Source of the DNA: Escherichia phage vB_EcoM_R5505
Strand: one strand, 5' to 3'
Length of the DNA: 64,000 nucleotides
Sequence record: MK373786.1
In this document: positions 1 to 64,000 of the stretch, piece by piece
Position numbering within the stretch: position 1 is the first letter of the stretch
Layout: each line of letters opens with the position of its first letter
The notes under the pieces: model-generated
The model's input: the letters and a program-made list of their open reading frames with translations, nothing else
Database searches by the model: none
Told to the model about the DNA's origin: nothing
Translations under genes and position numbers: made by a program

Positions 1-849
<849 letters not shown>

Positions 850-868
<19 letters not shown>

Positions 869-1338
869 TCAGTGATAAAGTTATTTAAATTTTGAGTATA
901 TTTCTTTTCATCAAAAATCCTTTGTTGTCTGCGTAGCCGCCATGGCATTTCAATGAACGTGTACCATATCCCAGATAATATTGCTGCTGTAAAAATATTA
1001 ACAAGTATGGTTAAAAGAATCCAATCTCCTATTCTGTCCATTGGATTTTTTATAAAAAAGTAAAATACGAATGATGTCACAGGAAAACTAATAATGTACC
1101 ACAGAATCATAATTTTATCTGTGAACCAATCAGCATTTGTTAACTTAGCACGACCATTATGAATACACACGAATTTATCATCTGTTATAATAGATGGCTT
1201 AGCTGCTTGATATCCCATTCTAAACTCCCTAATCAACAAATTTTTCATATCTTCGGAACAACCATTCCAGTCAACTCTATTAACTGAAATGCCATCATCC
1301 CCATCATCTAAATCATACCAGCGAGTTTTTAAAATCAT
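850..1338 (-). CDS. e.2: small membrane protein, T4 e.2 position
   Basis: 162-aa ORF, ATG start, hydrophobic segments, C-terminal tail ...FITECRKLK; symbol assigned by synteny only. Confidence 0.65.
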
Positions 1339-1709
1339 TTAATTTTCCTACAATCATTCACGAATTCTTTCATTGATTCATTTTCAATATAAGACATGTA
1401 GTTATTATATTCTTTTAATTGTATTTTGTAATCCTTTTTTCTTTGCCAATTTATTTTAAAATTATCATAATGAAAATATAAAATGATACTAAAGAATGAA
1501 AATAATGAAATTGCTATAGTATAATGAAGTTCACTCCAAACTTCTATTATATCTACTATACCGCTGACGTTACTGCGGATGTTTAAAATAATACAGTCAA
1601 TCATTAATCCAATAAGACTACCAGCAAGAGCTGCAGCCAACGCCACAGCAAAAATTAAAAATGACTCAGAAAAAGAATATTTGACTTTATTTAGTTTTGG
1701 CTTTTGCAT
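1335..1709 (-). CDS. e.3: small membrane protein, T4 e.3 position
   Basis: 124-aa ORF overlapping e.2 by 4 nt; two hydrophobic helices; C-terminal tail ...FVNDCRKIK; synteny. Confidence 0.65.
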   Translation of the reverse strand: MQKPKLNKVKYSFSESFLIFAVALAAALAGSLIGLMIDCIILNIRSNVSGIVDIIEVWSELHYTIAISLFSFFSIILYFHYDNFKINWQRKKDYKIQLKEYNNYMSYIENESMKEFVNDCRKIK

Positions 1710-2083
1710 CGTGATTCCTTAACAAATTTCATAATTTCATTAAATTCATACATATTTAGTTTAAGCTGGTGTTCCTTTTTAATCTTTTTACACTGAGCTT
1801 TCCATTCACGTACACGTTTACGATAATGCCTTCCTTGATACCAATATCCTACCCAATTTACAGGTACCAATAAAAATGGAACTACTAATGGAAGAATTAA
1901 TACTAACAAAAATATTACGCCAGATTCAATATCAGTCATAAAGTCTATAACCATTCCAACAATCAATAGAATTACAAATGATATAGCTGTCACAGGACCT
2001 ATTAATACATCAGTAGGAATTAGCTGACGTTTTAGTTCATACTTCACAGGTTCACTTGGAAGGTATAGTGATGGCTTTGACAT
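1691..2083 (-). CDS. e.4: small membrane protein, T4 e.4 position
   Basis: ORF track start 2104 is a TTG; first ATG at 2083 (MSKPSLYL...); hydrophobic core; tail ...FVKESRCKSQN; synteny. Confidence 0.6.
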   Translation of the reverse strand: MSKPSLYLPSEPVKYELKRQLIPTDVLIGPVTAISFVILLIVGMVIDFMTDIESGVIFLLVLILPLVVPFLLVPVNWVGYWYQGRHYRKRVREWKAQCKKIKKEHQLKLNMYEFNEIMKFVKESRCKSQN

Positions 2084-2657
2084 ATTCTCTACATTCCTTA
2101 ACAAATTTTTCTAATAATAAATCGCTTTCAAAATTAGGATTTTCTACGAATTTATCAAAAAGATCATCAACAATAGTTAAGATATTCTTTTTACTAAGAA
2201 TACGTTTATTTTCATGCTTTGTTTCAGAATCAACTATAAGAGTAAAGAAATATTTCTTGCCCTGAAATTTTACAGTAGTATCAATATAGAATAAATTTGA
2301 CTTTTGTAAATTACGTTTAAACCATGCATCACTTAAACTATAAACACCAAGATAATCATAATCGTCGTTTAAATAACATACTGTCCATTCAGGAGAAATG
2401 AAATCAGTAAATTCAACATCAAAATCACATGTTAATGAATGAATTGATTCAATACTGTTAATAAGTATTCCAGGACGTATTAAAGACTTTTTACCTTTAT
2501 AAAATCCAGAAAGACTTTCATCAGTTTCATATGAAGAACCCCAATAATAATTACGTCCTTCTGCCATACGTTTAAGAGCATTTAATAATTGGTCTGGAAC
2601 ATCAACCTGTCTTTGGAACTCTTCAAACATTGAATTGAAATCACTTTGCATTTTCAT
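2052..2657 (-). CDS. e.5: hypothetical protein, T4 e.5 position
   Basis: 201-aa ORF, ATG start with SD (GGAGTAAGTAGGAATG on minus strand); C-terminus ...EKFVKECREYVK related to e.2-e.4 tails. Confidence 0.65.
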   Translation of the reverse strand: MKMQSDFNSMFEEFQRQVDVPDQLLNALKRMAEGRNYYWGSSYETDESLSGFYKGKKSLIRPGILINSIESIHSLTCDFDVEFTDFISPEWTVCYLNDDYDYLGVYSLSDAWFKRNLQKSNLFYIDTTVKFQGKKYFFTLIVDSETKHENKRILSKKNILTIVDDLFDKFVENPNFESDLLLEKFVKECREYVKAITIPSK

Positions 2658-2678
2658 TCCTACTTACTCCAAGTAATA

Positions 2679-2692
2679 GGGGCCGAAGCCCC
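2679..2692 (-). terminator. stem-loop GGGGCCGAAGCCCC between e.6 and e.5 (terminator or mRNA-stability hairpin)
   Basis: Perfect 5-bp GC stem with CGAA loop just downstream of e.6 stop; same hairpin recurs at 44387-44400. Confidence 0.4.
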
Positions 2693-2698
2693 TTATCA

Positions 2699-3292
2699 TT
2701 ATTTCAGAGAATTAATGTATTCCTGAACATCGGCAGAGGTAGTTTCAACCCCAGAAATATTACCATTAAAGGTTTCAACTCGAGCAAGAGTATCTTCAAT
2801 ATCAACCTTAGTCAGTGCTGCAATTTCAACTACATCATCGGCAGTACTAATTCCGAGGGCATTCGCGGCGCGAGTTTCACGGATATATTCCAATTTAACT
2901 GCAAGTTCTTGGCGAGCATCATCTAACTCAACTACTTTCTTGGCGATTTCAATTCGCATTTCAGCATAACCATCAGCTTTAGTAGTCAACTGCTCAGCTG
3001 TTCGACGATATAGTAAACCAAGTTTAGCATGCATTGTTACATCTTGACCTTCCGAAAGAAGCTTGCGAATTTCACGCTCTTTTGATTCGGCCTGCTTATT
3101 CTTTTCGACAATAAGTTCACGAATACGCTTTTCTTCATTAATAGATTTAACAGAAGCAGTTTTTAGATCTTTAATCTTATCAAGTAGTTTTGCTGCTGCA
3201 GCAGTATACTGTTCTTCAACAGATAGATTTTTAGCCATAGCAGAACCAAGTTTAGTGCGAATAAACTCAACAATTTTCTTCAGTGTGTTCAT
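2699..3292 (-). CDS. e.6: coiled-coil protein, T4 e.6 position
   Basis: 197-aa ORF, ATG start; charged, heptad-rich sequence predicting long coiled coil; no catalytic motif recognised. Confidence 0.65.
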
Positions 3293-3348
3293 AGTATTTC
3301 CTTAGGTTGGTATAATTAGATAATATCACGTTTTAATAGATTGTAAAC

Positions 3349-3684
3349 TTATTCTTCGTCTAGCTCGTCGATAAAGACGTTGATGGCCTCGATAACGGCA
3401 TCATTGATAGCTAATAAAATAAAATCATCGTCAGTACCTTTAGAAGATTCTAAAGCATTGATATATGCTTGGTTGGCGAGTTCCCAAGCCTTTTTAAAAT
3501 AAGGAGCTTCATCATCAGGACAAATATCCCGCACGCCTTCAAAGATACGTTTGGCATAATCTAACACCCATTGTACAGGCATGTTTTGAGAACGTTCGTT
3601 AAACTCTTTAAAGTCCTTAGATTCAAAAAGCTCTTCAGGATAATTATTTCTATTACAAAAAGCTTTACTAAAGTTACGTTTCAT
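3349..3684 (-). CDS. e.7: acidic hypothetical protein, T4 e.7 position
   Basis: 111-aa ORF, ATG start; synteny. Confidence 0.65.
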   Translation of the reverse strand: MKRNFSKAFCNRNNYPEELFESKDFKEFNERSQNMPVQWVLDYAKRIFEGVRDICPDDEAPYFKKAWELANQAYINALESSKGTDDDFILLAINDAVIEAINVFIDELDEE

Positions 3685-3740
3685 AATGTTTTCCTCATTT
3701 GTATAGGCTCATAATATCTCAATCATGAGCCTATGTAAAC

Positions 3741-4004
3741 TTATTTCATATTATTGAAATATTCTTCTGCGATTTCGTCGTTATCATGGTAAACTTTAGA
3801 AGACAGTTTAACATAACTTTCAGCAGTGAACATGTTAATCACAACCTTTACAGTATACCACTGACCGTCTTCATTGCCCATTACCGCATAAGTTTCAAAC
3901 ATCGGATGATCAGGACCGATAACTTTAATATCATTCACTGTACGACCGAAATCTTCTGAAACACATTTCATAAAGAAGTTGAACAGTTCGCCGTAATTAT
4001 CCAT
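3741..4004 (-). CDS. e.8: hypothetical protein, T4 e.8 position
   Basis: ORF track start 4016 is TTG; ATG at 4004 is preceded by strong SD (GGAGAACGAAATG); 87 aa from that start. Confidence 0.6.
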   Translation of the reverse strand: MDNYGELFNFFMKCVSEDFGRTVNDIKVIGPDHPMFETYAVMGNEDGQWYTVKVVINMFTAESYVKLSSKVYHDNDEIAEEYFNNMK

Positions 4005-4044
4005 TTCGTTCTCCAAGTTGTTTTCTGTATCAGTAGTTGATAGT

Positions 4045-4092
4045 TGTATAGTACCATGGAAGAAAAGGGATGTAAACAGTTTTGTGAAAAAA
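4045..4092 (-). promoter_or_regulatory. sigma70-type early promoter for the e.8-to-e transcription unit
   Basis: Minus strand reads TTCACAAAACTGTTTACA-N18-TACTAT; same cassette as the promoters at 8001-8040, 8301-8354, 8669-8721. Confidence 0.5.
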
Positions 4093-4210
4093 TTTTTAAA
4101 AAGTTTTAGGGAATTCTAGGGTCAGGAGGGGCAATTAAAAGATAGGATAATATATTATAAAGGGTAGAAACTAAATGATGCCTAGAGAGGCCCAGAAAGG
4201 CCTAGATACC

Positions 4211-4238
4211 AAAAAGTCCCAACCTTTCGGTTGGGGCT
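4211..4238 (-). terminator. rho-independent terminator after the 157-aa gene
   Basis: Minus-strand hairpin GCCCCAACC-GAAA-GGTTGGGAC followed by UUUUU; sits just 3' of the stop at 4246. Confidence 0.6.
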
Positions 4239-4245
4239 AAGAATG

Positions 4246-4719
4246 TTATTTGATTTGTTTAGCAGACCAAATGCGGTCTTTAATAATTTTTTGGATGTCT
4301 TCAACATACTCAAGAGAGTGAGCATGTGGGTTATCTTTGAAACTATAAGCACGAGCTAACTTTTGACCTTCAGTTTTGATTACTAAAAGCTCTTTAAGGA
4401 TAGCTTCATATTTGGAGATAATTCCTTTAACAATATTTTTTTCTTGTGTAGCTTTAGGATCTGCTTTAGGAGCAGGTTTACCTGAAGCCTTTGCAAAAGC
4501 AGCGCCAGTAGCAACTAAACTTTTCCAGGCCATACTAACTGCATTCCCTGTAAATCCTTCGGCTTTCATATCACGAGCAAATTGGAATCGTGATTCATCG
4601 GAAGCATCTTTATAGGAATATTTACCCGCGGCAATGGCTGCTTTTGCGACAGCTTGAATTTCGGTGCTAGATGCTTCATTTAACACCGCTTCATTTAAAA
4701 ATTGAGCATATGATTTCAT
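4246..4719 (-). CDS. Ala/Lys-rich protein with internal-protein-like N-terminal capsid-targeting motif
   Basis: 157-aa ORF, ATG start; N-terminus MKSYAQFLNEAVLNEA resembles the T4 internal-protein targeting sequence MKTYQEFIAEA and carries two L-x-E sites (prohead protease motif). Confidence 0.7.
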   Translation of the reverse strand: MKSYAQFLNEAVLNEASSTEIQAVAKAAIAAGKYSYKDASDESRFQFARDMKAEGFTGNAVSMAWKSLVATGAAFAKASGKPAPKADPKATQEKNIVKGIISKYEAILKELLVIKTEGQKLARAYSFKDNPHAHSLEYVEDIQKIIKDRIWSAKQIK

Positions 4720-4765
4720 CTTATTTCCTGTTTTAATTCGTGGTTTTAATATACTTATTTATACC

Positions 4766-4792
4766 AAAAAGCCCCAACCTTTCGGTCGGGGC
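4766..4792 (-). terminator. rho-independent terminator at the 3' end of the tRNA/stable-RNA transcription unit
   Basis: Minus-strand hairpin GCCCCGACC-GAAA-GGTTGGGGC followed by UUUUU; near-identical to the terminator at 4211-4238. Confidence 0.6.
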
Positions 4793-4844
4793 TAAGCCTT
4801 GCGGCAACCTTGTCGGGGTTCCACCTGCTAAGGCAAGTGTTTGT

Positions 4845-5002
4845 ACGAAACGCCGGGATTCGAACCCGGTTATTAAGCAGTTGACGCTACTCAATATTTT
4901 TAAAAGGCCATATCTCGACCATATCCGAACGTTCCGTCAAAAACGCTACTCGGCTTACGGCAAAGATATTTCCTCGAATCGATAATTCGGTGCGCCGTTT
5001 CT
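4845..5002 (-). ncRNA. candidate small stable RNA with tRNA-like 3' module (possibly T4 species-RNA analogue)
   Basis: Minus strand has perfect T-arm CCGGG-TTCGAAT-CCCGG followed by 7-nt acceptor-like strand that pairs with GAAACG ~150 nt upstream; no ORF; several strong hairpins at 5004-5104. Confidence 0.3.
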
Positions 5003-5104
5003 GCTGTGATATAAGAGGGCATTAACAAAACATAAAGATTTATTAATGCCAGTCCTTAAACAGGGAACATCAGTCCGACGACTTACCGGTAGCGACCCGG
5101 TTTC

Positions 5105-5455
5105 TTAATATTCTTTTAAAGCATCAATTTGTTCACGGCGTAAACGCCATAAATCAATTGCTTCATAAGCAGATTCAGCATTTCGAATTAGCCGACATTT
5201 ATGTAAAGACTTATGATTTTGATATTGTGTAGATAACGGAATTTTATCTAAAAGGTCTTTACGTTCAAAATATTCGTAACCATCTAAACCAAATGAACGA
5301 TTTTTGAGAAATTGCCAATGACCATATTCGTTTTCGACATAAACATAATCTGCATGCTGATAAAGCAAATTAATTACACGTTCAGAAATAACAGTATCAT
5401 TATGATTAAAATAGAATGTTAAATCATGAACTACTAAATAAACATTACATTTCAT
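5105..5455 (-). CDS. hypothetical protein encoded between tRNA-Arg and the stable-RNA region
   Basis: 116-aa ORF, ATG start with SD (TGAGGAAAATG); no recognisable motif; not GIY-YIG or HNH. Confidence 0.6.
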   Translation of the reverse strand: MKCNVYLVVHDLTFYFNHNDTVISERVINLLYQHADYVYVENEYGHWQFLKNRSFGLDGYEYFERKDLLDKIPLSTQYQNHKSLHKCRLIRNAESAYEAIDLWRLRREQIDALKEY

Positions 5456-5473
5456 ATTTTCCTCACTTATAAT

Positions 5474-5549
5474 TGGTCGAGGCAGTAGGGATCGAACCTA
5501 CGACCTAGGACTTAGAAGGTCCTTGCTCTTCCTTCTGAGCTATGCCCCG
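5474..5549 (-). tRNA. tRNA-Arg (anticodon UCU)
   Basis: Manual cloverleaf: acceptor CGGGGCA/TGCCTCG, D-stem GCTC/GAGC, anticodon stem AGGAC/GTCCT with loop CTTCTAA, T-arm GTAGG-TTCGATC-CCTAC, encoded CCA. Confidence 0.85.
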
Positions 5550-5553
5550 TAAT

Positions 5554-5629
5554 TGGGGTGACCGATGGGAGTCGAACCCATGACTACGAGAATCACAATC
5601 TCGAGTTCTACCAACTGAACTACGGCCAC
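5554..5629 (-). tRNA. tRNA-His (anticodon GUG)
   Basis: Cloverleaf: acceptor GTGGCCG/CGGTCAC, D-stem GTTC/GAAC, anticodon stem CGAGA/TCTCG loop TTGTGAT, T-arm ATGGG-TTCGACT-CCCAT, discriminator C, CCA encoded; no encoded G-1. Confidence 0.75.
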
Positions 5630-5743
5630 ATTAATACCTACTCCAACAATCAAGATGTCTTCACACGAAATTAAGAGAAGAGTGATCAGTTCAACCCCTA
5701 TAATCGCGTCAAGTAGATATTAATGTGACAGTTGTCACAAATT

Positions 5744-5818
5744 TGGCGGACGTGATAGGATTCGAACCTATAACCAATCGCTTAACAGGCGATCGCTCTG
5801 CCATTGAGCTACACATCC
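5744..5818 (-). tRNA. tRNA-Asn (anticodon GUU)
   Basis: Cloverleaf: acceptor GGATGTG/CACGTCC, D-stem GCTC/GAGC, anticodon stem ATCGC/GCGAT loop CTGTTAA, T-arm ATAGG-TTCGAAT-CCTAT, CCA encoded. Confidence 0.75.
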
Positions 5819-5822
5819 AAAT

Positions 5823-5909
5823 TGGTGGGGAGTGGTGGAGTCGAACCACCCGAGTCGCAATGACAATGAATTTACAGTCCACACCGCTACCTCTACGGGA
5901 TAACTCCCC
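5823..5909 (-). tRNA. tRNA-Tyr (anticodon GUA), long variable arm
   Basis: Perfect acceptor GGGGAGT/ACTCCCC, T-arm GGTGG-TTCGACT-CCACC, anticodon loop CTGTAAA, ~15-nt variable arm; D-arm pairing imperfect. Confidence 0.6.
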
Positions 5910-5918
5910 AAATTAATT

Positions 5919-5993
5919 TGGTGGCCCTGGGTGGAATTGAACCACCATCTGGCGATTATGAGTCGCTTGCTTGAACCTTCCAGCTACAGGGCC
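5919..5993 (-). tRNA. tRNA with CAU anticodon (Ile2 lysidine type as in T4, or Met)
   Basis: Acceptor GGCCCTG/CAGGGCC, D-stem GCTG/AAGC, anticodon loop CTCATAA, T-arm GGTGG-TTCAATT-CCACC, CCA encoded. Confidence 0.7.
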
Positions 5994-5994
5994 T

Positions 5995-6070
5995 TGGTGC
6001 TGATTGACGGAATCGAACCGCCGACCTTCTCATTACAAGTGAGTTGCTCTACCTACTGAGCTAAATCAGC
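5995..6070 (-). tRNA. tRNA-Thr (anticodon UGU)
   Basis: Acceptor GCTGATT/AATCAGC, D-stem GCTC/GAGC, anticodon loop CTTGTAA, T-arm GGCGG-TTCGATT-CCGTC, CCA encoded. Confidence 0.85.
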
Positions 6071-6075
6071 AAAAC

Positions 6076-6165
6076 TGGCGGAGGCGATAGGATTTGAACC
6101 TATGAGTCGCCGGAGCGACTGCCGGTTTTCAAGACCGGTGCATTAAACCACTCTGCCACGCCTCC
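6076..6165 (-). tRNA. tRNA-Ser (anticodon UGA), long variable arm
   Basis: Acceptor GGAGGCG/CGCCTCC, anticodon stem ACCGG/CCGGT loop CTTGAAA, long variable stem-loop, T-arm ATAGG-TTCAAAT-CCTAT, CCA encoded. Confidence 0.85.
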
Positions 6166-6167
6166 AG

Positions 6168-6241
6168 TCTCCATACAAGGATTTGAACCTTGGACCTCCT
6201 GATCCCAAATCAGGCGCTCTACCAAACTGAGCTACACGGAG
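6168..6241 (-). tRNA. tRNA-Pro (anticodon UGG), CCA not encoded; 2-nt spacer to tRNA-Ser
   Basis: Acceptor CTCCGTG/TATGGAG, D-stem GCTC/GAGC, anticodon stem CCTGA/TCAGG loop TTTGGGA, T-arm CAAGG-TTCAAAT-CCTTG; Pro-Ser dimeric arrangement as in T4. Confidence 0.85.
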
Positions 6242-6251
6242 TAAATTAAAT

Positions 6252-6325
<74 letters not shown>

Positions 6326-6330
6326 AAATT

Positions 6331-6417
6331 TGGTGCGAGAAGTGGGACTCGAACCCACAAGGAAATCATTCCGCAGCATTTTAAGTGCTGTGCCTTTACC
6401 AATTTGACCATTCTCGC
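6331..6417 (-). tRNA. tRNA-Leu (anticodon UAA), long variable arm
   Basis: Acceptor GCGAGAA/TTCTCGC, anticodon stem CAGCA/TGCTG loop CTTAAAA, long variable arm, T-arm GTGGG-TTCGAGT-CCCAC, CCA encoded. Confidence 0.85.
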
Positions 6418-6418
6418 G

Positions 6419-6490
6419 CTGGGAATAAAGGACTCGAACCTTTGCATCTAGCAGTCAAAGTGCTATGCCTTACCAACTTGGCTAATTCCC
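6419..6490 (-). tRNA. tRNA-Gln (anticodon UUG), CCA not encoded; 1-nt spacer to tRNA-Leu
   Basis: Acceptor TGGGAAT/ATTCCCA, D-stem GCC/GGC, anticodon stem TAGCA/TGCTA loop CTTTGAC, T-arm AAAGG-TTCGAGT-CCTTT; Gln-Leu dimeric arrangement as in T4. Confidence 0.85.
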
Positions 6491-6577
6491 AATTATTAAC
6501 AAAGGCTCTCAAACAAGAACCCTTGATGATAGAGGGTATTAATCAGTGCGGTATGAGTTAATAATAACAAATAATTC

Positions 6578-7093
6578 TTAAAGCAAATTAAACATTTTAA
6601 CGGTCGGCAAAACAATTTCTTCTTCTATATAAGAGTATTTAACACTCTCAACTACACGCAAAAAATCATAATCATAATACTCAGAAGCATTACCTAAAAT
6701 ATTAATAAGTCCTTCAAGCACTTTATTACCATTCACAAAGAATAAGTCAAATACGCGTTCTTCGTCTTCTTCGGATTTATTACCAAGGTCAACTTCTATA
6801 TCAAAGACCTTTTTAATGAATTCTGGATAAAGTTGTTCTGAGAACAGTCCTTCAACCAAGTATTCATAAATAAAAAGCGATTGCTCGCTGAACAAGCCAT
6901 TACCACAATAACGTTCAGCTTTAGTACTAGAATGTCTACTTTTAAACTTCTTTAAAAGATATTGAAATTGTAAGATTTCATGCTCTTCTACGCCAAACAG
7001 TGTTTTAGTTTTATAGTTGTCACCATCATTTTCCCAGGTAGTGACATCAATTACGTAACCCTGTGGAATTGTAGTACCTAAACAAATATTCAT
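6578..7093 (-). CDS. hypothetical protein, last gene of a four-gene early operon in the tRNA-ipI variable region
   Basis: 171-aa ORF, ATG start, 4-nt overlap with upstream gene; acidic; no motif recognised. Confidence 0.65.
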   Translation of the reverse strand: MNICLGTTIPQGYVIDVTTWENDGDNYKTKTLFGVEEHEILQFQYLLKKFKSRHSSTKAERYCGNGLFSEQSLFIYEYLVEGLFSEQLYPEFIKKVFDIEVDLGNKSEEDEERVFDLFFVNGNKVLEGLINILGNASEYYDYDFLRVVESVKYSYIEEEIVLPTVKMFNLL

Positions 7094-7383
7094 TTGCTCA
7101 CCATATTAATGTAAGTATATTCAATACATTCAAGACCCAAAGGATTCTTGAAAATATCATATTCAAGAGGACCTTTTTCCGTTTCAATAAAGAAATCAAA
7201 ATTTACTGTATTAAATTTACGGTCTTCCTTCACTAATTTAACCTGAGAAGATGAACGGTCAATGTAAACCTTTTCAACTTCAAAACATGTTAAAATGCCA
7301 TAATCATCAATCAAGGCTTTAGCTGCTTCTTGATCATATTTATATCCATTTTCAATGGATGATACTTTAGCATAAAGAATCAT
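7090..7383 (-). CDS. hypothetical protein (variable-region operon)
   Basis: 97-aa ORF, ATG start, 3-nt gap to upstream gene. Confidence 0.6.
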   Translation of the reverse strand: MILYAKVSSIENGYKYDQEAAKALIDDYGILTCFEVEKVYIDRSSSQVKLVKEDRKFNTVNFDFFIETEKGPLEYDIFKNPLGLECIEYTYINMVSK

Positions 7384-7385
7384 TA

Positions 7386-7796
7386 TCAGCCTCTATCAAC
7401 GATAGCATGAGTATGGGCATTTACGATTTGCCACCAGTCGAAACGATTGGAACCATAATCTGGTTTATTTTCATTTTCTTTAATGATATCACGCAGTTTA
7501 TCTTCTGTTTCAGCATACGCAATTAAATCATCATATCCGCCACAAGGATAATAATTATCACCTGCGAATAAAAGAAAATTTACCTTAGATGGATTTACGT
7601 AATAATGGTCTTTAGGATATTTAGTTCCTCTCCAATCAGTTACTTCAACATAACGGTAAGAAAATCCATTTTTACTTTCAATCCAACTCCACGCTTCAAA
7701 AGGAGTATTAAAAACTTTATCAGGTATTAAATTACCTTCAAAATGAGAAGGATTTGCATAATCCCCGGCATAAACATAATATTCGTTAATACTCAT
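7386..7796 (-). CDS. hypothetical protein, Tyr/Trp-rich (variable-region operon)
   Basis: 136-aa ORF, ATG start immediately after upstream stop; no motif recognised. Confidence 0.65.
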   Translation of the reverse strand: MSINEYYVYAGDYANPSHFEGNLIPDKVFNTPFEAWSWIESKNGFSYRYVEVTDWRGTKYPKDHYYVNPSKVNFLLFAGDNYYPCGGYDDLIAYAETEDKLRDIIKENENKPDYGSNRFDWWQIVNAHTHAIVDRG

Positions 7797-7982
7797 TTAT
7801 TCACCTTTAGAAATTTTATCCATAACAATAGCAATTAAACCAATTAAAAATGCTACTACAAGTGAAAACACATTTTCTGCTGTAGTCAATAATCCACATA
7901 TAAATCCAACAAACATTGAAAAACTAAAAGCGGAAGCAGAAATTGCAATAGCAACATTTCGAATTAATTCACAACGTTTCAT
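7797..7982 (-). CDS. small hydrophobic membrane protein (two predicted TM helices), first gene of operon
   Basis: 61-aa ORF, ATG start with SD GGAG (rc of 7991-7994); sequence ...AIAISASAFSFSMFVGFICGLL...LVVAFLIGLIAIVM... Confidence 0.55.
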   Translation of the reverse strand: MKRCELIRNVAIAISASAFSFSMFVGFICGLLTTAENVFSLVVAFLIGLIAIVMDKISKGE

Positions 7983-8000
7983 TTTATTCTCCTCAGTAGT

Positions 8001-8040
8001 AGATAGGGTAATAGTATCACTACCCTATCTAAAAGTAAAC
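8001..8040 (-). promoter_or_regulatory. early promoter cassette with -10 embedded in a 10-bp inverted repeat
   Basis: Minus strand: GTTTAC-N18-TACTAT; inverted repeat AGATAGGGTA/TACCCTATCT (8001-8010, 8021-8030) brackets the -10; shares 22-mer GATAGGGTAATAGTATCACTAC with 8302-8323. Confidence 0.5.
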
Positions 8041-8274
8041 TTATTTTTTACGAAAAATTGATTTATATTTATCAGCCCATTTCTCGATGACTTTTTCTGG
8101 TCCATAGATAACAAAATAATCACCAAACTCTTCACCACCGAGTTGACCGAAATTATCTAATGCATCACGAAGAACTCCATGAGGCATTTCGCCCATTTTA
8201 TCTTTCTTACCAATGTAAATAAACTCAACTTTTACATCAGCAGCTTCAGCAATAAATTCTTGATACGTTTTCAT
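8041..8274 (-). CDS. internal-protein-like small protein with canonical capsid targeting sequence
   Basis: ORF track start 8292 is GTG; ATG at 8274 with SD GGAGAATAAAATG gives 77 aa beginning MKTYQEFIAEA (matches T4 IPIII/IPII targeting motif, I-x-E cleavage site). Confidence 0.75.
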   Translation of the reverse strand: MKTYQEFIAEAADVKVEFIYIGKKDKMGEMPHGVLRDALDNFGQLGGEEFGDYFVIYGPEKVIEKWADKYKSIFRKK

Positions 8275-8300
8275 TTTATTCTCCAATTTCACATTTGTTT

Positions 8301-8354
8301 TGATAGGGTAATAGTATCACTACTAAAACCCCGTGTAAACAACTTTGTGAAATT
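8301..8354 (-). promoter_or_regulatory. early promoter cassette upstream of the internal-protein-like gene
   Basis: Minus strand: AATTTCACAAAGTTGTTTAC-N18-TACTAT; 20-mer GTAAACAACTTTGTGAAATT repeated at 8702-8721. Confidence 0.5.
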
Positions 8355-8359
8355 GTTTA

Positions 8360-8647
8360 TTACAAAAGATTTTTAGCAATAATCTTGAGATGTGCTGCAG
8401 AAATGTGTTTAGCTTTAAACAACGCAGTTTCTTCGGCAGGAGAGATAACGATTGTAGCACCATCCTTTTTAGCAGACCACCCATCACCTAGGTAAACAGT
8501 ACCTTTGATTTCTTCGCCATCAACCAGACTAATCATTGGTTTACCTTCTCGTCCTTTATTTGCTTTAATAACTTCAGAAGTAAGAGTAGCTTCGGTAATG
8601 GTAGAAACCGGGGTAGTTGTAGAAGTAAATTCTTTAAATGTTTTCAT
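8360..8647 (-). CDS. ipI: internal protein I (IPI), injected anti-restriction protein
   Basis: 95-aa ORF MKTFKEFTSTTTPVSTITEATLTSEVIKANKGREGKPMISLVDGEEIKG... recognised as T4 IPI; adjacent to 57B as in T4. Confidence 0.9.
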   Translation of the reverse strand: MKTFKEFTSTTTPVSTITEATLTSEVIKANKGREGKPMISLVDGEEIKGTVYLGDGWSAKKDGATIVISPAEETALFKAKHISAAHLKIIAKNLL

Positions 8648-8668
8648 TTTATTTTCCTAATTAATTTT

Positions 8669-8719
8669 GATGAGATAATAGTATCACTACCTCATCAGTA
8701 TGTAAACAACTTTGTGAAA

Positions 8720-8721
<2 letters not shown>
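8669..8721 (-). promoter_or_regulatory. early promoter for ipI
   Basis: Minus strand: ATTTCACAAAGTTGTTTACA-N17-TACTAT ~25 nt upstream of ipI ATG; partial inverted repeat TGATGAG/CTCATCA around the -10. Confidence 0.5.
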
Positions 8722-9416
<695 letters not shown>

Positions 9417-9417
<1 letters not shown>

Positions 9418-10142
9418 TATAGTACCTTTAGTGTATTTTTAATTTTAGAAAAAAGTTCTTCAAGAGAACCATCGTTTGTAATTACTAAATCGCCATCACG
9501 AATTGGCAATCCAGCTTCTGTAATATGTGTATCATTGGATTTTTGACCAGGACGAACTACATGAATTACTGTAGCACCCATCGCCCTAGCCGCATCCATT
9601 TCATGATCTTGACGGGTATCAGGAACGATATAATAATCATAACCTGAGTTAAATTTATCAAGATAATCTAAAGCAAATAATTTTACCCAGTACATGCGGT
9701 CGAAGTTATTAACAATCAAATCCGTACCTAGGGCTTGCATCAGACGACGGACTGACCATTGATCTTCAATATTATTTATAACGTCAGTAATTTTGTTAAA
9801 TGCTACGAAATTAACTGATTCTTTTCCTTCGTCATCAAAAACAAACACACCTTTAATTGGGCTTTTACCATTAAGATAGCAAAATGCTTGTTCCATAATC
9901 GTGATTACTTCTAATTTAGTCAGATTTAAATTAGTCTCACGATCATAGTCAATTCCTTCAAACTCTTTACGAGTTAAGCAAGGATAGTCAGTGTTTGCTG
10001 CAAATACTCCCCATGCATAAGCCAATGCATCCTTAATAGGACCAGCAAGTTGGTATTTAACTGCAGAATAATTGCTCATGATAAAATCAGCAGTAGTATC
10101 TTTTCCACTACGCTTTACACCGCTTAAAAAGATTAGTTTCAT
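9417..10142 (-). CDS. 1: deoxynucleoside monophosphate kinase gp1
   Basis: ORF track extends to 10181; ATG at 10142 gives 241 aa MKLIFLSGVKRSGKDTTADF... with P-loop; matches T4 gp1. Confidence 0.9.
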
Positions 10143-10191
10143 GTGTTTCTCCTCAAATTTAATTAAGATTATAACACACAAAACTGAAGCA

Positions 10192-10722
10192 TTAAACTTC
10201 TGCTATAATTTTACCATCTTTTTCTACTTGAAAATAGGTGTAAGGAATCGTAGCTGTACATACTAAAGCCGGGTCTGAATCTTCTGTGTAGCTAAATTCT
10301 ACTTCAGATAGGTCAGAAACCCAAGGCTTATAAAAATTTATTGACATCACGATTTCAGTTTTGCTATTATCTAAGATGTAAAGCGTAATGTACTCAGGAC
10401 CTGTTTTTTGGGCAGTATTTTCACCTGTAAGATAGTTACTAGTTCCTAGCATCCATTCATACATTCCTATCCACGACTTAAGTTCTTCATCAACTATAAA
10501 TCTCACAATGAGTGGATCGTATTCAAATGTAACACCTGGTCGTTGTGCTCGGCCAAGTCCAAACGGCCCAGTCACGGTATCAGTAACAGGTATTCTAATT
10601 CCTGGAATAGGAACTGACTGAGCATTTAAAGTAAAAGCAGATGTAGTATTACTATGTGGTATTGATACTACAAAGTTAGTTGTATTTGCTTGGTTAAAAA
10701 TTTGTTGCAGAGCTTGCGACAT
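10192..10722 (-). CDS. 3: tail completion / sheath stabiliser gp3
   Basis: ORF track extends upstream; ATG at 10722 with SD GAGGAATATATG gives 176 aa MSQALQQIFNQANTT...; T4 order 1-3-2-4. Confidence 0.85.
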   Translation of the reverse strand: MSQALQQIFNQANTTNFVVSIPHSNTTSAFTLNAQSVPIPGIRIPVTDTVTGPFGLGRAQRPGVTFEYDPLIVRFIVDEELKSWIGMYEWMLGTSNYLTGENTAQKTGPEYITLYILDNSKTEIVMSINFYKPWVSDLSEVEFSYTEDSDPALVCTATIPYTYFQVEKDGKIIAEV

Positions 10723-10828
10723 ATATTCCTCATAATGCTTTATAACTGTTGGTGGTATAATGGGTCTAAGTCCCTTCCATTCAATTCCATTTAGAACAAA
10801 CAACAGAAAAGAATGGAAGATAATAGAA

Positions 10829-11653
10829 TTAGATATTTGACCAGACTTTGTTTGCAGAGAAACGTTTTCCTTTTGAAACGAACTGCTGAAGTGGCATCAA
10901 CACAACGTTCGCCCAGTCTTTCGGGGCGATTTCAACAAGGCTACCCATAATATTACCGGGTATATATGCCTTAATCATTTGGTCTGCACCCCTAAATCCT
11001 TTCACTTGACTCCAATCAATTTTTAATTTCGTTTTATTAGTAATAGTAGGTGTATTTGAATATTGCTTTAAAAGCTCTTCTAGAAATTGCTGACGAGCTT
11101 TAGGTGGAATATAGTGCAAGTTCAATCCGTACATTAAATTATGCTTACCTAAACCAAGGTAAATTATCAAAGGAAATTTATCCCAGTAAGGAAGAGTTTC
11201 CTTGTGTTTAGCATCATAAGCAAAAGCATATATTCGTCCCGGCTGCGGGCGAACAACTTTATGTCCTTTTACTTGCTTAATAGTTTCAGCAAACCACTTT
11301 CTGGTTTTATTATTAATTGCTGCACCTTCATTACGAATTTTATCGCGCAATGTTTGTCTGAATGAATTTATCATAAGCAGTTGTCTTTCTTGCTTATTGA
11401 GCTTATTCATTGGTTTTGATTCAAGCTTTTGAATCTTTTCAGCTGTTTTAATTCCTGAAGCATATTTTGACATTGCCGAAGTAAACGTAGAGTATTTGAT
11501 TCCTCTTTCTTCAGCAAATTGCTTTCCTGTCATTCCTTTTGCTTTGGCCTTTTTGTATTCAAGACCTATTTGAATCCATTTCTTTTCGTTTAATGATTGC
11601 TTAACCTTTGGAACTTGGGGAGTGCTTTCATTAATTATTTGAAAAATAGCCAT
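10829..11653 (-). CDS. 2: DNA end protector protein gp2
   Basis: 274-aa ORF, ATG start; basic; length and position as T4 gp2. Confidence 0.85.
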
Positions 11654-12105
11654 TATGCCCCCTTAAAGCCAAGAGCTCGTAATCCATCTTCTGTTAGAAT
11701 TCTAAATTTTATTCCACGCTTTTCAGCTAAAGCTTGCGCTGCTTTCCATTTGTCGGTATTAACAGAATATGTATAAATTTCATTCATAAATCTTTTCTTC
11801 GCTGCGGTTGTTAGATGTGCTGGTTTAACCGGTGGTTGTGTTTCTTTTTTAGGTTTTATTTCAATAAAAAATTCTTGCCCAGAAGAATCTTTCATCCAAA
11901 TATCCATGAAGTATCTACGTTTTTTCCCTTCTGCATTACAAAAATAAGGAATTACTGCTGTTTCACTACCCCATGCAATAATTTCTGGATTTTTATCTAA
12001 CCATTCAAAAAAGAATTTTTCCCAATTTGATCTATACGTAATTTTTTTAGGGTCACCTCTATACTTTGATATATTTTTAGGAACCCATTTTCCAGAATAT
12101 GCCAT
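11653..12105 (-). CDS. 4: head completion protein gp4
   Basis: 150-aa ORF, ATG start with SD GGAG; overlaps gene 2 by 1 nt; position as T4 gp4. Confidence 0.85.
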
Positions 12106-12116
12106 TGGATTCTCCT

Positions 12117-12139
12117 TATAAATAGATAATATATTTATA
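12117..12139. promoter_or_regulatory. divergent late promoters (TATAAATA on each strand) between genes 4 and 53
   Basis: Plus-strand TATAAATA at 12117-12124 upstream of gene 53; minus-strand TATAAATA (rc of 12132-12139) upstream of gene 4. Confidence 0.6.
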
Positions 12140-12152
12140 AACAGGAGGGCCC

Positions 12153-12743
12153 ATGCTCTTTACATTTTTTGATCCGATTGAATATGCGGCCAAAACGGTG
12201 AATAAAAACGCGCCGACTATTCCTATGACAGATATTTTTAGAAACTATAAAGACTATTTTAAACGCGCTCTTGCGGGATACCGCTTACGTACTTATTATA
12301 TTAAAGGTTCACCACGCCCGGAAGAATTAGCAAATACTATATATGGAAATCCACAGTTGTATTGGGTTTTATTGATGTGTAATGATAATTATGATCCGTA
12401 TTATGGATGGATTACTTCACAAGAAGCTGCTTATCAAGCATCTATACAAAAATACAAAAATGTGGGTGGAGACCAGATAGTATATCATGTGAATGAGAAC
12501 GGTGAAAAATTTTATAATTTAATATCATACGATGATAATCCATATGTTTGGTATGACAAAGGTGATAAAGCTAGAAAATATCCTCAATATGAAGGAGCAC
12601 TTGCTGCGGTCGATACGTATGAAGCTGCTGTTCTTGAAAATGAAAAACTTCGTCAAATAAAAATAATAGCAAAATCCGACATTAATTCATTTATGAACGA
12701 CCTTATACGTATAATGGAGAAATCTTATGGAAATGATAAGTAA
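12153..12743 (+). CDS. 53: baseplate wedge protein gp53
   Basis: 196-aa ORF; synteny and length as T4 gp53. Confidence 0.85.
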   Translation: MLFTFFDPIEYAAKTVNKNAPTIPMTDIFRNYKDYFKRALAGYRLRTYYIKGSPRPEELANTIYGNPQLYWVLLMCNDNYDPYYGWITSQEAAYQASIQKYKNVGGDQIVYHVNENGEKFYNLISYDDNPYVWYDKGDKARKYPQYEGALAAVDTYEAAVLENEKLRQIKIIAKSDINSFMNDLIRIMEKSYGNDK

Positions 12744-14454
12744 TAACCTTAATTGGTTTGTTGGTGTTGTTGAAGATAGAATGGACCCATTAAAATTAGG
12801 TCGTGTTCGTGTTCGTGTGGTTGGTTTGCATCCACCCCAAAGAGCACAAGGTGATGTAATGGGTATTCCAACTGAAAAATTACCATGGATGTCAGTTATT
12901 CAACCTATAACTTCTGCAGCGATGTCAGGAATTGGAGGTTCTGTTACAGGGCCAGTAGAAGGAACTAGAGTTTATGGTCATTTTTTAGACAAATGGAAAA
13001 CTAACGGAATTGTCCTTGGCACATATGGTGGAATAGTTCGCGAAAAACCGAATAGACTTGAAGGATTTTCTGACCCAACTGGGCAGTATCCTAGACGTTT
13101 AGGAAATGATACGAACGTATTAAACCAAGGCGGAGAAGTAGGATATGATTCGTCTTCTAATATTATCCAAGATAGTAATCTAGACACTGCGATAAATCCC
13201 GATGATAGACCACTATCAGAGATTCCAACCGATGATAATCCAAATATGTCAATGGCTGAAATGCTTCGCCGTGATGAAGGATTAAGATTAAAAGTTTATT
13301 GGGATACCGAAGGATATCCGACAATTGGTATTGGTCATCTTATCATGAAGCAGCCAGTTCGTGATATGGCTCAAATTAATAAAGTTTTATCAAAACAAGT
13401 TGGTCGTGAAATTACAGGAAATCCAGGTTCTATTACAATGGAAGAGGCGACGACTTTATTTGAGCGTGATTTGGCTGATATGCAACGTGACATTAAATCG
13501 CATTCTAAAGTAGGACCAGTCTGGCAAGCTGTTAACCGTTCTCGTCAAATGGCATTAGAAAATATGGCATTTCAGATGGGTGTTGGTGGTGTAGCTAAAT
13601 TTAACACAATGTTAACTGCTATGTTAGCCGGAGATTGGGAAAAAGCATATAAAGCTGGTCGTGATTCATTGTGGTATCAACAAACAAAAGGCCGTGCATC
13701 CCGTGTTACCATGATTATTCTTACGGGAAATTTGGAATCATATGGTGTTGAAGTGAAAACCCCAGCTAGGTCTCTATCAGCAATGGCTGCTACTGTAGCT
13801 AAATCTTCTGACCCTGCTGATCCTCCTATTCCAAATGACTCGAGAATTTTATTCAAAGAACCAGTTTCTTCATATAAAGGTGAGTATCCTTATGTGCATA
13901 CAATGGAAACTGAAAGCGGACATATTCAGGAATTTGATGATACCCCTGGGCAAGAACGATACAGATTAGTTCATCCAACTGGAACTTATGAAGAAGTATC
14001 ACCGTCAGGAAGAAGAACAAGAAAAACTGTTGATAATTTGTATGATATAACCAACGCTGATGGTAATTTTTTGGTAGCCGGTGATAAAAAGACTAACGTC
14101 GGTGGTTCAGAAATTTATTATAACATGGATAATCGTCTTCACCAAATAGATGGAAGCAATACAATATTTGTACGTGGCGATGAAACTAAGACGGTTGAAG
14201 GTAATGGAACTATCCTAGTCAAAGGTAATGTTACTATTGTAGTTGAAGGCAATGCTGACATTACAGTTAAAGGAGATGCTACCACTTTAGTTGAAGGTAA
14301 TCAAACTAATACAGTAAATGGAAATCTTTCTTGGAAAGTTGCTGGGACAGTTGATTGGGACGTTGGCGGTGATTGGACAGAAAAAATGGCATCTATGAGT
14401 TCTATTTCATCTGGTCAATACACAATTGATGGATCGAGGATTGACATTGGCTAA
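12727..14454 (+). CDS. 5: baseplate central spike with lysozyme domain gp5
   Basis: 575-aa ORF; lysozyme domain ...EGYPTIGIGHLIMKQ... similar to gene e product; C-terminal beta-helix repeats VEGNGTILVKGNVTIVVEGNADITVKGDATTLVEGN. Confidence 0.95.
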   Translation: MEMISNNLNWFVGVVEDRMDPLKLGRVRVRVVGLHPPQRAQGDVMGIPTEKLPWMSVIQPITSAAMSGIGGSVTGPVEGTRVYGHFLDKWKTNGIVLGTYGGIVREKPNRLEGFSDPTGQYPRRLGNDTNVLNQGGEVGYDSSSNIIQDSNLDTAINPDDRPLSEIPTDDNPNMSMAEMLRRDEGLRLKVYWDTEGYPTIGIGHLIMKQPVRDMAQINKVLSKQVGREITGNPGSITMEEATTLFERDLADMQRDIKSHSKVGPVWQAVNRSRQMALENMAFQMGVGGVAKFNTMLTAMLAGDWEKAYKAGRDSLWYQQTKGRASRVTMIILTGNLESYGVEVKTPARSLSAMAATVAKSSDPADPPIPNDSRILFKEPVSSYKGEYPYVHTMETESGHIQEFDDTPGQERYRLVHPTGTYEEVSPSGRRTRKTVDNLYDITNADGNFLVAGDKKTNVGGSEIYYNMDNRLHQIDGSNTIFVRGDETKTVEGNGTILVKGNVTIVVEGNADITVKGDATTLVEGNQTNTVNGNLSWKVAGTVDWDVGGDWTEKMASMSSISSGQYTIDGSRIDIG

Positions 14455-14488
14455 TATACTTCCAATGAGCGCTGATTTAGGAGAATCC

Positions 14489-14983
14489 ATGGAAGGTTCT
14501 TCTATCGACGTCACCTTTACCGCTCAATTAGAAACAGGTGAAACGTTAGTATCTATAAATATAACTAGTTACGAAGAAACTCCTGGAGTTTTAGTAGAAG
14601 AAAATCGCTTATATGGAACATATGAATCTGTATTTGGTTTCGGAAATGACGCGTTGAAATATCGTTTAGGCGATGAATTTAAAACTGCTGCTTCATGGGA
14701 AGAACTTCCTACTGATTCTGATACTCAGTTGTATTTGTGGAAAGCTCCTCAAAATCTCCAGAAGACATTCACTTACGAAGTAACATTAATATATGACTAC
14801 CAAGAACAAAGTGAATCTGGAGGTTCTGGCAGTAATTCTAGGTCATCTTCTGATACTACTGAACCGGCAGATCCTCCTGCTCCAGTAAGAAAAACTCTCG
14901 TTAAAAATTATACTAAAACTATAGTTGGAAATTGGAGTCGTTGGGCTAATAAACTGAGAAGCTATGTGTATGAGAGGCCATAA
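14489..14983 (+). CDS. 5.1: hypothetical protein gp5.1
   Basis: ORF track start 14426 is TTG; ATG at 14489 has strong SD AGGAGA ([10 protein letters not shown]...), 164 aa; start choice uncertain. Confidence 0.65.
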
Positions 14984-15277
14984 ATGTCAGGATTAAGTTA
15001 TGATAAGTGTGTTACTGCTGGCCATGAAGCGTGGCCTCCAACAGTTGTGAATGCTACACAAAGTAAAGTATTCACTGGAGGAATTGCTGTTCTCGTAGCA
15101 GGCGATCCAATTACAGAACATACAGAAATTAAAAAGCCATATGAAACACATGGCGGAGTGACACAACCCAGAACTTCTAAAGTATATGTCACTGGAAAGA
15201 AAGCTGTTCAAATGGCTGATCCAATATCATGCGGTGATACTGTGGCTCAGGCATCATCTAAAGTATTCATTAAATAG
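14984..15277 (+). CDS. 5.4: PAAR-type spike tip protein gp5.4
   Basis: 97-aa [24 protein letters not shown]... matches T4 gp5.4; directly abuts 5.1. Confidence 0.85.
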
Positions 15278-15285
15278 GATTTAAA

Positions 15286-17268
15286 ATGGCAAATACCCCT
15301 GTAAATTATCAATTAACAAGAACAGCAAATGCTATTCCCGAGATATTCGTCGGGGGTACGTTTGCTGAAATAAAACAAAACCTCATTGAATGGCTTAATG
15401 GTCAAAATGAATTTTTGGATTATGATTTTGAAGGCTCAAGATTAAACGTTCTGTGTGACCTTTTAGCTTATAATACATTATACATTCAACAGTTTGGTAA
15501 TGCTGCTGTGTATGAAAGCTTTATGCGTACTGCTAACTTACGAAGTTCAGTTGTTCAAGCTGCACAAGATAACGGATATTTACCTACTTCAAAATCCGCT
15601 GCGCAGACCGAAATTATGTTAACATGCACCGACGCATTGAATAGGAATTACATTACTATTCCTCGCGGAACTCGCTTTTTAGCATATGCAAAAGATACTT
15701 CTGTTAATCCATACAACTTCGTTTCTACCGAAGACGTTATTGCTATTCGTGATAAAAATAACCAATATTTTCCGCGTTTAAAATTGGCCCAGGGACGTAT
15801 AGTAAGAACTGAAATCATTTATGATAAATTAACACCTATTATCATTTATGATAAAAATATTGATAGAAACCAGGTTAAATTATATGTTGATGGAGCGGAA
15901 TGGATTAACTGGACGAGAAAGTCAATGGTTCATGCTGGTTCAACATCAACGATTTATTATATGCGTGAAACTATTGATGGAAACACTGAATTCTATTTTG
16001 GTGAAGGTGAAATTTCTGTTAATGCTTCTGAAGGAGCTTTGACCGCTAATTATATCGGAGGTCTTAAACCTACTCAGAACTCTACGATTGTTATTGAGTA
16101 CATTAGTACTAATGGTGCTGACGCGAACGGAGCAGTCGGATTTTCATACGCAGATACATTAACAAATATAACTGTCATCAATATTAATGAAAATCCAAAC
16201 GATGACCCAGATTTTGTTGGGGCAGATGGCGGCGGTGATCCAGAAGATATTGAGCGTATTCGCGAATTGGGTACTATTAAACGCGAAACCCAACAACGAT
16301 GCGTAACTGCGACTGACTATGATACATTCGTTTCAGAGAGATTTGGTTCTATTATTCAAGCAGTTCAAACTTTCACTGATTCTACTAAACCTGGGTATGC
16401 ATTTATTGCTGCTAAACCTAAATCAGGTCTGTATCTAACTACTGTACAACGTGAAGATATTAAAAATTATCTCAAAGACTATAATTTAGCTCCTATTACG
16501 CCATCAATTATTTCTCCTAATTATCTTTTTATTAAGACTAATTTAAAAGTCACATATGCTTTAAATAAACTGCAAGAATCCGAGCAGTGGCTTGAAGGTC
16601 AAATAATTGATAAAATTGATCGCTATTATACCGAAGATGTAGAAATTTTTAACTCGTCTTTTGCCAAGTCTAAGATGTTGACATATGTAGATGATGCAGA
16701 TCATTCTGTCATTGGTTCATCAGCGACTATTCAAATGGTTCGTGAAGTACAAAACTTCTATAAAACGCCTGAAGCGGGTATTAAATACAATAATCAAATA
16801 AAAGATCGTTCTATGGAATCTAATACGTTTTCATTTAATTCTGGACGAAAGGTTGTAAATCCTGATACTGGTTTAGAAGAAGATGTATTATATGACGTTC
16901 GTATAGTATCAACAGACCGAGATTCTAAAGGAATTGGTAAAGTTATTATTGGTCCATTTGCTTCTGGCGATGTTACAGAAAATGAAAACATTCAGCCGTA
17001 TACAGGCAACGATTTTAACAAATTAGCAAATTCTGATGGACGCGACAAATATTATGTTATCGGTGAAATAAATTATCCAGCTGACATGATTTATTGGAAT
17101 ATCGCTAAAATTAATTTAACATCTGAAAAATTTGAAGTTCAGACTATTGAATTATATTCTGACCCAACCGATGATGTTATCTTTACTCGCGATGGTTCAC
17201 TGATTGTATTTGAAAATGACTTACGTCCACAATACTTAACTATCGATTTGGAGCCTATATCACAATGA
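15286..17268 (+). CDS. 6: baseplate wedge protein gp6
   Basis: 660-aa ORF; size and synteny as T4 gp6. Confidence 0.9.
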   Translation: MANTPVNYQLTRTANAIPEIFVGGTFAEIKQNLIEWLNGQNEFLDYDFEGSRLNVLCDLLAYNTLYIQQFGNAAVYESFMRTANLRSSVVQAAQDNGYLPTSKSAAQTEIMLTCTDALNRNYITIPRGTRFLAYAKDTSVNPYNFVSTEDVIAIRDKNNQYFPRLKLAQGRIVRTEIIYDKLTPIIIYDKNIDRNQVKLYVDGAEWINWTRKSMVHAGSTSTIYYMRETIDGNTEFYFGEGEISVNASEGALTANYIGGLKPTQNSTIVIEYISTNGADANGAVGFSYADTLTNITVININENPNDDPDFVGADGGGDPEDIERIRELGTIKRETQQRCVTATDYDTFVSERFGSIIQAVQTFTDSTKPGYAFIAAKPKSGLYLTTVQREDIKNYLKDYNLAPITPSIISPNYLFIKTNLKVTYALNKLQESEQWLEGQIIDKIDRYYTEDVEIFNSSFAKSKMLTYVDDADHSVIGSSATIQMVREVQNFYKTPEAGIKYNNQIKDRSMESNTFSFNSGRKVVNPDTGLEEDVLYDVRIVSTDRDSKGIGKVIIGPFASGDVTENENIQPYTGNDFNKLANSDGRDKYYVIGEINYPADMIYWNIAKINLTSEKFEVQTIELYSDPTDDVIFTRDGSLIVFENDLRPQYLTIDLEPISQ

Positions 17269-20200
17269 CAGTAAAAGCACCTTCAGTCACTAGTCTCAGA
17301 ATTTCCAAGTTATCCGCAAATCAGGTGCAAGTACGCTGGGATGACGTTGGTGCTAATTTCTACTATTTTGTAGAAATCGCTGAGACAAAAACAGACTCGG
17401 GGGAAAAACTCCCGAGTAATCAATATCGTTGGATTAATTTAGGATATACTGCAAATAACAGCTTCTTTTTTGATGATGCTGATCCATTAACAACATACAT
17501 TATTAGAGTAGCCACAGCTGCGCAAGATTTTGAGCAGTCTGATTGGATTTATACCGAAGAGTTTGAAACTTTTGCTACAAATGCTTATACATTTCAAAAC
17601 ATGATTGAAATGCAATTAGCCAATAAATTCATTCAGGAAAAATTTACTCTTAATAATTCTGATTATGTTAATTTTAATAATGACACTATAATGGCTGCAT
17701 TGATGAATGAATCGTTTCAATTCAGCCCATCATATGTTGATGTTTCATCAATAAGTAATTTTATTATTGGTGAAAATGAGTATCATGAAATACAAGGTTC
17801 TATTCAGCAAGTATGTAAGGATATTAACCGCGTTTATTTGATGGAATCAGAAGGGATTCTATATCTTTTTGAGCGTTATCAACCTATAGTTAAAGTATCT
17901 AATGATAAAGGACAAACCTGGAAAGCTGTGAAGCTCTTCAATGACCGTGTAGGATATCCTTTATCTAAGACAGTATATTACCAATCTGCGAACACAACAT
18001 ACGTTCTAGGATACGACAAGATTTTCTACGGCCGTAAATCAACTGATGTTAGATGGTCAGCTGATGATGTCAGATTTAGTTCGCAAGATATAACATTTGC
18101 TAAACTTGGTGACCAATTACATCTAGGATTTGATGTAGAAATTTTTGCCACTTACGCGACTTTACCAGCGAATGTATACCGCATTGCAGAAGCTATTACT
18201 TGTACAGATGATTACATTTACGTTGTTGCCAGAGACAAAGTTAGATACATAAAAACGAGTAATGCACCTATAGATTCTGATCCATTATCTCCAACATATT
18301 CGGAAAGACTTTTTGAACCCGATACAATGACTATAACTGGAAATCCTAAAGCAGTATGCTATAAAATGGATTCTATCGGTGATAAAGTTTTTGCGCTTAT
18401 TATTGGTGAAGTTGAAACATTAAATGCTAATCCTAGAACATCAAAAATAATTGATTCCGCTGATAAAGGAATATATGTTTTAAATCATGACGAAAAGACA
18501 TGGAAAAGAGTTTTCGGTAATACCGAAGAAGAAAGAAGACGTATTCAACCCGGATATGCGAATATGTCAACTGATGGTAAATTAGTTTCTCTGTCTTCGA
18601 GTAATTTTAAATTTTTAAGTGATAATGTTGTTAATGACCCTGAAACTGTGGTGAAATATCAGTTAATCGGTGCTGTTAAATATGAATTTCCTCGTGAATG
18701 GTTAACTGATAAGCATTATCATATGATGGCATTTATAGCGGATGAAACATCTGATTGGGAGACTTTTACTCCTCAACCAATGAAATACTACGCAGAACCA
18801 TTCTTTAACTGGTCTAAAAAATCTAACACACGCTGTTGGATAAACAACTCTGATAGAGCTGTAGTAGTAGTTTATGCTGATTTAAAATACACTAAAGTTA
18901 TAGAAAATATTCCGGAAACATCACCAGATAGATTAGTTCATGAATACTGGGATGATGGTGATTGCACTATAGTAATGCCAAATGTCAAATTCACTGGATT
19001 TAAAAAATACGCATCAGGAATGCTTTTCTACAAAGCCTCCGGTGAAATAATTTCTTACTATGATTTTAACTATCGTGTGAGAGATACAGTAGAAATTATT
19101 TGGAAGCCAACTGAAGTATTTTTAAAAGCATTTTTACAAAACCAAGAGCATGAGACTCCTTGGTCACCAGAAGAAGAGCGTGGATTAGCTGACCCTGATT
19201 TAAGACCATTAATTGGCACAATGATGCCTGATTCTTATTTGTTACAGGATTCGAATTTTGAAGCATTTTGCGAAGCATATATTCAATATCTTTCTGATGG
19301 ATATGGAACTCAGTATAACAATTTACGAAATTTAATTCGTAACCAATATCCACGAGAAGAGCATGCATGGGAATATTTGTGGTCAGAGATATATAAAAGA
19401 AACATTTATTTAAATGCTGACAAACGCGATGCTGTTGCGAGATTCTTTGAATCACGTAGCTATGATTTTTATTCTACTAAAGGAATTGAAGCATCATACA
19501 AGTTTCTTTTTAAAGTTCTTTATAATGAAGAAGTTGAAATTGAAATTGAATCTGGGGCTGGTACTGAATATGACATAATCGTTCAATCTGATTCTTTGAC
19601 TGAAGATTTAGTAGGACAAACGATTTATACGGCAACAGGAAGATGTAATGTTACTTATATAGAAAGAAGCTATTCTAATGGTAAATTGCAATGGACAGTA
19701 ACTATTCATAATCTTTTGGGAAGATTAATTGCTGGTCAAGAAGTTAAAGCAGAAAGACTCCCTAGTTTTGAAGGCGAAATTATTCGTGGGGTTAAAGGAA
19801 AGGATTTGCTTCAAAATAATATAGACTATATTAATAGAAGTAGATCATACTATGTAATGAAAATTAAATCCAATTTACCTTCTTCCCGCTGGAAATCTGA
19901 TGTTATTCGTTTTGTTCATCCAGTAGGATTTGGATTTATAGCAATTACACTTTTAACAATGTTTATTAATGTTGGTTTAACTCTTAAACATACAGAGACT
20001 ATAATTAATAAATACAAAAACTATAAATGGGATTCTGGATTGCCTACTGAATATGCTGATAGAGTAGCTAAATTAACTCCAGCTGGTGAAATTGAGCATG
20101 ATTCAGTAACAGGCGAAGCAATTTATGAGCCTGGCCCAATGGCTGGTGTAGAATATCCTCTTCCTGATGACTATAATGCTGAAAATAATAATTCAATATT

Positions 20201-20366
20201 TCAAGGTCAATTGCCGTCTGAACGACGTAAATTAATGAGTCCTTTATTTGATGCATCTGGAACAACATTTGCGCAATTTAGAGATTTAGTTAATAAACGT
20301 CTAAAAGACAATATAGGAAATCCAAGAGACCCTGAAAATCCAACACAGGTTAAAATAGATGAATGA
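17265..20366 (+). CDS. 7: baseplate wedge protein gp7
   Basis: 1033-aa ORF overlapping gene 6 stop (ATGA); size and synteny as T4 gp7. Confidence 0.9.
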   Translation: MTVKAPSVTSLRISKLSANQVQVRWDDVGANFYYFVEIAETKTDSGEKLPSNQYRWINLGYTANNSFFFDDADPLTTYIIRVATAAQDFEQSDWIYTEEFETFATNAYTFQNMIEMQLANKFIQEKFTLNNSDYVNFNNDTIMAALMNESFQFSPSYVDVSSISNFIIGENEYHEIQGSIQQVCKDINRVYLMESEGILYLFERYQPIVKVSNDKGQTWKAVKLFNDRVGYPLSKTVYYQSANTTYVLGYDKIFYGRKSTDVRWSADDVRFSSQDITFAKLGDQLHLGFDVEIFATYATLPANVYRIAEAITCTDDYIYVVARDKVRYIKTSNAPIDSDPLSPTYSERLFEPDTMTITGNPKAVCYKMDSIGDKVFALIIGEVETLNANPRTSKIIDSADKGIYVLNHDEKTWKRVFGNTEEERRRIQPGYANMSTDGKLVSLSSSNFKFLSDNVVNDPETVVKYQLIGAVKYEFPREWLTDKHYHMMAFIADETSDWETFTPQPMKYYAEPFFNWSKKSNTRCWINNSDRAVVVVYADLKYTKVIENIPETSPDRLVHEYWDDGDCTIVMPNVKFTGFKKYASGMLFYKASGEIISYYDFNYRVRDTVEIIWKPTEVFLKAFLQNQEHETPWSPEEERGLADPDLRPLIGTMMPDSYLLQDSNFEAFCEAYIQYLSDGYGTQYNNLRNLIRNQYPREEHAWEYLWSEIYKRNIYLNADKRDAVARFFESRSYDFYSTKGIEASYKFLFKVLYNEEVEIEIESGAGTEYDIIVQSDSLTEDLVGQTIYTATGRCNVTYIERSYSNGKLQWTVTIHNLLGRLIAGQEVKAERLPSFEGEIIRGVKGKDLLQNNIDYINRSRSYYVMKIKSNLPSSRWKSDVIRFVHPVGFGFIAITLLTMFINVGLTLKHTETIINKYKNYKWDSGLPTEYADRVAKLTPAGEIEHDSVTGEAIYEPGPMAGVEYPLPDDYNAENNNSIFQGQLPSERRKLMSPLFDASGTTFAQFRDLVNKRLKDNIGNPRDPENPTQVKIDE

Positions 20367-21363
20367 TTCAAGTGTTATCTATCGTGCGATAGTTACTTCA
20401 AAATTTAGAACAGAAAAAATGTTGAATTTTTATAATTCAATTGGAAGTGGTCCGGATAAAAACACTATCTTTATCACATTTGGAAGATCAGAACCGTGGT
20501 CATCAAATGAAAATGAGGTGGGCTTTGCCCCACCTTATCCAACCGATTCTGTATTAGGCGTAACTGACATGTGGACGCATATGATGGGAACAGTAAAGGT
20601 TCTTCCATCAATGCTTGATGCTGTTATTCCTCGCAGAGATTGGGGAGATACTAGATATCCGGATCCATACACATTTAGAATTAACGATATTGTAGTGTGT
20701 AACTCAGCTCCTTACAATGCTACTGAATCAGGCGCAGGCTGGTTAGTATATCGTTGTTTAGATGTTCCTGATACCGGAATGTGTTCAATCTCATCTTTAA
20801 CTGATAAAGATGAATGCCTCAAATTAGGTGGAAAATGGACTCCTTCTGCTAGGTCAATGACTCCTCCTGAAGGTCGAGGAGATGCTGAAGGAACAATTGA
20901 ACCTGGAGACGGGTATGTATGGGAATATCTATTTGAGATTCCGCCTGATGTATCTATAAATAGATGCACGAATGAATATATCGTGGTTCCTTGGCCTGAG
21001 GAATTAAAAGAAGACCCGACTAGATGGGGATATGAAGATAATCTCACTTGGCAACAAGATGATTTTGGATTAATTTACCGTGTTAAGGCAAATACTATCC
21101 GTTTTAAAGCATATTTAGATTCAGTTTATTTTCCTGAAGCTGCATTGCCAGGAAATAAAGGATTTAGACAAATATCAATAATCACGAATCCTCTTGAAGC
21201 TAAAGCTCATCCAAATGACCCAAACGTTAAAGCTGAAAAGGATTATTATGATCCGGAAGATTTAATGAGGCATTCGGGCGAAATGATTTATATGGAAAAT
21301 AGGCCACCTATTATTATGGCAATGGATCAAACAGAAGAAATCAATATTCTGTTTACATTTTAA
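20359..21363 (+). CDS. 8: baseplate wedge protein gp8
   Basis: 334-aa ORF; size and synteny as T4 gp8. Confidence 0.9.
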   Translation: MNDSSVIYRAIVTSKFRTEKMLNFYNSIGSGPDKNTIFITFGRSEPWSSNENEVGFAPPYPTDSVLGVTDMWTHMMGTVKVLPSMLDAVIPRRDWGDTRYPDPYTFRINDIVVCNSAPYNATESGAGWLVYRCLDVPDTGMCSISSLTDKDECLKLGGKWTPSARSMTPPEGRGDAEGTIEPGDGYVWEYLFEIPPDVSINRCTNEYIVVPWPEELKEDPTRWGYEDNLTWQQDDFGLIYRVKANTIRFKAYLDSVYFPEAALPGNKGFRQISIITNPLEAKAHPNDPNVKAEKDYYDPEDLMRHSGEMIYMENRPPIIMAMDQTEEINILFTF

Positions 21364-21368
21364 ATTAA

Positions 21369-21391
21369 GGGAGCCCATGGGCTCCCTTTTT
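21369..21391 (+). terminator. rho-independent terminator after gene 8
   Basis: Hairpin GGGAGCCC-AT-GGGCTCCC followed by TTTTT. Confidence 0.65.
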
Positions 21392-21394
21392 CTT

Positions 21395-21402
21395 TATAAA
21401 TA
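21395..21402 (+). promoter_or_regulatory. late promoter (TATAAATA) for gene 9
   Basis: Exact TATAAATA 25 nt upstream of gene 9 ATG. Confidence 0.6.
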
Positions 21403-21426
21403 CTATAAACTCATAAGGAAACCGCT

Positions 21427-22293
21427 ATGTTCATTCAAGAACCAAAGAAATTGATTGATACCGGCGAAATTGGTAACGCTTCTACTGGTGATATCTTATT
21501 CGACGGTGGTAATAAAATTAATAGTGATTTTAACGCAATTTATAATGCGTTTGGCGATCAGCGTAAAATGGCAGTAGCAAATGGCACTGGAGCAGATGGT
21601 CAAATTATCCATGCTACTGGATATTATCAAAAACACTCTATTACAGAGTACGCAACTCCAGTGAAAGTTGGCACTAGACATGATATTGATACCTCTACTG
21701 TAGGTGTTAAAGTTATCATTGAAAGAGGCGAACTCGGCGACTGTGTTGAATTTATTAACTCAAATGGATCAATATCAGTTACTAATCCTTTAACAATTCA
21801 AGCTATTGATTCAATTAAAGGTGTTTCGGGTAATTTAGTAGTAACTAGCCCATATAGTAAAGTTACTTTACGCTGTATTTCATCTGATAATTCTACTTCG
21901 GTTTGGAATTATTCTATTGAAAGTATGTTTGGACAAAAGGAATCACCAGCTGAAGGTACATGGAATATTTCTACATCTGGATCAGTTGACATTCCATTAT
22001 TTCATCGCACTGAATACAATATGGCTAAATTGCTAGTTACGTGCCAATCGGTAGATGGAAGAAAAATTAAAACAGCAGAAATAAATATTCTTGTGGATAC
22101 TGTTAATTCAGAGGTAATTTCTTCTGAATATGCTGTCATGCGAGTTGGGAATGAAACCGAAGAAGACGAAATCGCTAATATTGCATTTAGTATTAAAGAA
22201 AACTATGTAACGGCGACTATAAGTTCTTCAACTGTCGGTATGAGAGCAGCAGTTAAAGTTATCGCTACGCAGAAAATCGGGGTGGCTCAATAA
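21427..22293 (+). CDS. 9: baseplate long-tail-fibre socket protein gp9
   Basis: 288-aa ORF; size and synteny as T4 gp9. Confidence 0.9.
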   Translation: MFIQEPKKLIDTGEIGNASTGDILFDGGNKINSDFNAIYNAFGDQRKMAVANGTGADGQIIHATGYYQKHSITEYATPVKVGTRHDIDTSTVGVKVIIERGELGDCVEFINSNGSISVTNPLTIQAIDSIKGVSGNLVVTSPYSKVTLRCISSDNSTSVWNYSIESMFGQKESPAEGTWNISTSGSVDIPLFHRTEYNMAKLLVTCQSVDGRKIKTAEINILVDTVNSEVISSEYAVMRVGNETEEDEIANIAFSIKENYVTATISSSTVGMRAAVKVIATQKIGVAQ

Positions 22294-24156
22294 TGAAACA
22301 AAATATTAATATCGGTAATGTTGTAGATGATGGTACCGGTGACTACCTGCGTAAAGGTGGTATAAAAATAAATGAAAACTTTGATGAGCTTTATTATGAA
22401 CTCGGTGATGGTGATGTTCCATATTCAGCCGGTGCCTGGAAAACTTATAATGCTTCATCAGGACAAACATTAACAGCAGAATGGGGAAAATCATACGCTA
22501 TTAATACATCTTCTGGAAGAGTGACTATAAATCTTCCAAAGGGTACAGTTAATGATTACAACAAGGTAATTAGAGCTAGAGACGTATTTGCTACGTGGAA
22601 CGTCAACCCAGTTACACTAGTAGCTGCTTCCGGCGATACGATTAAAGGGTCTGCAGTACCAGTTGAAATTAATGTTCAATTCAGCGATTTAGAACTAGTG
22701 TATTGTGCCCCAGGACGTTGGGAATATGTCAAAAATAAACGATTTAGAACTAGTGTATTGTGCCCCAGGACGTTGGGAATATGTCAAAAATAAACAAATT
22801 GACAAAATTACCAGTTCAGACATTAGTAATGTAGCTCGTAAAGAATTTTTAGTCGAAGTCCAAGGGCAAACAGACTTTTTAGATGTTTTCCGTGGAACTA
22901 GTTATAATGTAAATAACATCAGAGTAAAACATCGTGGTAACGAATTGTATTACGGCGATGTGTTTAGCGAAAACAGCGATTTTGGCTCTCCGGGCGAAAA
23001 TGAAGGAGAACTAGTTCCTCTTGATGGATTTAATATTCGATTAAGACAGCCTTGTAATATTGGTGATACTGTTCAAATTGAAACATTTATGGATGGTGTA
23101 TCGCAGTGGAGAAGTTCATATACAAGACGTCAAATTAGATTGTTAGATTCAAAATTAACGTCAAAAACTTCTCTAGAAGGAAGTATTTACGTTGCTGATT
23201 TATCAACAATGAAATCAATTCCATTTTCTGCTTTTGGATTAATTCCAGGAGAACCTATTAATCCTAATTCTCTTGAGGTTCGTTTTAACGGGATTTTGCA
23301 GGAATTGGCTGGAACAGTTGGAATGCCATTATTTCATTGTGTTGGTGCCGATTCAGACGATGAAGTAGAATGCTCTGTTTTAGGTGGAACTTGGGAACAA
23401 TCTCATACCGATTATTCAGTTGAAACTGATGAAAACGGCATACCGGAAATTTTACATTTCGATAGAGTATTTGAGCATGGTGACATTATCAATATCACCT
23501 GGTTTAATAATGATTTGGGTACATTATTAACAAAAGATGAGATTATTGATGAAACTGACAATCTCTATGTATCGCAAGGACCAGGAGTAGATATTTCCGG
23601 TGATGTAAATTTAACAGACTTCGATAAAATTGGTTGGCCAAATGTAGAAGCAGTTCAATCTTATCAACGCGAATTTAATGCTGTTTCAAATATCTTTGAT
23701 ACGATTTATCCTATTGGAACTATATATGAAAACGCCGTTAATCCAAACAACCCTGTTACATATATGGGATTCGGCTCATGGAAATTATTTGGGCAAGGAA
23801 AAGTTTTAGTTGGATGGAATGAAGATATTTCGGACCCTAACTTTGCTCTAAATAACAACGATTTAGATTCGGGTGGAAATCCTTCACATACTGCAGGTGG
23901 AACAGGTGGTTCTACTTCTGTTACATTGGAAAATGCTAATCTTCCTGCAACTGAAACAGATGAAGAAGTTCTAATAGTTGATGAAAATGGATCAGTCATT
24001 GTTGGTGGGTGTCAATACGATCCAGATGAATCCGGTCCAATCTACACTAAATACCGTGAAGCTAAAGCATCTACTAACTCTACTCACACTCCGCCAACAT
24101 CAATAACTAACATTCAACCATATATTACAGTTTATCGTTGGATAAGGATTGCATAA
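22293..24156 (+). pseudogene. 10: baseplate wedge protein gp10, frameshifted by a 55-bp tandem duplication
   Basis: Frame from ATG 22293 stops at 22791-22793 after reading the second repeat copy out of frame; remaining ~455 codons continue in the +1 frame to 24156 (in-frame ATG at 22726); one copy removed gives a 602-codon ORF. Confidence 0.85.
22686..22795 (+). repeat. perfect 55-bp direct tandem duplication (2 copies)
   Basis: 22686-22740 and 22741-22795 identical: GATTTAGAACTAGTGTATTGTGCCCCAGGACGTTGGGAATATGTCAAAAATAAAC. Confidence 0.95.
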
Positions 24157-24815
24157 TGAGTTTACTTAATAATAAAGCGGGAGTTATTTCCCGCTTAGCC
24201 GATTTTCTTGGTTTTAGACCTAAAGCTGGTAATATAGATGTAATGAATCGCCAATCAGTTGGGTCAGTGACAATTTCTCAATTAGCGAAAGGATTTTATG
24301 AACCAAACGTAGAATCAGCTATTAATGACGTTCACAATTTTTCTATAAAAGACGTTGGTACAATTATTACTAATAAAACTGGTGTTTCTCCTGAGGGTGT
24401 TTCTCAAACTGATTATTGGGCATTTTCTGGAACTGTAACAGACGATTCTCTTCCTCCGGGTTCTCCCGTTACGGTATTAGTATTTGGTCTTCCAGTTTCA
24501 GCAACAACTGGAATGACGGCAATTGAGTTTGTTGCAAAAGTTCGTGTTGCCCTCCAAGAAGCTATTGCGTCATTTACTGCTATCAACTCATATAAAGACC
24601 ATCCAACAGATGGTAGTAAATTAGAAGTTACTTATTTAGATAATCAAAAACATGTATTAAGCACATATTCTACATATGGAATAACTATTTCACAGGAAAT
24701 TATTTCTGAGTCTAAACCTGGCTATGGTACATGGAATTTATTAGGCGCGCAAACTGTAACTTTAGATAATCAGCAGACTCCTACAGTATTTTATCATTTT
24801 GAGAGAACAGCATGA
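24156..24815 (+). CDS. 11: baseplate short-tail-fibre connector gp11
   Basis: ATG at 24156 overlaps gene 10 stop (TAATG); 219 aa [20 protein letters not shown]... Confidence 0.9.
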
Positions 24816-26395
24816 GTAATAATACATATCAACACGTTTCTAATGAATCTCGTTATGTAAAATTTGATCCTACCGATACGAATTTTCCACCAGAGATTAC
24901 TGATGTTCAGGCTGCTATAGCAGCCATTTCTCCTGCTGGCGTAAATGGAGTTCCTGATGCATCGTCAACAACAAAGGGAATTTTATTTCTTGCCACTGAA
25001 CAGGAAGTTATAGATGGAACTAATAATACCAAAGCAGTTACACCAGCAACGTTGGCAACAAGATTATCATATCCAAACGCAACTGAAACTGTTTACGGAT
25101 TAACAAGATATTCAACCAATGATGAAGCCATTGCCGGAGTTAATAATGAATCTTCTATAACTCCAGCTAAATTTACTGTTGCTCTTAATAATGCGTTTGA
25201 AACACGAGTTTCAACTGAATCCTCGAATGGTGTTATTAAAATTTCATCTCTACCGCAAGCATTAGCTGGTGCAGATGATACTACTGCAATGACTCCATTA
25301 AAAACACAGCAGTTAGCTATTAAATTAATTGCGCAAATTGCTCCTTCTGAAACCACAGCTACTGAATCGGACCAAGGTGTTGTTCAATTAGCAACAGTAG
25401 CGCAGGTTCGTCAGGGAACTTTAAGAGAAGGCTATGCAATTTCTCCTTATACGTTTATGAATTCATCTGCTACTGAAGAATATAAAGGCGTAATTAAATT
25501 AGGAACACAATCAGAAGTTAACTCGAATAATGCTTCTGTTGCGGTTACTGGCGCAACTCTTAATGGTCGTGGTTCTACAACGTCAATGAGAGGCGTAGTT
25601 AAATTAACTACAACTGCCGGCTCACAGAGTGGAGGTGATGCTTCATCAGCACTAGCTTGGAATGCTGATGTTATCCACCAAAGAGGTGGTCAAACGATTA
25701 ATGGAACACTTCGCATTAATAATACGCTCACGATAGCTTCAGGTGGAGCAAATATTACCGGAACAGTTAACATGACCGGTGGTTATATTCAAGGTAAGCG
25801 TGTCGTAACACAAAATGAAATTGATAGAACCATTCCTGTCGGAGCTATTATGATGTGGGCCGCTGATAGTCTTCCTAGTGATGCTTGGCGTTTTTGCCAT
25901 GGCGGAACTGTTTCAGCATCAGATTGTCCATTATATGCTTCTAGAATTGGAACAAGATACGGCGGAAGTTCATCAAATCCTGGATTACCTGATATGCGCG
26001 GTCTTTTTGTTCGCGGCTCTGGTCGTGGCTCTCACTTAACAAATCCAAATGTTAATGGTAATGACCAGTTTGGTAAGCCTAGATTAGGTGTAGGTTGTAC
26101 TGGTGGATATGTTGGTGAAGTACAAAAACAACAGATGTCTTATCATAAACATGCGGGCGGATTTGGTGAGCATGATGATTCTGGGGCATTCGGTAATACC
26201 CGTAGATCAAATTTTGTTGGTACACGCAAAGGACTTGACTGGGATAACCGTTCATACTTCACCAATGACGGATATGAAATTGACCCGGCATCACAACGAA
26301 ATTCCAAATATACATTAAATCGTCCTGAATTAATTGGAAATGAAACACGTCCATGGAACATTTCTTTAAACTACATAATTAAGGTAAAAGAATGA
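24812..26395 (+). CDS. 12: short tail fibre gp12
   Basis: 527-aa ORF; Gly/Thr/Ala-rich fibre repeats; size and synteny as T4 gp12. Confidence 0.9.
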
Positions 26396-27855
26396 CAGAT
26401 ATTGTACTGAATGACTTACCATTCGTTGACGGCCCTCCTGCAGAGGGCCAGAGCCGCATTTCCTGGATTAAAAACGGCGAAGAAATATTAGGAGCTGACA
26501 CACAGTATGGAAGTGAAGGTTCAATGAATAGACCTACAGTTTCTGTACTAAGAAATGTTGAAGTTCTCGATAAAAACATTGGAATACTTAAAACATCTTT
26601 AGAAACCGCAAATAGTGATATTAAAACAATTCAGGGCATCTTAGATGTATCTGGTGATATTGAAGCTTTGGCCCAAATAAGTATCAATAAAAATGATATT
26701 TCTGACCTTAAAACGCTAACCAGTGAACACACAGAAATATTAAATGGAACTAATAATACGGTTGACAGTATTCTTGCCGATATTGGTCCATTTAACTCCG
26801 AGGCCAACTCTGTATACAGAACAATCAGAAATGATTTATTGTGGATAAAGCGTGAACTTGGACAATACACTGGTCAAGATATTAATGGTCTTCCTGTTGT
26901 AGGAAATCCTAGTAGTGGAATGAAGCATCGTATTATTAATAATACTGATGTCATTACTTCACAGGGAATACGTTTAAGCGAATTAGAAACAAAATTTATT
27001 GAATCTGATGTAGGTTCTTTGACTATTGAAGTTGGTAATCTTCGTGAAGAGCTTGGACCGAAACCACCATCATTTTCACAGAACGTTTACAGCCGCTTAA
27101 ATGAAATTGACACTAAACAGACAACAGTTGAGTCTGACATTAGTGCTATTAAGACCTCAATAGGATATCCAGGAAATAATTCGATTATTACTAGTGTTAA
27201 TACAAACACTGATAATATTGCATCTATTAATTTAGAGCTAAATCAAAGTGGAGGTATTAAACAGCGTTTAACCGTTATTGAAACTTCTATTGGCTCAGAC
27301 GATATTCCTTCAAGTATTAAAGGCCAAATCAAAGATAATACAACTTCAATCGAATCTCTAAATGGAATCGTCGGTGAAAACACTTCATCTGGTTTAAGAG
27401 CGAATGTTTCATGGTTAAACCAAATTGTTGGAACTGATTCTAGCGGTGGACAACCTTCTCCTCCTGGGTCTCTTTTAAACCGAGTTTCTACAATTGAAAC
27501 TTCTGTTTCAGGCTTGAATAATGATGTTCAAAACCTACAAGTAGAGATTGGTAATAACAGCACAGGAATTAAAGGGCAAGTTGTAGCGTTAAATACTTTA
27601 GTAAATGGAACTAATCCAAACGGTTCAACTGTTGAAGAACGCGGATTAATCAATTCAATAAAAGCTAACGAAACCAACATTGCATCAGTTACACAAGAAG
27701 TGAATACAGCTAAAGGCAATATATCTTCTTTACAAGGCGATGTTCAAGCTCTCCAAGAAGCCGGTTATATTCCTGAAGCGCCAAGAGATGGGCAAGCTTA
27801 CGTTCGTAAAGACGGCGAATGGGTATTGCTTTCTACCTTTTTATCACCAGCATAA
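26392..27855 (+). CDS. wac: fibritin (whisker protein)
   Basis: 487-aa ORF ending in the foldon sequence [27 protein letters not shown]; long coiled-coil body. Confidence 0.95.
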
Positions 27856-27858
27856 CAT

Positions 27859-27874
27859 GGGGCCGCAAGGCCCC
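27859..27874 (+). terminator. stem-loop GGGGCCGCAAGGCCCC after wac
   Basis: 6-bp GC stem with GCAA loop 4 nt after wac stop; no clear U-run. Confidence 0.4.
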
Positions 27875-27886
27875 AAAGGATTTTAA

Positions 27887-29588
<1,702 letters not shown>

Positions 29589-29629
29589 TAAATATTATAA
29601 ACTAATTAAAGCCCAGATTAGGAGAAATC

Positions 29630-32770
<3,141 letters not shown>

Positions 32771-32798
32771 TATTAAAGCATATTAAAGAGGATTAAAA

Positions 32799-34778
32799 AT
32801 GACTTTATTATCTCCGGGCATTGAGCTCAAAGAAACTACGGTTCAAAGCACCGTGGTTAATAACTCTACTGGTACAGCAGCTTTGGCCGGTAAATTCCAG
32901 TGGGGTCCTGCTTTTCAGATTAAACAGGTTACAAATGAAGTAGATTTAGTTAATACTTTTGGTCAACCAACCGCTGAAACTGCTGACTATTTTATGTCTG
33001 CGATGAATTTCTTGCAGTACGGAAATGACTTACGAGTGGTTCGTGCTGTTGATAGAGATACCGCTAAAAACTCATCGCCAATTGCTGGTAATATTGAATA
33101 CACAATTTCTACCCCAGGTAGTAACTATGCGGTTGGAGATAAAATCACGGTCAAATATGTTTCAGATGATATTGAAACTGAAGGTAAAATTACTGAAGTA
33201 GACGCAGATGGAAAAATTAAGAAAATTAATATTCCTACTGCAAAAATTATCGCTAAAGCTAAAGAAGTCGGTGAATATCCAGCACTAGGTTCTAACTGGA
33301 CTGCGGAAATTTCTTCGTCTTCCTCTGGTTTAGCTGCAGTAATAACTCTTGGAAAAATTATTACTGATTCTGGTATTTTATTAGCTGAAATTGAAAATGC
33401 TGAAGCTGCAATTACAGCGGTTGACTTTCAAGCAAATCTCGAAAAATACGGAATTCCAGGAGTAGTAGCTCTTTATCCAGGCGAATTAGGCGATAAAATT
33501 GAAATTGAAATCGTATCTAAAGCTGACTACGCAAAAGGAGCTTCTGCATTACTCCCAATTTATCCGGGCGGTGGTACTCGTGCATCTACTGCTAAAGCAG
33601 TGTTTGGATATGGACCACAAACTGATTCACAGTATGCTATTATAGTTCGTCGTAATGATGCTATTGTTCAAAGCGTTGTTCTTTCAACTAAGCGTGGTGA
33701 AAAAGATATTTACGATAGTAACATCTATATCGATGACTTTTTCGCAAAAGGTGGTTCAGAATATATTTTTGCAACTGCGCAAAACTGGCCAGAAGGCTTC
33801 TCTGGAATTTTAACTCTGTCTGGTGGATTATCATCAAATGCTGAAGTAACAGCAGGAGATTTGATGGAAGCTTGGGACTTCTTTGCTGACCGTGAATCCG
33901 TTGATGTTCAACTGTTTATTGCGGGTTCTTGTGCCGGTGAATCTTTAGAAACAGCATCTACTGTCCAAAAACACGTCGTTTCAATTGGGGATGCTCGCCA
34001 AGATTGCTTAGTATTATGCTCTCCTCCGCGTGAAACTGTAGTTGGAATTCCTGTAACTCGTGCTGTTGATAACTTAGTCAATTGGAGAACTGCAGCAGGT
34101 TCATACACTGATAATAATTTTAATATCAGTTCAACCTATGCAGCAATCGACGGCAACTACAAATATCAGTATGACAAATATAATGATGTGAATCGTTGGG
34201 TTCCATTAGCAGCTGATATTGCTGGTTTATGCGCGAGAACCGATAACGTTTCTCAGACTTGGATGTCTCCAGCTGGTTATAATCGTGGCCAAATTTTGAA
34301 CGTTATTAAACTGGCTATTGAAACTCGCCAGGCTCAGCGCGACCGTTTATACCAAGAAGCTATCAACCCGGTAACTGGTACAGGTGGTGATGGTTACGTA
34401 TTGTATGGTGATAAAACAGCTACTTCTGTTCCTTCTCCGTTTGATCGTATTAACGTTCGTCGTCTGTTTAATATGTTGAAAACGAATATCGGACGTAGTT
34501 CAAAATATCGTTTGTTCGAATTAAACAATGCGTTTACTCGTTCATCATTCCGCACAGAAACTGCCCAGTACTTACAGGGAATTAAAGCTCTCGGTGGAAT
34601 TTATGAATATCGTGTAGTTTGCGATACAACAAATAACACTCCGTCAGTAATTGATAGAAATGAGTTTGTTGCAACATTCTACATCCAACCGGCGCGCAGT
34701 ATAAATTATATTACTTTGAATTTCGTCGCAACTGCTACCGGCGCAGATTTCGATGAGTTAACTGGTCTTGCAGGTTAA
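32799..34778 (+). CDS. 18: tail sheath protein gp18
   Basis: 659-aa ORF; size and synteny as T4 gp18. Confidence 0.95.
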   Translation: MTLLSPGIELKETTVQSTVVNNSTGTAALAGKFQWGPAFQIKQVTNEVDLVNTFGQPTAETADYFMSAMNFLQYGNDLRVVRAVDRDTAKNSSPIAGNIEYTISTPGSNYAVGDKITVKYVSDDIETEGKITEVDADGKIKKINIPTAKIIAKAKEVGEYPALGSNWTAEISSSSSGLAAVITLGKIITDSGILLAEIENAEAAITAVDFQANLEKYGIPGVVALYPGELGDKIEIEIVSKADYAKGASALLPIYPGGGTRASTAKAVFGYGPQTDSQYAIIVRRNDAIVQSVVLSTKRGEKDIYDSNIYIDDFFAKGGSEYIFATAQNWPEGFSGILTLSGGLSSNAEVTAGDLMEAWDFFADRESVDVQLFIAGSCAGESLETASTVQKHVVSIGDARQDCLVLCSPPRETVVGIPVTRAVDNLVNWRTAAGSYTDNNFNISSTYAAIDGNYKYQYDKYNDVNRWVPLAADIAGLCARTDNVSQTWMSPAGYNRGQILNVIKLAIETRQAQRDRLYQEAINPVTGTGGDGYVLYGDKTATSVPSPFDRINVRRLFNMLKTNIGRSSKYRLFELNNAFTRSSFRTETAQYLQGIKALGGIYEYRVVCDTTNNTPSVIDRNEFVATFYIQPARSINYITLNFVATATGADFDELTGLAG

Positions 34779-34785
34779 TTGATAT

Positions 34786-34799
34786 GGGGCTTCGGCCCC
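34786..34799 (+). terminator. stem-loop GGGGCTTCGGCCCC after gene 18
   Basis: 5-bp GC stem with TTCG loop 8 nt after gene 18 stop; the in-frame ATG at 34784 lies inside this hairpin. Confidence 0.5.
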
Positions 34800-34816
34800 T
34801 ATTCTCGAGGAATCAA

Positions 34817-35434
34817 GTGATTATTTCTAAATTTATTAAAGTGAAAATTGTACCATCAAATTTTAAACATTATCAGTCAAAGGGTTATAAATTAACACCT
34901 CTTGGAGCGGTTAAACACGGATTTAGGTATTATGAAATTGATGTTAAAGTTGAAGACATTAAAGGTAGTACCGCGTATGTAAAATGCCGTTGCGATAAAT
35001 GTGGAATTGAATATAACCAACGCATTGGAAGAAACACTGATATTTGTCGTGATTGCCGTCATAAAGATAAAATGCGTAATAATTCATATGGTTCCGCGAA
35101 TAAAGGAAAAACAGTAGAATGTATGCATGGCGCAAATCATCCAAGATGGAACCCAAATAAATCTGAAATGCGTGAATATATTTCATTGGTATATAAAGAA
35201 ACTCGTAAGCATAAGAAAATTTGGTCAAAATGGCCAAATGCTGATAAAATAGGAGTGTGCGGTACAAAAGGTGCTTACCAACTTGATCATAAGATATCTA
35301 TCAAATACGGTTTTGATAATTTAATTCCTGCTAAAATAATTGGCGGTATTAATAATTTAGAAATAATCACTTGGGAATCTAACCGAGAAAAATCCAAAAG
35401 AAATAGTGTAGATCTTTGGGATTTACTAGAATGA
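34817..35434 (+). CDS. free-standing HNH-family endonuclease (putative homing endonuclease) inserted between genes 18 and 19
   Basis: Cys4 zinc-finger region (CRCDKCG...CRDCRH) plus HNH-like core (GAYQLDHKISIKYG...NLEIITWESNREK); likely GTG start at 34817 preceded by SD GAGGA; ORF track starts at ATG 34784. Confidence 0.7.
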   Translation: MIISKFIKVKIVPSNFKHYQSKGYKLTPLGAVKHGFRYYEIDVKVEDIKGSTAYVKCRCDKCGIEYNQRIGRNTDICRDCRHKDKMRNNSYGSANKGKTVECMHGANHPRWNPNKSEMREYISLVYKETRKHKKIWSKWPNADKIGVCGTKGAYQLDHKISIKYGFDNLIPAKIIGGINNLEIITWESNREKSKRNSVDLWDLLE

Positions 35435-35441
35435 TTCTAAA

Positions 35442-35459
35442 GGCCTGTTTCGGCAGGCC
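35442..35459 (+). terminator. stem-loop GGCCTG-TTTCGG-CAGGCC after the HNH gene
   Basis: 6-bp stem starting 8 nt after HNH stop; followed directly by TATAAATA. Confidence 0.45.
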
Positions 35460-35460
35460 A

Positions 35461-35468
35461 TATAAATA
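35461..35468 (+). promoter_or_regulatory. late promoter TATAAATA (distal copy) upstream of gene 19
   Basis: Exact TATAAATA 81 nt upstream of gene 19 ATG. Confidence 0.5.
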
Positions 35469-35519
35469 CACTATATCCTTAATTCTTTAATTCTATATGC
35501 CCTAGGTTAAACATAGGGA

Positions 35520-35527
35520 TATAAATA
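35520..35527 (+). promoter_or_regulatory. late promoter TATAAATA (proximal copy) for gene 19
   Basis: Exact TATAAATA 14 nt upstream of gene 19 ATG, preceded by hairpin CCCTA-N9-TAGGG (35500-35518). Confidence 0.55.
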
Positions 35528-35541
35528 CTACAGAGGCTAAT

Positions 35542-36033
35542 ATGTTTGTAGATGATGTAACACGCGCGTTTGAATCGGGTGATTTTGCGCGACCTAACTT
35601 ATTCCAAGTAGAAATTTCTTATCTTGGACAAAATTTTACGTTTCAATGTAAAGCCACTGCTTTACCAGCTGGTATTGTAGAAAAAATTCCAGTCGGATTT
35701 ATGAACCGTAAAATTAACGTAGCAGGCGATCGTACATTCGATGACTGGACTGTTACAGTAATGAACGATGAAGCTCATGATGCTCGTCAGAAGTTCGTTG
35801 ATTGGCAAAGCATTGCTGCGGGGCAAGGAAACGAAATTACTGGTGGAAAACCTGCAGAGTATAAAAAGAGCGCTATCGTTCGTCAATATGCTCGTGACGC
35901 TAAAACAGTAACAAAAGAAATTGAAATTAAAGGTCTGTGGCCTACTAACGTGGGTGAACTTCAATTAGATTGGGATTCAAACAATGAAATCCAAACATTT
36001 GAAGTAACTCTTGCTCTCGATTATTGGGAATAA
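35542..36033 (+). CDS. 19: tail tube protein gp19
   Basis: 163-aa ORF MFVDDVTRAFESGDFARPNLFQVEISYLGQNF...; size and synteny as T4 gp19. Confidence 0.95.
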   Translation: MFVDDVTRAFESGDFARPNLFQVEISYLGQNFTFQCKATALPAGIVEKIPVGFMNRKINVAGDRTFDDWTVTVMNDEAHDARQKFVDWQSIAAGQGNEITGGKPAEYKKSAIVRQYARDAKTVTKEIEIKGLWPTNVGELQLDWDSNNEIQTFEVTLALDYWE

Positions 36034-36038
36034 AATGA

Positions 36039-37690
<1,652 letters not shown>

Positions 37691-37691
<1 letters not shown>

Positions 37692-37939
37692 TGGAAGGTT
37701 TAATTGAAGCTATTAAATCAAACGACCTCGTAGCCGCTCGTAAATTATTTGCTGAAGCCATGGCTGCAAGAACGATTGATTTAATTAAAGAAGAAAAAAT
37801 CGCTATCGCTCGTAATTTCTTAATCGAAGGTGAAGAACCTGATGACGAGGATGATGACGAAGACGAGGATGATGAAGATAGCGATGATAAAGACGACAAA
37901 AAAGACGAAGACTCTGACGAAGACGAGGATGATGAATAA
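37691..37939 (+). CDS. 67: prohead core protein gp67 with poly-acidic C-terminal tail
   Basis: 82-aa ORF; C-terminal 40 residues almost entirely D/E; synteny. Confidence 0.85.
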
Positions 37940-38364
37940 TGCTTCTGATCCCTGAAACTCATGAATTAGTTCTCGAGAATGTCGAAGCACTTATTCCTGA
38001 AGCACAGGGTCGCTTTGACGAATTGTCTTCTGCTTTAAATAAAGACGATATAAATACAATTGTCGAGAATATGCTTGATGATGAAACTGATTTAGCGGTT
38101 GCATTAGCTTCTATTAATGAAAATATGCCGTTAAATGAATTTATCGTTAAACATGTTTCTGCCCGTGGTGAAATTACTCGCACTAAAGATCGCAAAACCC
38201 GCGAACGTAATGCATTTCAAACTACCGGGTTGTCTAAAGCAAAACGTAGACAAATTGCTCGTAAAGCTACCAAAACGAAGATTGCCAATCCAGCAGGTCA
38301 ATCTCGTGCTCAGCGTAAGCGTAAAAAAGCTCTTAAACGCCGTAAAGCATTAGGATTAAGCTAA
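37939..38364 (+). CDS. 68: prohead core protein gp68
   Basis: 141-aa ORF; basic C-terminus; synteny. Confidence 0.85.
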
Positions 38365-39002
38365 TGAATGAACCCCAATTACTAATTGAAACTTGGGGTC
38401 AACCTGGCGAAATTATTGATGGCGTACCAATGCTTGAATCTCATGATGGAAAAGACTTAGGTTTAAAACCTGGTTTATACATCGAAGGAATATTCATGCA
38501 AGCGGAAGTCGTCAATAGAAATAAACGTCTTTATCCAAAACGTATATTAGAAAAAGCGGTAAAAGACTATATTAATGAGCAAGTTTTAACTAAACAAGCT
38601 CTCGGAGAATTAAATCATCCTCCACGCGCTAATGTTGACCCAATGCAAGCCGCTATCATTATAGAAGATATGTGGTGGAAAGGAAATGACGTATACGGAC
38701 GAGCTCGTGTTATTGAAGGTGACCATGGTCCTGGAGATAAATTAGCAGCTAATATTCGTGCCGGATGGATTCCAGGAGTTTCTTCTCGTGGATTAGGTTC
38801 ATTGACTGACACAAATAAAGGTTATCGTATCGTAAACGAAGGATTCAAATTAACTGTAGGTGTTGATGCAGTATGGGGTCCAAGTGCTCCAGATGCATGG
38901 GTAACTCCTAAGGAAATTACCGAATCACAGACGGCGGAAGCCGATACAAGTGCCGATGACGCCTATATGGCTCTCGCAGAGGCCATGAAAAAAGCGTTAT
39001 AA
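38364..39002 (+). CDS. 21: prohead core protease gp21
   Basis: 212-aa ORF; size and synteny as T4 gp21. Confidence 0.9.
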   Translation: MNEPQLLIETWGQPGEIIDGVPMLESHDGKDLGLKPGLYIEGIFMQAEVVNRNKRLYPKRILEKAVKDYINEQVLTKQALGELNHPPRANVDPMQAAIIIEDMWWKGNDVYGRARVIEGDHGPGDKLAANIRAGWIPGVSSRGLGSLTDTNKGYRIVNEGFKLTVGVDAVWGPSAPDAWVTPKEITESQTAEADTSADDAYMALAEAMKKAL

Positions 39003-39032
39003 ATATTATTATCTAAACAACAGGACTACAAA

Positions 39033-39842
39033 ATGCTTAAAGAACAACTGATTGCCGAAGCGCAGAAAATTGATGCTTCCGTTGCTCTTGATAGTATTTT
39101 CGAATCAGTTAATATTTCTCCGGAAGCAAAAGAAACTTTCGGCACTGTATTCGAAGCTACCGTCAAGCAGCACGCCGTTAAATTAGCTGAATCTCATATC
39201 GCTAAAATTGCTGAAAAAGCAGAAGAAGAAGTAGAAAAAAATAAAGAAGAAGCAGAAGAAAAAGCTGAGAAGAAAATCGCTGAGCAAGCTTCTAAATTCC
39301 TTGACCATCTTGCAAAAGAATGGCTCACTGAAAATAAATTAGCAGTAGATAAAGGCATCAAAGCCGAACTGTTTGAATCCATGCTTGGTGGATTGAAAGA
39401 GCTCTTCGTTGAACACAACGTTGTTGTTCCAGAAGAATCAGTTGATGTTGTAGCTGAAATGGAAGAAGAACTGCAAGAACATAAAGAAGAATCAGCTCGT
39501 CTGTTCGAAGAACTCAATAAGCGTGACGCATATATCAATTATGTGCAGCGTGAAGTGGCATTGAGCGAAAGTACTAAAGATCTGACTGAGTCTCAAAAAG
39601 AAAAAGTCTCTGCTCTGGTCGAAGGTATGGATTATTCAGATGCATTCTCAAGTAAATTGAGTGCAATCGTAGAAATGGTGAAGAAATCTAATAAAGATGA
39701 AAGCACTATTACTGAGAGTATAAATACTCCTGATACTGAAGCAGCCGGACTGAATTTCGTCACTGAAGCTGTAGAAGATAAATCTGCACAAGGTGCAGAA
39801 GATATTGTAAGTGTATATGCGAAAGTCGCATCTCGTTTCTAA
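39033..39842 (+). CDS. 22: prohead scaffold protein gp22
   Basis: 269-aa ORF, Glu/Lys/Ala-rich coiled coil; size and synteny. Confidence 0.9.
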   Translation: MLKEQLIAEAQKIDASVALDSIFESVNISPEAKETFGTVFEATVKQHAVKLAESHIAKIAEKAEEEVEKNKEEAEEKAEKKIAEQASKFLDHLAKEWLTENKLAVDKGIKAELFESMLGGLKELFVEHNVVVPEESVDVVAEMEEELQEHKEESARLFEELNKRDAYINYVQREVALSESTKDLTESQKEKVSALVEGMDYSDAFSSKLSAIVEMVKKSNKDESTITESINTPDTEAAGLNFVTEAVEDKSAQGAEDIVSVYAKVASRF

Positions 39843-39860
39843 TTTTAAAGGTTAACACAA

Positions 39861-41426
39861 ATGACTATCAAAACTAAAGCTGAACTTTTGAACAAATGGA
39901 AGCCATTACTGGAAGGTGAAGGTTTACCGGAAATTGCTAATAGCAAACAAGCGATTATCGCTAAAATCTTTGAAAACCAGGAAAAAGATTTCCAGACAGC
40001 TCCAGAATATAAAGACGAAAAAATTGCTCAGGCATTTGGTTCTTTCTTAACAGAAGCTGAAATCGGTGGTGACCACGGTTACAATGCTACCAACATCGCT
40101 GCAGGTCAGACTTCTGGCGCAGTAACTCAGATTGGCCCAGCTGTTATGGGTATGGTACGTCGTGCTATTCCTAACCTGATTGCTTTCGATATTTGTGGTG
40201 TTCAGCCGATGAACAGCCCAACCGGTCAGGTATTCGCACTCCGCGCGGTATATGGTAAAGACCCAATCGCTGCCGATGCTAAAGAAGCATTCCACCCAAT
40301 GTATGGTCCAGATGCAATGTTCTCTGGTCAGGGTGCTGCTAAGAAATTCCCAGCTCTGGCTGCTAGCACACAAACCACAGTAGGTGATATCTATACTCAC
40401 TTCTTCCAGGACACTGGTACTGTGTATCTGCAAGCTTCTGCTCAAGTAACAATCGATGCTGGTGCGACTGATGCTGCTAAATTAGATGCTGAAATTAAGA
40501 AACAAATGGAAGCTGGTGCACTGGTAGAAATCGCTGAAGGTATGGCTACTTCTATCGCTGAACTTCAGGAAGGTTTCAATGGTTCTACCGATAACCCATG
40601 GAATGAAATGGGCTTCCGTATCGATAAGCAAGTTATCGAAGCTAAATCTCGTCAGCTGAAAGCTGCTTACTCTATTGAATTAGCACAAGACCTCCGCGCT
40701 GTTCACGGTATGGATGCTGATGCTGAACTGTCTGGTATTCTGGCTACCGAAATCATGCTGGAAATCAACCGTGAAGTTGTTGATTGGATTAACTACTCCG
40801 CACAGGTTGGTAAATCTGGTATGACCCTGACTCCGGGTTCTAAAGCTGGCGTATTTGACTTCCAGGACCCAATCGATATTCGTGGTGCTCGCTGGGCAGG
40901 TGAATCCTTTAAAGCTCTGTTGTTCCAGATTGACAAAGAAGCAGTTGAAATTGCTCGTCAAACCGGTCGCGGCGAAGGTAACTTCATTATCGCTTCCCGT
41001 AACGTAGTTAACGTTCTGGCTTCAGTTGATACCGGCATTTCTTATGCTGCACAAGGTCTGGCTACCGGCTTTAACACTGATACTACCAAGTCAGTATTTG
41101 CTGGTGTTCTGGGTGGTAAATACCGTGTATATATCGACCAGTATGCTAAACAGGATTATTTCACTGTAGGTTATAAAGGTCCGAACGAAATGGATGCTGG
41201 TATTTACTATGCTCCATATGTAGCTCTGACTCCGCTGCGTGGTTCCGATCCGAAGAACTTCCAACCGGTAATGGGATTCAAAACTCGTTACGGTATCGGT
41301 ATCAACCCATTTGCAGAATCCGCTGCTCAGGCTCCGGCTTCTCGCATCCAGAGCGGTATGCCTTCTATTCTGAATAGCCTTGGTAAAAACGCTTACTTCC
41401 GCCGTGTATATGTTAAAGGTATCTAA
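39861..41426 (+). CDS. 23: major capsid protein gp23
   Basis: 521-aa ORF; size, codon usage (high-expression bias, GC-richer) and synteny as T4 gp23. Confidence 0.95.
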   Translation: MTIKTKAELLNKWKPLLEGEGLPEIANSKQAIIAKIFENQEKDFQTAPEYKDEKIAQAFGSFLTEAEIGGDHGYNATNIAAGQTSGAVTQIGPAVMGMVRRAIPNLIAFDICGVQPMNSPTGQVFALRAVYGKDPIAADAKEAFHPMYGPDAMFSGQGAAKKFPALAASTQTTVGDIYTHFFQDTGTVYLQASAQVTIDAGATDAAKLDAEIKKQMEAGALVEIAEGMATSIAELQEGFNGSTDNPWNEMGFRIDKQVIEAKSRQLKAAYSIELAQDLRAVHGMDADAELSGILATEIMLEINREVVDWINYSAQVGKSGMTLTPGSKAGVFDFQDPIDIRGARWAGESFKALLFQIDKEAVEIARQTGRGEGNFIIASRNVVNVLASVDTGISYAAQGLATGFNTDTTKSVFAGVLGGKYRVYIDQYAKQDYFTVGYKGPNEMDAGIYYAPYVALTPLRGSDPKNFQPVMGFKTRYGIGINPFAESAAQAPASRIQSGMPSILNSLGKNAYFRRVYVKGI

Positions 41427-41440
41427 TCTTTGACGATTTA

Positions 41441-41470
41441 AGGGACCTTCGGGTCCCTTTAGTTGTTTTT
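41441..41470 (+). terminator. rho-independent terminator after gene 23
   Basis: Hairpin AGGGACC-TTCG-GGTCCCT followed by T-rich tract TTAGTTGTTTTT. Confidence 0.65.
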
Positions 41471-41474
41471 ATGG

Positions 41475-41482
41475 TATAAATA
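41475..41482 (+). promoter_or_regulatory. late promoter (TATAAATA) for gene 24
   Basis: Exact TATAAATA 27 nt upstream of gene 24 ATG. Confidence 0.6.
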
Positions 41483-41509
41483 AATCATATAAACCAAAAG
41501 GAAAGCGCA

Positions 41510-42793
41510 ATGGCTAAAATCAACGAACTTCTGCGCGAATCAACCACAACGAATAGCAACTCAATCGGTCGCCCAAATCTCGTTGCTTTGACTCGCGCTA
41601 CCACTAAATTAATATATTCTGACATTGTAGCAACGCAAAGAACTAATCAACCTGTTGCTGCTTTTTATGGTATCAAATACCTTAACCCAGACAATGAATT
41701 TACATTTAAAACTGGTGCTACTTACGCTGGCGAAGCCGGATATGTAGACCGAGAACAAATCACAGAATTAACAGAAGAGTCTAAATTAACTCTCAATAAA
41801 GGCGATTTATTCAAATATAATAATATCGTTTATAAAGTATTAGAAGATACACCATTTGCTGATATTGAAGAAAGCGACTTAGAGTTAGCTCTTCAGATTG
41901 CAATTGTTCTTTTAAAGGTTCGTCTATTTTCTGACGCAGCGTCAACAAGCAAATTTGAAAGCTCTGATAGTGAAATTGCGGATGCTAGATTCCAGATTAA
42001 TAAATGGCAAACCGCAGTTAAATCTCGTAAACTTAAAACTGGTATCACAGTTGAATTAGCGCAAGATTTAGAAGCAAATGGATTCGATGCTCCTAATTTC
42101 TTGGAAGATTTGCTTGCAACTGAAATGGCAGATGAAATCAATAAAGATATTCTACAGTCTTTGATTACAGTGTCAAAACGCTATAAAGTTACAGGAATTA
42201 CTGATAGTGGATTCATCGATTTGAGTTATGCATCTGCTCCTGAAGCTGGTCGTTCATTATACCGAATGGTATGTGAAATGGTTTCGCATATCCAAAAAGA
42301 ATCAACTTATACAGCAACATTCTGTGTTGCTTCTGCTCGTGCTGCTGCGATTCTTGCTGCATCAGGTTGGTTAAAACATAAACCAGAAGATGATAAATAT
42401 CTTTCACAAAATGCCTATGGGTTTTTAGCTAATGGTTTACCACTTTATTGCGATACTAACAGCCCATTAGATTATGTAATCGTTGGCGTAGTAGAAAATA
42501 TCGGTGAAAAAGAAATTGTTGGATCAATTTTCTATGCTCCGTATACAGAAGGTCTCGACTTAGATGACCCTGAACATGTAGGTGCATTTAAAGTTGTAGT
42601 TGATCCAGAAAGTTTGCAGCCATCTATCGGTTTATTAGTTAGATATGCTTTATCAGCAAATCCTTACACCGTAGCAAAAGATGAAAAAGAAGCAAGAGTA
42701 ATTGATGGTGGAGACATGGATAAAATGGCGGGTCGTTCAGATTTGTCTGTTTTATTAGGTGTTAAATTACCAAAAATTATTATTGATGAATAA
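41510..42793 (+). CDS. 24: capsid vertex protein gp24
   Basis: 427-aa ORF; size and synteny as T4 gp24; no endonuclease gene between 23 and 24. Confidence 0.9.
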   Translation: MAKINELLRESTTTNSNSIGRPNLVALTRATTKLIYSDIVATQRTNQPVAAFYGIKYLNPDNEFTFKTGATYAGEAGYVDREQITELTEESKLTLNKGDLFKYNNIVYKVLEDTPFADIEESDLELALQIAIVLLKVRLFSDAASTSKFESSDSEIADARFQINKWQTAVKSRKLKTGITVELAQDLEANGFDAPNFLEDLLATEMADEINKDILQSLITVSKRYKVTGITDSGFIDLSYASAPEAGRSLYRMVCEMVSHIQKESTYTATFCVASARAAAILAASGWLKHKPEDDKYLSQNAYGFLANGLPLYCDTNSPLDYVIVGVVENIGEKEIVGSIFYAPYTEGLDLDDPEHVGAFKVVVDPESLQPSIGLLVRYALSANPYTVAKDEKEARVIDGGDMDKMAGRSDLSVLLGVKLPKIIIDE

Positions 42794-42822
42794 AACAAAG
42801 GGACCTTTCGGTCCCTTTTTAT
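42794..42822. terminator. bidirectional terminator between convergent genes 24 and rnlB
   Basis: Hairpin GGGACC-TTTC-GGTCCC flanked by A-run upstream and T-run downstream. Confidence 0.7.
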
Positions 42823-43827
42823 TTAACTTACCAATTCAATCCAAGCCGGACGAAGTACATCTTGTACCATTTTAACTAATTCCTTCTTAATCAAAGAAGG
42901 ATTATCCGCTTGAGTTAGAGTAATACCTTCACGAGAAGTTTCTTCCAAAATATCTTGAACGGTTAGTCCCATCACCTTTCCAAAATCTTTAGGACCAATT
43001 TCGCCAATTTTAGAAATAACGTTATTTACCCGGTTCAGTGTAACGTAACAAGCTAAAATCCCCACCAATTTGTTATCAGCTTCTGACAGTTCAACTTTAG
43101 CTTTAATAGGCTTATCAGACTTTTTCTTTTCACTAAATTTAGAATTCTTGCATTTGATGGCTACACGATTGCGATTAGGCAGCCAAGAAGGATAACAAGG
43201 TTTCAATACATATCCTTCAGCAGTAAATACTTCGCCTTTGGTTTCAGCTTTCCAAACACATTTGTTAGCGTCAATTAAACCTGCATTATCTACGGTAAAA
43301 TTATAAGACGGAACAACAGAATCCAAATCATTTGGAAGTTTAATAAGATCTTCAAATTTACCACGACCCAAAAGTGGAGCGATTTTAAACCCAAATGAAT
43401 TACAAAACGATTCCATCATGTAATCATCAACATAAGTTACATCACCACTTTCGGTAGTGACAATAATGTCAAATACATAAAAATCTTTATCGCCATAATC
43501 AACATTCTTCTGAATGCCAGGTCCAGCGAATTCGCCAAAAACTTGATAAGTCACAACAGCTGAAGTTTCCATAATTTCTTGTACTGCTTTAATGGAATCA
43601 GCGTAATTCTTTAAAATAATTTCATACCCAAAGAAATCTTCAGCAGGAAGAATAGGACCAGTACGTTTAGCGCAAGTTACTTTATCACGCTCAATAATCA
43701 ATGAGAAATTTGTGCCGTGAATCTTTTCACGAGCTACCCATTCGCCGCCAGTCAATCCCAAGCTATAAAGTTTTTCAATAAATTTAGAGTTGTAATGATT
43801 TTCAAGACTGCTATACTTTTTAAACAT
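42823..43827 (-). CDS. rnlB: RNA ligase 2
   Basis: 334-aa [19 protein letters not shown]... with nucleotidyltransferase lysine motif (EKIHGTN); matches T4 Rnl2. Confidence 0.9.
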
Positions 43828-43836
43828 AATTAATCC

Positions 43837-44115
43837 TCAAAATGTAATTTCTAACCAATCACCATCACGCTGATCACTATTGACTTTAAAATTAAATCCT
43901 TCTTTTCTCAGCCAATCACCAATTTCTTCAGTAATCAATTTATCGCGAGCAGTACAATAATAACTAAAATATGTTTTACCTTGTTCAGCTGCTTTATTAG
44001 CAAGTTCTGAAAAATCTTTAATAAAACACTCTAGCTTAAACTGTTTACTTTTTAATGCTTTTTCACGTAATTGATTAGCAAAAGATTCATTTTCATAAAG
44101 ATCATACTGTTCCAT
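43837..44115 (-). CDS. 24.2: hypothetical protein, T4 24.2 position
   Basis: 92-aa ORF, ATG start; synteny only. Confidence 0.6.
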   Translation of the reverse strand: MEQYDLYENESFANQLREKALKSKQFKLECFIKDFSELANKAAEQGKTYFSYYCTARDKLITEEIGDWLRKEGFNFKVNSDQRDGDWLEITF

Positions 44116-44317
44116 TTTTCACCTTTTTATTAATATGTCTTTTTCTATAGACAACTTTTTCTCGAGTTTCAAATCTATTCTTAGCAGTCATAGCTCGAGC
44201 CCATAATACAGCCACTTCTTTTGCCTGTAAGTTCAATTCACGAGCAATTTCAATGAATGACTTTCCAGACTCATGAAGCGTAAACACCACAACCTCAGTT
44301 CTCATAATCAATCTCAT
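44102..44317 (-). CDS. 24.3: hypothetical protein, T4 24.3 position
   Basis: 71-aa ORF, ATG start; synteny only. Confidence 0.6.
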   Translation of the reverse strand: MRLIMRTEVVVFTLHESGKSFIEIARELNLQAKEVAVLWARAMTAKNRFETREKVVYRKRHINKKVKNGTV

Positions 44318-44386
44318 GTTATCGAGTTGGTGCCATTATATACATCATTTTCTGATTGTGTTTTGTGTGCTTTCAAAATGAAGAAA

Positions 44387-44400
44387 GGGGCCGAAGCCCC
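44387..44400 (-). terminator. stem-loop GGGGCCGAAGCCCC after hoc
   Basis: Hairpin 7 nt downstream of hoc stop on minus strand, followed by U-rich sequence; identical hairpin at 2679-2692. Confidence 0.55.
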
Positions 44401-44406
44401 TTATGA

Positions 44407-45537
44407 TTATGGATAGGTATAGATGATACCAGTTTCTAAAGCAGTTTTATGAATGATGTATCCATTACGTGATTCTTGAACATCAACTTCTGGATAGTCT
44501 TTCATCATCTTCTGAAGAGTATAACGATGCAGATAGTATTTACTATCTGGGTCTTCAGTTTTCCAATCTTTACCTTCTTCGGTCATTTTTTGGATTTCAT
44601 CCATAACCCACCAACCGCACCAGATGTAAGCTGAAGTACGATGTGGAAGAGGATGAACATAAGGCAATTCACCTTCTGGTTCTGGAGCAACTTTATCAGT
44701 TACCTGAACTTGACCTTCTGCTGTAATAGTTTTGCTATCATAATCAGCAGCAGTAACAGTTGCAGTAACTTCAATAGTTTGACTTCCAATAGATGAGGTA
44801 TCAACGGTATATACATTAGTTGACCCTTCTACAGGAGAAGAATCTTTCTTCCATGAGTATTCGATTTGTGCTTCTTCTGGAGCATCAGTGACATTAGCAG
44901 TAAATGTAGCCAAAGCATCTTGTTGAACGTCAATAGAAGGAGGAGTCAATGTAACCTGTGGATTCATTGTCTTCTTATTAACCGTTAATGATACTTCATT
45001 CGAAGTAACTTCCTTTGCATCATAATCTGCCGCGGTTACTTGAGCCACACACTTAATTGTTTTAACTCCGCTTGCGGTAGGAGTGTAATTGAATGTAGCA
45101 GAAGTTGCTTCGCCCACAGGAGAATCATCTACATACCATTGATAAGTAGCGTTTGCGCCTGATGGCTGCGAAGCTAAAGTAGCGGTAAATTCAACAGCTG
45201 TTCCGATTACTCCAGCCGCAGGACTATCAGGAGTTACTGCCAAGGTAGTCGTCTGAGTCTTGTTTTTGACTGTGATAGTTGTACTAATTTCAGCTGTTTC
45301 AGCTTCAGAATCAGGAATAGTATTTGTTGCAACTACCTTAATAGTCTTTTGACCGGCAGGTCCTTTTAATACATAATCAAAAGTTGCGGCTGATCCTTCT
45401 TGGGGAGCATTATCTACACTCCATGCATAGGTAATAGTTCCACCTTCAGCCTGACCACTAGGTGCAGCAGTAAACTGTTTGGTTTCATCAATAACCCCTG
45501 TTGGTGTTTTAGGAGTTATATCAACTGTAAAAGCCAT
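44407..45537 (-). CDS. hoc: highly immunogenic outer capsid protein Hoc
   Basis: 376-aa ORF with repeated Ig-like T/V-rich modules; size and synteny as T4 Hoc. Confidence 0.9.
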   Translation of the reverse strand: MAFTVDITPKTPTGVIDETKQFTAAPSGQAEGGTITYAWSVDNAPQEGSAATFDYVLKGPAGQKTIKVVATNTIPDSEAETAEISTTITVKNKTQTTTLAVTPDSPAAGVIGTAVEFTATLASQPSGANATYQWYVDDSPVGEATSATFNYTPTASGVKTIKCVAQVTAADYDAKEVTSNEVSLTVNKKTMNPQVTLTPPSIDVQQDALATFTANVTDAPEEAQIEYSWKKDSSPVEGSTNVYTVDTSSIGSQTIEVTATVTAADYDSKTITAEGQVQVTDKVAPEPEGELPYVHPLPHRTSAYIWCGWWVMDEIQKMTEEGKDWKTEDPDSKYYLHRYTLQKMMKDYPEVDVQESRNGYIIHKTALETGIIYTYP

Positions 45538-45546
45538 AAGTTATCC

Positions 45547-46227
45547 TTATTTTAATGTTACGAAAGAAGAATTGCGTGTTTCACGAATTAAAACTGATCC
45601 GTCACGGTTAATGTAATAAATTAAGCTAAATAAAGTTTGGTGTGCTGACGCGTGTTCAAAACTAGTTGGGTGAGATTTCCAATCAGGAGTTTCAGCAATC
45701 CATTGATAAATCCACCAAGGAACGGTACAAAATCCTGGATTTTTTCCAATCAGCTGAAGATTCGGACTAAAGTTTTCCGGAAGAGTAAATACAGACGGCT
45801 TTTCAGATTCAATAATCTCAGCTACAGCCTGTTCAAATTTTTCTTCAACAAAAGGAGTATCTTCAATCAAAACTGAGGTATTTTCAGGAATTTTATCCGT
45901 TTCTACTACTTCAATTTTAATGTCAGATTTAACCGGAGAATCAATCAGAAGTGCTGCTTCTGGATTGACTTCTTCATCGTCATATTTTAATCCCTCTGCG
46001 GCATCAGCAGCATCAATTAAGTCTTTAATAGATAACCCATCAGTCTCTGGCATAGGTTCACTAGCAAGCTTCTGGAGGGCTTCTTCAATATCAACAACGA
46101 TATTATCAAAAGATTTATTCTTTTTGACCTTTATACCAAACTGTTCAGCATATTCAGCTAATTTAGCTTTAGCTTCTTTATTATCATCAAGAGCCTTCAG
46201 CTCTGCAATATAATCTTTATCTATCAT
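45547..46227 (-). CDS. inh: inhibitor of prohead protease
   Basis: 226-aa ORF; size and position as T4 inh; no gene between inh and uvsW. Confidence 0.8.
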   Translation of the reverse strand: MIDKDYIAELKALDDNKEAKAKLAEYAEQFGIKVKKNKSFDNIVVDIEEALQKLASEPMPETDGLSIKDLIDAADAAEGLKYDDEEVNPEAALLIDSPVKSDIKIEVVETDKIPENTSVLIEDTPFVEEKFEQAVAEIIESEKPSVFTLPENFSPNLQLIGKNPGFCTVPWWIYQWIAETPDWKSHPTSFEHASAHQTLFSLIYYINRDGSVLIRETRNSSFVTLK

Positions 46228-46240
46228 AATATTTCCTCAG

Positions 46241-46248
46241 TATAAATA
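46241..46248 (+). promoter_or_regulatory. late promoter (TATAAATA) for uvsW
   Basis: Exact TATAAATA 29 nt upstream of uvsW ATG. Confidence 0.6.
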
Positions 46249-46277
46249 TAGATATATTTATTACATGGTATTTAGAC

Positions 46278-47789
46278 ATGACTGACATTAAAGTACATTT
46301 TTATGATTTTAGTCACGTGAGAATTGATTGTGAAGAAAGTACATTTCATGAACTCCGTGATTTCTTTAGCTTTGAAGCTGATGGGTATCGTTTTAATCCG
46401 AAATACAAATATGGCCACTGGGATGGACGAATCCGTCTTTTAGATTATAATCGTCTTCTTCCATTCGGCTTAGTCGGGCAAATTAAAAAGTTCTGTGATA
46501 ACTTTGGCTATAAAGCCTGGATTGACCCACAAATTAACGAAAAAGAAGAATTATCAAGAAAAGATTTTGATGAATGGCTTTCTAAATTAGAAATCTATTC
46601 AGGAAATAAAAGAATTGAACCACACTGGTATCAAAAAGATGCAGTGTTCGAAGGATTAGTTAATCGTCGTAGAATTCTTAATCTTCCAACATCCGCTGGT
46701 AAATCTTTAATTCAAGCTTTGCTTGCGCGATATTATTTGGAAAATTATGAAGGTAAAATTCTTATCATTGTTCCAACAACTGCTCTGACAACTCAGATGG
46801 CTGATGACTTCGTCGACTATCGTTTATTCAGTCATGCAATGATAAAGAAAATTGGTGGCGGAGCATCAAAAGATGATAAATATAAAAATGATGCACCAGT
46901 CGTTGTTGGTACATGGCAAACTGTAGTAAAACAACCGAAAGAATGGTTCTCACAGTTTGGAATGATGATGAATGATGAATGCCATCTTGCTACAGGAAAA
47001 AGTATTTCATCTATCATATCAGGTTTAAATAACTGCATGTTCAAATTTGGTCTATCAGGTTCATTACGTGATGGCAAAGCCAATATCATGCAGTATGTTG
47101 GAATGTTTGGTGAAATATTTAAGCCAGTAACGACTTCTAAATTAATGGAAGATGGACAAGTAACTGAGCTAAAAATTAATAGTATTTTTCTTCGCTATCC
47201 CGATGAGTTCACTACTAAATTAAAGGGAAAAACTTATCAAGAAGAAATAAAAATTATTACTGGGCTTAGTAAAAGAAATAAATGGATCGCTAAATTAGCT
47301 ATTAAGCTTGCGCAAAAAGATGAAAACGCTTTTGTCATGTTTAAACATGTATCGCATGGTAAAGCTATTTTCGATTTAATTAAAAATGAATACGATAAAG
47401 TTTATTACGTATCAGGGGAAGTTGATACCGAAACCCGCAATATAATGAAAACCTTAGCTGAAAATGGTAAAGGAATAATTATAGTAGCTAGTTATGGTGT
47501 ATTTTCTACTGGTATTTCAGTTAAAAATCTGCATCACGTTGTTTTAGCGCACGGTGTTAAATCAAAAATCATTGTATTACAAACAATCGGTCGTGTATTA
47601 CGTAAGCATGGTTCTAAGACAATAGCAACTGTCTGGGACCTCATAGATGATTGTGGCGTTAAGCCAAAATCTGCTAATACGAAAAAGAAATATGTTCATT
47701 TGAACTATCTTTTAAAACACGGCATTGATCGTATTCAGCGCTACGCAGATGAAAAATTTAATTACGTAATGAAAACAGTTAATTTATAA
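46278..47789 (+). CDS. uvsW: UvsW DNA/RNA helicase
   Basis: 503-aa ORF with Walker A (LPTSAGKS) and DECH box (MNDECHLATG). Confidence 0.9.
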   Translation: MTDIKVHFYDFSHVRIDCEESTFHELRDFFSFEADGYRFNPKYKYGHWDGRIRLLDYNRLLPFGLVGQIKKFCDNFGYKAWIDPQINEKEELSRKDFDEWLSKLEIYSGNKRIEPHWYQKDAVFEGLVNRRRILNLPTSAGKSLIQALLARYYLENYEGKILIIVPTTALTTQMADDFVDYRLFSHAMIKKIGGGASKDDKYKNDAPVVVGTWQTVVKQPKEWFSQFGMMMNDECHLATGKSISSIISGLNNCMFKFGLSGSLRDGKANIMQYVGMFGEIFKPVTTSKLMEDGQVTELKINSIFLRYPDEFTTKLKGKTYQEEIKIITGLSKRNKWIAKLAIKLAQKDENAFVMFKHVSHGKAIFDLIKNEYDKVYYVSGEVDTETRNIMKTLAENGKGIIIVASYGVFSTGISVKNLHHVVLAHGVKSKIIVLQTIGRVLRKHGSKTIATVWDLIDDCGVKPKSANTKKKYVHLNYLLKHGIDRIQRYADEKFNYVMKTVNL

Positions 47790-47802
47790 GGGCTTCGGCC
47801 CT
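47789..47802 (+). terminator. stem-loop AGGGCTTCGGCCCT after uvsW
   Basis: Hairpin overlapping the uvsW stop; followed by the SD for uvsW.1. Confidence 0.45.
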
Positions 47803-47814
47803 TTGGAGAAAAAG

Positions 47815-48045
47815 ATGTTACTAGAATTTAAACAATTTCTTTATGAAGCTTCTATTGATGAATTTATGGGTAAAATTGCCTCTTGTCAAACATTAGAAGG
47901 TTTAGAAGAACTTGAAGCTTATTATAAGAAAAGAGTCAAAGAAACTGAATTAAAAGATACTGATGACATCTCAGTTAGAGATGCTTTGGCAGGAAAAAGA
48001 GCTGAATTAGAAGATTCAGACGATGAAGTAGAAGAAAGCTTTTAA
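47815..48045 (+). CDS. uvsW.1: hypothetical protein, T4 uvsW.1 position
   Basis: ORF track start 47803 is TTG; ATG 47815 with SD GGAGAAAAAG gives 76 aa MLLEFKQFLYEASIDEF... Confidence 0.65.
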   Translation: MLLEFKQFLYEASIDEFMGKIASCQTLEGLEELEAYYKKRVKETELKDTDDISVRDALAGKRAELEDSDDEVEESF

Positions 48046-48103
48046 ATTAAAAAAGGCCCAACCAAAAAGGAAGGGCCAAAACTATAGACTAAAGGTCACA
48101 CTA

Positions 48104-48268
48104 TAGCAAAAGTTGTGTTTCATTTAATTGTTCTTCCGAACTTTCTGAAACTGGTAGTTCTTTAATGTAATTATAGCAAGGCCCAGGATGTACAGGACCT
48201 TTGTCTGTTTCAACAACCAATGCAGAATCGATTGGAGTTTTACAGACAACACAAATCTTATCTGACAT
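48104..48268 (-). CDS. uvsY.-2: small Cys-containing protein, T4 uvsY.-2 position (missed by the ORF track, under 60 aa)
   Basis: 54-aa ORF MSDKICVVCKTPIDSALVVETDKGPVHPGPCYNY... with SD AGGAGA; C-x2-C ... H-x3-C suggests a zinc-binding knuckle. Confidence 0.55.
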
Positions 48269-48296
48269 GATTGTCTCCTCTGAATTATATATCTAT

Positions 48297-48521
48297 TTAT
48301 ACAACTCTCATATGCATATCAATGCCCATATCTTTAGAATAAAAATATTCATCAAGATATCCGGCAAATTTTCCTTTAATATAAAGGACATCTTCACCAC
48401 ACGGGTGGTCGGCCAGGATACGAATATCCTGACGCTTAAGATTATGCTTTTTCATTAAGAATTGAATCTCAGTTTCAAATTCTTCTTCATAATTAAAAGC
48501 ATCATCAATGCTATATCTCAT
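48297..48521 (-). CDS. uvsY.-1: hypothetical protein, T4 uvsY.-1 position
   Basis: 74-aa ORF, ATG start; overlaps uvsY stop by 1 nt. Confidence 0.6.
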   Translation of the reverse strand: MRYSIDDAFNYEEEFETEIQFLMKKHNLKRQDIRILADHPCGEDVLYIKGKFAGYLDEYFYSKDMGIDMHMRVV

Positions 48522-48934
48522 TATTTTCCAGCCTCAAATGCTCGCATGTCTTGAATATGCTTAATAGCAAATCCGCGTGATTTGATAGCATCAAGAGCTC
48601 CGCTACAGAAATCTAATAAAATCCCCCAATACTGTAACGAGGTATCAACCTTTAAAACATCCTTATCAGCTGATAGAACTGTCTTCATTTCTGATTTCTC
48701 GTAACGATCCATACTAAATTCATCACCATCTCCTCGTCCCGAGTAGTAGTCTAATTTAGCTTTAAGAGCAACTTTTTTCTGTGCATCAATTCTAAGCATT
48801 TCCTTTTTAATACTTGAATGCTTATTAAGCCATTTACTATATAACATCACATTATTAGCTGCTTCATACTGTAATTTAGTCGAATCTATAAACACATCTT
48901 TCTTCAATTCTTCTTGAAGATCTTCTAATCTCAT
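48521..48934 (-). CDS. uvsY: recombination mediator UvsY
   Basis: 137-aa ORF MRLEDLQEELKKDVFIDSTKLQYEAANNVMLYSKWLNKH... matches T4 UvsY. Confidence 0.9.
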   Translation of the reverse strand: MRLEDLQEELKKDVFIDSTKLQYEAANNVMLYSKWLNKHSSIKKEMLRIDAQKKVALKAKLDYYSGRGDGDEFSMDRYEKSEMKTVLSADKDVLKVDTSLQYWGILLDFCSGALDAIKSRGFAIKHIQDMRAFEAGK

Positions 48935-49000
48935 ATTGTTCTCTATTCAATTGTTATTGGATGGACTTAGATTCATTATACCACGTTTTAACGTGAAGCA

Positions 49001-49399
49001 TTATACTCTATTACTGGAAGCCAGTTGCAGTTTTATCTGCTCAATATCATCAGGATTATCGATGACCGAAAAGCGTATTTCTACTATCAGAGTATAATCA
49101 TCATAAACCGGTATTACATTAACTGCTAATTTATCAATACGTGGCTCATAGTTTCTTACTGCGCTTTCGATGTTACGCTCAACCGTATCAGCAGTAAGAG
49201 GAGTCATATTTTCAAAAAGCTGATCTGATAAATCACATCCAAATTCAGGGTCAAACGGTCTTGAACCTTTTCTTGTTGTAATAATTCCCAAAAGACTGTT
49301 TTTAATTGACCTTAATCCAAGTGATCTGGAAACGTCTTTGTTCCAATCCATTTTCATTTCCGGGTCAATGTCAGAATAAAGCTTATTAATATTTGACAT
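49001..49399 (-). CDS. 25: baseplate wedge protein gp25
   Basis: 132-aa [25 protein letters not shown]...; size and synteny as T4 gp25. Confidence 0.9.
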   Translation of the reverse strand: MSNINKLYSDIDPEMKMDWNKDVSRSLGLRSIKNSLLGIITTRKGSRPFDPEFGCDLSDQLFENMTPLTADTVERNIESAVRNYEPRIDKLAVNVIPVYDDYTLIVEIRFSVIDNPDDIEQIKLQLASSNRV

Positions 49400-50025
49400 T
49401 ATAGTAACTCAAAGAACTCTTTGAGGCCTCTTATTACGTGAGCATGGGTTTTTCCACACTCTGGACACTTAATTGGAACAGCCAAATAAACAGTAGGCTT
49501 TAAAAGCATATCTTTTATAGCTACAATATCTGACTCTGTGATGATAGAATATAAATCTTCCAGCTCTTTTTCATTTAAGTCTTCAACTGGAATGCTTTCC
49601 CCGTTAGCGTGAATCGTTTCTATACATGATACTATCATGTGGGCTATATTTTTATCATCAAAAATTTTAGGGTATCGGAATTTAATTTTAATGTCACCCA
49701 GTGTATACCAGAGGTCTTCTGGTGCATCTATTTGTGTATGTAATAGATTTATATGGGTTGATATTTCAGTTCCACAGGTGCACTTCCAGGAGTTTTCGTG
49801 ATTAACTTCACCGAGAGAATGTGCCCATAAATGAATCAACAATAGTTCTGATTCTTGGCGGTTTAAATCTTTTGCATTTGTGCAGTCTTTGATTAGCTTT
49901 TTAACAATTACTTCTACGGAACCATTATTTTTGGCAGTAATAAGTTCTAGATATTCTTTAAGCGTGAATGCGCGACAATTGATTATTTTAGAACCAACTC
50001 TCACATCAAATTTGTATTCATACAT
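49399..50025 (-). CDS. 26: baseplate hub protein gp26
   Basis: 208-aa ORF; overlaps gene 25 start by 1 nt; synteny. Confidence 0.85.
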
Positions 50026-50047
50026 ATTTTAGCTCCTTTATTTATCA

Positions 50048-50059
50048 TATTTATAAATA
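50048..50059. promoter_or_regulatory. palindromic bidirectional late promoter between genes 26 and 51
   Basis: TATTTATAAATA is its own reverse complement, giving TATAAATA on both strands; 18 nt from gene 51 ATG and 23 nt from gene 26 ATG. Confidence 0.6.
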
Positions 50060-50076
50060 GAATAAAAGGAGCATCT

Positions 50077-50826
50077 ATGGCAAACATTATTCGTTGTAAA
50101 TTACCAGATGGTGTTCATCGTTTTAAACCATTTACGGTAGAAGATTATCGAGATTTTTTGTTAGTTCGAAACGATATAGAACATCGGTCACCACAAGAAC
50201 AAAAAGAAATAATTACTGATTTAATTGATGATTATTTTGGAGACTATCCGAAGACTTGGCAACCATTTATATTTTTGCAGGTATTTGTAGGGTCAATAGG
50301 TAAAACAAAAGTACCAGTCACATTCGTATGTCCAAAATGTAAAAAAGAAAAGACAGTTCCATTTGAAATATACCAAAAAGAATTAAAGGAACCTGTTTTT
50401 GATGTAGCTAATGTTAAAATTAAATTAAAGTTTCCTTCTGAGTTTTATGAAAATAAAGCAAAGATGATTACTGAAAATATTCATTCTGTTCAAGTAGATG
50501 AAATATGGTATGATTGGAAGGAAATTAGTGAATCAAGCCAAATAGAACTTGTTGACGCCATCGAGATAGAAACATTAGAAAAAATTCTCGATGCAATGAA
50601 TCCTATTAATTTAACTCTACATATGTCATGCTGTAATAAGTACATTAAAAAATACACTGATATAGTAGACGTGTTTAAGCTATTAGTTAACCCAGATGAG
50701 ATATTTACTTTTTATCAAATTAACCACACACTTGTAAAAAGCAATTATAGCTTAAATTCAATAATGAAAATGATTCCTGCTGAGCGCGGATTCGTATTAA
50801 AACTGATTGAGAAGGATAAACAATAA
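50077..50826 (+). CDS. 51: baseplate hub assembly protein gp51
   Basis: 249-aa ORF; size and synteny. Confidence 0.85.
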
Positions 50827-51998
50827 TGAGTATGTTGCAACGCCCCGGATATCCAAATCTCAGCGTTAAATTATTTGATAGCTACGACGCTTGGAGTAAT
50901 AATAGATTTGTTGAATTAGCTGCTACTATTACCACATTAACTATGCGGGATTCTCTTTATGGCCGAAATGAAGGAATGCTGCAGTTTTATGATTCTAAAA
51001 ACATCCATACAAAAATGGATGGAAATGAAATAATTCAGATTTCTGTAGCTAATGCAAACGATATTAATAATGTTAAAACACGAATTTATGGATGCAAGCA
51101 TTTTTCCGTGTCAGTAGATTCAAAAGGCGATAACATCATTGCTATTGAATTGGGAACTATTCATTCTATAGAAAATCTTAAATTTGGTAGACCATTTTTC
51201 CCTGATGCAGGTGAATCTATAAAAGAAATGCTTGGTGTCATTTATCAAGATCGCACATTATTAACTCCAGCAATAAATGCTATAAATGCTTATGTTCCTG
51301 ATATTCCATGGACTAGCACATTTGAAAACTATTTGTCATATGTAAGAGAAGTTGCTCTAGCTGTGGGAAGTGACAAATTTGTATTTGTGTGGCAAGACAT
51401 CATGGGAGTTAACATGATGGACTATGATATGATGATAAATCAAGAACCATATCCAATGATTGTCGGTGAGCCATCTTTAATAGGTCAATTCATCCAAGAA
51501 TTAAAATATCCATTAGCATATGATTTCGTTTGGTTGACTAAATCGAATCCTCACAAACGCGACCCAATGAAAAATGCTACTATCTATGCACATTCGTTTT
51601 TAGATTCTTCACTGCCAATGATTACTACAGGAAAGGGCGAAAACTCTATTGTGGTGTCAAGGTCAGGTGCTTATTCTGAAATGACTTATAGGAATGGCTA
51701 TGAAGAAGCTATTCGTCTTCAAACTATGGCGCAATATGACGGTTATGCTAAATGTTCTACTGTCGGTAATTTTAACTTGACTCCTGGTGTTAAAATTATT
51801 TTTAATGATAGTAAAAACCAATTTAAAACAGAATTTTACGTTGATGAAGTTATCCATGAATTATCCAATAATAATTCAGTAACTCATCTATATATGTTCA
51901 CTAATGCAACGAAACTGGAAACAATAGACCCAGTTAAGGTTAAAAATGAATTTAAATCTGATACTACCACTGAAGAAAGTAGTTCTTCCAATAAGTAA
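50826..51998 (+). CDS. 27: baseplate hub protein gp27
   Basis: 390-aa ORF; size and synteny. Confidence 0.9.
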
Positions 51999-52479
51999 TA
52001 AAGAAGTTTCTATTCCTAAAATGGGTCTTAAACATTATAACATTTTAAAAGATGTTAAAGGTCCTGATGAAAATTTAAAACTTCTTATTGATTCTATTTG
52101 TCCGAATTTATCACCGGCAGAAGTTGATTTCGTTTCTATTCATTTATTGGAATTTAATGGAAAGATTAAATCTCGTAAAGAAATAGATGGTTATACTTAT
52201 GACATTAATGATGTTTATGTGTGCCAAAGATTAGAATTTCAATACCAAGGAAATACATTTTATTTTAGACCTCCTGGAAAATTTGAACAATTTTTAACGG
52301 TGAGCGATATGTTATCTAAATGCTTGCTTAAGGTCAATGATGAAGTTAAAGAAATTAATTTTCTTGAGATGCCAGCATTCGTTTTAAAATGGGCAAATGA
52401 TATTTTTACAACTTTAGCAATTCCTGGCCCTAATGGTCCAATAACTGGAATTGGCAATATTATTGGATTATTTGAATGA
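51946..52479 (+). CDS. 28: baseplate hub distal protein gp28
   Basis: 177-aa ORF overlapping gene 27 3' end by 53 nt in another frame; size and synteny. Confidence 0.85.
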
Positions 52480-54248
52480 AAAAGCCACAAGAAATGCAAA
52501 CGATGCGTAGAAAAGTTATTTCAGATAATAAACCAACACAGGAAGCGGCTAAATCCGCTTCCAACACTTTATCTGGACTTAATGATATATCTACGAAATT
52601 GGATGATGCTCAAGCTGCTTCTGAATTAATAGCTCAAACTGTCGAAGAAAAATCGAATGAAATAGTTGGAGCAATTGGTAACGTAGAAAGCGCAGTGAGT
52701 GATACTACTGCCGGTTCTGAGTTAATTGCTGAAACTGTTGAAATTGGCAACAATATTAATAAAGAAATCGGTGAATCACTCGGGAGCAAATTAGATAAAT
52801 TAACAAGTTTACTAGAGCAAAAAATTCAGACAGCTGGAATTCAACAGACTGGAACTAGTTTAGCCACAGTTGAAAGCGCTATTCCTGTTAAAGTCGTTGA
52901 GGATGATACTGCTGAATCTGTGGGTCCTTTATTACCGGCCCCTGAAGCAGTTAATAATGATCCTGACGCTGATTTTTTCCCTACCCCTCAGCCAGTTGAA
53001 CCCAAACAAGAATCGCCAGAAGAAAAACAGAAAAAAGAAGCATTTAACTTAAAATTATCTCAAGCTTTAGATAAATTAACGAAGACTGTTGATTTTGGAT
53101 TTAAAAAATCCATTTCAATTACTGATAAAATATCAAGCATGTTATTTAAGTACACCATCAGTGCTGCTATTGAAGCTGCTAAAATGACTGCAATGATATT
53201 GGCTGTTGTTGTTGGAATAGACCTGTTGATGGTTCATTTTAAATACTGGTCAGATAAATTTTCAAAAGCCTGGGATTTATTTAATACTGACTTTACTAAA
53301 TTCTCTAGCGAAACCGGAACATGGGGTCCTTTATTACAGAGCATCTTTGATTCTATTGATAAAATTAAACAACTTTGGGAAGCGGGAGATTGGGGTGGAT
53401 TGACAGTAGCTATTGTTGAAGGGCTTGGAAAGGTTCTTTATAATTTAGGAGAACTTATTCAGCTTGGAATGGCTAAATTATCTGCGGCAATTCTTCGAGT
53501 CATTCCTGGCATGAAGGATACTGCTGATGAAGTAGAAGGAAGAGCACTAGAAAATTTCCAAAATTCTACTGGAGCATCTCTCAATAAAGAAGACCAGGAA
53601 AAAGTTGCAAATTATCAAGATAAACGAATGAATGGAGACCTTGGTCCGATAGCAAAAGGATTAGATAAAATTGCTAATTGGAAAACTCGTGCATCTAATT
53701 GGATTCGTGGGGTTGATAATAAAGAAGCACTAACTACCGACGAAGAGCGTGCGGCAGAAGAAGAAAAATTAAAGCAACTTTCACCTGAAGAAAGAAAAAA
53801 TGCTTTAATGAAGGCTAATGAAGCCCGTGCCGCAATGATTCGCTTTGAAAAATATGCTGATTCAGCTGATATGAGTAAAGACTCAACGGTTAAATCAGTT
53901 GAAGCTGCCTATGAAGACCTTAAAAAACGGATGGATGACCCGGATTTAAATAATTCACCGGCAGTTAAAAAAGAACTTGCTGCTAGATTTTCTAAAATTG
54001 ATGCTACTTATCAAGAGCTCAAGAAAAATCAGCCTAATGCCAAACCTGAAACTTCTGCTAAATCACCAGAAGCGAAACAAGTCCAGGTGATTGAAAAGAA
54101 CAAAGCACAGCAAGCTCCTGTTCAACAAGCATCTCCTTCAATCAATAATACTAATAATGTTATTAAGAAAAATACTGTCGTTCATAATATGACACCCGTA
54201 ACGAGCACGACTGCTCCTGGTGTATTTGATGCGACTGGAGTTAATTAA
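52476..54248 (+). CDS. 29: tail tape-measure protein gp29
   Basis: 590-aa ORF, largely helical low-complexity; size and synteny. Confidence 0.9.
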   Translation: MKKPQEMQTMRRKVISDNKPTQEAAKSASNTLSGLNDISTKLDDAQAASELIAQTVEEKSNEIVGAIGNVESAVSDTTAGSELIAETVEIGNNINKEIGESLGSKLDKLTSLLEQKIQTAGIQQTGTSLATVESAIPVKVVEDDTAESVGPLLPAPEAVNNDPDADFFPTPQPVEPKQESPEEKQKKEAFNLKLSQALDKLTKTVDFGFKKSISITDKISSMLFKYTISAAIEAAKMTAMILAVVVGIDLLMVHFKYWSDKFSKAWDLFNTDFTKFSSETGTWGPLLQSIFDSIDKIKQLWEAGDWGGLTVAIVEGLGKVLYNLGELIQLGMAKLSAAILRVIPGMKDTADEVEGRALENFQNSTGASLNKEDQEKVANYQDKRMNGDLGPIAKGLDKIANWKTRASNWIRGVDNKEALTTDEERAAEEEKLKQLSPEERKNALMKANEARAAMIRFEKYADSADMSKDSTVKSVEAAYEDLKKRMDDPDLNNSPAVKKELAARFSKIDATYQELKKNQPNAKPETSAKSPEAKQVQVIEKNKAQQAPVQQASPSINNTNNVIKKNTVVHNMTPVTSTTAPGVFDATGVN

Positions 54249-54256
54249 GGAATAAT

Positions 54257-55351
54257 ATGGCAATTGTTAAAGAAATAACTGCTGATTTAATTAAAAAGTC
54301 TGGTGAGAAAATTTCAGCCGGACAGAGTACTAAATCAGAAGTAGGAACTAAAACATACACTGCCCAGTTTCCAACTGGGCGTGCTAGTGGTAATGACACT
54401 ACAGGGGACTTCCAGGTAACAGATCTATATAAGAATGGATTATTATTTACTGCATACAATATGTCATCTAGGGATTCTGGAAGTCTTAGATCGATGAGAT
54501 CTAACTACTCTTCTTCATCTTCGAGTATTTTACGTACAGCTAGAAACACTATTAGTAGTACAGTATCAAAACTATCAAATGGATTAATATCAAATAATAA
54601 TTCAGGAACAATAAGTAAATCTCCTATCGCAAATATTCTTTTACCGAGATCTAAATCTGATGTTGATACATCATCACATAGATTTAATGATGTTCAAGAA
54701 AGCCTCATCAGTAGAGGCGGAGGTACTGCTACTGGTGTGCTAAGTAATATTGCTTCAACCGCAGTATTTGGGGCGCTGGAAAGTATAACACAAGGTATAA
54801 TGGCTGATAATAATGAACAGATTTATACGACAGCCAGAAGTATGTATGGTGGTGCTGAAAATAGAACTAAAGTGTTTACATGGGATTTGACTCCACGTTC
54901 AACAGAAGATTTAATGGCTATTATTAATATCTATCAATATTTTAACTATTTTTCTTATGGTGAAACGGGTAAATCTCAATATGCTGCTGAAATAAAGGGA
55001 TATTTAGATGATTGGTATCGTTCTACGTTAATTGAACCTTTATCTCCGGAAGACGCAGCTAAAAATAAAACACTATTTGAGAAAATGACATCGAGTTTAA
55101 CTAACGTTCTAGTAGTTTCAAACCCGACAGTTTGGATGGTGAAAAACTTTGGTGCAACATCTAAGTTTGATGGAAAAACGGAAATATTCGGTCCATGTCA
55201 AATCCAGAGTATCAGATTTGATAAAACACCTAATGGTAACTTTAACGGATTAGCTATTGCTCCAAACCTCCCTAGTACATTTACTCTTGAGATTACTATG
55301 AGAGAAATTATCACGTTAAACCGTGCTTCTTTATATGCGGGGACTTTTTAA
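54257..55351 (+). CDS. 48: baseplate-tube junction protein gp48
   Basis: 364-aa ORF; size and synteny. Confidence 0.9.
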   Translation: MAIVKEITADLIKKSGEKISAGQSTKSEVGTKTYTAQFPTGRASGNDTTGDFQVTDLYKNGLLFTAYNMSSRDSGSLRSMRSNYSSSSSSILRTARNTISSTVSKLSNGLISNNNSGTISKSPIANILLPRSKSDVDTSSHRFNDVQESLISRGGGTATGVLSNIASTAVFGALESITQGIMADNNEQIYTTARSMYGGAENRTKVFTWDLTPRSTEDLMAIINIYQYFNYFSYGETGKSQYAAEIKGYLDDWYRSTLIEPLSPEDAAKNKTLFEKMTSSLTNVLVVSNPTVWMVKNFGATSKFDGKTEIFGPCQIQSIRFDKTPNGNFNGLAIAPNLPSTFTLEITMREIITLNRASLYAGTF

Positions 55352-56316
55352 TGTATTCTTTAGAGGAATTTAATAATCAAGCAATAAACGCAGATTTCCA
55401 ACGTAATAATATGTTTAGCTGCGTTTTTGCGACAACTCCATCAACTAAAAGCTCTTCGTTGATAAGTTCAATTAGCAACTTTTCTTATAATAACTTGGGC
55501 CTAAATTCAGATTGGTTAGGATTGACTCAAGGTGATATTAATCAGGGAATTACCACGCTAATTACTGCTGGCACACAAAAACTGATAAGAAAATCAGGGG
55601 TTAGTAAATATCTTATTGGTGCCATGAGTCAACGTACAGTTCAAAGTTTATTAGGCTCATTTACAGTTGGTACATATTTAATTGACTTCTTTAATATGGC
55701 ATATAACTCATCTGGATTGATGATATATTCAGTAAAAATGCCAGAGAATAGATTATCCTATGAAACTGACTGGAACTATAATTCTCCTAATATTCGTATA
55801 ACTGGGAGAGAATTAGACCCTTTGGTTATTTCATTTAGAATGGATTCAGAAGCATGTAACTATCGTGCAATGCAAGACTGGGTTAACGCTGTTCAAGACC
55901 CAGTAACTGGATTACGCGCTTTGCCACAAGATGTCGAGGCAGATATTCAGGTTAATCTTCATTCTCGCAATGGATTACCTCATACTGCGGTGATGTTCAC
56001 AGGATGCATTCCAATATCAGTGAGCGCTCCCGAGTTATCATATGATGGAGATAACCAAATAACTACATTTGATGTTACTTTTGCGTACAGAGTGATGCAG
56101 GCTGGAGCAGTTGATAGGCAAGCTGCGCTTGAATGGCTTGAATCTGCTGCTATAAATGGTATTCAAAGCGTTCTCGGAAATAGTGGAGGTGTTACTGGAC
56201 TATCTAATTCGCTTTCACGACTTAGTAGATTAGGAGGGACTGCTGGAAGCATTTCAAACATTAATACTATGACAGGAATTGTTAATTCGCAGAGTAAAAT
56301 ATTAGGAGCAATATAA
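55351..56316 (+). CDS. 54: baseplate-tube initiator protein gp54
   Basis: 321-aa ORF; size and synteny. Confidence 0.9.
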   Translation: MYSLEEFNNQAINADFQRNNMFSCVFATTPSTKSSSLISSISNFSYNNLGLNSDWLGLTQGDINQGITTLITAGTQKLIRKSGVSKYLIGAMSQRTVQSLLGSFTVGTYLIDFFNMAYNSSGLMIYSVKMPENRLSYETDWNYNSPNIRITGRELDPLVISFRMDSEACNYRAMQDWVNAVQDPVTGLRALPQDVEADIQVNLHSRNGLPHTAVMFTGCIPISVSAPELSYDGDNQITTFDVTFAYRVMQAGAVDRQAALEWLESAAINGIQSVLGNSGGVTGLSNSLSRLSRLGGTAGSISNINTMTGIVNSQSKILGAI

Positions 56317-56317
56317 C

Positions 56318-56350
56318 AATGGGGACCTTTCGGTCCCCATATTTTTATTT
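56318..56350. terminator. bidirectional terminator between gene 54 and alt.-3
   Basis: Hairpin ATGGGGACC-TTTCG-GTCCCCAT followed by ATTTTTATTT. Confidence 0.7.
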
Positions 56351-56635
56351 ACGGAATGAAATGAAAGCAGAAACTGAAGCAACTAAACTGTCTTCAATAT
56401 AAACTTCAATTTTTACCGGAGCTTCTGACTCGAATTTACCTGTTACTACACCTTGGAAAATACTTTCAGTTTGTTCTGGCTTTGAAAAATTTTCAGAAGG
56501 AAAAATTCCGAACTTTTTATCTGTTCCAAAAATTTTGATAAATTCATCATAAACTGCTTCATTAAAAGCATTATCAGCAGGAATAACGCCTTCAACTACA
56601 AGTTCTTGACCTAAAAAGCGCAAAGAAGATTTCAT
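56345..56635 (-). CDS. alt.-3: hypothetical protein, T4 alt.-3 position
   Basis: 96-aa ORF, ATG start with SD GAGGAACAC; synteny only. Confidence 0.6.
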   Translation of the reverse strand: MKSSLRFLGQELVVEGVIPADNAFNEAVYDEFIKIFGTDKKFGIFPSENFSKPEQTESIFQGVVTGKFESEAPVKIEVYIEDSLVASVSAFISFRK

Positions 56636-56657
56636 TTTGTGTTCCTCATGTTATGTC

Positions 56658-56687
56658 AGTAAGACTACTATAACACAACACGAGGGA
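56658..56687 (-). promoter_or_regulatory. sigma70-type promoter for alt.-3
   Basis: Minus strand: GTTTACA-N17-TATAGT ending ~20 nt upstream of alt.-3 ATG. Confidence 0.4.
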
Positions 56688-56695
56688 CTTGTAAA

Positions 56696-58753
56696 CTACA
56701 TCTTGAACTTTTTAGACATTCCGTTGATGTTAACCAAAGAAGCCAAGATTTGAGAAACTTCGTTTTCCTCTTCTTTTGATTCTTCTACAAGGAATTGATT
56801 AAATCCAGCCATTGGACGAACTTCACCAGTTTCCATTAAATGGTCGCCATCATATACTGATTCTTCTAATTGTTCAGAAGGAGGAACGATTGTACCTTCG
56901 ATTAGATACTTGTTATAAGCAGTTTCTTTCATAAAGTACGTACTTACTTTATTAATCTTCAGTAAAATTCCACGCGGTAGAATAACTTCAGCTTCTGATG
57001 GAAATCCTGATAAATGACCTGGAACGATAACTTTGATTCGCTCAGCTCCTTTAATTACCATACCCACGCTAGTTTCAGCATCTTCAATGGCATATGTAGA
57101 ATGACTACCCATATGCATTAAATCTTCTGCATCAACGGAACCTTCTCCTTCGCCAGAAAATACTGCGCCGGAATCATCTAGAGCCATATAGTTTTTACCA
57201 TGCTCACCGAAGATATTTGGTTTAAGTGATGTCGATACGAAGTTCTTGAAATAGAACATTTTGTTTTCAATGTTATGACGCAAAGTTTTAAAGGTAACTT
57301 CTTGTCCACGGTAAAGTGTAGTTCCTGGAGGAAGAACTGATCCTTTGGCAAAGGCAGAATCCAACGTCTCGATGTGCTTAATAGCTCGTTCCATATATTC
57401 TTCACGGGTAGAATCTGGTTTACCCAAAAGGAACGAGTTCATTTCAACATATGAATCTGCACAATAATCTTCAATTACATCAGATTCAGCTTGGGTTAAT
57501 CCTTTTGGAGTTACTTCGGTGCTTGCGTATTCATATGCCTGGGCAGCAGATTCATTAATCAATTTATAAATGCCATTCATGACAAATTGAATAATAGCTG
57601 TCTTTTCATCTGGCGTAGCTTTAGAACCTTTAACTAAATCATTAATAATTTTCTTAATAACATCAAAGCTATTAGAAATATTAATGTCAGCAAGATCGCT
57701 TAAAATTTTATCAGTTTTATAATCAAAGAATTCTTTATTCTTTAAATATTCTTGAGAACCTTGATATGTTATATCGCTCTGCAACTTGATAGATGGATCA
57801 CGTAAACGTGCATGGGCTAATGCAATATGATTTCGGAAGTTTTCTAGTTCATAATCGTTAGATTTAAAACGAGAAGCACTTCTCATACCACCGATAGCTC
57901 CTTTGCTAAAGTTTGAACCAATCTGGATAACCCCGGAGTTCATCGGACCTTCTGCTTTATATACCGGAACTTTAGATTCAAACTCTTGATATTTCTTGGC
58001 AGCGAAGCTATCACCCTGAAGTGAAGCATCAACAGTAGAATATTGAGCTTGTGCTGCTAATCGACGACTAATTTTAGTTTTCTGAATAACAGCTTGATCA
58101 GTGCGCTTATCATTTTCTAAAGCAATAGAAGCAGCAACAGCGACAGCTTTAGGAACAGCATTACCTGTTTTAACGTCTACATAAACATCACCAACCTTTG
58201 ATTCAACTTTTGTGAATAACTCAGTTGAAATAGGAGGTACACCTGGAATGTCTTCTAAATTGGCATTTTTACGGTAAACCATAATATATGCATACTTTTT
58301 ATCATAGTCCCAGATTTCCTTTAAAAGAACATATCGACCTGCTCCTTTAGTACGTACTAAACGGTCAGCAATAACTTGCATTTGACGAGCTGCGCCATTT
58401 GTTTTACTCTTTAGTACACGGAATAAGCACGCGTCAATTTTGTACTGCTTCATTGTTTGAAGAGCAGTATCAAAAACAGCATTAATGACGCCAATTGGAT
58501 TTCCACCCAAGTTTCTAAGCTTAACCAGCGATAATTTCTCGTTGACACCTATCATTACGATATGCATCATTTTATCGCCTGGTTTAACGTTTTTATTTGT
58601 ATCACCACCAGAGGTGTATGTACAAAATCTAAATCCAGGAAGAACGCTTTCTTCACCGGCTTGAATAGCAAAAATTTGAGGTATTTTATGCTTAGGATTT
58701 AAGTTAACAACCGGCGCCGAAGCGCCGTCAAATAATTCTGTAATAAGTTCCAT
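56696..58753 (-). CDS. Alt-family ADP-ribosyltransferase paralog (occupies the T4 alt.-2/alt.-1 position)
   Basis: 685-aa ORF MELITELFDGASAPV...; R / STS / E-x-E motifs (LYRGQ, FVSTSL, SEAEVILPRG); N-terminal ~230 aa ~65% identical to downstream alt. Confidence 0.8.
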   Translation of the reverse strand: MELITELFDGASAPVVNLNPKHKIPQIFAIQAGEESVLPGFRFCTYTSGGDTNKNVKPGDKMMHIVMIGVNEKLSLVKLRNLGGNPIGVINAVFDTALQTMKQYKIDACLFRVLKSKTNGAARQMQVIADRLVRTKGAGRYVLLKEIWDYDKKYAYIMVYRKNANLEDIPGVPPISTELFTKVESKVGDVYVDVKTGNAVPKAVAVAASIALENDKRTDQAVIQKTKISRRLAAQAQYSTVDASLQGDSFAAKKYQEFESKVPVYKAEGPMNSGVIQIGSNFSKGAIGGMRSASRFKSNDYELENFRNHIALAHARLRDPSIKLQSDITYQGSQEYLKNKEFFDYKTDKILSDLADINISNSFDVIKKIINDLVKGSKATPDEKTAIIQFVMNGIYKLINESAAQAYEYASTEVTPKGLTQAESDVIEDYCADSYVEMNSFLLGKPDSTREEYMERAIKHIETLDSAFAKGSVLPPGTTLYRGQEVTFKTLRHNIENKMFYFKNFVSTSLKPNIFGEHGKNYMALDDSGAVFSGEGEGSVDAEDLMHMGSHSTYAIEDAETSVGMVIKGAERIKVIVPGHLSGFPSEAEVILPRGILLKINKVSTYFMKETAYNKYLIEGTIVPPSEQLEESVYDGDHLMETGEVRPMAGFNQFLVEESKEEENEVSQILASLVNINGMSKKFKM

Positions 58754-58756
58754 GAT

Positions 58757-60844
58757 TTATCCTTGAACGAACTTGTAAGGCATGTTTGTAATATCTATGC
58801 AAGACGCAATAATTCCAAGAGATGATTCTACTTTCTGTTTAACATTTGATGAAACAAATGATGCAAAGTCAACTCTATCTTCTATATCACCTGTCATTGC
58901 AACTACTTCGCCGGTTTCCATTAAACGGTCACCGTCATAAATTACCGATTCGGTGAGTTCTTCTGTGGTCATAACTTCAGCTTGAATGAGTTTTGTATTA
59001 TTAGACGTGGTTCCGTCATTATTAGAAGCATCAGTTATTTTATTAACTTTAACCATCAATCCGCGCGGTAGAATAACTTCAGCTTCTGTTGCTATTCCTA
59101 GACTTCCTGGATATACAACATTAACTTTATGTGCGCCGTCAATTGCCCATCCTATTTGAACTTTAACGTATTCAGGATTTTCTTTATACGCTCTTATTTC
59201 GTTTGGATTAATAGTTATTCCTTCTTCATTTTTATCAACTGTCAATTCATTACGAGCTTCTGGTTCTAAAAGACCAATACCAGCATGTGTAATTCCAAAA
59301 CGCCCAAAAATGATAGGAGTTAAAGAAGTAGATACAAAATTTCTGAAATAGAACACTTTATTTTTAACTAGCGCTTCGTATATAGGAGCAGTCATACTTT
59401 GAGCACGATAAACTGTAATGCCTTCCGGTATGCGGTCACCATTTTCAAAAGCTGAATCTAAATTATTTATAGCAGATTCAATTTCTTTTTCACTCATTAC
59501 ATCATATCGTTCTGGATTGTAACGACCTAAAAGAAGATTATTGATGTCAGTATATCCTGAACCACAATACTCTCTAATGCCGCGCTTTTGTGATGGAGTA
59601 TATTTAGAACCATCACGAGCAATAGTAATATCAATCATTGGACCTGCACCAATTCCGGAAAAGCTATAAATCATTCGTTTGAGGAATTTAGTTTTTGCTG
59701 CGTTCCAGGAATTTTTAGTTATTTCTTCCCAGACTTCATCTGGTTGCCCTTTACGAGTTTTATTATGTTTATCAAGCCAATTATCTTTATATTCTTCAAA
59801 GAATTTATTAATAGCTGCTGCGTATTTCTCTAAACATTTTATTGAAGTAGTTGGTTCATTTTTTATCGCGTTAAAAATTACATCTTTAATTTTTTCGGAA
59901 ACTTCATCAACCTCACTTTTTGAAAAGAATTTATAGTCATAGTGAAGTTCATTCGCAGTTCCTTCGGCAATAATTTTTGCTGCCTTAGTTTTAGAAGCTA
60001 ATGAATTAATTCCAAGCTTCATTTCTTCTGCTTCGGGAATTAAAGGAGCGGTAGCGGGTTTATTGAAATTAGCTGCGGTAGATTCATACTTCTGAAATAA
60101 TTCACTTTCAAATCTAGAAGATTCCAATGACTGACTTTGTGCAATTGCTCTACGGGAAATTTTAACTTTAACGATTACAGCTTGATCAGAACGTTTATCA
60201 TTTTCTTGCGCAATAGATGCTGCAATTGCCTCATTTTTAGTTACTTGAGCTCCAGTATCTTTATTGATATAAACATCACCGACCTTCGATTCAACTTTAG
60301 TAAAGAGCTCGGTACTAATTTCCGGAACCCCTGGAATGTCTTCTAGTGATACATTTTTGCGATGTATAAGAATATATGCATACTTTTTATCGTAATCCCA
60401 GAGTTCCTTAAGAAGGACGTATCTGCCACCTGAACGACTACGGATAAGTCTATCAGCAATAACCTGAATTTGTCGAGCTTGACCAGCGGTTTTAGACTTA
60501 AGAATACGAAGCATACAGGCATCAATTTTATACTGACGCATTGTTTGCATTGCAACAGTAAAAACTGAATTGATATAATTAATTGGGCTTGAACCAAGAC
60601 CTTTCAATTTAGCAATTGAACCTTTAGCAGTTAATGTAAAAGGAACAATATGCATCATTTTATCGCCCATCTTTAAATCGCGATTAGTATCACCTCCAGA
60701 TGTATAGGTACATAAACGAAAGCCTGGTTGTTCAATTGCATCATCAACATGAACTGAAAAAATTTGTGGTATTTTCTTCTTTGGGTTTAAGTTTGTAATC
60801 GGAAGAGTAGTATCTTCGTCAAATAATTCTGTAATGAGTTCCAT
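58757..60844 (-). CDS. alt: Alt ADP-ribosyltransferase (packaged, injected with DNA)
   Basis: ATG at 60844 (second of tandem ATGs) gives MELITELFDEDTTLPITNL...; R / STS / E-x-E motifs (VYRAQ, FVSTSL, TEAEVILPRG). Confidence 0.85.
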   Translation of the reverse strand: MELITELFDEDTTLPITNLNPKKKIPQIFSVHVDDAIEQPGFRLCTYTSGGDTNRDLKMGDKMMHIVPFTLTAKGSIAKLKGLGSSPINYINSVFTVAMQTMRQYKIDACMLRILKSKTAGQARQIQVIADRLIRSRSGGRYVLLKELWDYDKKYAYILIHRKNVSLEDIPGVPEISTELFTKVESKVGDVYINKDTGAQVTKNEAIAASIAQENDKRSDQAVIVKVKISRRAIAQSQSLESSRFESELFQKYESTAANFNKPATAPLIPEAEEMKLGINSLASKTKAAKIIAEGTANELHYDYKFFSKSEVDEVSEKIKDVIFNAIKNEPTTSIKCLEKYAAAINKFFEEYKDNWLDKHNKTRKGQPDEVWEEITKNSWNAAKTKFLKRMIYSFSGIGAGPMIDITIARDGSKYTPSQKRGIREYCGSGYTDINNLLLGRYNPERYDVMSEKEIESAINNLDSAFENGDRIPEGITVYRAQSMTAPIYEALVKNKVFYFRNFVSTSLTPIIFGRFGITHAGIGLLEPEARNELTVDKNEEGITINPNEIRAYKENPEYVKVQIGWAIDGAHKVNVVYPGSLGIATEAEVILPRGLMVKVNKITDASNNDGTTSNNTKLIQAEVMTTEELTESVIYDGDRLMETGEVVAMTGDIEDRVDFASFVSSNVKQKVESSLGIIASCIDITNMPYKFVQG

Positions 60845-60867
60845 CATATCCTCTCTAGTGTTTATTC

Positions 60868-60875
60868 TATTTATA
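60868..60875 (-). promoter_or_regulatory. late promoter (TATAAATA on minus strand) for alt
   Basis: rc of 60868-60875 is TATAAATA, 23 nt upstream of alt ATG. Confidence 0.55.
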
Positions 60876-60880
60876 AAATT

Positions 60881-60898
60881 AAAGGCCCGAAGGCCTTT
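60881..60898 (-). terminator. stem-loop AAAGGCC-CGAA-GGCCTTT after the 62-aa gene
   Basis: 7-bp stem overlapping the stop of ORF 60897-61085. Confidence 0.5.
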
Positions 60899-61085
60899 AA
60901 TAATCTATTGGTAAGAGAGTACGATATATTTCAAACTTTGGACCTTTTTCATAAGCATCAAAAGTTTCTGTGAATTTATTATAAGCATATGCATCTATAA
61001 ATTCAATCATGATTTGTGATACAGAAGTAGAAACATCTCCACCTTCTTTTTGAGCCACGACAATTGTTTCTAAGTAAGCTTTCAT
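60897..61085 (-). CDS. small hypothetical protein between alt and gene 30
   Basis: 62-aa ORF, ATG start overlapping gene 30 stop by 4 nt. Confidence 0.55.
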   Translation of the reverse strand: MKAYLETIVVAQKEGGDVSTSVSQIMIEFIDAYAYNKFTETFDAYEKGPKFEIYRTLLPIDY

Positions 61086-62545
61086 AAACCAGTTACCTCA
61101 TGAAAATCACCAAATACATCCTCGAATGTATTAGCTTTAGTTTTATCTTCACGCAAACGAATCGCAATTGGAAGAAATAATTTAACGTAATCAGTGCGGC
61201 CATCGGATTTTAACCAACCGTTGCATTCGCACTCTAGAATTTTTCCAATATAATAATTTTGGTTTTCCATAATGCGAGTACGGTCAAGTTCATGTGATTT
61301 TACGCCGGCTTTATCTTTTAAGCCTGAACCGGCATTTACCTTAATTTTTCCACACTCTGACTCAAGAATAAATCCACCTGCTTTAGTAGGGTCTTTACGG
61401 TGAGGATAAATTCCTACAATTTTTAAATCAACATCAATTACTTCTTTAAATTTATAGAGATTTTTTGAACGAGCATTTTCCCATAATCCATCGATATTTT
61501 TGAGAATAATACCTTCAAGACCTTGGTCAATATACTTTTTATAAATTACCTTAGCTTCATCTAGGTTATTTACTACTTGGTTTTCAATTAAAATTACTTT
61601 ATCATATCCTGATGTCATTTGTTCTAATTTAGAAAAACGTACATCATATTTTAAACGAAATGCTGGAAGACCGTATATTTCTACCAACGGAACATAATCC
61701 CAGACCTGAAACTTCATGCATTGAGCTTCTTTTTCTGAAATAGTTCCCTTTAAAGATTTATTAGCGATTCCATTAGAAGTAGTACGTGATTCAGCTACTT
61801 CAGCAAACTCTTTAGCTTTACTAATTTCAGGATAAGCATCAAAAAGAAAATCTAGGCCTTCTGGCTCCTTTTTAACTTGCTCATGGTATACCAATTCGCC
61901 ATCAATTAACACACCTTCTGGATGAATCTGGCGGGCTTCAGCGGTCATTTTGATTAACTCTTCCTTAAGAAGATCTAATCCTAGATATTCATTACCAGCT
62001 CGTGATAAAAGACGGACATCATCTAATTCATCACCTCTAACTTCAGCAAAACACCGAGCTCCATCTGCTTTTAATTGTGCAAAGGCTGGAAATTTGATAT
62101 TCTTACTAATGCCTTTTTCATCATAAGAACTTGCGAGCATTTGAGGTTGTTCAGGAATTAAACCTGGCCAAACTTTGTTTGCAATAGATACTGAAGCACC
62201 ACATTCAAGGTCTCGCATCATCACTCGACGCAAAACTTCAACATCATCTTTTTTACCATCGGTGATATATCCAGATAATTCCTCAATTGCCGCATTTCCG
62301 GTCAATTTCCGAGTAGCTAACGTGAATTCAATGAAGTCAAGCATATCGGTAAGAGTCAACATTCCAAAACTCTGGGTAGCAATACCAGATTTAGGCCATT
62401 TCTTGATATAATACTGCAACCCACGAGAATAAGTCAGACGATATACTCGTTTAAGCAATTCATTATCTTTATTCTTTTCAAGAATTGCTTGCTTCTGCTT
62501 AGTTGAACCAATAGATGCTATTTCGTTCAGAATTTTAAGAATCAT
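61082..62545 (-). CDS. 30: ATP-dependent DNA ligase gp30
   Basis: 487-aa ORF MILKILNEIASIGSTKQKQAILEKNKDNELLKRVYRLTY... with adenylation motif KADG; matches T4 DNA ligase. Confidence 0.95.
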   Translation of the reverse strand: MILKILNEIASIGSTKQKQAILEKNKDNELLKRVYRLTYSRGLQYYIKKWPKSGIATQSFGMLTLTDMLDFIEFTLATRKLTGNAAIEELSGYITDGKKDDVEVLRRVMMRDLECGASVSIANKVWPGLIPEQPQMLASSYDEKGISKNIKFPAFAQLKADGARCFAEVRGDELDDVRLLSRAGNEYLGLDLLKEELIKMTAEARQIHPEGVLIDGELVYHEQVKKEPEGLDFLFDAYPEISKAKEFAEVAESRTTSNGIANKSLKGTISEKEAQCMKFQVWDYVPLVEIYGLPAFRLKYDVRFSKLEQMTSGYDKVILIENQVVNNLDEAKVIYKKYIDQGLEGIILKNIDGLWENARSKNLYKFKEVIDVDLKIVGIYPHRKDPTKAGGFILESECGKIKVNAGSGLKDKAGVKSHELDRTRIMENQNYYIGKILECECNGWLKSDGRTDYVKLFLPIAIRLREDKTKANTFEDVFGDFHEVTGL

Positions 62546-62811
62546 TGTTCATCCTTTAGAGTTTGGTTTACAGCTCTATTATAAATCAATTCATCATTAA
62601 GCTCAGTCAAAGACCTATGGTACGTGGTTCTAACTTTATTTCCTTGCATCCAGTGCTTGACGTAAATGAAACCTTGCTCTACACATTTTTTAAAAATTCG
62701 TTCGTCTTTTTGAGCTCGGAATTCTGGATTGCATCTAAAAAATTGATTTACGTGACCGTAATCACGTGTAGTATTACCTTCATTTTCATAAATAGTGTGA
62801 ACAACAAACAT
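62542..62811 (-). CDS. 30.1: hypothetical protein, T4 30.1 position
   Basis: 89-aa ORF, ATG start; synteny only. Confidence 0.6.
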   Translation of the reverse strand: MFVVHTIYENEGNTTRDYGHVNQFFRCNPEFRAQKDERIFKKCVEQGFIYVKHWMQGNKVRTTYHRSLTELNDELIYNRAVNQTLKDEQ

Positions 62812-63647
62812 TAGAATGCTCCTTGGAAAATATTATCACCACTAGTAGGTCTATTATACAAATACTCTATGCCACCAGGTTTAATATAGTTCCATGTCTG
62901 AAACGGATGTGTCTGATATAGATGATATGGATTATAAGGATTAAATCCAGGAGTTCTCCAGGTAGTGTTCCAACGAAAAGAATCATTTTTAATCATCTTT
63001 TCAATTACATCTTTTATAGCTTTTTCACTATCAAAACTTTCTTTATTTTCCTTTGGTGAAAAAAGCTTATTCTCTACATCGTTCCATGTATAAACTCGCT
63101 GAGCGGTTTTTGGAATACTGTCACGTTCCCCTCGAGCCATCCAATACACAGGAACACGTAATATTTCACTCGCATGATCGCAGTGGTGAGCGAGATCGTC
63201 AATATAACAAATTACGTTATATTTCTCTTTTGCCTTTTTGAACAACTCTTCTTTTGAAGAATCATGACCACACATCATTACTTCTGAGAAGGCACCAGGA
63301 AAAAGAGCATTCAAATTAAATTGACGATTCAACAGAGCGTCAATAGAATCACCCAATGCTGTAACAGCTACAAAATTATAATCTTCTTTTAATTTGTTAA
63401 TTACACACAGGGCATCTTTATATGGAGACAAGTAACGAATAAAATCTGAACGATTGTATTTTTCAATTAGCTTAACGCCAAGCTCTTCATCGCAATTAAA
63501 TAGTTTACCTGGAGAGATAAATTTCTCATCTTGGATCATTTTTAAAATATGTTCCAACGGAAGATTATATTTCTGAGCAAAATAAGGAAGACCTGATTGC
63601 CAGCTTAAACATACTCCATCAATATCAGTTAAAATAGTAGGCTTCAT
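62811..63647 (-). CDS. 30.2: hypothetical protein, T4 30.2 position
   Basis: 278-aa ORF, ATG start; synteny only. Confidence 0.65.
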   Translation of the reverse strand: MKPTILTDIDGVCLSWQSGLPYFAQKYNLPLEHILKMIQDEKFISPGKLFNCDEELGVKLIEKYNRSDFIRYLSPYKDALCVINKLKEDYNFVAVTALGDSIDALLNRQFNLNALFPGAFSEVMMCGHDSSKEELFKKAKEKYNVICYIDDLAHHCDHASEILRVPVYWMARGERDSIPKTAQRVYTWNDVENKLFSPKENKESFDSEKAIKDVIEKMIKNDSFRWNTTWRTPGFNPYNPYHLYQTHPFQTWNYIKPGGIEYLYNRPTSGDNIFQGAF

Positions 63648-63973
63648 AGAGAGTCTCTTAATAGGTTTAACACATCAATAAATTCAGCTTCGGTTAGTAT
63701 TGTATCATCTTTTGTTAGACCACTAGCCATGCTGTGCTTCAAAACTTTTCCTTTCGAGGCTTGTAATGCATCACGAAAGCCCTTGTTTTGGATCGCTGCT
63801 TCAAAATATGCATTTGTGTATAATTCTTTCCACGCCGGGGAGTATCTTGAAAACGGAACTCCAATCCAGAAGAGGGTCCCACGGTCCTGAGCTCTAGCAT
63901 AAGACCTTCCAGCTTGTTGGGCGGCAAGCCCGGATAACCCAAATATACGACGTTGTTGTTCAACATTTTTCAC
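63644..63973 (-). CDS. 30.3: hypothetical protein, T4 30.3 position
   Basis: 109-aa ORF; annotated start codon is GTG, true start uncertain; lies near the window end. Confidence 0.5.
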   Translation of the reverse strand: MKNVEQQRRIFGLSGLAAQQAGRSYARAQDRGTLFWIGVPFSRYSPAWKELYTNAYFEAAIQNKGFRDALQASKGKVLKHSMASGLTKDDTILTEAEFIDVLNLLRDSL

Positions 63974-64000
63974 CTTACACCCTTGGAGGAATCCTTCAAG

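Follow-up and report, generated by a model that had tools for sequence, protein, structure and literature searches.

The four consecutive genes e.2, e.3, e.4 and e.5 of this phage encode proteins with related tails, and the DNA of each tail has a dual use, as it both encodes the protein motif and contains the Shine-Dalgarno sequence for the cistron that follows, inside a translationally coupled block. The body of e.5 is unrelated to the other three, which are membrane proteins, and the tail is the only part that it has in common with them. This array was examined in a window of 64,000 nucleotides, that is, the whole stretch of DNA analysed here, which belongs to a Tequatrovirus and whose identity is 100% with Citrobacter phage PhiZZ23 and around 92% with T4.

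The four open reading frames and the tails quoted for them in the original prediction were recovered, all of them on the minus strand (Table 1). The C-terminal ends are ...EFVNDCRKIK in e.3, ...KFVKESRCKSQN in e.4 and ...EKFVKECREYVKAITIPSK in e.5. All four proteins gave full-length PHROG matches, with E values from 6e-79 to 2e-108, and relatives of the array proteins carry the precomputed Pfam labels PF26896, PF26873 and PF26876. A search of NCBIfam and of a local copy of Pfam, which did not hold these three entries, returned nothing significant for the array proteins, and we found no mention of these Pfam and PHROG accessions in the literature.

Table 1. Position of the array genes, their features and the neighbouring elements in the window
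Feature	Position	Strand	Description	Basis
nudE (e.1)	413..853	-	follows the e.2 tail and is coupled to it; start ATG at 851-853, backed by a Shine-Dalgarno sequence, shares bases with the stop codon of e.2	NUDIX match
e.2 CDS	850..1338	-	162 aa; soluble N-terminal domain of ~75 aa, two-TM hairpin, cytoplasmic tail	PHROG 2203, E=6e-79; hydropathy
e.2 tail motif F-I-T-E-C-R	862..879	-	TTT ATC ACT GAA TGC AGG; AGGAAA is the nudE Shine-Dalgarno
e.2 TM hairpin	952..1113	-	~aa 76-96 and 103-129	Kyte-Doolittle, 19-residue windows >=1.6
e.3 CDS	1335..1709	-	124 aa; two-TM hairpin, TM2 extended by a long cytoplasmic helix that reaches the tail	PHROG 2330; AlphaFold2
e.3 tail motif F-V-N-D-C-R	1347..1364	-	TTC GTG AAT GAT TGT AGG; AGGAAA is the e.2 Shine-Dalgarno
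e.3 TM hairpin, acidic loop	1473..1667	-	~aa 15-46 and 61-79	hydropathy, AlphaFold2
e.4 CDS	1691..2083	-	130 aa, ATG start MSKPSL; two-TM hairpin, strongly basic cytoplasmic helix	PHROG 2604; hydropathy
e.4 variant tail F-V-K-E-S-R-C	1706..1726	-	AAGGAA is the e.3 Shine-Dalgarno; e.3 ATG (1707-1709) lies within the R-C codons (cgATGc)
e.4 TM hairpin	1844..2011	-	~aa 25-46 and 54-80	hydropathy
e.5 CDS	2052..2657	-	201 aa; soluble alpha/beta, no TM segment; motif on C-terminal helix aa 180-195	PHROG 2607; AlphaFold2; hydropathy
e.5 tail motif F-V-K-E-C-R	2088..2105	-	TTT GTT AAG GAA TGT AGA; 4 nt short of the e.4 ATG (2081-2083)
GC-rich hairpin with UUCG loop, between e.6 and e.5	2676..2696	-	bounds the tightly coupled block (e.5, e.4, e.3, e.2, nudE) on its upstream side

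Regarding the bodies of the proteins, the original prediction had seen in the four genes a paralogous array created by tandem duplication. This stands for e.2, e.3 and e.4, which share a two-TM architecture and are linked by full-length Smith-Waterman comparisons (z of 4.9 for e.2-e.3 and 5.3 for e.3-e.4) and by hhalign of the family profiles (e.3-e.4, P=8e-5 over 117 columns). A fifth carrier of the tail in the RB69 lineage, the membrane protein RB69 ORF133c of 101 aa, matches all three: e.2 with P=4e-6 (61 columns), e.3 with P=5e-5 and e.4 with P=3e-4. The direct hhalign comparison of e.2 and e.4 gave no significant match, and this pair is joined only via the other members. Furthermore, e.3 and e.4 have an MxKPxL N-terminus in common. 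Judged by these sequence comparisons, e.2, e.3, e.4 and ORF133c are true paralogues. The claim of tandem duplication does not extend to e.5 as a whole: its full-length Smith-Waterman comparisons with e.2, e.3 and e.4 were not significant, its hydropathy profile contained no hydrophobic segment, its AlphaFold2 model is an alpha/beta fold of moderate confidence (pLDDT 63), and hhalign against the family covered just 9-12 tail columns, with P from 4e-4 to 8e-3.

The hydropathy results agree with the earlier division into three membrane proteins and one soluble protein. In e.2, e.3 and e.4 two hydrophobic segments with positive flanks enclose a short neutral or acidic loop, which by hydropathy and charge corresponds to an N-in/C-in topology, and the AlphaFold2 model of e.3 is a hairpin of two helices (H15-46 and H54-123). 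The cytoplasmic location that had been given to the tail is thus backed by both the positive-inside rule and the model. As for the K/Y-rich stretch said to precede each tail, e.2, e.3 and e.4 have it, as the positive-inside region that follows TM2, and it is missing directly before the tail of e.5, where the sequence is acidic (DDLFDKFVENPNFESDLLLE).

The likeness of the tails had been predicted from reading the translations, and it exceeds chance for most pairs. The last 25 residues were set against 244 further tails of actual proteins from the same proteome (488 control tails). The scores of e.2-e.3 (42) and e.2-e.5 (32) were attained by none of the 488 control tails, that of e.4-e.5 (29) by one, and those of e.3-e.5 (31) and e.3-e.4 (28) by two each, the last one also by 52 of 1000 shuffles; the e.2-e.4 comparison over these 25 residues was not significant. 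When the tail of e.5 was ranked against 248 proteome tails, its top three matches were exactly e.2, e.3 and e.4. Furthermore, an HMM trained on the tails of e.2, e.3 and ORF133c, with e.5 left out, found e.5 as its top non-training match (E=0.0076; the next was 0.4), and did not detect e.4. As a degenerate DNA pattern, F-[IV]-x-[ED]-C-R matched three times in the window against 0.09 expected, a count attained by 0 of 100 shuffles of the window. In the six-frame translations of the 64 kb the three strict copies are each located at a 3' gene end, in e.2, e.3 and e.5 respectively, and the strict peptide motif occurred outside these genes neither in the six-frame window nor in T4 at 1-75 kb and 124-169 kb. 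On the motif counts, the control-tail scores and the tail HMM, a chance origin was rejected. The divergent member is e.4, which fails the strict motif with S at the Cys position (I in RB69-like phages).

The motif appears to be kept by selection on the protein. Among the RB69-like orthologues, which are 27-53% identical overall, those of e.2, e.3 and e.5 still have F, C and R, although the codons for them changed synonymously; the same residues are retained in the Mosigvirus orthologues of these three and in ORF133c despite 27-46% overall identity. In the Mosigvirus e.4 (53% identical) the variant F-V-K-E-[S/I]-R-C persists, with no Cys at the motif position. The motif core is nearly invariant across around 130 natural protein clusters. 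The x position of the motif is freely variable (N, S, I, K, T, M). Among e.3 orthologues the motif region as a whole is not much better conserved than the rest (3/9 identical vs 36% elsewhere), its substitutions being conservative.

Every motif lies 0-11 nt 5' of the next ATG and includes AAGGAA, AGGAAA or GAGGA; AAGGAA or AGGAAA is found 5-11 nt upstream of each downstream ATG. The genes themselves are joined by ATGA stop/start overlaps at e.3/e.2 and e.2/nudE, by 19 nt at e.4/e.3 and by 32 nt, the last 10 codons of e.5, at e.5/e.4. For nudE, a longer start is also annotated, as in T2; it is the ATG at 866-868 of the window, which arises within the E and C codons of the e.2 motif (GAATGC). 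This Shine-Dalgarno overlap, the fifth member in the RB69 lineage and the junctions as points of recombination and deletion are absent from the original prediction.

The similarity might be a mere by-product of coupling: each tail covers the ribosome-binding site of the gene that follows, and alike Shine-Dalgarno sequences and spacers would give alike residues in a peptide that is itself functionless. Moreover, the motif position in e.5 and in e.4 follows the downstream start codon and not the C-terminus of the protein itself, and the start codon of e.3 dictates the Cys of e.4, with which it overlaps. We nevertheless regard this explanation as improbable. F, I/V and C are never within the Shine-Dalgarno sequence, which is made from differing codons (K-E, C-R-K or R-G), and yet F, C and R persist: R is retained as AGG, AGA or CGA, and F (TTT/TTC) and C (TGT/TGC, both among e.3 orthologues) change only synonymously. 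In addition, 244 other T4 protein tails, many of them likewise coupled downstream, are unlike these, and the junction RNAs are unstructured. The Shine-Dalgarno constraint as sole cause was rejected as largely refuted by the codon evidence; an RNA structural element was rejected too, as all four junction RNAs folded no better than their shuffles (z from +0.25 to +1.2). A comparable standing has the idea of concerted evolution, that is, junctions homogenised by gene conversion or recombination, with the e.5 tail acquired passively and the motif as historical baggage, to which we give little credence. In its favour, T2 and the UFV05 lineage both demonstrate that the junctions recombine. T2 lost e.2 through a tail-tail crossover: its e.3|nudE junction is e.3-like as far as GAT and thereafter matches the e.2 tail and nudE junction. 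The UFV05 lineage has an in-frame e.4::e.2 chimera joined at the common TCCTGTGACA in TM1. Concerted evolution is also favoured by a 16-nt tract, AAATTTGTTAAGGAAT, identical in e.4 and e.5 of the window, and by P0137, an e.4 variant whose internal deletion removed both TM segments and kept the tail, and which thereby shows how a soluble body with the tail could arise. Conversion would not predict, however, that the paralogous tails differ synonymously and that the corresponding pairs resemble each other less in Mosigvirus, nor does it fit with an amino-acid core that lasted in both genera while the proteins diverged to 27-53% identity. The few tail DNAs compared across genera already look grouped by orthologue rather than by genome.

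The array varies among phages. The e.2 gene is intact in the window, split by frameshifts in reference T4 and absent from T2, and in the UFV phages one chimera is the only array member left. Array members are readily lost, and therefore no single member is individually required. In T4 all four genes have early RNA and their proteins were detected, e.4 and e.5 early, e.2 at the middle stage and e.3 late (PMC9697503 supplement). Knock-downs of e.2-e.6 had no fitness effect, and the same source agrees with the earlier statement that the e.2-e.8 cluster has no assigned function (PMC11879866 supplement). The array genes are dispensable in the laboratory.

As far as database searches can tell, the family is confined to T-even phages, in two closely related genera. 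A profile search of 5.8 billion proteins gave 130 clusters, all T-even-like as far as they were named or inspected, and an exhaustive HMMER search of 1.84 billion representatives gave 13 matches, all of them of the e.2/e.3/e.4/ORF133c type or fragments. For e.5 we found 14 clusters, and its tblastn matches were confined to Tequatrovirus and Mosigvirus, bar one partial match at E=0.7. A search with the tail profile only, against the same 5.8 billion proteins, recovered only fragments of the same families, but had low power with just 21 candidates collected, and a related-locus search with e.3 alone returned 4 loci only.

The interaction or targeting module of the original prediction is a plausible idea. 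We tentatively suggest that the tail may well be a common cytoplasmic docking or oligomerisation helix, selected at the protein level, in an early, accessory and non-essential complex. The three or four membrane paralogues are small inner-membrane proteins with N-in/C-in hairpins and, in the e.3 model, TM2 leads into a cytoplasmic helix of around 45 residues, whose tip presents hydrophobic-x-x-F-[I/V]-x-[E/D]-C-R. The hydrophobic residue, F, I/V and C lie on one face of the helix, and the soluble e.5, encoded immediately upstream, ends in the same helix. We infer that this helix is a protein-protein docking surface and that e.5 associates with the membrane proteins by way of it; e.5 and the hairpins would thereby be held together, or all of them be led to a single common partner. 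The complex would be assembled early in infection as an accessory, non-essential one, and the repeated junctions supply short homology tracts by which array members are deleted or fused. Several observations go against docking: e.4 adjoins e.5 and yet lacks the motif-position Cys and is missed by the tail HMM, the motif region of e.3 is not much better conserved than its remainder, the e.5 model has only moderate confidence, and members are readily lost, with the e.2-e.6 knock-downs being neutral.

Some chance, although a rather low one, goes to the tail being a recognition signal for one external host or phage factor, such as a target enzyme, a protease, an adaptor or a factor for membrane insertion or localisation, with e.5 and the membrane proteins as independent clients. 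The same motif on two unrelated protein bodies, its position at or near the C-terminus, exposed on the tip of a long helix, and the loss of single members while others stay are all in line with this. However, no other body carried the motif in the searched parts of T4 or among the mere 21 candidates of the tail-profile search, and e.5 continues for 11 residues beyond the motif, which is hence no strict C-terminal tag. Still somewhat less likely is a heteromeric assembly helix that anchors e.5 at the inner membrane by pairing with the helices of e.2, e.3 and e.4, with the invariant Cys in the helix-helix core, possibly bridged by metal or disulfide, as part of a T-even-specific early accessory complex. 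If this assembly were true, the complex would have an accessory role, e.g. in superinfection exclusion or against host defence, and recombination at the dual-use junctions (docking helix and ribosome-binding site) would adjust how many membrane subunits it has and of which type. The membrane proteins resemble class II holins in their pair of TM segments, their N-in/C-in topology and their charged cytoplasmic C-terminus, and they are encoded upstream of nudE and the lysozyme gene e. They might accordingly be holin-, antiholin- or pinholin-like lysis-timing factors with the tail as a regulatory cytoplasmic domain, but this is highly improbable: the RNA is early in T4, as are the e.4 and e.5 proteins (PMC9697503 supplement), which is unsuitable for a holin, the knock-downs had no fitness effect (PMC11879866 supplement), and Pfam, PHROGs and NCBIfam gave no holin family match. 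Furthermore, T4 already has holin T.

Around half of the T4 genes are still without a function. Four expressed early T4 proteins, and a fifth one in RB69, can now be treated as one unit with a defined motif and three invariant residues, and the array thus replaces four unrelated "hypothetical proteins" with something concrete and cheaply testable. The array also illustrates clearly how a gene junction can be dual-coding, for a protein motif and a ribosome-binding site, and the same junction is a recombination point through which the copy number of the membrane paralogues varies from 1 to 4 among natural T-even phages. We expect a modest impact, because the genes are laboratory-dispensable and the family seems limited to two closely related genera.

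The individual gene families were already in databases. PHROGs 2203, 2330, 2604 and 2607 and the Pfam labels describe separate families of unknown function, in which the tail and the link among e.2, e.3, e.4 and ORF133c are absent; the sole cross-family PHROG link is that from e.3 to phrog_2604 (E=0.006). Imm, Sp, Ac and rI are small early T4 inner-membrane proteins with accessory roles. The array proteins are like them in being small, encoded on the same strand as early-gene blocks, laboratory-dispensable and located in variable regions. However, Imm, Sp, Ac and rI lack the tail in the searched T4 ORFs, have no tail HMM score and do not form a tandem array with a motif-sharing soluble partner. 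The likeness to class II holins and pinholins also includes the closeness to an endolysin gene, and the differences are expression that is early and not late, longer cytoplasmic helices and the lack of a family match. Finally, T4-type genomes undergo modular shuffling of PeSL cassettes (promoter-early stem-loop; PMC2839356, PMC4122927). Neither a stem-loop nor a promoter-like site was found at the array junctions, that is, neither part of the early promoter and stem-loop that define a PeSL. As with PeSLs, short repeats lie at gene boundaries in hyperplastic regions where genes are gained, lost or swapped, the loss of e.2 in T2 being an example; nevertheless, the repeat is here coding sequence plus ribosome-binding site, whereas a PeSL is a promoter-terminator element.

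In the window, 850-2657 matches Citrobacter phage PhiZZ23 at 100% identity and T4 at about 92%. At least 80% of this stretch is contained in 440 phage records, most of which are named as phages of Escherichia, Shigella, Yersinia or Salmonella. The order on the - strand is e.6, a UUCG hairpin that borders the coupled block on its upstream side, e.5, e.4, e.3, e.2 and nudE. From e.5 through nudE the successive overlaps are 32 nt, 19 nt, ATGA and ATGA; each gene overlaps the next one and therefore the block is a translationally coupled unit. The annotated start of nudE (151 aa) is an out-of-frame ATG that arises where the e.2 tail motif encodes E-C (GAATGC), and a start supported by a Shine-Dalgarno sequence, the one used in the T2 annotation, overlaps the e.2 stop codon. 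Elsewhere in the window, two terminator-like hairpins sharing the CCGAAAGG loop context flank an ORF for which the T4 annotation shows no obvious counterpart in the interval from e.8 to the small RNAs.

Coordinates of features in the window and in the compared phage loci
Feature	Coordinates	Strand	Remark
e.5	2052-2657	-	
e.4	1691-2083	-	
e.3	1335-1709	-	
e.2	850-1338	-	162 aa, intact in window
GC-rich hairpin, UUCG loop (GGGGC-UUCG-GCCCC)	2676-2696		between e.6 and e.5; scored terminator-like
nudE, annotated start	866-868		ATG
nudE, Shine-Dalgarno-supported start	851-853		5 codons downstream of the annotated one
Terminator-like hairpins	4218-4235; 4770-4793		
157-aa ORF	4246-4719		
ORF139c/137c/136c, Mosigvirus phage 55 (L001)	4357-5151		
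ORF139c/137c/136c, L006	6284-7078		
Locus without e.2, T2 (L002)	3285-3405		
e.4::e.2 chimera, phage vB_EcoM-UFV05 (L011)	1501-1821		
e.2 pseudogene, T4 NC_000866 (L004)	18440-18965		equivalent to window 850-1338

The original prediction described e.2-e.5 as a tandem paralogous array with a common C-terminal tail. The four tails appear in the translations exactly as quoted there, and their likeness is far above chance by shuffles, by a null of real tails and by a tail HMM, except for e.3-e.4, which is marginal, and e.2-e.4, which is not significant, both under the real-tail null. The DNA pattern of the motif F-[IV]-x-[ED]-C-R had 3 matches in 64 kb against 0.09 expected, a count reached in 0 of 100 shuffles, and all 3 are in frame and on one strand, each at the 3' end of one gene (e.2, e.3 or e.5); six-frame translation of the window and of two T4 regions, 1-75 kb and 124-169 kb, showed the motif nowhere else. 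The real-tail null consisted of 244 C-terminal tails of the same proteome, so that composition is controlled for, as is the frequent placing of a Shine-Dalgarno sequence within the ORF that precedes a gene. Against it the scores of e.2-e.3, e.2-e.5, e.3-e.5 and e.4-e.5 were extreme (matched by 0-2 of 488 controls). Furthermore, when the HMM was trained only on e.2, e.3 and ORF133c, a fifth carrier from RB69 (101 aa, two TM segments), the first non-training match was e.5 (E=0.0076, the next being 0.4). The same HMM did not detect e.4, and therefore e.4, which ends in FVKESRC, is a divergent carrier. The overlapping e.3 start (cgATGc) fixes the Cys codon of e.4, and the RB69-like e.4 has I where the other carriers have C.

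The orthologues in the Mosigvirus phages 55 and JS09 share only 27-53% overall identity. The RB69-like e.5 tail reads ...EQFIMECREYVKA..., and the C-termini are ...EFVKEIRCKSLNS in e.4, ...ENFIKECRK in e.3, ...ERFITECRNLR in e.2 and ...ENFIKECRGK in ORF133c. In these phages unrelated inserted genes separate the carriers, so the motif is independent of any particular downstream gene. Among about 130 natural protein clusters the core is almost invariant and the flanks are variable. F is encoded by TTT or TTC, C by TGT or TGC (both found even among e.3 orthologues) and R by AGG, AGA or CGA, while x may be N, S, I, K, T or M. Because F, C and R are kept under varied codons and x is free, purifying selection appears to act on the motif peptide, not on the nucleotide sequence. 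Directly after the Mosigvirus e.3 tail there are three consecutive small soluble ORFs, RB69 ORF139c, 137c and 136c, which share a C-terminal motif of their own, GWV[SA]SSxxC-stop. They would make up a second tandem family of this hyperplastic region whose members have a Cys-containing tail in common.

The tail likeness might instead be a pure by-product of ribosome-binding sites. The next start codon lies 0-11 nt past each motif, which contains the Shine-Dalgarno sequence of the downstream gene: AAGGAA (K-E codons) in e.5, e.4 and Mosigvirus e.3, AGGAAA (R-K codons) in e.2 and e.3, and GAGGA (R-G codons) in ORF133c. In e.5 and e.4 the motif position even follows the downstream start, not the protein's own end. 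This overlap accounts for some of the K, E and R residues, but it leaves F, I/V, C and the retention of R under three codons unexplained, and we consider the by-product explanation less likely than a docking or oligomerisation helix. An RNA element at the junctions was ruled out because the RNAs there show no structure (z +0.25 to +1.2), as is expected of initiation regions.

Regarding paralogy, the predicted array stands for the membrane proteins and fails for e.5. The relatedness of e.2, e.3, e.4 and ORF133c reaches beyond the tail: Smith-Waterman z was 4.9 for e.2-e.3 and 5.3 for e.3-e.4, e.3 matches the e.4 PHROG (E=0.006), and profile-profile comparison gave P=8e-5 over 117 columns for e.3-e.4 and, against ORF133c, P=4e-6 (e.2), 5e-5 (e.3) and 3e-4 (e.4). 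On the contrary, e.5 has a different body, with no TM segment by hydropathy, and aligns with the membrane paralogues over only 9-12 tail columns; its moderately confident model (pLDDT 63, pTM 0.65) is alpha/beta with the motif in helix 180-195. It shares the module, and its body has no common ancestry with theirs. The tail of e.5 may have come from an e.2-like ancestor that lost its TM hairpin, an internal deletion of just the kind seen in the e.4 variant P0137, or from recombination at a junction.

Each of e.2, e.3 and e.4 has two positively flanked hydrophobic segments and a short loop that is neutral or acidic, a hydropathy and charge pattern that indicates an N-in/C-in topology and agrees with the cytoplasmic tail proposed originally. 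The AlphaFold2 model of e.3 is a hairpin in which TM2 continues into the tail as a single helix, residues 54-123, whose cytoplasmic part has a pLDDT of about 85. By eye, the cytoplasmic helices of e.3 and e.4 carry hydrophobic residues roughly every third or fourth position, which suggests an amphipathic or coiled-coil-like seam including the hydrophobic residue, F, I/V and C of the motif.

The family is narrow in distribution. A profile search of 5.8 billion proteins gave 130 clusters, HMMER run exhaustively against 1.84 billion representatives gave 13 matches, and e.5 gave 14 clusters; tblastn matches of e.3 and e.5 were only in Tequatrovirus and Mosigvirus, apart from one partial match (E=0.7). 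The tail was not found on other protein bodies in a low-power search that gathered only 21 candidates, Pfam and NCBIfam had no match for e.2-e.5, and the e.5 fold search returned nothing specific. Some NCBI records call e.3 homologues 'sulfurtransferase' and one 'DNA primase'; unsupported by Pfam or NCBIfam, these names look like annotation artefacts. Published T4 data show early RNA and a detected protein for each of the four genes, the proteins being early for e.4 and e.5, middle for e.2 and late for e.3 (PMC9697503); they are listed with function and essentiality unknown, and CRISPRi-ART guides against them are labelled 'Not Fit' (PMC11879866).

The array also varies in copy number. T2-type phages (T2 and locus L010) precisely lack e.2: at the T2 e.3|nudE junction the sequence is e.3-like through ...GTGAGTGAT and thereafter like the sequence that joins the e.2 tail to nudE (TGCAGGAAATTAAAATGAAAACAC), giving the hybrid tail EFVSDCRKLK, which points to a crossover inside the C-R-K motif codons. 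Five UFV isolates have a single in-frame chimera of 106 aa, in which e.4 residues 1-32 pass into the C-terminal part of e.2 at a 10-nt TCCTGTGACA common to both in TM1; e.3 is deleted. In reference T4, e.2 is a pseudogene with two frameshifts in the TM region, annotated as a 102-aa N-terminal ORF, and its tail is left in a separate unannotated frame. Several e.3 from phages or metagenomes (P0047, P0050, P0079, P0089, P0120) are only 76-97 aa long because the A-run following ...NWQRKK is frameshifted, which removes the tail; such truncations may be genuine variants or else sequencing errors in a homopolymer. The membrane paralogues therefore number from one to four in nature, and e.5 accompanies them in every locus examined.

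The best-supported reading is that of lineage-specific early inner-membrane hairpin proteins and one soluble protein with a common, selected, cytoplasmic amphipathic helix. The most likely role of this helix, by inference, is that of a docking or oligomerisation surface, by which the carriers would bind each other and recruit e.5 to the membrane, or would all bind one common partner. Compared with this reading, we regard as less likely a tail serving as a common external recognition signal, a holin-like role, and concerted evolution of the tails without function.

The tail finding is real and tidy, and it offers for five orphan proteins a hypothesis that can be tested. The type of system is not new: the array is an uncharacterised example of a familiar one, the tandem accessory paralogues of a T-even hyperplastic region. 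The copy-number variation has an outcome like that of PeSL-mediated shuffling (PMC2839356, PMC4122927), from which it differs in that the repeat in the e.2-e.5 array is coding.

Follow-up and report, generated by a model that had tools for sequence, protein, structure and literature searches.

A putative internal head protein with a capsid-targeting-like leader encoded between e.8 and the tRNA cluster of a Tequatrovirus

The 64,000-nucleotide stretch of Escherichia phage vB_EcoM_R5505 analysed here (record MK373786.1, hereafter the window) presents on its minus strand, in this order, nudE, the e.2 to e.8 genes, an open reading frame for a 157-aa protein, an rnaC homologue, ten tRNA genes, several small ORFs and two internal protein (Ip) genes. 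The reading frame (4246..4719, minus strand) thus lies between e.8 (3741-4016, minus strand, phrog_2678) on one side and, on the other, the rnaC homologue (about 4800-4940, minus strand) followed by the tRNA genes (5477-6491, minus strand). It starts with ATG, ends with a stop codon at 4246-4248 and encodes a basic precursor of 17.2 kDa with a pI of 9.46, and direct reading of the sequence reveals a Shine-Dalgarno-like AGGAAA (4724..4729, minus strand) 4 nt 5' of the ATG. The product begins with MKSYAQFLNEAVLNEA (in a longer form, MKSYAQFLNEAVLNEASSTE) and contains 17.2% Ala and 13.4% Lys, so that the coordinates, the product sequence and the Ala/Lys-rich character given in a preliminary description of this DNA were all correct.

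The source phage is a Tequatrovirus, and the 801-bp stretch around the ORF is 99.9% identical to that of Escherichia phage teqdroes, whose 'hypothetical protein' QHR64641 is 100% identical to the 157-aa protein. The protein matched phrog_2280 over residues 1-157 (E = 3.1e-60), a family of unknown function, and sequence searches of Pfam, NCBIfam and the PDB returned no match. Members of the family are named 'hypothetical protein' throughout the databases, with the sole exception of one UniRef entry, in which the homologue of Klebsiella phage KPKp bears the name 'Internal head protein'. The RB32 orthologue is RB32ORF133c; neither this label, nor the accession numbers, nor the leader string was found to be named in the literature searched, and in phages Kha5h and ATK48 the gene has been left unannotated.

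Two minus-strand terminators flank the gene. The upstream one forms part of a 36-nt repeat (4761..4796, minus strand) and consists of a stem-loop of 10 pairs with a GAAA loop and a T-run (4793-4770), whereas the downstream copy of the repeat, also of 36 nt (4206..4241, minus strand), holds its hairpin at 4235-4218; each hairpin is followed by TTTTTGGTAT. Both copies are direct repeats identical at 34 of their 36 nt (two mismatches), which confirms the two near-identical terminators described previously, and the RB32 annotation of RB32ORF133c already notes that the gene is 'flanked by 34 bp imperfect direct repeat'. The sequence TATAAATA, the T4 late-promoter consensus, begins inside the end of the upstream repeat (4756..4763, minus strand), 36 nt 5' of the ATG, and in its place the downstream copy and the single copy present in T4 read TATCTAGG/TATCTAAG. 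Such boxes number 24 in the window, where 9.6 ± 3.2 would be expected by chance; with about 10 arising by chance per 64 kb, a single one is suggestive but not proof. A layout of terminator, TATAAATA, about 30 nt and ATG was also found in Klebsiella phage KpV477 and in Yersinia phage fD1, and the same terminator-TATAAATA arrangement precedes units of two genes in Serratia phage Muldoon and Yersinia phage fHe-Yen9-01, whereas the Mosigvirus orthologue shows AATAAATA instead of the box.

From this arrangement, the ORF looks like a self-contained late transcription unit of one gene located with the tRNA/rnaC unit on one side and the e.8-to-nudE unit on the other, in such a way that the upstream terminator would end the rnaC/tRNA unit and the downstream one would end the monocistronic late unit. 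A sigma-70-like promoter (TTTACA, 17 nt, TG-TACTAT; 4048..4076, minus strand), whose sequence is conserved in T4, lies 5' of e.8 and appears to mark where the next unit, transcribed separately, begins.

In T4, ipII and ipIII are found between denV and e, and ipI adjoins 57B; the gene between e.8 and the rnaC/tRNA cluster is therefore at neither position, and the earlier remark that its location is non-canonical was right with respect to both described loci. The canonical ipI locus of this phage is also present in the window (8041..8647, minus strand) and encodes two recognised internal proteins, one that starts with MKTYQEFIAEA (8041-8274, minus strand, phrog_8111) and an IPI orthologue (8360-8647, minus strand, Pfam IPI_T4). 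Silas et al. (2025; PMC12373910) refer to 'the two Ip loci', no internal head protein gene was found described at the e.8-rnaC/tRNA position in the literature searched, and Petrov et al. (2010) do not mention internal proteins.

The first ten codons (4690..4719, minus strand) encode MKSYAQFLNE, a putative capsid targeting sequence (CTS) with Tyr at position 4, Phe at 7, Leu at 8 and Glu at 10, with the first predicted cut by the prohead protease gp21 after E10. Codons 11-15 (4675..4689, minus strand) add AVLNE, a second L-x-E site whose E15 stands directly before the conserved domain and is invariant across an alignment of eight sequences. Hence, both cleavage-type sites that had been proposed near the N-terminus were found, at residues 8-10 and 13-15, each being an L-N-E followed by Ala (L8-N9-E10/A11 and L13-N14-E15/A16, where the slash denotes the cut). 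A third [LI]xE site, LKE at residues 108-110, falls inside a confidently modelled helix. For IPIII, incorporation into the head requires only the first 10 residues, suppressor mutagenesis assigned targeting mainly to residues 4 and 7 and processing to residues 8 and 10, and gp21 cuts after the Glu of L/I-x-E (PMC9026906). The targeting-determinant positions are Y4 and F7 in the 157-aa protein, and [YF]4 and F7 among its homologues.

The leader was compared with the MKTYQEFIAEA sequence of recognised internal proteins, to which it had been likened. Six of 11 residues of MKSYAQFLNEA match, and the S/T, Q/E and L/I replacements are conservative. When the 559 ATG-started candidate ORFs of the window were scored against MKTYQEFIAEA with BLOSUM62 (mean -2.1, sd 7.6), this leader ranked second with a score of 34, between a true Ip above it (55) and the IPI orthologue below it (29), so the claim of a CTS-like N-terminus held. 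We then searched with a relaxed form of the leader, M..[YF]..F[LIVMAT].[ED], in which one residue could be missing. The search covered all frames of the window and of ten related loci, 1,675 candidate ORFs in total; the loci overlap in content, so that matches are not independent trials. Of its 28 matches, 15 are recognised Ips or their orthologues and eight are members of the family. The remaining five are small ORFs without annotation, of which three adjoin family members and two lie near 57A/57B. No match among these candidates fell in a wrong frame or in a gene with another known function. As far as these ORFs go, the relaxed pattern is clearly associated with Ip-type genes in a specific manner.

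Homologues of the protein were gathered by a word-indexed search and by a full HMMER profile search, which yielded few sequences, some of them very divergent, down to E = 3.6e-4. The leader is kept even where phage homologues are no more than about 30-35% identical, across at least six groups of T4-like phages. In the homologues it reads MKTYNEFLNE, MKSYAEFLTE, MKTYNEFLMTE, MLKFNEFLAE, MINFSDFLNE or MISFNEFVDGNLITE, as well as MLEYSEFLKE..CE in fHe-Yen9-01, MKFKEFLAE in Klebsiella phages and MKSFSSFLNE in Serratia and Cronobacter phages. These sequences come from Mosigvirus, from Klebsiella, Yersinia, Serratia and Cronobacter phages and from metagenome-derived proteins without a known source. 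The family leader has F-L-x-E whereas most named Ips have F-I-x-E, and some homologues start with ML or MI and not with MK. Such retention of the leader and of the invariant Glu in divergent homologues is the pattern expected if they were selected as a targeting and cleavage signal.

Further homologues were detected in Enterobacter, Erwinia, Raoultella, Kosakonia and Cronobacter phages. The protein was matched over at least 80% of its length, at E <= 1e-3, in 469 phage records, and by tblastn the family is present in 511 sequenced phage records, many of them from isolates characterised for therapeutic or biocontrol use; broken alleles, truncated or frameshifted, are common in the databases. 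The family gene of Muldoon and fHe-Yen9-01 is the second of the two placed behind one terminator and TATAAATA, and the first gene of each unit also has a leader (MKSFTEFLTE and MLQYNEFLKE, respectively). In fHe-Yen9-01 there is, just upstream, a third leader-bearing ORF, gp156 (MKTYIEFINE). These tandem leader-bearing genes resemble the arrangement of the classical ipI locus. Co-variation was tested between the family leader and those of the other Ips encoded by the same phage, and none was seen: the annotated Ips of fHe-Yen9-01 start with MKTYNEFIFE and MKSYNEFITE, and its family members with MLEYSEFLKE and MLQYNEFLKE.

The distribution of the gene bears on its history. In T4, rnaC comes immediately after e.8, with a single terminator copy; the alignment shows that the 555 bases between the copies are missing and that the breakpoint falls inside the repeat. 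T2 and T6 likewise have one copy only, next to which stands the flank of the downstream type, and no trace of the protein was detected by tblastn in the corresponding regions of T2, T4 and T6. Megablast with the 801-bp region matched 675 phage records, 463 of them covering at least 80% of it, so that the gene is present in about two thirds of the relatives that have a similar region. In Mosigvirus ATK48 and Jiaodavirus KpV477 the gene has the same position, with the tRNA/rnaC genes before it and the e.x genes after it, and the corresponding region is occupied in Muldoon and fHe-Yen9-01 (Muldoonvirus and Tegunavirus). The gene has a GC content of 37.3%, compared to 36.0% for the whole window, and a dN/dS of 0.02-0.11, with a dS of up to about 2 against the Mosigvirus orthologue.

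The preliminary description had taken the two terminators as the marks of a separately acquired cassette. This part of it found no support, and a recently acquired cassette was rejected on the basis of the shared gene order, the ordinary GC content and the low dN/dS; such an origin is probably not the right one. These same data, together with the single repeat copy of T2, T4 and T6, make ancient residence followed by loss more economical, in which case an old resident gene would have been lost from the T2/T4/T6 lineages through recombination between the terminator repeats. The opposite polarity, a gain, may apply if Tequatrovirus alone is considered.

The structure of the protein was modelled with AlphaFold2 from the eight-sequence alignment (mean pLDDT 76.8). 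The leader is poorly ordered in the model (pLDDT about 52), and this low confidence and scarce structure make it plausibly accessible. It is followed by an N-domain (residues 16-71; 4507..4674, minus strand) with predicted helices at 18-30, 41-53 and 59-71, which is the conserved part of the family and includes the invariant elements GKYSY, E42, R44, F47, D50, GF and KS. A linker (residues 72-87, GAAFAKASGKPAPKAD; 4459..4506, minus strand), flexible, rich in Lys, Pro and Ala and modelled with low confidence, leads to a C-domain (residues 88-157; 4249..4458, minus strand) predicted as a helical hairpin of helices 88-124 and 131-154. Two unrelated versions of this C-terminal half exist in the family, one ending in ...IKDRIWSAKQIK and the other in ...VGDVGRHYKKL, the latter being found in Klebsiella, Serratia and Yersinia phages. 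Fold searches with the model returned only self-matches or generic hairpins, and no fold or sequence similarity hints at the target or function of the mature protein.

The machinery that a CTS-bearing protein would use is encoded in the same window: the gp21 prohead protease (38364..39002, plus strand; Pfam Peptidase_S77, E = 1.5e-111), the gp22 scaffolding core protein (39033..39842, plus strand; Pfam T4_CASP, E = 5.2e-90), gp67 (37691-37939; Pfam GP67) and gp68. CTS-bearing proteins enter the prohead core, of which the gp22 scaffold forms part (PMC9026906). Packaging of the 157-aa protein into the head is, from these sequence features, a well supported but unproven reading.

Virion data were available for an orthologue. 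The product of g140 of fD1, also a Tequatrovirus, is identical to the window protein at 156 of 157 residues and was classed as particle-associated by LC-MS/MS of purified virions (data set PXD026812), a preparation that is not very specific. Thus, the fD1 orthologue is made and co-purifies with particles. In that set 113 of the 277 proteins, or 137 under a more permissive threshold, have the particle-associated label, among them DenV, lysozyme, NudE and the valyl-tRNA synthetase modifier, and it is carried by about a third of the genes neighbouring g140. The presence of soluble non-structural proteins on the list gives modest weight to the detection of Gp140, and the fD1 proteome backs a location in the virion only weakly.

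This breadth of the fD1 list, clearly soluble enzymes included, would be in keeping with the protein being a late cytoplasmic one, for example an assembly helper or one with some other late function, that is not packaged, its likeness to a CTS having another cause and its detection reflecting carry-over; the conservation of the family, in place of hypervariability, would fit with this as well. We nevertheless regard such an explanation as unlikely, since the leader pattern matched no known non-Ip gene among the 1,675 candidate ORFs, the leader is kept where the homologues diverge almost everywhere, always with a junction of Glu and a small residue before the conserved domain, and adjoining genes in two genera bear the same leader.

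Cleavage by gp21 could also serve a different end, if the protein were an accessory of the prohead core like gp67 or gp68, acting in head assembly and then largely expelled or degraded, without any role as an effector. The predicted all-helical build with its long hairpin is of the same general kind as that of core and scaffold proteins, the LKE at residues 108-110 would offer a further site, and a structural role agrees with conservation across genera. Against this, T2, T4 and T6 make normal heads without the gene, the frequency of broken alleles indicates that it is dispensable, peptides were detected in mature fD1 particles and the internal LKE falls within a helix modelled with confidence, so that a core accessory is quite improbable. 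The possibility that the ORF is a chance one or a decaying remnant between two terminators, for which the 'hypothetical' annotation, its absence from the annotations of Kha5h and ATK48 and several broken alleles could be invoked, is practically nil in view of the 469 phage records, the low dN/dS, the homologues found by profile search down to E = 3.6e-4 and the detection by mass spectrometry, which refute it.

To return to the candidate packaged protein, it shares its basic character with most Ips, and its leader can be set beside those of the named ones. The leaders read MKTYQEFIAE/A in IPII and IPIII, MKTYQEFITE/A in Ip4, MKTYQEFISE/A in Ip9, MKTFKEFINE/A in Ip7, MKTFKEFATKTTITE/S in Ip5 and MKTFKEFTSTTTPVSTITE/A in IPI, compared to MKSYAQFLNE/AVLNE/A in the 157-aa protein. 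BLASTP against IPII and IPIII, with which the preliminary description had suggested comparison, and against Ip4, revealed nothing beyond chance outside the leader, and the equal length of Ip4 (157 aa), considered as a sign of relationship, is a coincidence; Ip5, Ip7 and Ip9 were compared by their leaders only. Absence of homology beyond the leader is the usual situation for internal proteins, which have been described as a diverse set with only the CTS in common (PMC3012670). The PHROGs of recognised Ips (phrog_8111, phrog_4363 and phrog_2667) are also separate from phrog_2280.

The likeness to IPII and IPIII comprises the leader M-K-[ST]-Y-x-[EQ]-F-[IL]-x-E/A with the mapped residues 4, 7, 8 and 10, a small, basic and non-essential product and a phage that encodes both the gp21 protease and the gp22 scaffold. 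In contrast to them, the 157-aa protein has Leu and not Ile at position 8 and a duplicated L-N-E site, and its gene is located after rnaC/tRNA and before e.8 and not between denV and e. Classical Ip genes are hypervariable, whereas the 157-aa family shows conservation in at least six groups of T4-like phages. Of the recognised Ips compared, Ip7 (T2, RB32 and Mosigvirus; MKTFKEFINEA) has the nearest leader, with F-[IL]-N-E-A in common; Ip7 is likewise small and basic (pI 9.56), but it is encoded at the ipI locus and was among the ip4-10 tested by Silas et al. IPI (Ip1) offers the analogy for the proposed course of packaging through an N-terminal propeptide, a cut at L/I-x-E, injection and action before phage gene expression, although IPI has a 19-residue leader, a compact alpha/beta fold and a Pfam match, whereas the 157-aa protein is predicted to be all-helical, with two domains joined by a flexible linker, and has none.

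The features defining an Ip that can be examined in the sequence, namely the targeting residues, the gp21 cleavage motif and a phage encoding the T4-type protease and scaffold, are all present, and the 157-aa protein is, at this level, Ip-like by its leader, not homologous to the named Ips compared and encoded outside both described loci. Of what had been proposed initially, the CTS-type head protein is supported by the sequence comparisons, its odd location was confirmed and the acquired cassette found no support. In our judgement, the gene probably encodes an internal protein that bears a CTS and has so far gone unnamed, and its position would be a third Ip locus.

For such a protein we infer CTS-dependent packaging, the positions of cleavage, ejection into the host and a target, according to the following scheme. 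Late transcription would be driven by the gene's own TATAAATA promoter and confined to this one gene by a terminator on either side, and the MKSYAQFLNE CTS would direct the 17-kDa precursor into the scaffolding core of the assembling prohead, where gp21 would cut after Glu10 and/or Glu15 (L-N-E/A). The predicted mature N-terminus is AVLNEASSTEIQAVAK after the first cut and ASSTEIQ... after the second, and the resulting basic protein of about 15.5 kDa and pI about 9.6 would stay in the head with the DNA. When the particle infects a new cell, the protein would leave the head together with the DNA and could act ahead of all phage gene expression.

With regard to its function, IPIII is required for infecting ECOR17 and its site of action is the cytoplasm (bioRxiv 10.1101/2022.04.14.488369), and Ip1, Ip2 and Ip3 each inhibit a different GmrSD type IV restriction enzyme (Silas et al., 2025; PMC12373910). 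By analogy with these three, the most likely target would be a host nuclease-type defence. Should the protein be packaged, an anti-defence function is an analogy, reasonable but no more, at somewhat less than even chances, and protection associated with the DNA is a possible alternative role, given the lysine-rich linker. Ip2 and Ip3 have known GmrSD targets (PMC12373910) whereas the 157-aa protein is without one; the set tested in that work was ip1-10, which does not include the phrog_2280 family, and the string MKSY is absent from its supplementary files. Conservation across genera under strong purifying selection suggests a role somewhat different from that of the hypervariable Ips, and hints at a target broader than strain-specific GmrSD variants. 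More speculatively, and with considerable doubt, the position could constitute a third Ip locus of the Tevenvirinae whose main occupant is an injected protein of modular build, the N-domain being conserved and the C-domain exchangeable. Its conservation across genera would then mean that it acts against a widespread host factor or a defence other than the strain-specific GmrSD variants, or that it directly protects the DNA on entry. A third Ip locus would have been overlooked because T2, T4 and T6 lack the gene, and this same absence would explain why classical biochemistry missed the protein.

If this reading is correct, the family at the third position would add a candidate anti-defence effector, conserved and previously unnamed, to those of these phages, and T4 head-packaging vectors may find an alternative targeting tag in its short leader. 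The conserved N-domain and the two alternative C-domains provide a natural handle for a target search. With respect to the C-terminal parts, it was also observed by eye that gp154 of fHe-Yen9-01 combines a different N-part with a C-part like that of the window protein.

Leader-bearing genes were found in tandem with members of the family of the 157-aa protein under study in two other phages. These genes, all of them unannotated, are Muldoon_129 (L010, the Muldoon locus, 2286-2504) and, in the fHe-Yen9-01 loci L011 and L012, gp154 (L011 1922-2491) and gp156 (L012 25644-25802), with the CTS-like leaders MKSFTEFLTE, MLQYNEFLKE and MKTYIEFINE, respectively, and the tandem genes lie behind a terminator and the late-promoter box TATAAATA. 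When compared by eye, the C-terminal half of gp154 was similar to the predicted C-domain of the window protein, a likeness that suggests domain shuffling.

Two further small 'hypothetical' ORFs of fHe-Yen9-01 carry canonical leaders near 57A and 57B: gp168 (L012 30056-30292; MKTYVEFLSEA) and gp164 (L012 28819-29037; MKSYQEFITES), of which one occupies the interval separating gene 1 from 57A, while the other is found on the side of 57B (a gene annotated as RNA ligase) that faces the tRNAs. Under-annotation of Ip-like genes seems likely in this phage. As for the Ip gene of the window at 8041-8292, it was extended in the mechanical ORF list to a GTG start, yielding 83 aa beginning MKLENK-MKTYQEFIAEA. 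With the ATG at 8274 as start codon, the product has 77 aa and begins with the canonical leader; it is acidic (pI 5.8), in contrast to most Ips.

The orthologue in Mosigvirus ATK48 (locus L007) is also flanked by two terminator copies (2927-2972 and about 3470-3510), both of which carry one and the same stem variant (CCCCTTCC...GGTTGGGG), which is specific to this lineage and unlike the stems of the Tequatrovirus copies (CCCCGACC/CCCCAACC). Such a pattern suggests concerted evolution of the two terminators within one genome.

Several alleles of the gene under study are broken. At about codons 93-95 the gene contains an A7 homopolymer (window 4436-4442, where the + strand reads T7), and it is precisely in this tract that the database alleles P0006 (SfPhi01, 111 aa), P0008 (93 aa) and P0009 (108 aa) shift out of frame, which may reflect either sequencing error or real slippage; P0026 (97 aa) appears to be cut short in this region as well. 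The truncated products retain only the predicted N-domain and linker. The allele of Klebsiella phage KpV477 (L006 3495-3731) is interrupted at codon 79 by an in-frame TAA, in place of the Lys of relatives (P0011), and kpv477_138 in the deposited annotation corresponds to the 78-codon N-terminal part only. A chimeric protein of 94 aa, P0014, was detected in a 2.9 kb Logan contig, consisting of a segment similar to the 136-aa ORF that occupies the trna.3 position in the window (7386-7796) joined to the last 32 residues of the family under study; either recombination or faulty assembly may account for it.

Finally, the tRNA cluster of the window is adjoined by an AT-rich ORF on each side (5105-5455, GC 28.5%; 6578-7093, GC 31.8%), T4 having no ORF at either position. 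Compared by position and length, the first agrees with T2 EcT2_00138, and the second agrees by length with an RB32 ORF whose annotation notes a similarity to RB69ORF151c. In teqdroes, the gene content around the tRNAs differs from that of the window, with a homing endonuclease located there.

Follow-up and report, generated by a model that had tools for sequence, protein, structure and literature searches.

The structured interval at positions 4795-5104 of the window (the whole 64,000-nucleotide stretch of Escherichia phage vB_EcoM_R5505, MK373786.1, analysed here) very probably carries the orthologues of two small stable RNAs of phage T4, rnaD (species 2) and rnaC (species 1), encoded on the minus strand, distally in the tRNA transcription unit; the proposed processing of these RNAs and the proposed role of a tRNA mimic belong to the same explanation. 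Species 1 and species 2 RNAs of T4 have been on record since the 1970s. The locus is an already-known element, an ordinary T4 locus in a T4-like genome, and the value of the analysis lies in a sharper structural model and a better annotation of it. An earlier note on this DNA had read the interval as one RNA with a tRNA-like 3′ module, either a homologue of the two T4 RNAs or a divergent analogue. By sequence comparison, positions 4844-5108 instead correspond to two adjacent RNAs together with a conserved trailer, and these are plain orthologues of the T4 RNAs, not divergent analogues.

Two T4 small RNA genes at the end of the tRNA operon

A BLAST search of the interval against 50,697 phage records found it in about 800 T4-like genomes. 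It aligns end to end with rnaD and rnaC of T4 (NC_000866), where the annotation of the homologous stretch places rnaD (119 nt; 71053-71171) and then rnaC (139 nt; 70908-71046) directly after tRNA-Arg. The suggestion of homology to both T4 RNAs is thereby borne out, and with 137 of 139 nucleotides of rnaC identical, the divergent option falls. The two rnaC substitutions, C at position 66 (U in T4) and G at position 105 (A in T4), are structure-neutral, one being at an unpaired base and one in a U.G/U-A pair. T4 rnaC lies on the same strand and in the same place, between rnaD and the trailer and terminator, and has the same predicted fold. For rnaD, T4 positions 4-119 align to 5105-4989. About 55 nt on its 5′ side and about 30 nt on its 3′ side match T4, and the hairpin-plus-rod fold is the same; the differences are concentrated in the apical hairpin, and the 3′ end reads CACCG here but CACCA in T4. 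The 6-nt spacer between the two RNAs is the same as in T4. Features of the locus are collected in Table 1.

Table 1. Coordinates of the rnaD-rnaC locus in the window; positions in brackets are those of the rnaC RNA
Feature	Position	Strand	Basis or remark
rnaD (T4 species 2 RNA) orthologue, ~120 nt	5108-4989	minus	T4 rnaD alignment; 5′ end placed via homology to T4 annotation
rnaD hairpin P1, ACCGG-GUCGCUA-CCGGU, 5-bp stem, 7-nt loop	5101-5085	minus	consensus fold
rnaD apical hairpin P5, GGCATTAA...TTAATGCC	5050-5018	minus	fold and comparison
rnaD closing stem P2, 3′ strand CGGCG-C-AC	4997-4990	minus	pairs with GUCGUCG 5082-5076
Spacer/leader GAAUUA between rnaD and rnaC, 6 nt	4988-4983	minus	alignment to T4
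rnaC (T4 species 1 RNA) orthologue, 139 nt	4982-4844	minus	137/139 nt identical to T4 rnaC
rnaC acceptor stem	(2-8 with 131-137)	minus	MFE and comparison
Acceptor 5′ strand CGAUUCG	4981-4975 (2-8)	minus	pairs with 4852-4846
Arm 1, long bulged hairpin	4974-4905 (9-78)	minus	MFE and comparison
Arm 1 apical loop UUGACG	4940-4935 (43-48)	minus	exact complement of arm 2 loop
A/U linker, arm 1 to arm 2, 8 nt		minus	MFE
Arm 2, 10-bp stem	4896-4871 (87-112)	minus	9/10 pairs covary
Arm 2 loop CGUCAA	4886-4881 (97-102)	minus	complement of arm 1 loop
T arm CCGGG-UUCGAAU-CCCGG, after one unpaired A	4869-4853 (114-130)	minus	MFE and comparison
Acceptor 3′ strand CGUUUCG, then U138 and ACA	4852-4846 (131-137)	minus	28-homologue comparison
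Conserved trailer, 50 nt	4843-4794	minus	between rnaC and terminator
Intrinsic terminator closing the tRNA/stable-RNA transcription unit	4793-4766	minus	10-bp stem

The surroundings of the two genes are those of T4 in outline: rnaC lies 3′ of a tRNA cluster and 5′ of a terminator, on the tRNA strand. ARAGORN finds 11 tRNA genes upstream on the minus strand (6491-5474; Gln, Leu, Gly, Pro, Ser, Thr, Met(CAU), Tyr, Asn, His and Arg), compared with 8 in T4, and unlike in T4 the cluster has no intergenic ORF big enough for the segB homing endonuclease (666 bp in T4). A gap of 114 nt (5630-5743) separates tRNA-His from tRNA-Asn. A 116-codon ORF on the minus strand (5455-5105) lies between tRNA-Arg and rnaD; it belongs to PHROG 3355, a family of unknown function, and resembles RB69 ORF150c. 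The flanking ORFs have no Pfam match and match solely PHROG families of unknown function. In T4, rnaD starts 1 nt past tRNA-Arg. In the window the 116-codon ORF intervenes, with a stop codon (5107-5105) that runs into the homologous 5′ end of rnaD, so that 3′ processing of tRNA-Arg, which makes this end in T4, cannot make it here.

The sequence features on which the earlier note had built are all present on the minus strand where it placed them. Its hairpin GGCAUUAA...UUAAUGCC is the apical hairpin of rnaD and its ACCGG...CCGGT hairpin is P1 of rnaD; the T arm with the 7-nt strand behind it belongs to rnaC, and the terminator (4793-4770 plus the U run) is confirmed. That the region is structured was upheld by folding: the z-score is -6.27 for the whole 351 nt and -2.47 for the 120-nt rnaD segment, while rnaC reaches an MFE of -50.2 kcal/mol at z = -4.55, with none of 200 shuffles as good.

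A cloverleaf-like fold for rnaC

The MFE structure of the 139-nt rnaC is a cloverleaf-like four-way junction. To it we compared 28 distinct homologues, drawn from GenBank phages, IMG/VR and metagenomes and covering at least eight Tevenvirinae genera (Tequatrovirus, Mosigvirus, Karamvirus, Kanagawavirus, Moonvirus, Gelderlandvirus, Marfavirus and the EcS1 type). In the alignable parts, 91.9% of cells are paired, as against 35-46% after a shift of the 3′ partners by 1-3 columns, and 17 of the 37 pairs have changed on both sides; none of 500 shuffles reached the observed values. This covariation supports a predicted cloverleaf-like fold made up of a 7-bp acceptor with a tandem U.U, a canonical T arm and two extra arms.

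Within the acceptor, pair 4-135 is A-U in 12 and G-C in 16 of the 28 homologues, and both U5.U134 and U6.U133 are mismatched in every one. The third pair of the T stem occurs as G-C, U-A and A-U, while the T loop keeps U-U-C-R-A. Arm 1 is invariant at its base (A9 G10 G11 with C76 C77 U78) and covaries in five of the six pairs of its apical stem; between the two, the homologues fall into two unrelated sequence classes, both folding as a bulged hairpin. G74 and G75 are unpaired and invariant, and we infer that they might be the analogue of G18 and G19 of the tRNA D loop. Behind the acceptor, homologues share the tail U-[A/C]-C-A-A, with U-CCA encoded in the Marfavirus clade, and the base preceding C2 is U in most of them.

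A covariance model of rnaC built from such homologues (R1) matches the window only once, at 4983-4839 with 160.5 bits, and finds no paralogue; this match is partly so by construction, because the seed alignment included the window's own sequence. The scores of other homologues are 128-166 bits, those of tRNAs no higher than 22 bits.

Two short repeats are present in the locus. GAGUAGCGU is an exact direct repeat within rnaC, at 4884-4892 in arm 2 and 4943-4951 in arm 1. The octamer AACCGGGU is common to the T arm of rnaC (4864-4871) and the 5′ hairpin of rnaD (5095-5102), both of which have a 5-bp stem and a 7-nt loop. The repeats and the like hairpins hint at an origin by duplication.

Complementary loops in the two extra arms

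The apical loops of arms 1 and 2 are exact Watson-Crick complements over 6 nt, which for two given hexaloops would happen by chance about once in 4,096. Both loops stay constant while the stems that carry them change completely among the 28 homologues. The one departure is compensated: five sequences of the Marfavirus clade have UUGGCG with CGCCAA, an A-U to G-C change, so all 28 sequences keep the 6-bp helix between the loops. Complementary hexaloops that change together indicate a predicted loop-loop (kissing) contact, which may either close one molecule or join two. The evidence is good but not conclusive, since apart from invariance it comes from a single evolutionary event.

Additional rnaC loci from Erwinia, Salmonella and Proteus phages have the same loops. 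Pattern scans of IMG/VR and metagenomes for more divergent rnaC lineages or further loop covariation returned known lineages only, and the remaining loop-pattern matches were discarded as chance or as 3′ ends of tmRNA type. On small viral contigs of IMG/VR (L011, L012, L026, L027, L035, L036 and L043) the loop pattern also met a recurrent 99-nt element that ends in GGGTTCGACTCCCGCCGGGTCCACCA; it has the look of a tmRNA 3′ end and is unrelated to rnaC. In the Enterobacter phage EnC15 (L005, 1127-1271), arms 1 and 2 are complementary over 15 nt and the MFE has a long-range helix instead; as a general feature of rnaC such a helix was rejected, being specific to the EnC15 lineage.

rnaD, the trailer and the promoters

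At its 5′ end rnaD has a hairpin; behind it comes a long rod, irregular and bulged, whose internal loops are conserved, and the modelled shape looks like that of a protein-binding RNA. Among the 34 pairs in the consensus fold of 12 homologues, seven show a compensatory change. The closing pair of P1 is A-U, G-C or G-U among homologues. At the site of P5, three unrelated sequence types (those of the window and T4, of L014 and of JS98) each form a hairpin. P2 is invariant, so covariation speaks neither for nor against it.

Beyond rnaC, the trailer contains a 7-bp hairpin, CACUUGC-CUUA-GCAGGUG, followed by CCCCGACAAGGUUG, which resembles the CCCCGACCGAAAGGUUG of the terminator; the former is a near-copy of the 5′ half and loop of the latter. 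The terminator itself has a 10-bp stem with seven G-C pairs and a GAAA loop (4793-4770), followed by a U run. The trailer is nearly invariant in Tequatro-, Mosig- and Dhakaviruses, and 95-98% identical in Dhakavirus phages without rnaC: in JS98 (L003, about 1300-1400) it directly follows rnaD and rnaC is absent. Possible roles for the trailer are those of a third small RNA or of an alternative-pairing element.

A T4 late-promoter box, TATAAATA, lies just past the terminator (4763-4756, minus strand) and would serve the next gene; a second copy of the box is at 7344-7337 on the minus strand, upstream of the tRNA cluster. In T4, RNAC and RNAD are discrete late transcripts on northern blots (PMC9697503), and the box at 7344-7337 could explain such late accumulation. 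In the window as a whole, 24 late-promoter boxes were observed against 9.6 expected.

Distribution and annotation

rnaC was found in 745 phage records, 490 of them at no less than 99% identity, which makes it far more conserved than the neighbouring 157-codon gene, with 511 records and only 2 at that level. rnaD occurs in 734 records, 144 at ≥99% identity, and varies mostly in its apical hairpin. The two RNAs occur separately. Dhakavirus JS98 has rnaD only, in the order tRNA-Arg, rnaD, trailer, terminator, and several genera have rnaC only. In Karamvirus, Moonvirus KM16, Gelderlandvirus and Erwinia phage COW86c, rnaC sits between tRNA-Trp and tRNA-Gly, with a 6-nt leader AAUUAU after tRNA-Trp and a 7-nt trailer UACAAAU. 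From this position in several genera it follows that rnaC behaves as a tRNA-like gene module. The separate occurrence of rnaC and rnaD and the high conservation of rnaC speak for functions of the free RNAs that are under selection, and both help in the design of knock-outs.

In T4 and several curated records the two genes are annotated as rnaC and rnaD, whereas many T4-like GenBank records have a "hypothetical protein" over them or leave them unannotated, and the record of KKP_3262 has a tRNA-Phe annotated within its rnaC homologue. A 96-nt tRNA-Phe(GAA), called by ARAGORN in only two Karamvirus-type rnaC homologues (L006, 1247-1342; L065, 223-318) and the same as that annotated for KKP_3262, was dismissed as an artefact. 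In Rfam, searched over 4200-6700 at E up to 10, no family matches rnaC or rnaD, the only hits on the interval being isrK, anti-hemB and Rev39 at chance level (11-17 bits). With no Rfam family and with records misannotated or unannotated, a covariance model of rnaC such as R1 would mend the annotation.

One RNA or two, spacer or regulator

The earlier note had closed the acceptor of its single RNA with GAAACG, about 150 nt upstream. The 6-nt match exists (5001-4996, 149 nt upstream) and is energetically competitive: the perfect GAAACG/CGUUUC pairing is used in the full-transcript MFE, and constrained folding of the rnaD-rnaC dimer before cleavage puts it at -88.7 kcal/mol and the internal acceptor at -84.7, a lead of 4 kcal/mol, so that folding alone does not refute it. 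As the mature structure, however, it is contradicted by comparison. GAAACG is part of rnaD's own closing stem, where it overlaps P2, and it is retained in JS98 in spite of the missing rnaC. Conversely, in rnaC homologues without an upstream rnaD, a compensatory A-U to G-C change with the local strand, CGAUUCG or CGGUUCG, preserves the acceptor. GAAACG was rejected as the rnaC acceptor on these grounds; judging from the homologues, the true 5′ acceptor strand is the local CGAUUCG, and the distant pairing is at most a transient conformation that could exist briefly in the precursor of phages with both RNAs. A single structured RNA of about 300 nt, a giant tRNA-like module closed by GAAACG, is highly improbable, the more so as both the annotation of T4 and the northern blot (PMC9697503) have two separate RNAs. 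That the interval encodes small proteins has a negligible chance of being right. ORFs of 42, 53 and 81 codons do overlap it and many records annotate hypothetical proteins, but the ORFs are short, start with TTG or GTG, lie on either strand and are not conserved among homologues, which agrees with the earlier impression that no ORF here is credible; moreover, the substitutions are compensatory for RNA helices, and the T4 and curated annotations have rnaC and rnaD in this place.

A different question is whether the RNAs act only in cis, as degenerate tRNA-derived spacers or structured 3′ ends that guide processing or shield the operon transcript from 3′ exonucleases and have no function once free. 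Their placement at the 3′ end of the operon in T4-type genomes, just before the terminator, would suit such a task, as would the conservation of trailer and terminator, and a tRNA-like shape would recruit RNase P. Yet rnaC is not a 3′ cap, since several genera have it within the tRNA array; from genus to genus its stems vary but its loops and unpaired bases do not, unexpected for a mere spacer; and in T4 a stable RNA accumulates (PMC9697503). We regard the cis-only account as improbable. The name "small regulatory RNAs", which some authors give to RNAC and RNAD (PMC9697503), would rather point to base-pairing with host or phage mRNAs, by one or both RNAs or by a fragment of trailer plus terminator. 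Such a fragment has the hairpin and U-tail layout typical of 3′-derived sRNAs, and the trailer is conserved independently of rnaC. On the other hand, there is no known target. In 5,426 complete E. coli genomes BLAST finds no counterpart of the interval, although short seed matches may escape it, and the hexaloops of rnaC are already accounted for, being complementary to each other and changing together. Regulation by base-pairing is, in our judgement, distinctly improbable.

Processing and possible function

The older T4 literature has the species RNAs excised by tRNA-processing enzymes, with RNase P acting at the 5′ end. From homology, this T4 biology and the anatomy of the locus, both RNAs would be released from the polycistronic tRNA transcript by the tRNA-maturation enzymes of the host. 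For rnaC, RNase P would cut at the 5′ end, and the 3′ end would be trimmed, possibly with CCA repair. Such an excision by RNase P and 3′ maturation enzymes fits because rnaC combines an acceptor/T minihelix, a U at position -1, flanking tRNAs and the conserved tail. By homology with T4, a stable RNA of about 140 nt should accumulate in this phage as well.

The function of both RNAs in T4 is given as unknown (PMC3014915). The fold of rnaC would present an acceptor/T-arm minihelix and, via the unpaired GG, maybe a tRNA-like elbow. Lacking an anticodon arm, rnaC cannot decode, and it is for this reason that a non-decoding tRNA mimic, occupying a tRNA-binding protein, appears to us its most likely role; its use as a decoy is speculation. 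In mechanistic terms rnaC would be a rigid mimic, and candidates for the protein it holds are tRNA-directed nucleases or toxins of the host and processing or modifying enzymes. That the partner is a host defence or processing enzyme is a tentative idea and rather unlikely. We think it unlikely that the full form of the proposal is right, in which rnaC is a tRNA decoy structurally locked by the loop contact and the tandem U.U acceptor, titrates or inhibits a host tRNA-directed enzyme (for example, a defence nuclease or toxin recognising the acceptor end or elbow), and is accompanied by the trailer as a possible independent third sRNA. If the decoy reading were true, an RNA orphaned for fifty years would have a function, and a class of RNA-based anti-defence would have spread through the tRNA arrays of Tevenvirinae.

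T4 with the tRNA region deleted still grows on laboratory strains, and any role of rnaC and rnaD should therefore be conditional. A convergent SNP in rnaD arose during adaptation of a T4-like phage to a semi-permissive E. coli strain (PMC12685909), which hints at a host-dependent role. For rnaC, the comparative fold provides a testable model, in which the kissing hexaloops, the tandem U.U, the unpaired GG and the NCA tail are open to mutation.

Comparison with tRNA and other tRNA-like RNAs

rnaC is not a tRNA. It goes undetected in the window by both ARAGORN, which reports neither a tRNA nor a tmRNA in 4795-5104, and the Rfam tRNA model (RF00005), which gives no match on the interval even at E up to 10. 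The tmRNA models of Rfam likewise have no match on the interval, and the YrlA model (RF02553) matches only weakly and only on true tRNAs at 5524-6305, with nothing on 4795-5108. What rnaC shares with tRNA is the acceptor/T half: a 7-bp acceptor, with two invariant U.U mismatches, continuous with a 5-bp T stem that carries a 7-nt loop (UUCRANY), followed by a discriminator-like base and NCA (CCA in Marfavirus). It also shares the location in tRNA gene arrays and tRNA-like spacers. In contrast to tRNA, it has neither an anticodon arm nor a D arm, is 139 nt long, has a tandem U.U in the acceptor, and bears two extra arms joined by complementary loops. The tRNA-like domain of tmRNA, YrlA and the tRNA-like structures of plant viruses follow the same principle, a non-decoding RNA offering an acceptor/T-arm module to tRNA-binding enzymes. 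rnaC differs from each of these mimics in its own way, having no tag reading frame, no Ro-binding stem and no acceptor pseudoknot.

What the first reader, a model, noticed from the sequence alone, without database searches (positions are those of the whole stretch)
5105..5455. Protein-coding gene of unknown function embedded inside the tRNA / stable-RNA transcription unit
A 116-aa ORF with a good SD and ATG starts 19 nt downstream of the tRNA-Arg 3' end and is followed by ~300 nt of highly structured noncoding sequence and a terminator. In T4 the tRNA region hosts the homing endonuclease segB as I recall, but this protein has no GIY-YIG or HNH signature, so it is a different, unassigned cargo gene, co-transcribed with tRNAs.
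Basis: seen in the sequence. Interest (0 to 1): 0.5.

Follow-up and report, generated by a model that had tools for sequence, protein, structure and literature searches.

The report
Known uncharacterised gene after phage tRNA-Arg
This is a real, conserved but dispensable small phage gene, published in 2008 as the "trna.2 ORF" of phage T2L, that sits between the last tRNA and two stable RNAs of T2-type phages; its function is still unknown and nothing here makes it extraordinary.

Summary
A 116-aa ORF lies on the minus strand at 5105-5455. It starts 18 nt after the encoded CCA of tRNA-Arg(UCU), behind a GAGG ribosome-binding site. Its TAA stop abuts the homologues of T4 rnaD and rnaC and their terminator.

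The window is a T2/RB18-type Tequatrovirus. The ORF is the "T2L trna.2 ORF" of Brok-Volchanskaya et al. 2008 and belongs to PHROG 3355 (unknown function). It occurs in 425 phage records; T4 lacks it.

It is a genuine gene: dN/dS is 0.05-0.26. Homologues down to 27-32% identity lie inside or at the end of the tRNA cluster in six Tevenvirinae genera.

No function could be assigned. Pfam, NCBIfam, PADLOC and PDB sequences gave nothing, and 1.84 billion representative proteins yielded only phage relatives. Two moderate AlphaFold models matched no solved fold. The apparent Bas37 orthologue (matched by position and size only) is non-essential in a transposon screen and shows no conditional phenotype in the three comparisons I read.

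Best reading: an accessory protein translated from the tRNA/stable-RNA precursor, probably a host-specific or counter-defence binder. That last step is inference only. The gene is already known, and interest is low to moderate.

The parts
6561..6588 (-). MotA-box plus -10 (T4 middle-promoter-like) site just upstream of the first tRNA (tRNA-Gln). Presumed start of the tRNA/ORF/stable-RNA transcript.
   Evidence: Pattern match ATTTGCTTTA-N12-TATTAT. PMC2330249 states that the T4 cluster is transcribed mainly from a middle promoter just upstream of the cluster. Function here is inferred.
5474..6491 (-). Cluster of 11 tRNA genes: Gln, Leu, Gly, Pro, Ser, Thr, Met/Ile(CAU), Tyr, Asn, His, Arg.
   Evidence: ARAGORN and Rfam tRNA hits.
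5474..5549 (-). tRNA-Arg(UCU), T2-type allele with encoded CCA. Last tRNA of the cluster.
   Evidence: It differs strongly from the T4 tRNA-Arg allele in the alignment.
5456..5473 (-). 18-nt spacer carrying the Shine-Dalgarno GAGG. Its length is identical, and its sequence nearly identical, in Tequatrovirus and Mosigvirus homologues.
   Evidence: No occluding hairpin was found (z = 0.41).
5105..5455 (-). 116-aa ORF, the T2L 'trna.2 ORF', PHROG 3355. 100% identical to QBQ79748.1 of Escherichia phage vB_EcoM_R5505.
   Evidence: Published probe primers map to 5425-5453 and 5113-5137.
4989..5108 (-). Homologue of T4 rnaD (species 2 stable RNA). The T4 5' end aligns to 5108, inside the last sense codon of the ORF.
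   Evidence: 106/119 identical.
4844..4982 (-). Homologue of T4 rnaC (species 1 stable RNA).
   Evidence: 137/139 identical.
4770..4793 (-). Intrinsic terminator ending the tRNA/ORF/stable-RNA unit.
   Evidence: 10-bp stem, 7 G-C pairs, T run. Conserved with T4.

Best explanation
The ORF is a genuine, conserved, dispensable accessory gene of T-even-type phages.

**Shown:**
- It encodes a protein of about 116 aa that is rich in aromatic residues and has a near-neutral pI.
- The predicted structure is a beta-hairpin, a helix, a second beta-hairpin, a conserved but low-confidence middle segment, and a long C-terminal helix.
- It is under purifying selection.
- Relatives occur only in Straboviridae.
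- It always sits inside or at the distal end of the tRNA cluster.
- It is absent from T4.
- It is non-essential in the apparent Bas37 orthologue, which was matched by position and size only.

**Inferred (transcription and processing):**
- It is transcribed only as part of the long tRNA-rnaD-rnaC precursor, from the middle promoter upstream of tRNA-Gln to the terminator after rnaC.
- Its coding region is bounded by two RNA-processing sites: the tRNA-Arg 3' end, 18 nt before the AUG, and the rnaD 5' end, at or in the stop codon.
- It can therefore be translated only from precursor that is not yet fully processed. This would keep expression early or middle, transient and probably low. The same design was proposed for segB in T4.

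**Inferred with low confidence (about 0.3 on its own):**
- The protein has no catalytic signature. It most likely acts by binding a host or defence protein, as a host-specific takeover or counter-defence factor that travels with the phage tRNAs, which are themselves counter-defence tools.
For: **Real gene.**; dN/dS 0.05-0.26.

**Identity with the T2L trna.2 ORF.**

**Dispensable.**
- T4 lacks it; there rnaD starts 1 nt after tRNA-Arg.
- T4 x T2L progeny lose it without loss of viability (PMC2330249).
- bas37_0245 has the same size, the same 18-nt spacing and the same neighbours. It took insertions at 33 of 38 sites and was called non-essential.
- Its log2FC was -0.20, -0.30 and -0.31 (p 0.65, 0.51, 0.47) in three host comparisons.

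**Synteny with the tRNA cluster in six genera.**

**Single transcription unit.**
- Middle-promoter-like site at 6561-6588.
- No late-promoter motif between that site and the ORF.
- The only minus-strand sigma-70-like and MotA-like matches between that site and the rnaC terminator lie inside the ORF itself (5241-5422) and were treated as chance; none precedes the start codon.
- The only terminators on this strand below the ORF are at 4793-4770 and 4235-4218.

**Processing boundaries.** The spacer and the TAA|GAAACCGGG junction are conserved in all ORF-bearing phages examined. The T4 rnaD 5' end maps to 5108.

**Binder rather than enzyme.**
- No family or fold match.
- The invariant residues are mostly aromatic or hydrophobic, plus N42, K51, R53 and R107.
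- Residues 58-82 are conserved in sequence but have pLDDT below 50. This is typical of a segment that folds on a partner.
- pI is 5.8-7.8, which argues against a general nucleic-acid binder.

**Setting and precedent.**
- The surrounding region is plastic, with a homing endonuclease in relatives and an internal-protein-like gene next door.
- The tRNA-rich region of T5-like phages carries the anti-retron protein Rad and other anti-defence ORFs (bioRxiv 10.1101/2023.03.15.532788).
- T6 tRNA-Tyr counters Septu (PMC13096335).
Against: - No direct evidence of transcription, translation or any phenotype.
- The transposon screen found no conditional requirement for the Bas37 orthologue in the three comparisons read. 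Any counter-defence target must therefore be absent from those hosts.
- The Bas37 orthology rests on position and size, not on a sequence comparison made here.
- Conserved gene order is common in T4-like genomes, so the tRNA linkage may be plain vertical inheritance.
- dN/dS is low, with no sign of genome-wide arms-race evolution. There is only a local variable patch at residues 18-28.
- The AlphaFold models are only moderate (pLDDT 68 and 73.5), so 'no fold match' is weak evidence.
- The rnaD 5' end in this phage is inferred by homology with the T4 annotation.
Confidence: 0.45

Rival explanations
1. It is a helper for the RNAs it is encoded with. A small RNA-binding protein would assist the maturation, stability or use of phage tRNAs or of the stable RNAs rnaD and rnaC. 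This would be analogous in role, not in sequence, to T4 Cef, which is annotated as a modifier of suppressor tRNAs.
For: - Homologues stay inside or at the end of the tRNA cluster in six genera, even though the tRNA sets differ.
- In Tequatrovirus and Mosigvirus the gene is wedged exactly between tRNA-Arg and rnaD, with conserved junctions.
- Conserved aromatic and basic residues (W47, F49, K51, R53, W103, R107) could contact RNA.
Against: - T4 makes the same rnaC (137/139 identical) and rnaD without this gene.
- pI is near neutral, not basic.
- hhalign finds no similarity to T4 Cef.
- No RNA-binding domain was detected.
- In Winklervirus and Mosugukvirus the rnaC-like sequence is not adjacent to the gene.
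- Insertions in the Bas37 orthologue are well tolerated.
Confidence: 0.15
2. It is a remnant or accessory part of a selfish mobile element, for example a degenerate homing endonuclease or a DNA-binding module that once moved into the tRNA cluster. It would have no function for the phage.
For: - The tRNA cluster is a known landing site for homing endonuclease genes: segB in T4, a seg-type gene between tRNA-His and tRNA-Arg in vB_EcoM_11B_SA_NWU, and between tRNA-Gly and tRNA-Ser in AR1 and KIT03.
- The ORF is patchily present: 425 records against 917 that share flanking sequence.
- The T2/Mosigvirus clade has an H10...N17...N29/H34 spacing that superficially recalls a beta-beta-alpha metal finger.
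Against: - No GIY-YIG or HNH domain.
- No similarity to SegB or to the T2 trna.1 ORF.
- H10, N17 and N29 are not conserved in the distant homologues.
- Purifying selection across the full length, with no frameshifts or truncations in the complete phage genomes examined.
- The position is the same across genera rather than sporadic.
Confidence: 0.07
3. It is not translated. On this reading the stretch is a transcribed spacer of the tRNA precursor that happens to be open.
For: - RNA processing at both ends would leave a very short leader and might remove the stop codon.
- No expression data were found.
Against: - dN/dS is 0.05-0.26, with synonymous divergence up to saturation while length and frame are kept.
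- The Shine-Dalgarno sequence and spacing are conserved.
- Protein-level homology is detectable at 27-32% identity in other genera.
- No Rfam family matches this stretch.
Confidence: 0.03

Closest known systems
T2L 'trna.2 ORF' (EMBL AJ880101; Brok-Volchanskaya et al., Nucleic Acids Res 2008, PMC2330249)
   Same: This is the same gene. It lies between tRNA-Arg and the stable-RNA genes. The published probe primers #24 and #25 map to the two ends of the window ORF, with 2 and 1 mismatches. The T2 record has an ORF of the same size, 96.6% identical in protein, in the same place.
   Different: This phage also carries tRNA-Thr, tRNA-His and a 114-nt structured spacer that T2 lacks, and it lacks the T2 trna.1 ORF. 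The name clashes with the unrelated T4 gene trna.2, which lies upstream of the cluster.
PHROG 3355 (unknown function)
   Same: Full-length match, E = 1.7e-52. All 14 aligned homologues hit it.
   Different: None. The family carries no functional annotation.
T4 segB, the other protein gene embedded in a T-even tRNA cluster
   Same: Both are small ORFs inside the tRNA precursor. In both, a tRNA or stable-RNA processing site lies at the stop codon. Both are dispensable.
   Different: SegB is a 221-aa GIY-YIG homing endonuclease. This protein has no nuclease domain and no similarity to it. It is lost, not gained, in SegB-driven gene conversion.
Anti-defence ORFs of the tRNA-rich region of T5-like phages (Rad and neighbours; bioRxiv 10.1101/2023.03.15.532788)
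   Same: Both are small accessory protein genes interspersed with phage tRNAs. The tRNAs themselves counter tRNA-cleaving defences.
   Different: Rad is a 189-aa protein with a TOPRIM/RNase-type domain, and the authors report that T-even phages lack a Rad homologue. The link is by analogy only, and no anti-defence activity is known for this ORF.
T4 Cef (modifier of suppressor tRNAs)
   Same: Both are small phage proteins. Cef is tied to phage tRNA biology, and this one is encoded with the tRNAs.
   Different: There is no sequence relationship (hhalign probability 0.05%). Cef is encoded far from the tRNA cluster.

Membership tests
PHROG 3355 | Significant full-length match to the family profile | tested here: met
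   E = 1.7e-52, residues 1-115 against profile positions 1-116 of 117. 14 of 14 homologues match.
T2L trna.2 ORF (PMC2330249) | ORF directly downstream of T2-type tRNA-Arg and upstream of the species 2 and species 1 RNA genes; hybridises to the probe made with primers #24 and #25 | tested here: met
   Position. Primers map to 5425-5453 (minus strand) and 5113-5137 (plus strand). The T2 genome record shows the same arrangement.
GIY-YIG homing endonucleases (SegB-like) | GIY-YIG catalytic domain detectable by profile, or similarity to Seg proteins | tested here: not met
   No Pfam family at E <= 1. hhalign against T4 SegB gives probability 0.24%.
HNH (beta-beta-alpha metal) endonucleases | Conserved catalytic His and metal-binding Asn/His across the family | tested here: not met
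   No Pfam hit. The candidate residues H10, N17 and N29 vary in the distant homologues.
T-even internal proteins (IPI/II/III type) | N-terminal capsid-targeting sequence of the MK(T/S)(F/Y)x(E/Q)F type with an L/I-x-E cleavage site | tested here: not met
   The N-terminus is MKCNVYLVVHD. Compare T4 IPI, MKTFKEF.... The neighbouring ORF 4246-4719 does have such a start.
T4 Cef | Sequence similarity to T4 Cef | tested here: not met
   hhalign probability 0.05%.
Pfam DUF2654 | Score above the gathering threshold (25 bits) | tested here: not met
   Only local sub-threshold hits of 13-18 bits, mostly over residues 25-51 (in P0005 over residues 87-112), in 5 of 14 members. None in the window protein.
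Known anti-phage defence proteins (PADLOC-DB) | Match to a defence-system profile | tested here: not met
   No hits for the window protein or three distant homologues.
Phage anti-defence proteins (functional class) | Relief of a specific host defence when present; plating defect when deleted | not testable with these tools
   The only indirect data are for the apparent Bas37 orthologue, which shows no conditional depletion in three host comparisons.

The most novel reading that the evidence does not exclude
The protein would be the founding member of a Straboviridae-specific fold that neutralises a tRNA-targeting or other host immune nuclease. It would be kept in the tRNA operon so that decoy or replacement tRNAs and a protein inhibitor are delivered together early in infection. 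Its output would be throttled by the RNA-processing sites that flank it.
Probability: 0.2. Interest if true: 0.55.

Novelty: already known. Interest (0 to 1): 0.25.

Why it matters
The practical value is modest. The report puts a name, a literature reference and a family on an unlabelled ORF. It identifies the 'structured noncoding sequence' as rnaD and rnaC. It also shows that homology and fold searches are exhausted for this protein.

If the protein did prove to be a counter-defence factor linked to the phage tRNAs, it would add a case to the emerging view that phage tRNA clusters are anti-defence islands. The tight packing of an mRNA between RNA-processing sites is also a tidy, testable example of translation competing with precursor processing.

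Tried and rejected
**Family and sequence searches with no informative result**
- Pfam. Only sub-threshold local DUF2654 hits, and one-off chance hits to Hemotin, XAP5 and REV.
- NCBIfam and PADLOC.
- PDB sequences by profile. The best hit was a cGMP-kinase fragment at E = 0.004, judged to be chance.

**Fold searches**
- Foldseek against PDB with model 2: nothing below E = 0.16.
- Foldseek against BFVD: only uncharacterised Straboviridae proteins.
- The afdb50 library was not available.

**Large protein searches**
- The 5.8-billion-cluster search and the 1.84-billion-representative HMMER search returned only phage relatives.
- P0011, a 650-aa repetitive protein hit over residues 83-108 only, was rejected as a repeat artefact.
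- IMG/VR yielded 7 loci, all T4-like.

**Direct comparisons**
- hhalign against T4 Cef, T4 SegB and the T2 trna.1 ORF: no relationship.

**Ideas considered and dropped**
- A degenerate HNH finger, because the putative catalytic residues are not conserved.
- A 2H-phosphoesterase HxT motif, because the spacing is wrong and H10 is not conserved.
- A hairpin occluding the ribosome-binding site, as in T4 endonuclease genes: not found.
- Dependence on the adjacent tRNA-Arg(UCU): the ORF has no AGA or AGG codons.
- An internal promoter: only a MotA-like match and weak sigma-70-like matches inside the coding sequence (5241-5422), treated as chance.

Full report
**1. The observation**

The window carries 11 tRNA genes on the minus strand (6491 down to 5474), ending with tRNA-Arg(UCU) at 5474-5549 (Rfam agrees).
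- A 116-aa ATG-initiated ORF occupies 5105-5455 on the same strand.
- The gap is 18 nt (5456-5473) and reads AAUUAUAAGUGAGGAAAAU before the AUG, so a GAGG Shine-Dalgarno lies 5 nt upstream.
- The roughly 340 nt downstream fold far better than shuffles (-127 kcal/mol, z = -6.7) and end in a strong intrinsic terminator at 4793-4770.

**2. What the surroundings are**

Megablast places the window in Tequatrovirus of the T2/RB18/AR1 type.
- The window protein is 100% identical to QBQ79748.1 of Escherichia phage vB_EcoM_R5505.
- Alignment with the annotated T4 record shows that the 'structured noncoding sequence' is the pair of T4 stable RNAs.
  - rnaD (species 2) lies at about 4989-5108, 106/119 identical.
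  - rnaC (species 1) lies at 4844-4982, 137/139 identical.
  - The shared terminator follows.
- In T4, rnaD begins 1 nt after tRNA-Arg. The ORF is simply absent there, and the T4 tRNA-Arg is a quite different allele preceded by segB.
- Rfam has no model for rnaC or rnaD, which explains the lack of hits there.

**3. The ORF is already in the literature**

Brok-Volchanskaya et al. (NAR 2008, PMC2330249) sequenced the T2L tRNA region. They reported 'two ORFs of unknown function', trna.1 and trna.2, plus extra tRNAs in place of segB and its flanks.
- Their trna.2 probe primers #24 and #25 map to 5425-5453 (minus strand, 2 mismatches) and 5113-5137 (plus strand, 1 mismatch), the two ends of this ORF.
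- A T2 genome record shows a 351-nt ORF in the same place after tRNA-Arg, 96.6% identical in protein.
- In T4 x T2L crosses, SegB-driven gene conversion removed this ORF from 99.6% of progeny. So it is dispensable.
- The name clashes with the unrelated T4 gene trna.2, which lies upstream of the cluster.

**4. It is a real gene**

- The protein matches PHROG 3355 ('unknown function') end to end (E = 1.7e-52).
- tblastn finds it in 425 phage records.
  - T2, RB51, RB18 and AR1 types are 84-99% identical.
  - Mosigvirus is about 65-68%.
  - Winklervirus Kc304 is 40%.
  - Pectobacterium PM2 is 32%.
- 917 records share some of the flanking RNA genes.
- My Nei-Gojobori calculation on nine alleles gives dN/dS of 0.05-0.26 wherever dS is not saturated. 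Frame and length are kept.
- The Shine-Dalgarno spacer is conserved in length, and nearly in sequence, in every ORF-bearing Tequatrovirus and Mosigvirus locus examined. So is the junction of stop codon and rnaD, TAA|GAAACCGGG (TAA|GAAGCCGGG in Mosigvirus HX01; one Mosigvirus-type locus, L014, has two extra bases).

**5. Distribution and synteny**

- The two very large protein searches found only phage relatives. IMG/VR added nothing new.
- In every genus where a homologue is detectable, it lies inside or at the distal end of the tRNA cluster.

| Genus (example) | Position of the homologue |
|---|---|
| Tequatrovirus | after tRNA-Arg |
| Mosigvirus (HX01) | tRNA-Met, tRNA-Arg, 18-nt gap, ORF, then rnaD and rnaC at 95% nt identity |
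| Winklervirus (Kc304) | after the last tRNA |
| Mosugukvirus (PM2) | one small ORF after tRNA-Trp |
| Kagamiyamavirus (EcS1) | between tRNA-Gly and tRNA-Cys |

- A second Winklervirus-like contig shows the same position.
- This suggests the gene is an old resident of the cluster, lost in the T4 lineage, rather than a recent cargo insertion.
- Conserved gene order is common in these genomes, however, so the linkage alone does not prove a tRNA-related function.

**6. What the protein looks like**

- Two AlphaFold2 runs (7 and 14 sequences) gave moderate models: pLDDT 68 and 73.5, pTM 0.61 and 0.66.
- Both have the same topology: a beta-hairpin (residues 4-17), a helix (25-34), a second beta-hairpin (37-52), a low-confidence middle part (about 55-82) and a long C-terminal helix (93-115).
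- Invariant positions are Y6, L31, N42, W47, F49, K51, R53, Y62, F63, L68, L69, L84, I90, W103 and R107.
- The segment Y62-L74 is conserved in sequence yet poorly predicted. I read that as a possible partner-binding element (inference).
- pI is 5.8-7.8 and aromatic content is 13-19% (14-22 of 112-122 residues).
- BFVD returns only uncharacterised proteins of other Straboviridae: Serratia X20, EcS1, KPV15, Cronus, SP18, Bp7 and Vibrio nt-1.
- Pfam, NCBIfam, PADLOC and PDB sequence profiles give nothing usable.
- There is no relationship to SegB, to the T2 trna.1 ORF or to T4 Cef.

**7. Expression logic (inferred)**

- On the coding strand, the only good promoter-like element upstream is a MotA-box plus -10 site at 6561-6588, just before tRNA-Gln. 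This fits the published statement that the T4 cluster is read mainly from a middle promoter upstream of the cluster and terminates after species 1 RNA.
- No late-promoter motif and no terminator lie between that site and the ORF. The sigma-70-like and MotA-like matches on this strand all fall inside the coding sequence and are weak.
- No hairpin hides the ribosome-binding site.
- The coding region is thus bounded by the tRNA-Arg 3' end, 18 nt before the AUG, and by the rnaD 5' end.
- By homology with the T4 annotation, the rnaD 5' end falls at 5108, inside the last sense codon.
- If processing occurs there, it would sever the stop codon. Only unprocessed precursor could then give full-length, properly terminated protein.
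- Brok-Volchanskaya et al. proposed the same kind of restraint for segB, whose stop codon is cut off during tRNA-Arg maturation.
- That T4 tRNA precursors are processed by RNase P and RNase E is textbook knowledge that I recall, not something tested here.

**8. Experimental data on an orthologue**

- The HIDEN-SEQ preprint (bioRxiv 10.1101/2025.11.20.689424) lists, in phage Bas37, a 351-nt gene, bas37_0245. It lies 18 nt downstream of tRNA-Arg and has the same neighbours and spacings as in the window: a 474-nt gene 383 nt downstream, tRNA-His 4 nt upstream of tRNA-Arg, and a 114-nt gap to tRNA-Asn.
- I take it to be the orthologue by position and size. I did not align the sequences.
- It took transposon insertions at 33 of 38 sites and was called non-essential.
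- In the three host comparisons I read, its log2 fold changes were -0.20, -0.30 and -0.31 (p 0.65, 0.51, 0.47). One of these was K-12 against the clinical isolate CFE303.
- Three further sheets were not read. The main text does not name the gene among its hits.
- In T4, rnaC and rnaD were also non-essential.

**9. Interpretation**

- Well supported: this is a conserved, dispensable accessory gene expressed from the tRNA/stable-RNA precursor.
- What it does is not known.
- I favour a non-enzymatic binder with a host-specific or counter-defence role, about 0.3 on its own. The reasons:
  - It has no catalytic signature.
  - It has a conserved, probably partner-dependent segment.
  - It is patchily distributed.
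  - It sits in a plastic region next to homing endonucleases and an internal-protein-like gene.
  - Phage tRNA regions are now known to carry anti-defence functions. Examples are tRNA-Tyr and Rad in T5-like phages and tRNA-Tyr against Septu in T6.
- The main rival is a helper for tRNA or stable-RNA biology. The synteny favours it. It is weakened because T4 makes nearly identical RNAs without this gene, and because the pI is neutral.
- A mobile-element remnant and a non-translated spacer are both unlikely, given purifying selection and the lack of nuclease features.

**10. Verdict**

Homology and fold searches add no function. Novelty: already known. Interest: low to moderate (0.25).

Noticed in passing
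window 4246-4719 (-), with 4756-4763 (-) and the repeats 4206-4241 / 4761-4796: A 157-aa ORF (PHROG 2280, unknown function) starts MKSYAQFLNEA, which resembles the capsid-targeting leader of T-even internal proteins (T4 IPI starts MKTFKEF). It has a late-promoter motif TATAAATA just upstream. The gene is bracketed by two copies of a 36-nt terminator-containing repeat (94% identical, 555 nt apart). T4 has a single copy and no such gene, which suggests a cassette gained or lost by recombination between terminators. The Bas37 counterpart (bas37_0244) is non-essential.
   Followed up: partly
window 5630-5743 (-): The 114-nt spacer between tRNA-Asn and tRNA-His folds much better than shuffles (-32.7 kcal/mol, z = -4.4), with a 13-bp closing stem and internal arms. 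ARAGORN and Rfam do not call it. T2 lacks both this element and tRNA-His; AR1, KIT03 and Bas37 have both. It could be a decayed tRNA or a further small stable RNA.
   Followed up: partly
window 5919-5993 (-): The tRNA called 'Met (CAT)' by ARAGORN is listed as tRNA-Ile in the Bas37 annotation of the HIDEN-SEQ preprint, and it occupies the place of T4 tRNA-Ile. It is probably a lysidine-dependent tRNA-Ile2.
   Followed up: no
window 5474-5549 (-) against T4 (L003 2674-2748): The two tRNA-Arg(UCU) genes are very different alleles outside the anticodon and T arms, although the downstream rnaD and rnaC are 89-99% identical. This marks a sharp mosaic boundary at the tRNA-Arg/rnaD junction.
   Followed up: partly
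ORF residues 18-28 (window about 5372-5404): Alleles of the ORF within Tequatrovirus differ mainly in one patch (HNDTVISERVI against EYEKHISFREI), at the loop and start of helix 1. The rest is nearly identical. This could be a recombination mosaic or a locally fast-evolving surface.
   Followed up: no
L001 3358-3978; L002 4468-5118; L008 131-781: Relatives carry seg-type homing endonuclease genes at different points of the same tRNA cluster: between tRNA-His and tRNA-Arg, or replacing tRNA-Pro between tRNA-Gly and tRNA-Ser. The window has none in its cluster.
   Followed up: no
Bas37 141028-141591 (HIDEN-SEQ Extended Data Tables 2 and 7): A 564-nt hypothetical gene (bas37_0243), lying between the e.8 homologue and the internal-protein-like gene, is called essential (1 of 48 sites hit). 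That is odd for this accessory region. The window has only about 230 nt of non-coding DNA at that place (4017-4245).
   Followed up: no
window 5342-5370 (-): A MotA-box plus -10 pattern (ATTTGCTTTATCAGCATGCAGATTATGTT) lies inside the ORF. It was treated as chance, but it would direct transcription into the 3' part of the ORF and rnaD/rnaC if active.
   Followed up: no

Follow-up and report, generated by a model that had tools for sequence, protein, structure and literature searches.

INTRODUCTION

Cassettes of the PeSL type (promoter-early stem-loop) have been described for T4-type phages (Arbiol et al. 2010, PMC2839356; Comeau et al. 2014, PMC4122927). Each consists of a strong sigma-70-type early promoter with a stem-loop across the spacer and the -10, then a Shine-Dalgarno sequence and a start codon, and copies of the cassette recur around small genes within a plastic region. 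The PST/T4 consensus is TTTACW-N17-TAYWAT, and in vivo promoter and terminator activity has been documented for the RB49 PeSLs only (PMC2839356, PMC4122927). Parts of the same published work cite IPI*, the product of ipI, as countering a host exclusion system.

In T4, the genes trna.4, trna.3 and trna.2 (NP_049748, NP_049747 and NP_049746; ORF2-4 of X03016) are situated between the ip gene(s) and tRNA-Gln. T4 trna.2 and trna.3 fall in the early class for both RNA and protein, and trna.4 in the early class at the RNA level (supplementary tables, PMC9697503); early expression is thus known from T4, not from the phage considered here. A full-text literature search with the trna.2, trna.3 and trna.4 names and accessions returned only the SegB paper, whose “trna.1” and “trna.2” are other ORFs, of T2L, and the DRT1 paper with its preprint. 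In the latter, only two phage proteins were enriched in a pulldown with active DRT1 that was read by mass spectrometry, and T4 Trna.2 was one of them; the authors did not follow this up, and T4 was still DRT1-sensitive. This co-purification is the sole experimental lead for the four proteins described below.

RESULTS

The four-gene unit and its counterparts in T4 and RB32

The window (the whole stretch of 64,000 nucleotides analysed from Escherichia phage vB_EcoM_R5505, MK373786.1) belongs to a Tequatrovirus and shares 99.9% DNA identity with vB_EcoM_KAW1E185 across the four-gene stretch. The features of this stretch are:

8000..8040, minus strand: PeSL cassette, the equivalent of T4 early promoter PE1 (by sequence, hairpin and repeat copies)
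8039-8034, minus strand: -35 hexamer TTTACT, with a 17-nt spacer (N17) to the -10
8016-8011, minus strand: -10 hexamer TACTAT, with TG at 8019-8018, one base ahead
8031-8000, minus strand: 14-bp hairpin over the PE1 promoter (-18.5 kcal/mol, z = -4.1)
7797..7982, minus strand: trna.4, 61 aa (PHROG 1692, E = 6e-35)
7386..7796, minus strand: trna.3, 136 aa, acidic and aromatic-rich, two alpha/beta domains
7090..7383, minus strand: trna.2, 97 aa, acidic (PHROG 2023)
6578..7093, minus strand: 171-aa acidic gene of the RB32ORF135c / RB69ORF151c family (PHROG 2290)

An earlier note on this DNA, made from the sequence alone, had read four tightly coupled minus-strand genes here, and both coordinates and junctions bear it out. 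The ORFs run from 7982 to 6578 behind the early-promoter/stem-loop cassette at 8001-8040; the TAA of the 61-aa gene is directly followed by the ATG of the 136-aa gene, 2 nt separate the latter from the 97-aa gene, and the 97-aa and 171-aa genes overlap as ATGA. A Shine-Dalgarno-like sequence is located 5-8 nt 5' of all four start codons. Every ORF matches a PHROG family (E 6e-35 to 8e-69) and is present by tblastn in 583-803 phage records; because of these matches, this presence and the T4 early-expression classes, the four ORFs are real genes rather than chance frames.

The genes are not undescribed, as the note had supposed. The 61-, 136- and 97-aa genes are T4 trna.4, trna.3 and trna.2, the 171-aa gene is RB32ORF135c, and the stretch agrees gene for gene with the RB32 and T4 annotations. 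The T4 set occupies the same place, on the same strand, with the ip gene(s) to one side and tRNA-Gln to the other, and has the same early promoter PE1 with its stem-loop, and the two promoter regions align; vB_EcoM_R5505 differs in having a full-length trna.2 C-terminus, a fourth gene after trna.2 and an extra ip gene upstream. The 171-aa gene is of the same family as RB32ORF135c, RB69ORF151c and 44RRORF127c, in the same position as in RB32, and nothing material distinguishes it from them. The four-gene order is likewise present in a Mosigvirus, and the arrangement looks ancestral.

PeSL cassettes and the internal-protein genes

TTTACT-N17-TACTAT at 8039-8011 fits the PST/T4 PeSL consensus, and T4 record X03016 has PE1 and a stem-loop annotated at the equivalent place; with its hairpin, this confirms the early-promoter cassette proposed for 8001-8040. 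Three direct-repeat copies of the cassette were found (8002-8040, 8302-8340 and 8669-8707), and the 40-mer match was obtained in 0 of 100 shuffles of the window. Their hairpins have energies of -18.5, -14.7 and -14.8 kcal/mol (z = -4.1 to -2.9), and the stem sequences differ from copy to copy. Two ip genes are bracketed by the three copies:

8274-8041, minus strand: extra internal-protein gene, upstream of the cassette at 8001-8040
8647-8360, minus strand: ipI, between the PeSL copies at 8302-8340 and 8669-8707

RB32 has Ip7, Ip9 and Ip5 in place of these ip genes; according to its record, Ip7 and Ip9 are surrounded by 43-bp direct repeats. In promoter, stem-loop, start signals and repetition around small genes, the locus resembles the published PeSL cassettes. 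The ip genes alone are individually bracketed, whereas the four genes stand together under one PeSL and are not individually mobile cassettes. The plasticity around the four genes is accounted for by known PeSL cassettes.

Continuity with the tRNA cluster

Downstream of PE1, the following features bear on where the transcription unit ends:

7337..7344, minus strand: late-promoter motif TATAAATA, within trna.2 (motif match)
6561..6587, minus strand: MotA-type middle promoter, the equivalent of T4 PM2 (by sequence, and by PM2 in X03016)
6587-6579, minus strand: MotA box TTTGCTTTA, overlapping the 171-aa gene at its stop codon
6566-6561, minus strand: -10 hexamer TATTAT of the PM2 equivalent (by sequence)
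5474..6491, minus strand, as for the four genes: 11 tRNA genes (ARAGORN)

The PM2 equivalent has a TGCTT-core box near -30 and a TAnnnT-type -10, as expected of a MotA promoter. Of the aligned positions that run from the end of the 171-aa gene, its stop codon included, to tRNA-Gln, all but one are identical in T4. X03016 also carries a potential late promoter, PL2, within the homologous ORF4, a correspondence at the level of the ORF. Rfam at gathering score recovered 10 of the 11 tRNAs, missing tRNA-Tyr at 5823-5909. No strong terminator was found between 8000 and 6491, where the only candidates were two weak, overlapping terminator-like matches within the 171-aa gene. From this, and from the T4 annotation, we infer read-through into the tRNA genes; the unit, which the earlier note had ended at 6578, probably extends into the tRNA cluster.

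Distribution of the four genes

Distribution was assessed as counts of matching records, rather than as genome-by-genome presence. On this measure core gene 1 was found in 1636 records, 503 of them at >=90% identity. Trna.4 was found in 790 phage records (505 at >=95% identity, 428 at >=99%), and Trna.2 was >=90% identical in 516 and >=95% identical in 469. At genus-level identity, genomes with Trna.2, Trna.3 and Trna.4 are about as numerous as those with a core gene. Because the counts for Trna.4 (505 at >=95%) and Trna.2 (516 at >=90%) equal or exceed that for gene 1 (503 at >=90%), these are not the strain-specific accessory genes for which they had been taken. Patchy presence among relatives was seen only for the 171-aa gene (by tblastn, 107 records at >=90% identity and 142 at 80-90%) and for ipI (291 records). 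The note had set conservation of all four proteins in every T4-like phage against an accessory role; three genes come close to it at the level of the genus, and the 171-aa gene is patchy.

The four genes are also separable from one another. T4 is without the 171-aa gene; Klebsiella/Enterobacter-type T4-like loci (L017-L019, L022, L023) keep only trna.4 and the 171-aa gene, and Aeromonas-type loci (L021, L029, L031) only the 171-aa gene. Because their distributions separate in this way, they do not behave as a single module. The description of the interval as a variable hotspot holds for the ip genes, for the presence of the 171-aa gene and for the N-terminal domain of Trna.3, and fails for the three conserved trna genes.

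The products of trna.4, trna.3 and trna.2

Pfam and NCBIfam searches with the four proteins gave nothing significant, PDB profile and sequence searches gave nothing informative, and neither PHROGs nor fold searches, the latter made with models of Trna.3 and the 171-aa protein, placed any product in a family of known function or matched it to a solved fold. The earlier remark that the proteins have no recognisable motif therefore stands, as do its descriptions of three of them. The 61-aa Trna.4, called a two-helix membrane protein, is 100% identical to T4 Trna.4 and has two hydrophobic segments in its hydropathy profile (about residues 10-33 and 38-55); it is predicted to be an inner-membrane hairpin of two helices. 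Trna.3, called Tyr/Trp-rich, contains 26 aromatic residues (Y+W+F) in 136 aa. It too is 100% identical to its T4 counterpart, and among phages its N-terminal domain is hypervariable and its C-terminal domain conserved; identity in the former falls to 28-46% between phages with 99-100% identical flanking genes. In IMG/VR, wider relatives of Trna.3 were found on T4-like contigs only. Trna.2 is 96.7% identical to T4 Trna.2 over residues 1-91 and has a different C-terminus.

The 171-aa family

The 171-aa protein, with a pI of 4.5, is acidic as had been described. It matches PHROG 2290 at E = 8.2e-69 across residues 1-170 and carries the family signature (a GY...T[TS]WEND[GA]D hairpin, GN and RV.E), in which E21 and D23 of the WENDGD motif are invariant and placed at the predicted hairpin turn. 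D25, N65 and R146 are also among its conserved residues. The AlphaFold2 model is confident (pLDDT 93.9, pTM 0.87). Compared with solved structures, the model gave no meaningful match, and a BFVD fold search returned only uncharacterised phage proteins; the PHROG 2290 family has no Pfam model, and Pfam searches with 103 family members gave nothing significant. A query limited to the 45 residues of the hairpin and first helix had a single match, the GFP beta-hairpin (FKDDGNYKT), which we take as a similarity of turn type and not as homology. The families PHROG 9564/10375, which have a similar “FNDGE” motif, were rejected as paralogues (hhalign probability 0.7%). In some uncultivated phages a gene of the PHROG 9564/10375 family is directly downstream of the 171-aa family gene; outside T4-like synteny no other recurrent neighbour was found.

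Clustered at 50% identity, the family has 1021 representatives at E<=1e-3. Among 185,579 bacterial and archaeal species genomes homologues were found at one locus only, on a metagenome-assembled contig, and the family is apparently phage-restricted. The T4 junction retains the last ~20 nt of the gene; from these retained nucleotides and the altered C-terminus of T4 Trna.2, T4 apparently lost the gene by a deletion of ~0.5 kb, and the many relatives that have no such gene may have lost it in the same way.

Proximity of the 171-aa family to tRNA genes

We considered whether the proteins, chiefly the 171-aa one, serve the co-transcribed phage tRNAs, in their maturation, their protection or versus host anticodon nucleases. 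The four genes share a transcription unit with the 11 tRNAs, and co-oriented tRNAs occur within 5 kb of the 171-aa family in 39 of 80 loci. By lineage, they were found at this distance in 11/11 T4-like lineages examined and in 12/37 other phage lineages; in one locus (L082) tRNAs stand on both sides of the family gene, and jumbo phage Muenster has it 142 nt upstream of tRNA-Leu. As a control, an unrelated family of small phage proteins (PHROG 9564-like), however, had tRNAs within 5 kb in 21/80 loci, compared with 15/58 for the 171-aa family outside T4-like phages (26% vs 26%, odds ratio 0.98, p = 1.0). On this equal rate, the proximity was rejected as specific evidence that the 171-aa family works with tRNAs; it therefore reflects tRNA islands as general neighbourhoods for small accessory ORFs. 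Moreover, RB32 with the gene and T4 without it have the same eight tRNAs, no RNA-enzyme fold was found in homology and fold searches, and the three soluble proteins have a pI of 4.5-4.9, which argues against direct RNA binding. Service to the tRNAs is accordingly an unlikely role.

DISCUSSION

The four-gene unit is not new but corresponds to the leader of the T4 tRNA operon, which is conserved and has been annotated for a long time. We regard it as fairly probable that the four genes form the protein-coding leader of a T4-type tRNA operon and encode separate early proteins, likeliest of the host-interaction or defence class; the leader assignment follows from the missing strong terminator ahead of the tRNA cluster and from the conserved T4 promoter annotations. 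PE1, an early sigma-70 promoter within its PeSL cassette, would fire soon after infection and give one polycistronic mRNA for trna.4, trna.3, trna.2 and the RB32ORF135c-family gene, with the four cistrons translationally coupled. Since no strong terminator follows the four cistrons, transcription from PE1 would be expected to run on to the tRNA genes, with putative inner promoters of the middle (MotA) type over the fourth gene's stop codon and of the late type inside trna.2. The products would be separate non-structural early proteins, not one machine. Trna.4 would insert as a helical hairpin into the inner membrane, and in Trna.3 a conserved C-terminal domain may serve as scaffold for a fast-evolving N-terminal one by which a variable partner is recognised. 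Trna.2 may be in direct or indirect contact with the DRT1 defence complex of the host, and the 171-aa acidic alpha/beta protein may bind a metal, ligand or target at its invariant hairpin tip (E-N-D-G-D).

The nearest proteins of assigned role are IPI* of T4, which acts against GmrSD, and 57B of T4, the anti-CBASS enzyme Acb1; both are non-essential. Like the four proteins they are small, are made early or injected, and have their genes in this early region, and theirs is the class that we hold likeliest for the four proteins, with which they have no similarity in sequence or fold. No sequence or fold homology of the four proteins to a characterised inhibitor, sponge or enzyme of anti-defence was found. 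Of the proposal that the interval holds a host-takeover or anti-defence module, we retain host interaction or defence as the most plausible functional class, and not the new strain-specific module.

The tight translational coupling, the single early promoter, the adjoining counter-defence genes and products that match no known function could all be taken as signs of an undescribed, strain-specific, four-component anti-defence or takeover module that works as a whole. Three of the four, nevertheless, are annotated T4 genes with record counts close to that of a core gene at genus-level identity, the four are found in differing combinations among phages, and no co-variation of presence and absence was seen; we consider such a module highly improbable. 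General takeover factors apart from immunity, acting on membrane, transcription, translation or metabolism and conserved because their target is conserved, are a better candidate, although still a rather unlikely one. Trna.4 at >=99% identity in 428 records and Trna.2 at >=95% in 469 would suit them, as would early expression (in T4) and residues of the 171-aa family that are invariant over more than 1000 clusters, as for an enzyme or ligand binder with a fixed target. Against this, conflict-type evolution is a better fit for the hypervariability of the Trna.3 N-terminal domain, for the recurrent loss of the 171-aa gene and for the association of Trna.2 with DRT1, and no homology to known takeover factors was found. 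The near-universal conservation of Trna.4 and Trna.2, and their very high identity across the genus, fit conserved host takeover at least as well as an arms race.

That the ORFs are non-functional and only an RNA leader matters has nothing but the lack of a known function for the products to recommend it. The proteins are conserved across genera, down to 27-45% identity, T4 Trna.2 and Trna.3 are early proteins by proteomics, Trna.2 was recovered by mass spectrometry, and the fold predictions are confident; the idea has next to no probability and is refuted for practical purposes.

Any new biology at this locus would be in two parts, the 171-aa family as an effector class and Trna.3/Trna.2 in counter-defence, to which we would give only a small chance. 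The 171-aa protein could represent a new class of phage effector, an enzyme or a metal- or small-molecule binder whose target is a conserved host process or an immune signal; Trna.3, with its N-terminal domain swapped to follow variable host factors, could be a counter-defence or trigger protein of modular build; and Trna.2 could bind DRT1 directly.

These results correct the record in that the tRNA-ipI interval holds no new strain-specific module. It holds instead a set of early-made proteins, conserved in a large part of the T-even phages sequenced so far, that are still without a function decades after they were sequenced. The leads are the Trna.2-DRT1 association, the allele-swapping N-terminal domain of Trna.3, and the large 171-aa family with its unclassified fold.

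Layout and identity of the four-gene unit

The window is that of a Tequatrovirus; in nucleotide comparison its stretch 6400-8400 shared 99.9% identity with Escherichia phage vB_EcoM_KAW1E185, and 856 phage records matched it at least in part. The four tightly joined minus-strand ORFs described in the earlier note were found exactly where it had placed them, as was its early-promoter cassette at 8001-8040.

Genes of the unit and their neighbours
7982-7797, minus strand: trna.4, 61 aa
7796-7386, minus strand: trna.3, 136 aa
7383-7090, minus strand: trna.2, 97 aa
7093-6578, minus strand: 171-aa gene
8274-8041, minus strand: extra internal-protein gene, 77 aa, upstream between trna.4 and ipI; 57B, 57A and gene 1 also lie upstream
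6491-5474, same strand as the four genes: 11 tRNA genes, downstream

The trna.4 stop and trna.3 start abut without a gap, trna.3 and trna.2 are separated by 2 nt, trna.2 and the 171-aa gene overlap by ATGA, and a Shine-Dalgarno-like sequence precedes all four starts. By the RB32, KAW1E185 and T4 records, the T4 genes trna.4, trna.3 and trna.2 come first, followed by RB32ORF135c, a gene absent from T4 whose annotation notes similarity to RB69ORF151c and 44RRORF127c, so the unit could not be called undescribed. Trna.4 and Trna.3 were 100% identical to the T4 proteins, and the differences in Trna.2 were confined to its C-terminus.

At the T4 junction a terminal remnant of the 171-aa gene (~20 nt, MotA box included) is joined to a shortened trna.2 whose C-terminus is unlike that of the window. 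Several Tequatrovirus genomes have this T4-type arrangement without the 171-aa gene; one Mosigvirus, like the window, has the order trna.4, trna.3, trna.2, 171-aa gene, tRNAs. Because T4 keeps a remnant of the gene and a Mosigvirus has the full order, we conclude that the four-gene arrangement is probably the older state, from which T4 appears to have lost the fourth gene.

The 57B gene (8720-9175) is labelled "RNA ligase" in RefSeq records; since we take T4 57B to be Acb1, the anti-CBASS phosphodiesterase, this label looks outdated.

Promoter cassette and probable link to the tRNA operon

Transcription signals
8039-8011: early promoter TTTACT-N17-TACTAT, with TG one base ahead of the -10 hexamer
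8002-8040, 8302-8340 and 8669-8707: three direct-repeat copies of the cassette, preceding trna.4, the extra ip gene and ipI respectively
7344-7337: late-promoter motif TATAAATA, within trna.2
6587-6579: MotA box TTTGCTTTA of the PM2 (middle promoter) equivalent, overlapping the 171-aa stop codon, with TATTAT at the expected spacing

A 14-bp hairpin (-18.5 kcal/mol, z = -4.1) overlaps the early promoter; a hairpin is possible in all three cassette copies, the stem sequences not being the same between copies. The cassette at 8002-8040 is a promoter-early stem-loop (PeSL), for which the published PST/T4 consensus is TTTACW-N17-TAYWAT with an AGNA-loop-TCNT stem; the literature presents PeSLs as joint promoter and terminator elements that mediate small-gene shuffling. 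At the corresponding site in T4, record X03016 has the early promoter PE1 annotated, together with a stem-loop called "potential IpI terminator".

The extra ip gene, lacking in T4, encodes a product with an IPI-like N-terminus (MKTYQEFIAEA) that matches PHROG 8111, and the phage JK1 match under this stretch is annotated Ip6; the repeats at 8002-8040 and 8302-8340 bracket the gene, as expected of a shuffled cassette. Elsewhere, a GC-rich terminator-like hairpin occurs twice, as 36-nt copies with 94% identity at 4206-4241 and 4761-4796, on either side of an ORF at 4246-4719 (157 aa, PHROG 2280, function unknown), for which the RB32 record has the remark "flanked by 34 bp imperfect direct repeat"; this looks like another mobile cassette with another type of linker.

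A terminator scan from 8000 to tRNA-Gln gave nothing beyond two weak overlapping hits, both within the 171-aa gene; the six terminator-like hits in the region were not above expectation (3.8 +/- 2.2 in shuffled sequence). The weak hairpins with a T-run (6876-6897, minus strand, mid coding sequence) might attenuate read-through into the tRNAs, their strength being no greater than that of chance hits in shuffled sequence. From the 171-aa stop codon to tRNA-Gln, a single mismatch to T4 was seen among aligned positions, and the PM2 annotated in X03016 falls within this stretch; the same record places a potential late promoter, PL2, within ORF4, the trna.2 homologue. The transcription unit probably extends past 6578 and, since no strong terminator was found and given the T4 annotation, we infer read-through, by which the four genes would lead a tRNA operon of T4 type as its protein-coding front part.

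The tRNA cluster (5474-6491) holds the T4 set plus His, Asn, Tyr and Met, without segB. The near-identical KAW1E185 (L002, 1698-2348) has a homing-endonuclease gene in place of the window's tRNA-Pro (6167-6241), and RB68 has a truncated segB-like gene within the same cluster.

Conservation and gene combinations

Conservation was assessed by tblastn record counts for each protein, which are not genome-by-genome presence, with gene 1 as core-gene denominator.

Records matched by tblastn
gene 1 (core): 1636; 503 at 90% identity or more, roughly the genus
Trna.4: 790; 505 at 95% or more
Trna.2: 803; 516 at 90% or more
Trna.3: 767; only 127 at 80% or more
171-aa protein: 583; 107 at 90% or more, 142 at 80-90%, 330 below 60%
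IPI: 291

By these counts, three of the four genes are about as common in the records as the core gene at genus-level identity. What varies here is the ip genes, whether the 171-aa gene is present, and Trna.3. Among Tequatrovirus genomes with 57B and Trna.4 99-100% identical to the window (L090-L093), residues 1-72 of Trna.3 were 28-46% identical to the window and residues 73-136 were 84-88% identical; the N-terminal domain, for which at least three alleles were seen, is a sharply localised replacement or diversification hotspot.

Dhakavirus-type loci have all four genes or all but trna.2, five Klebsiella/Enterobacter-type T4-like loci (L017-L019, L022, L023) have trna.4 and the 171-aa gene only, and three Aeromonas-type loci (L021, L029, L031) have only the 171-aa gene of the four. 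Since the combinations differ between loci, the four genes make up an array rather than a system whose parts are obligate.

Protein families and tRNA proximity

Pfam and NCBIfam searches with the four proteins gave no significant match, and their PHROG families are all annotated as unknown function; Trna.3 and Trna.2 homologues carry the precomputed Pfam accessions PF26894 and PF27001. Trna.4, with two hydrophobic segments and charged termini on either side, we read as a predicted inner-membrane helical hairpin.

The 171-aa family (PHROG 2290) comprised 1021 representatives of 50%-identity clusters at E<=1e-3 (525 at E<=1e-10), its members being stand-alone proteins of 130-190 aa in which E21 and D23 are invariant and G12, W20, N22, D25, G34, F50, G64, N65, R146 and V147 nearly so. 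The model (103-sequence alignment; pLDDT 93.9, pTM 0.87) predicted a beta-hairpin whose turn carries WENDGD, along with five helices and a strand at the C-terminus. Matches reached Klebsiella, Aeromonas and Enterobacter phages and jumbo phages, with a weak cyanophage match (tblastn). The family appears phage-restricted, because one metagenome-assembled contig was the single find across 185,579 bacterial and archaeal species (one genome each).

Co-oriented tRNA genes lay within 5 kb of the homologues in 11 of 11 T4-like and 12 of 37 other lineages; among the latter, one homologue is flanked by tRNA on both sides, and that of jumbo phage Muenster lies 142 nt upstream of a tRNA. This proximity was rejected as evidence of a tRNA-related function, because an unrelated small phage protein family showed the same rate (tRNAs near 21 of 80 loci, against 15 of 58 for the 171-aa family outside T4-like phages; odds ratio 0.98, p = 1.0); lying near tRNAs is common to small accessory ORFs of large phages in general. 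Two unrelated small-ORF families of large phages (IMG/VR loci L010-L089 and L111-L190) had a tRNA, almost always co-stranded, within 5 kb in about one-quarter of loci. Islands of tRNA genes seem to be a general setting in which small accessory genes occur, a caution against guilt-by-association arguments.

In some uncultivated phages (L062, 5414-5896; L066, 1842-2324; L087, 5671-6177) an acidic ~160-aa protein gene (PHROG 9564/10375) closely follows the 171-aa homologue, the gap being a few bases in L062 and L066. Its motif YTPYFNDG[DE] is superficially like that of the 171-aa family; a paralogue was rejected at a profile comparison probability of 0.7%.

Discussion

The earlier note had proposed a strain-specific host-takeover or anti-defence module, early and of unrecognised function. 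The last two points held, the unit having an early promoter and the proteins no recognisable family of known function; T4 trna.2 and trna.3 are of early class at the RNA and protein level, and trna.4 at the RNA level (PMC9697503, supplementary tables). Strain specificity fell with the record counts of Trna.4 and Trna.2, and a single module with the differing gene combinations. We would instead see four independent early proteins encoded by a tRNA-operon leader that is already known. As to function class, a putative role in host interaction or related to defence is the likeliest, the main rival being a conserved takeover role of the four proteins. In a 2026 study of the defence reverse transcriptase DRT1, Trna.2 and Inh were the sole T4 proteins enriched with active DRT1, as measured against a reverse-transcriptase-dead control (PMC13275509); our literature search gave no further paper discussing these genes. 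Three leads remain: Trna.2 in relation to DRT1, the N-terminal variability of Trna.3, and the 171-aa family for its orphan fold.
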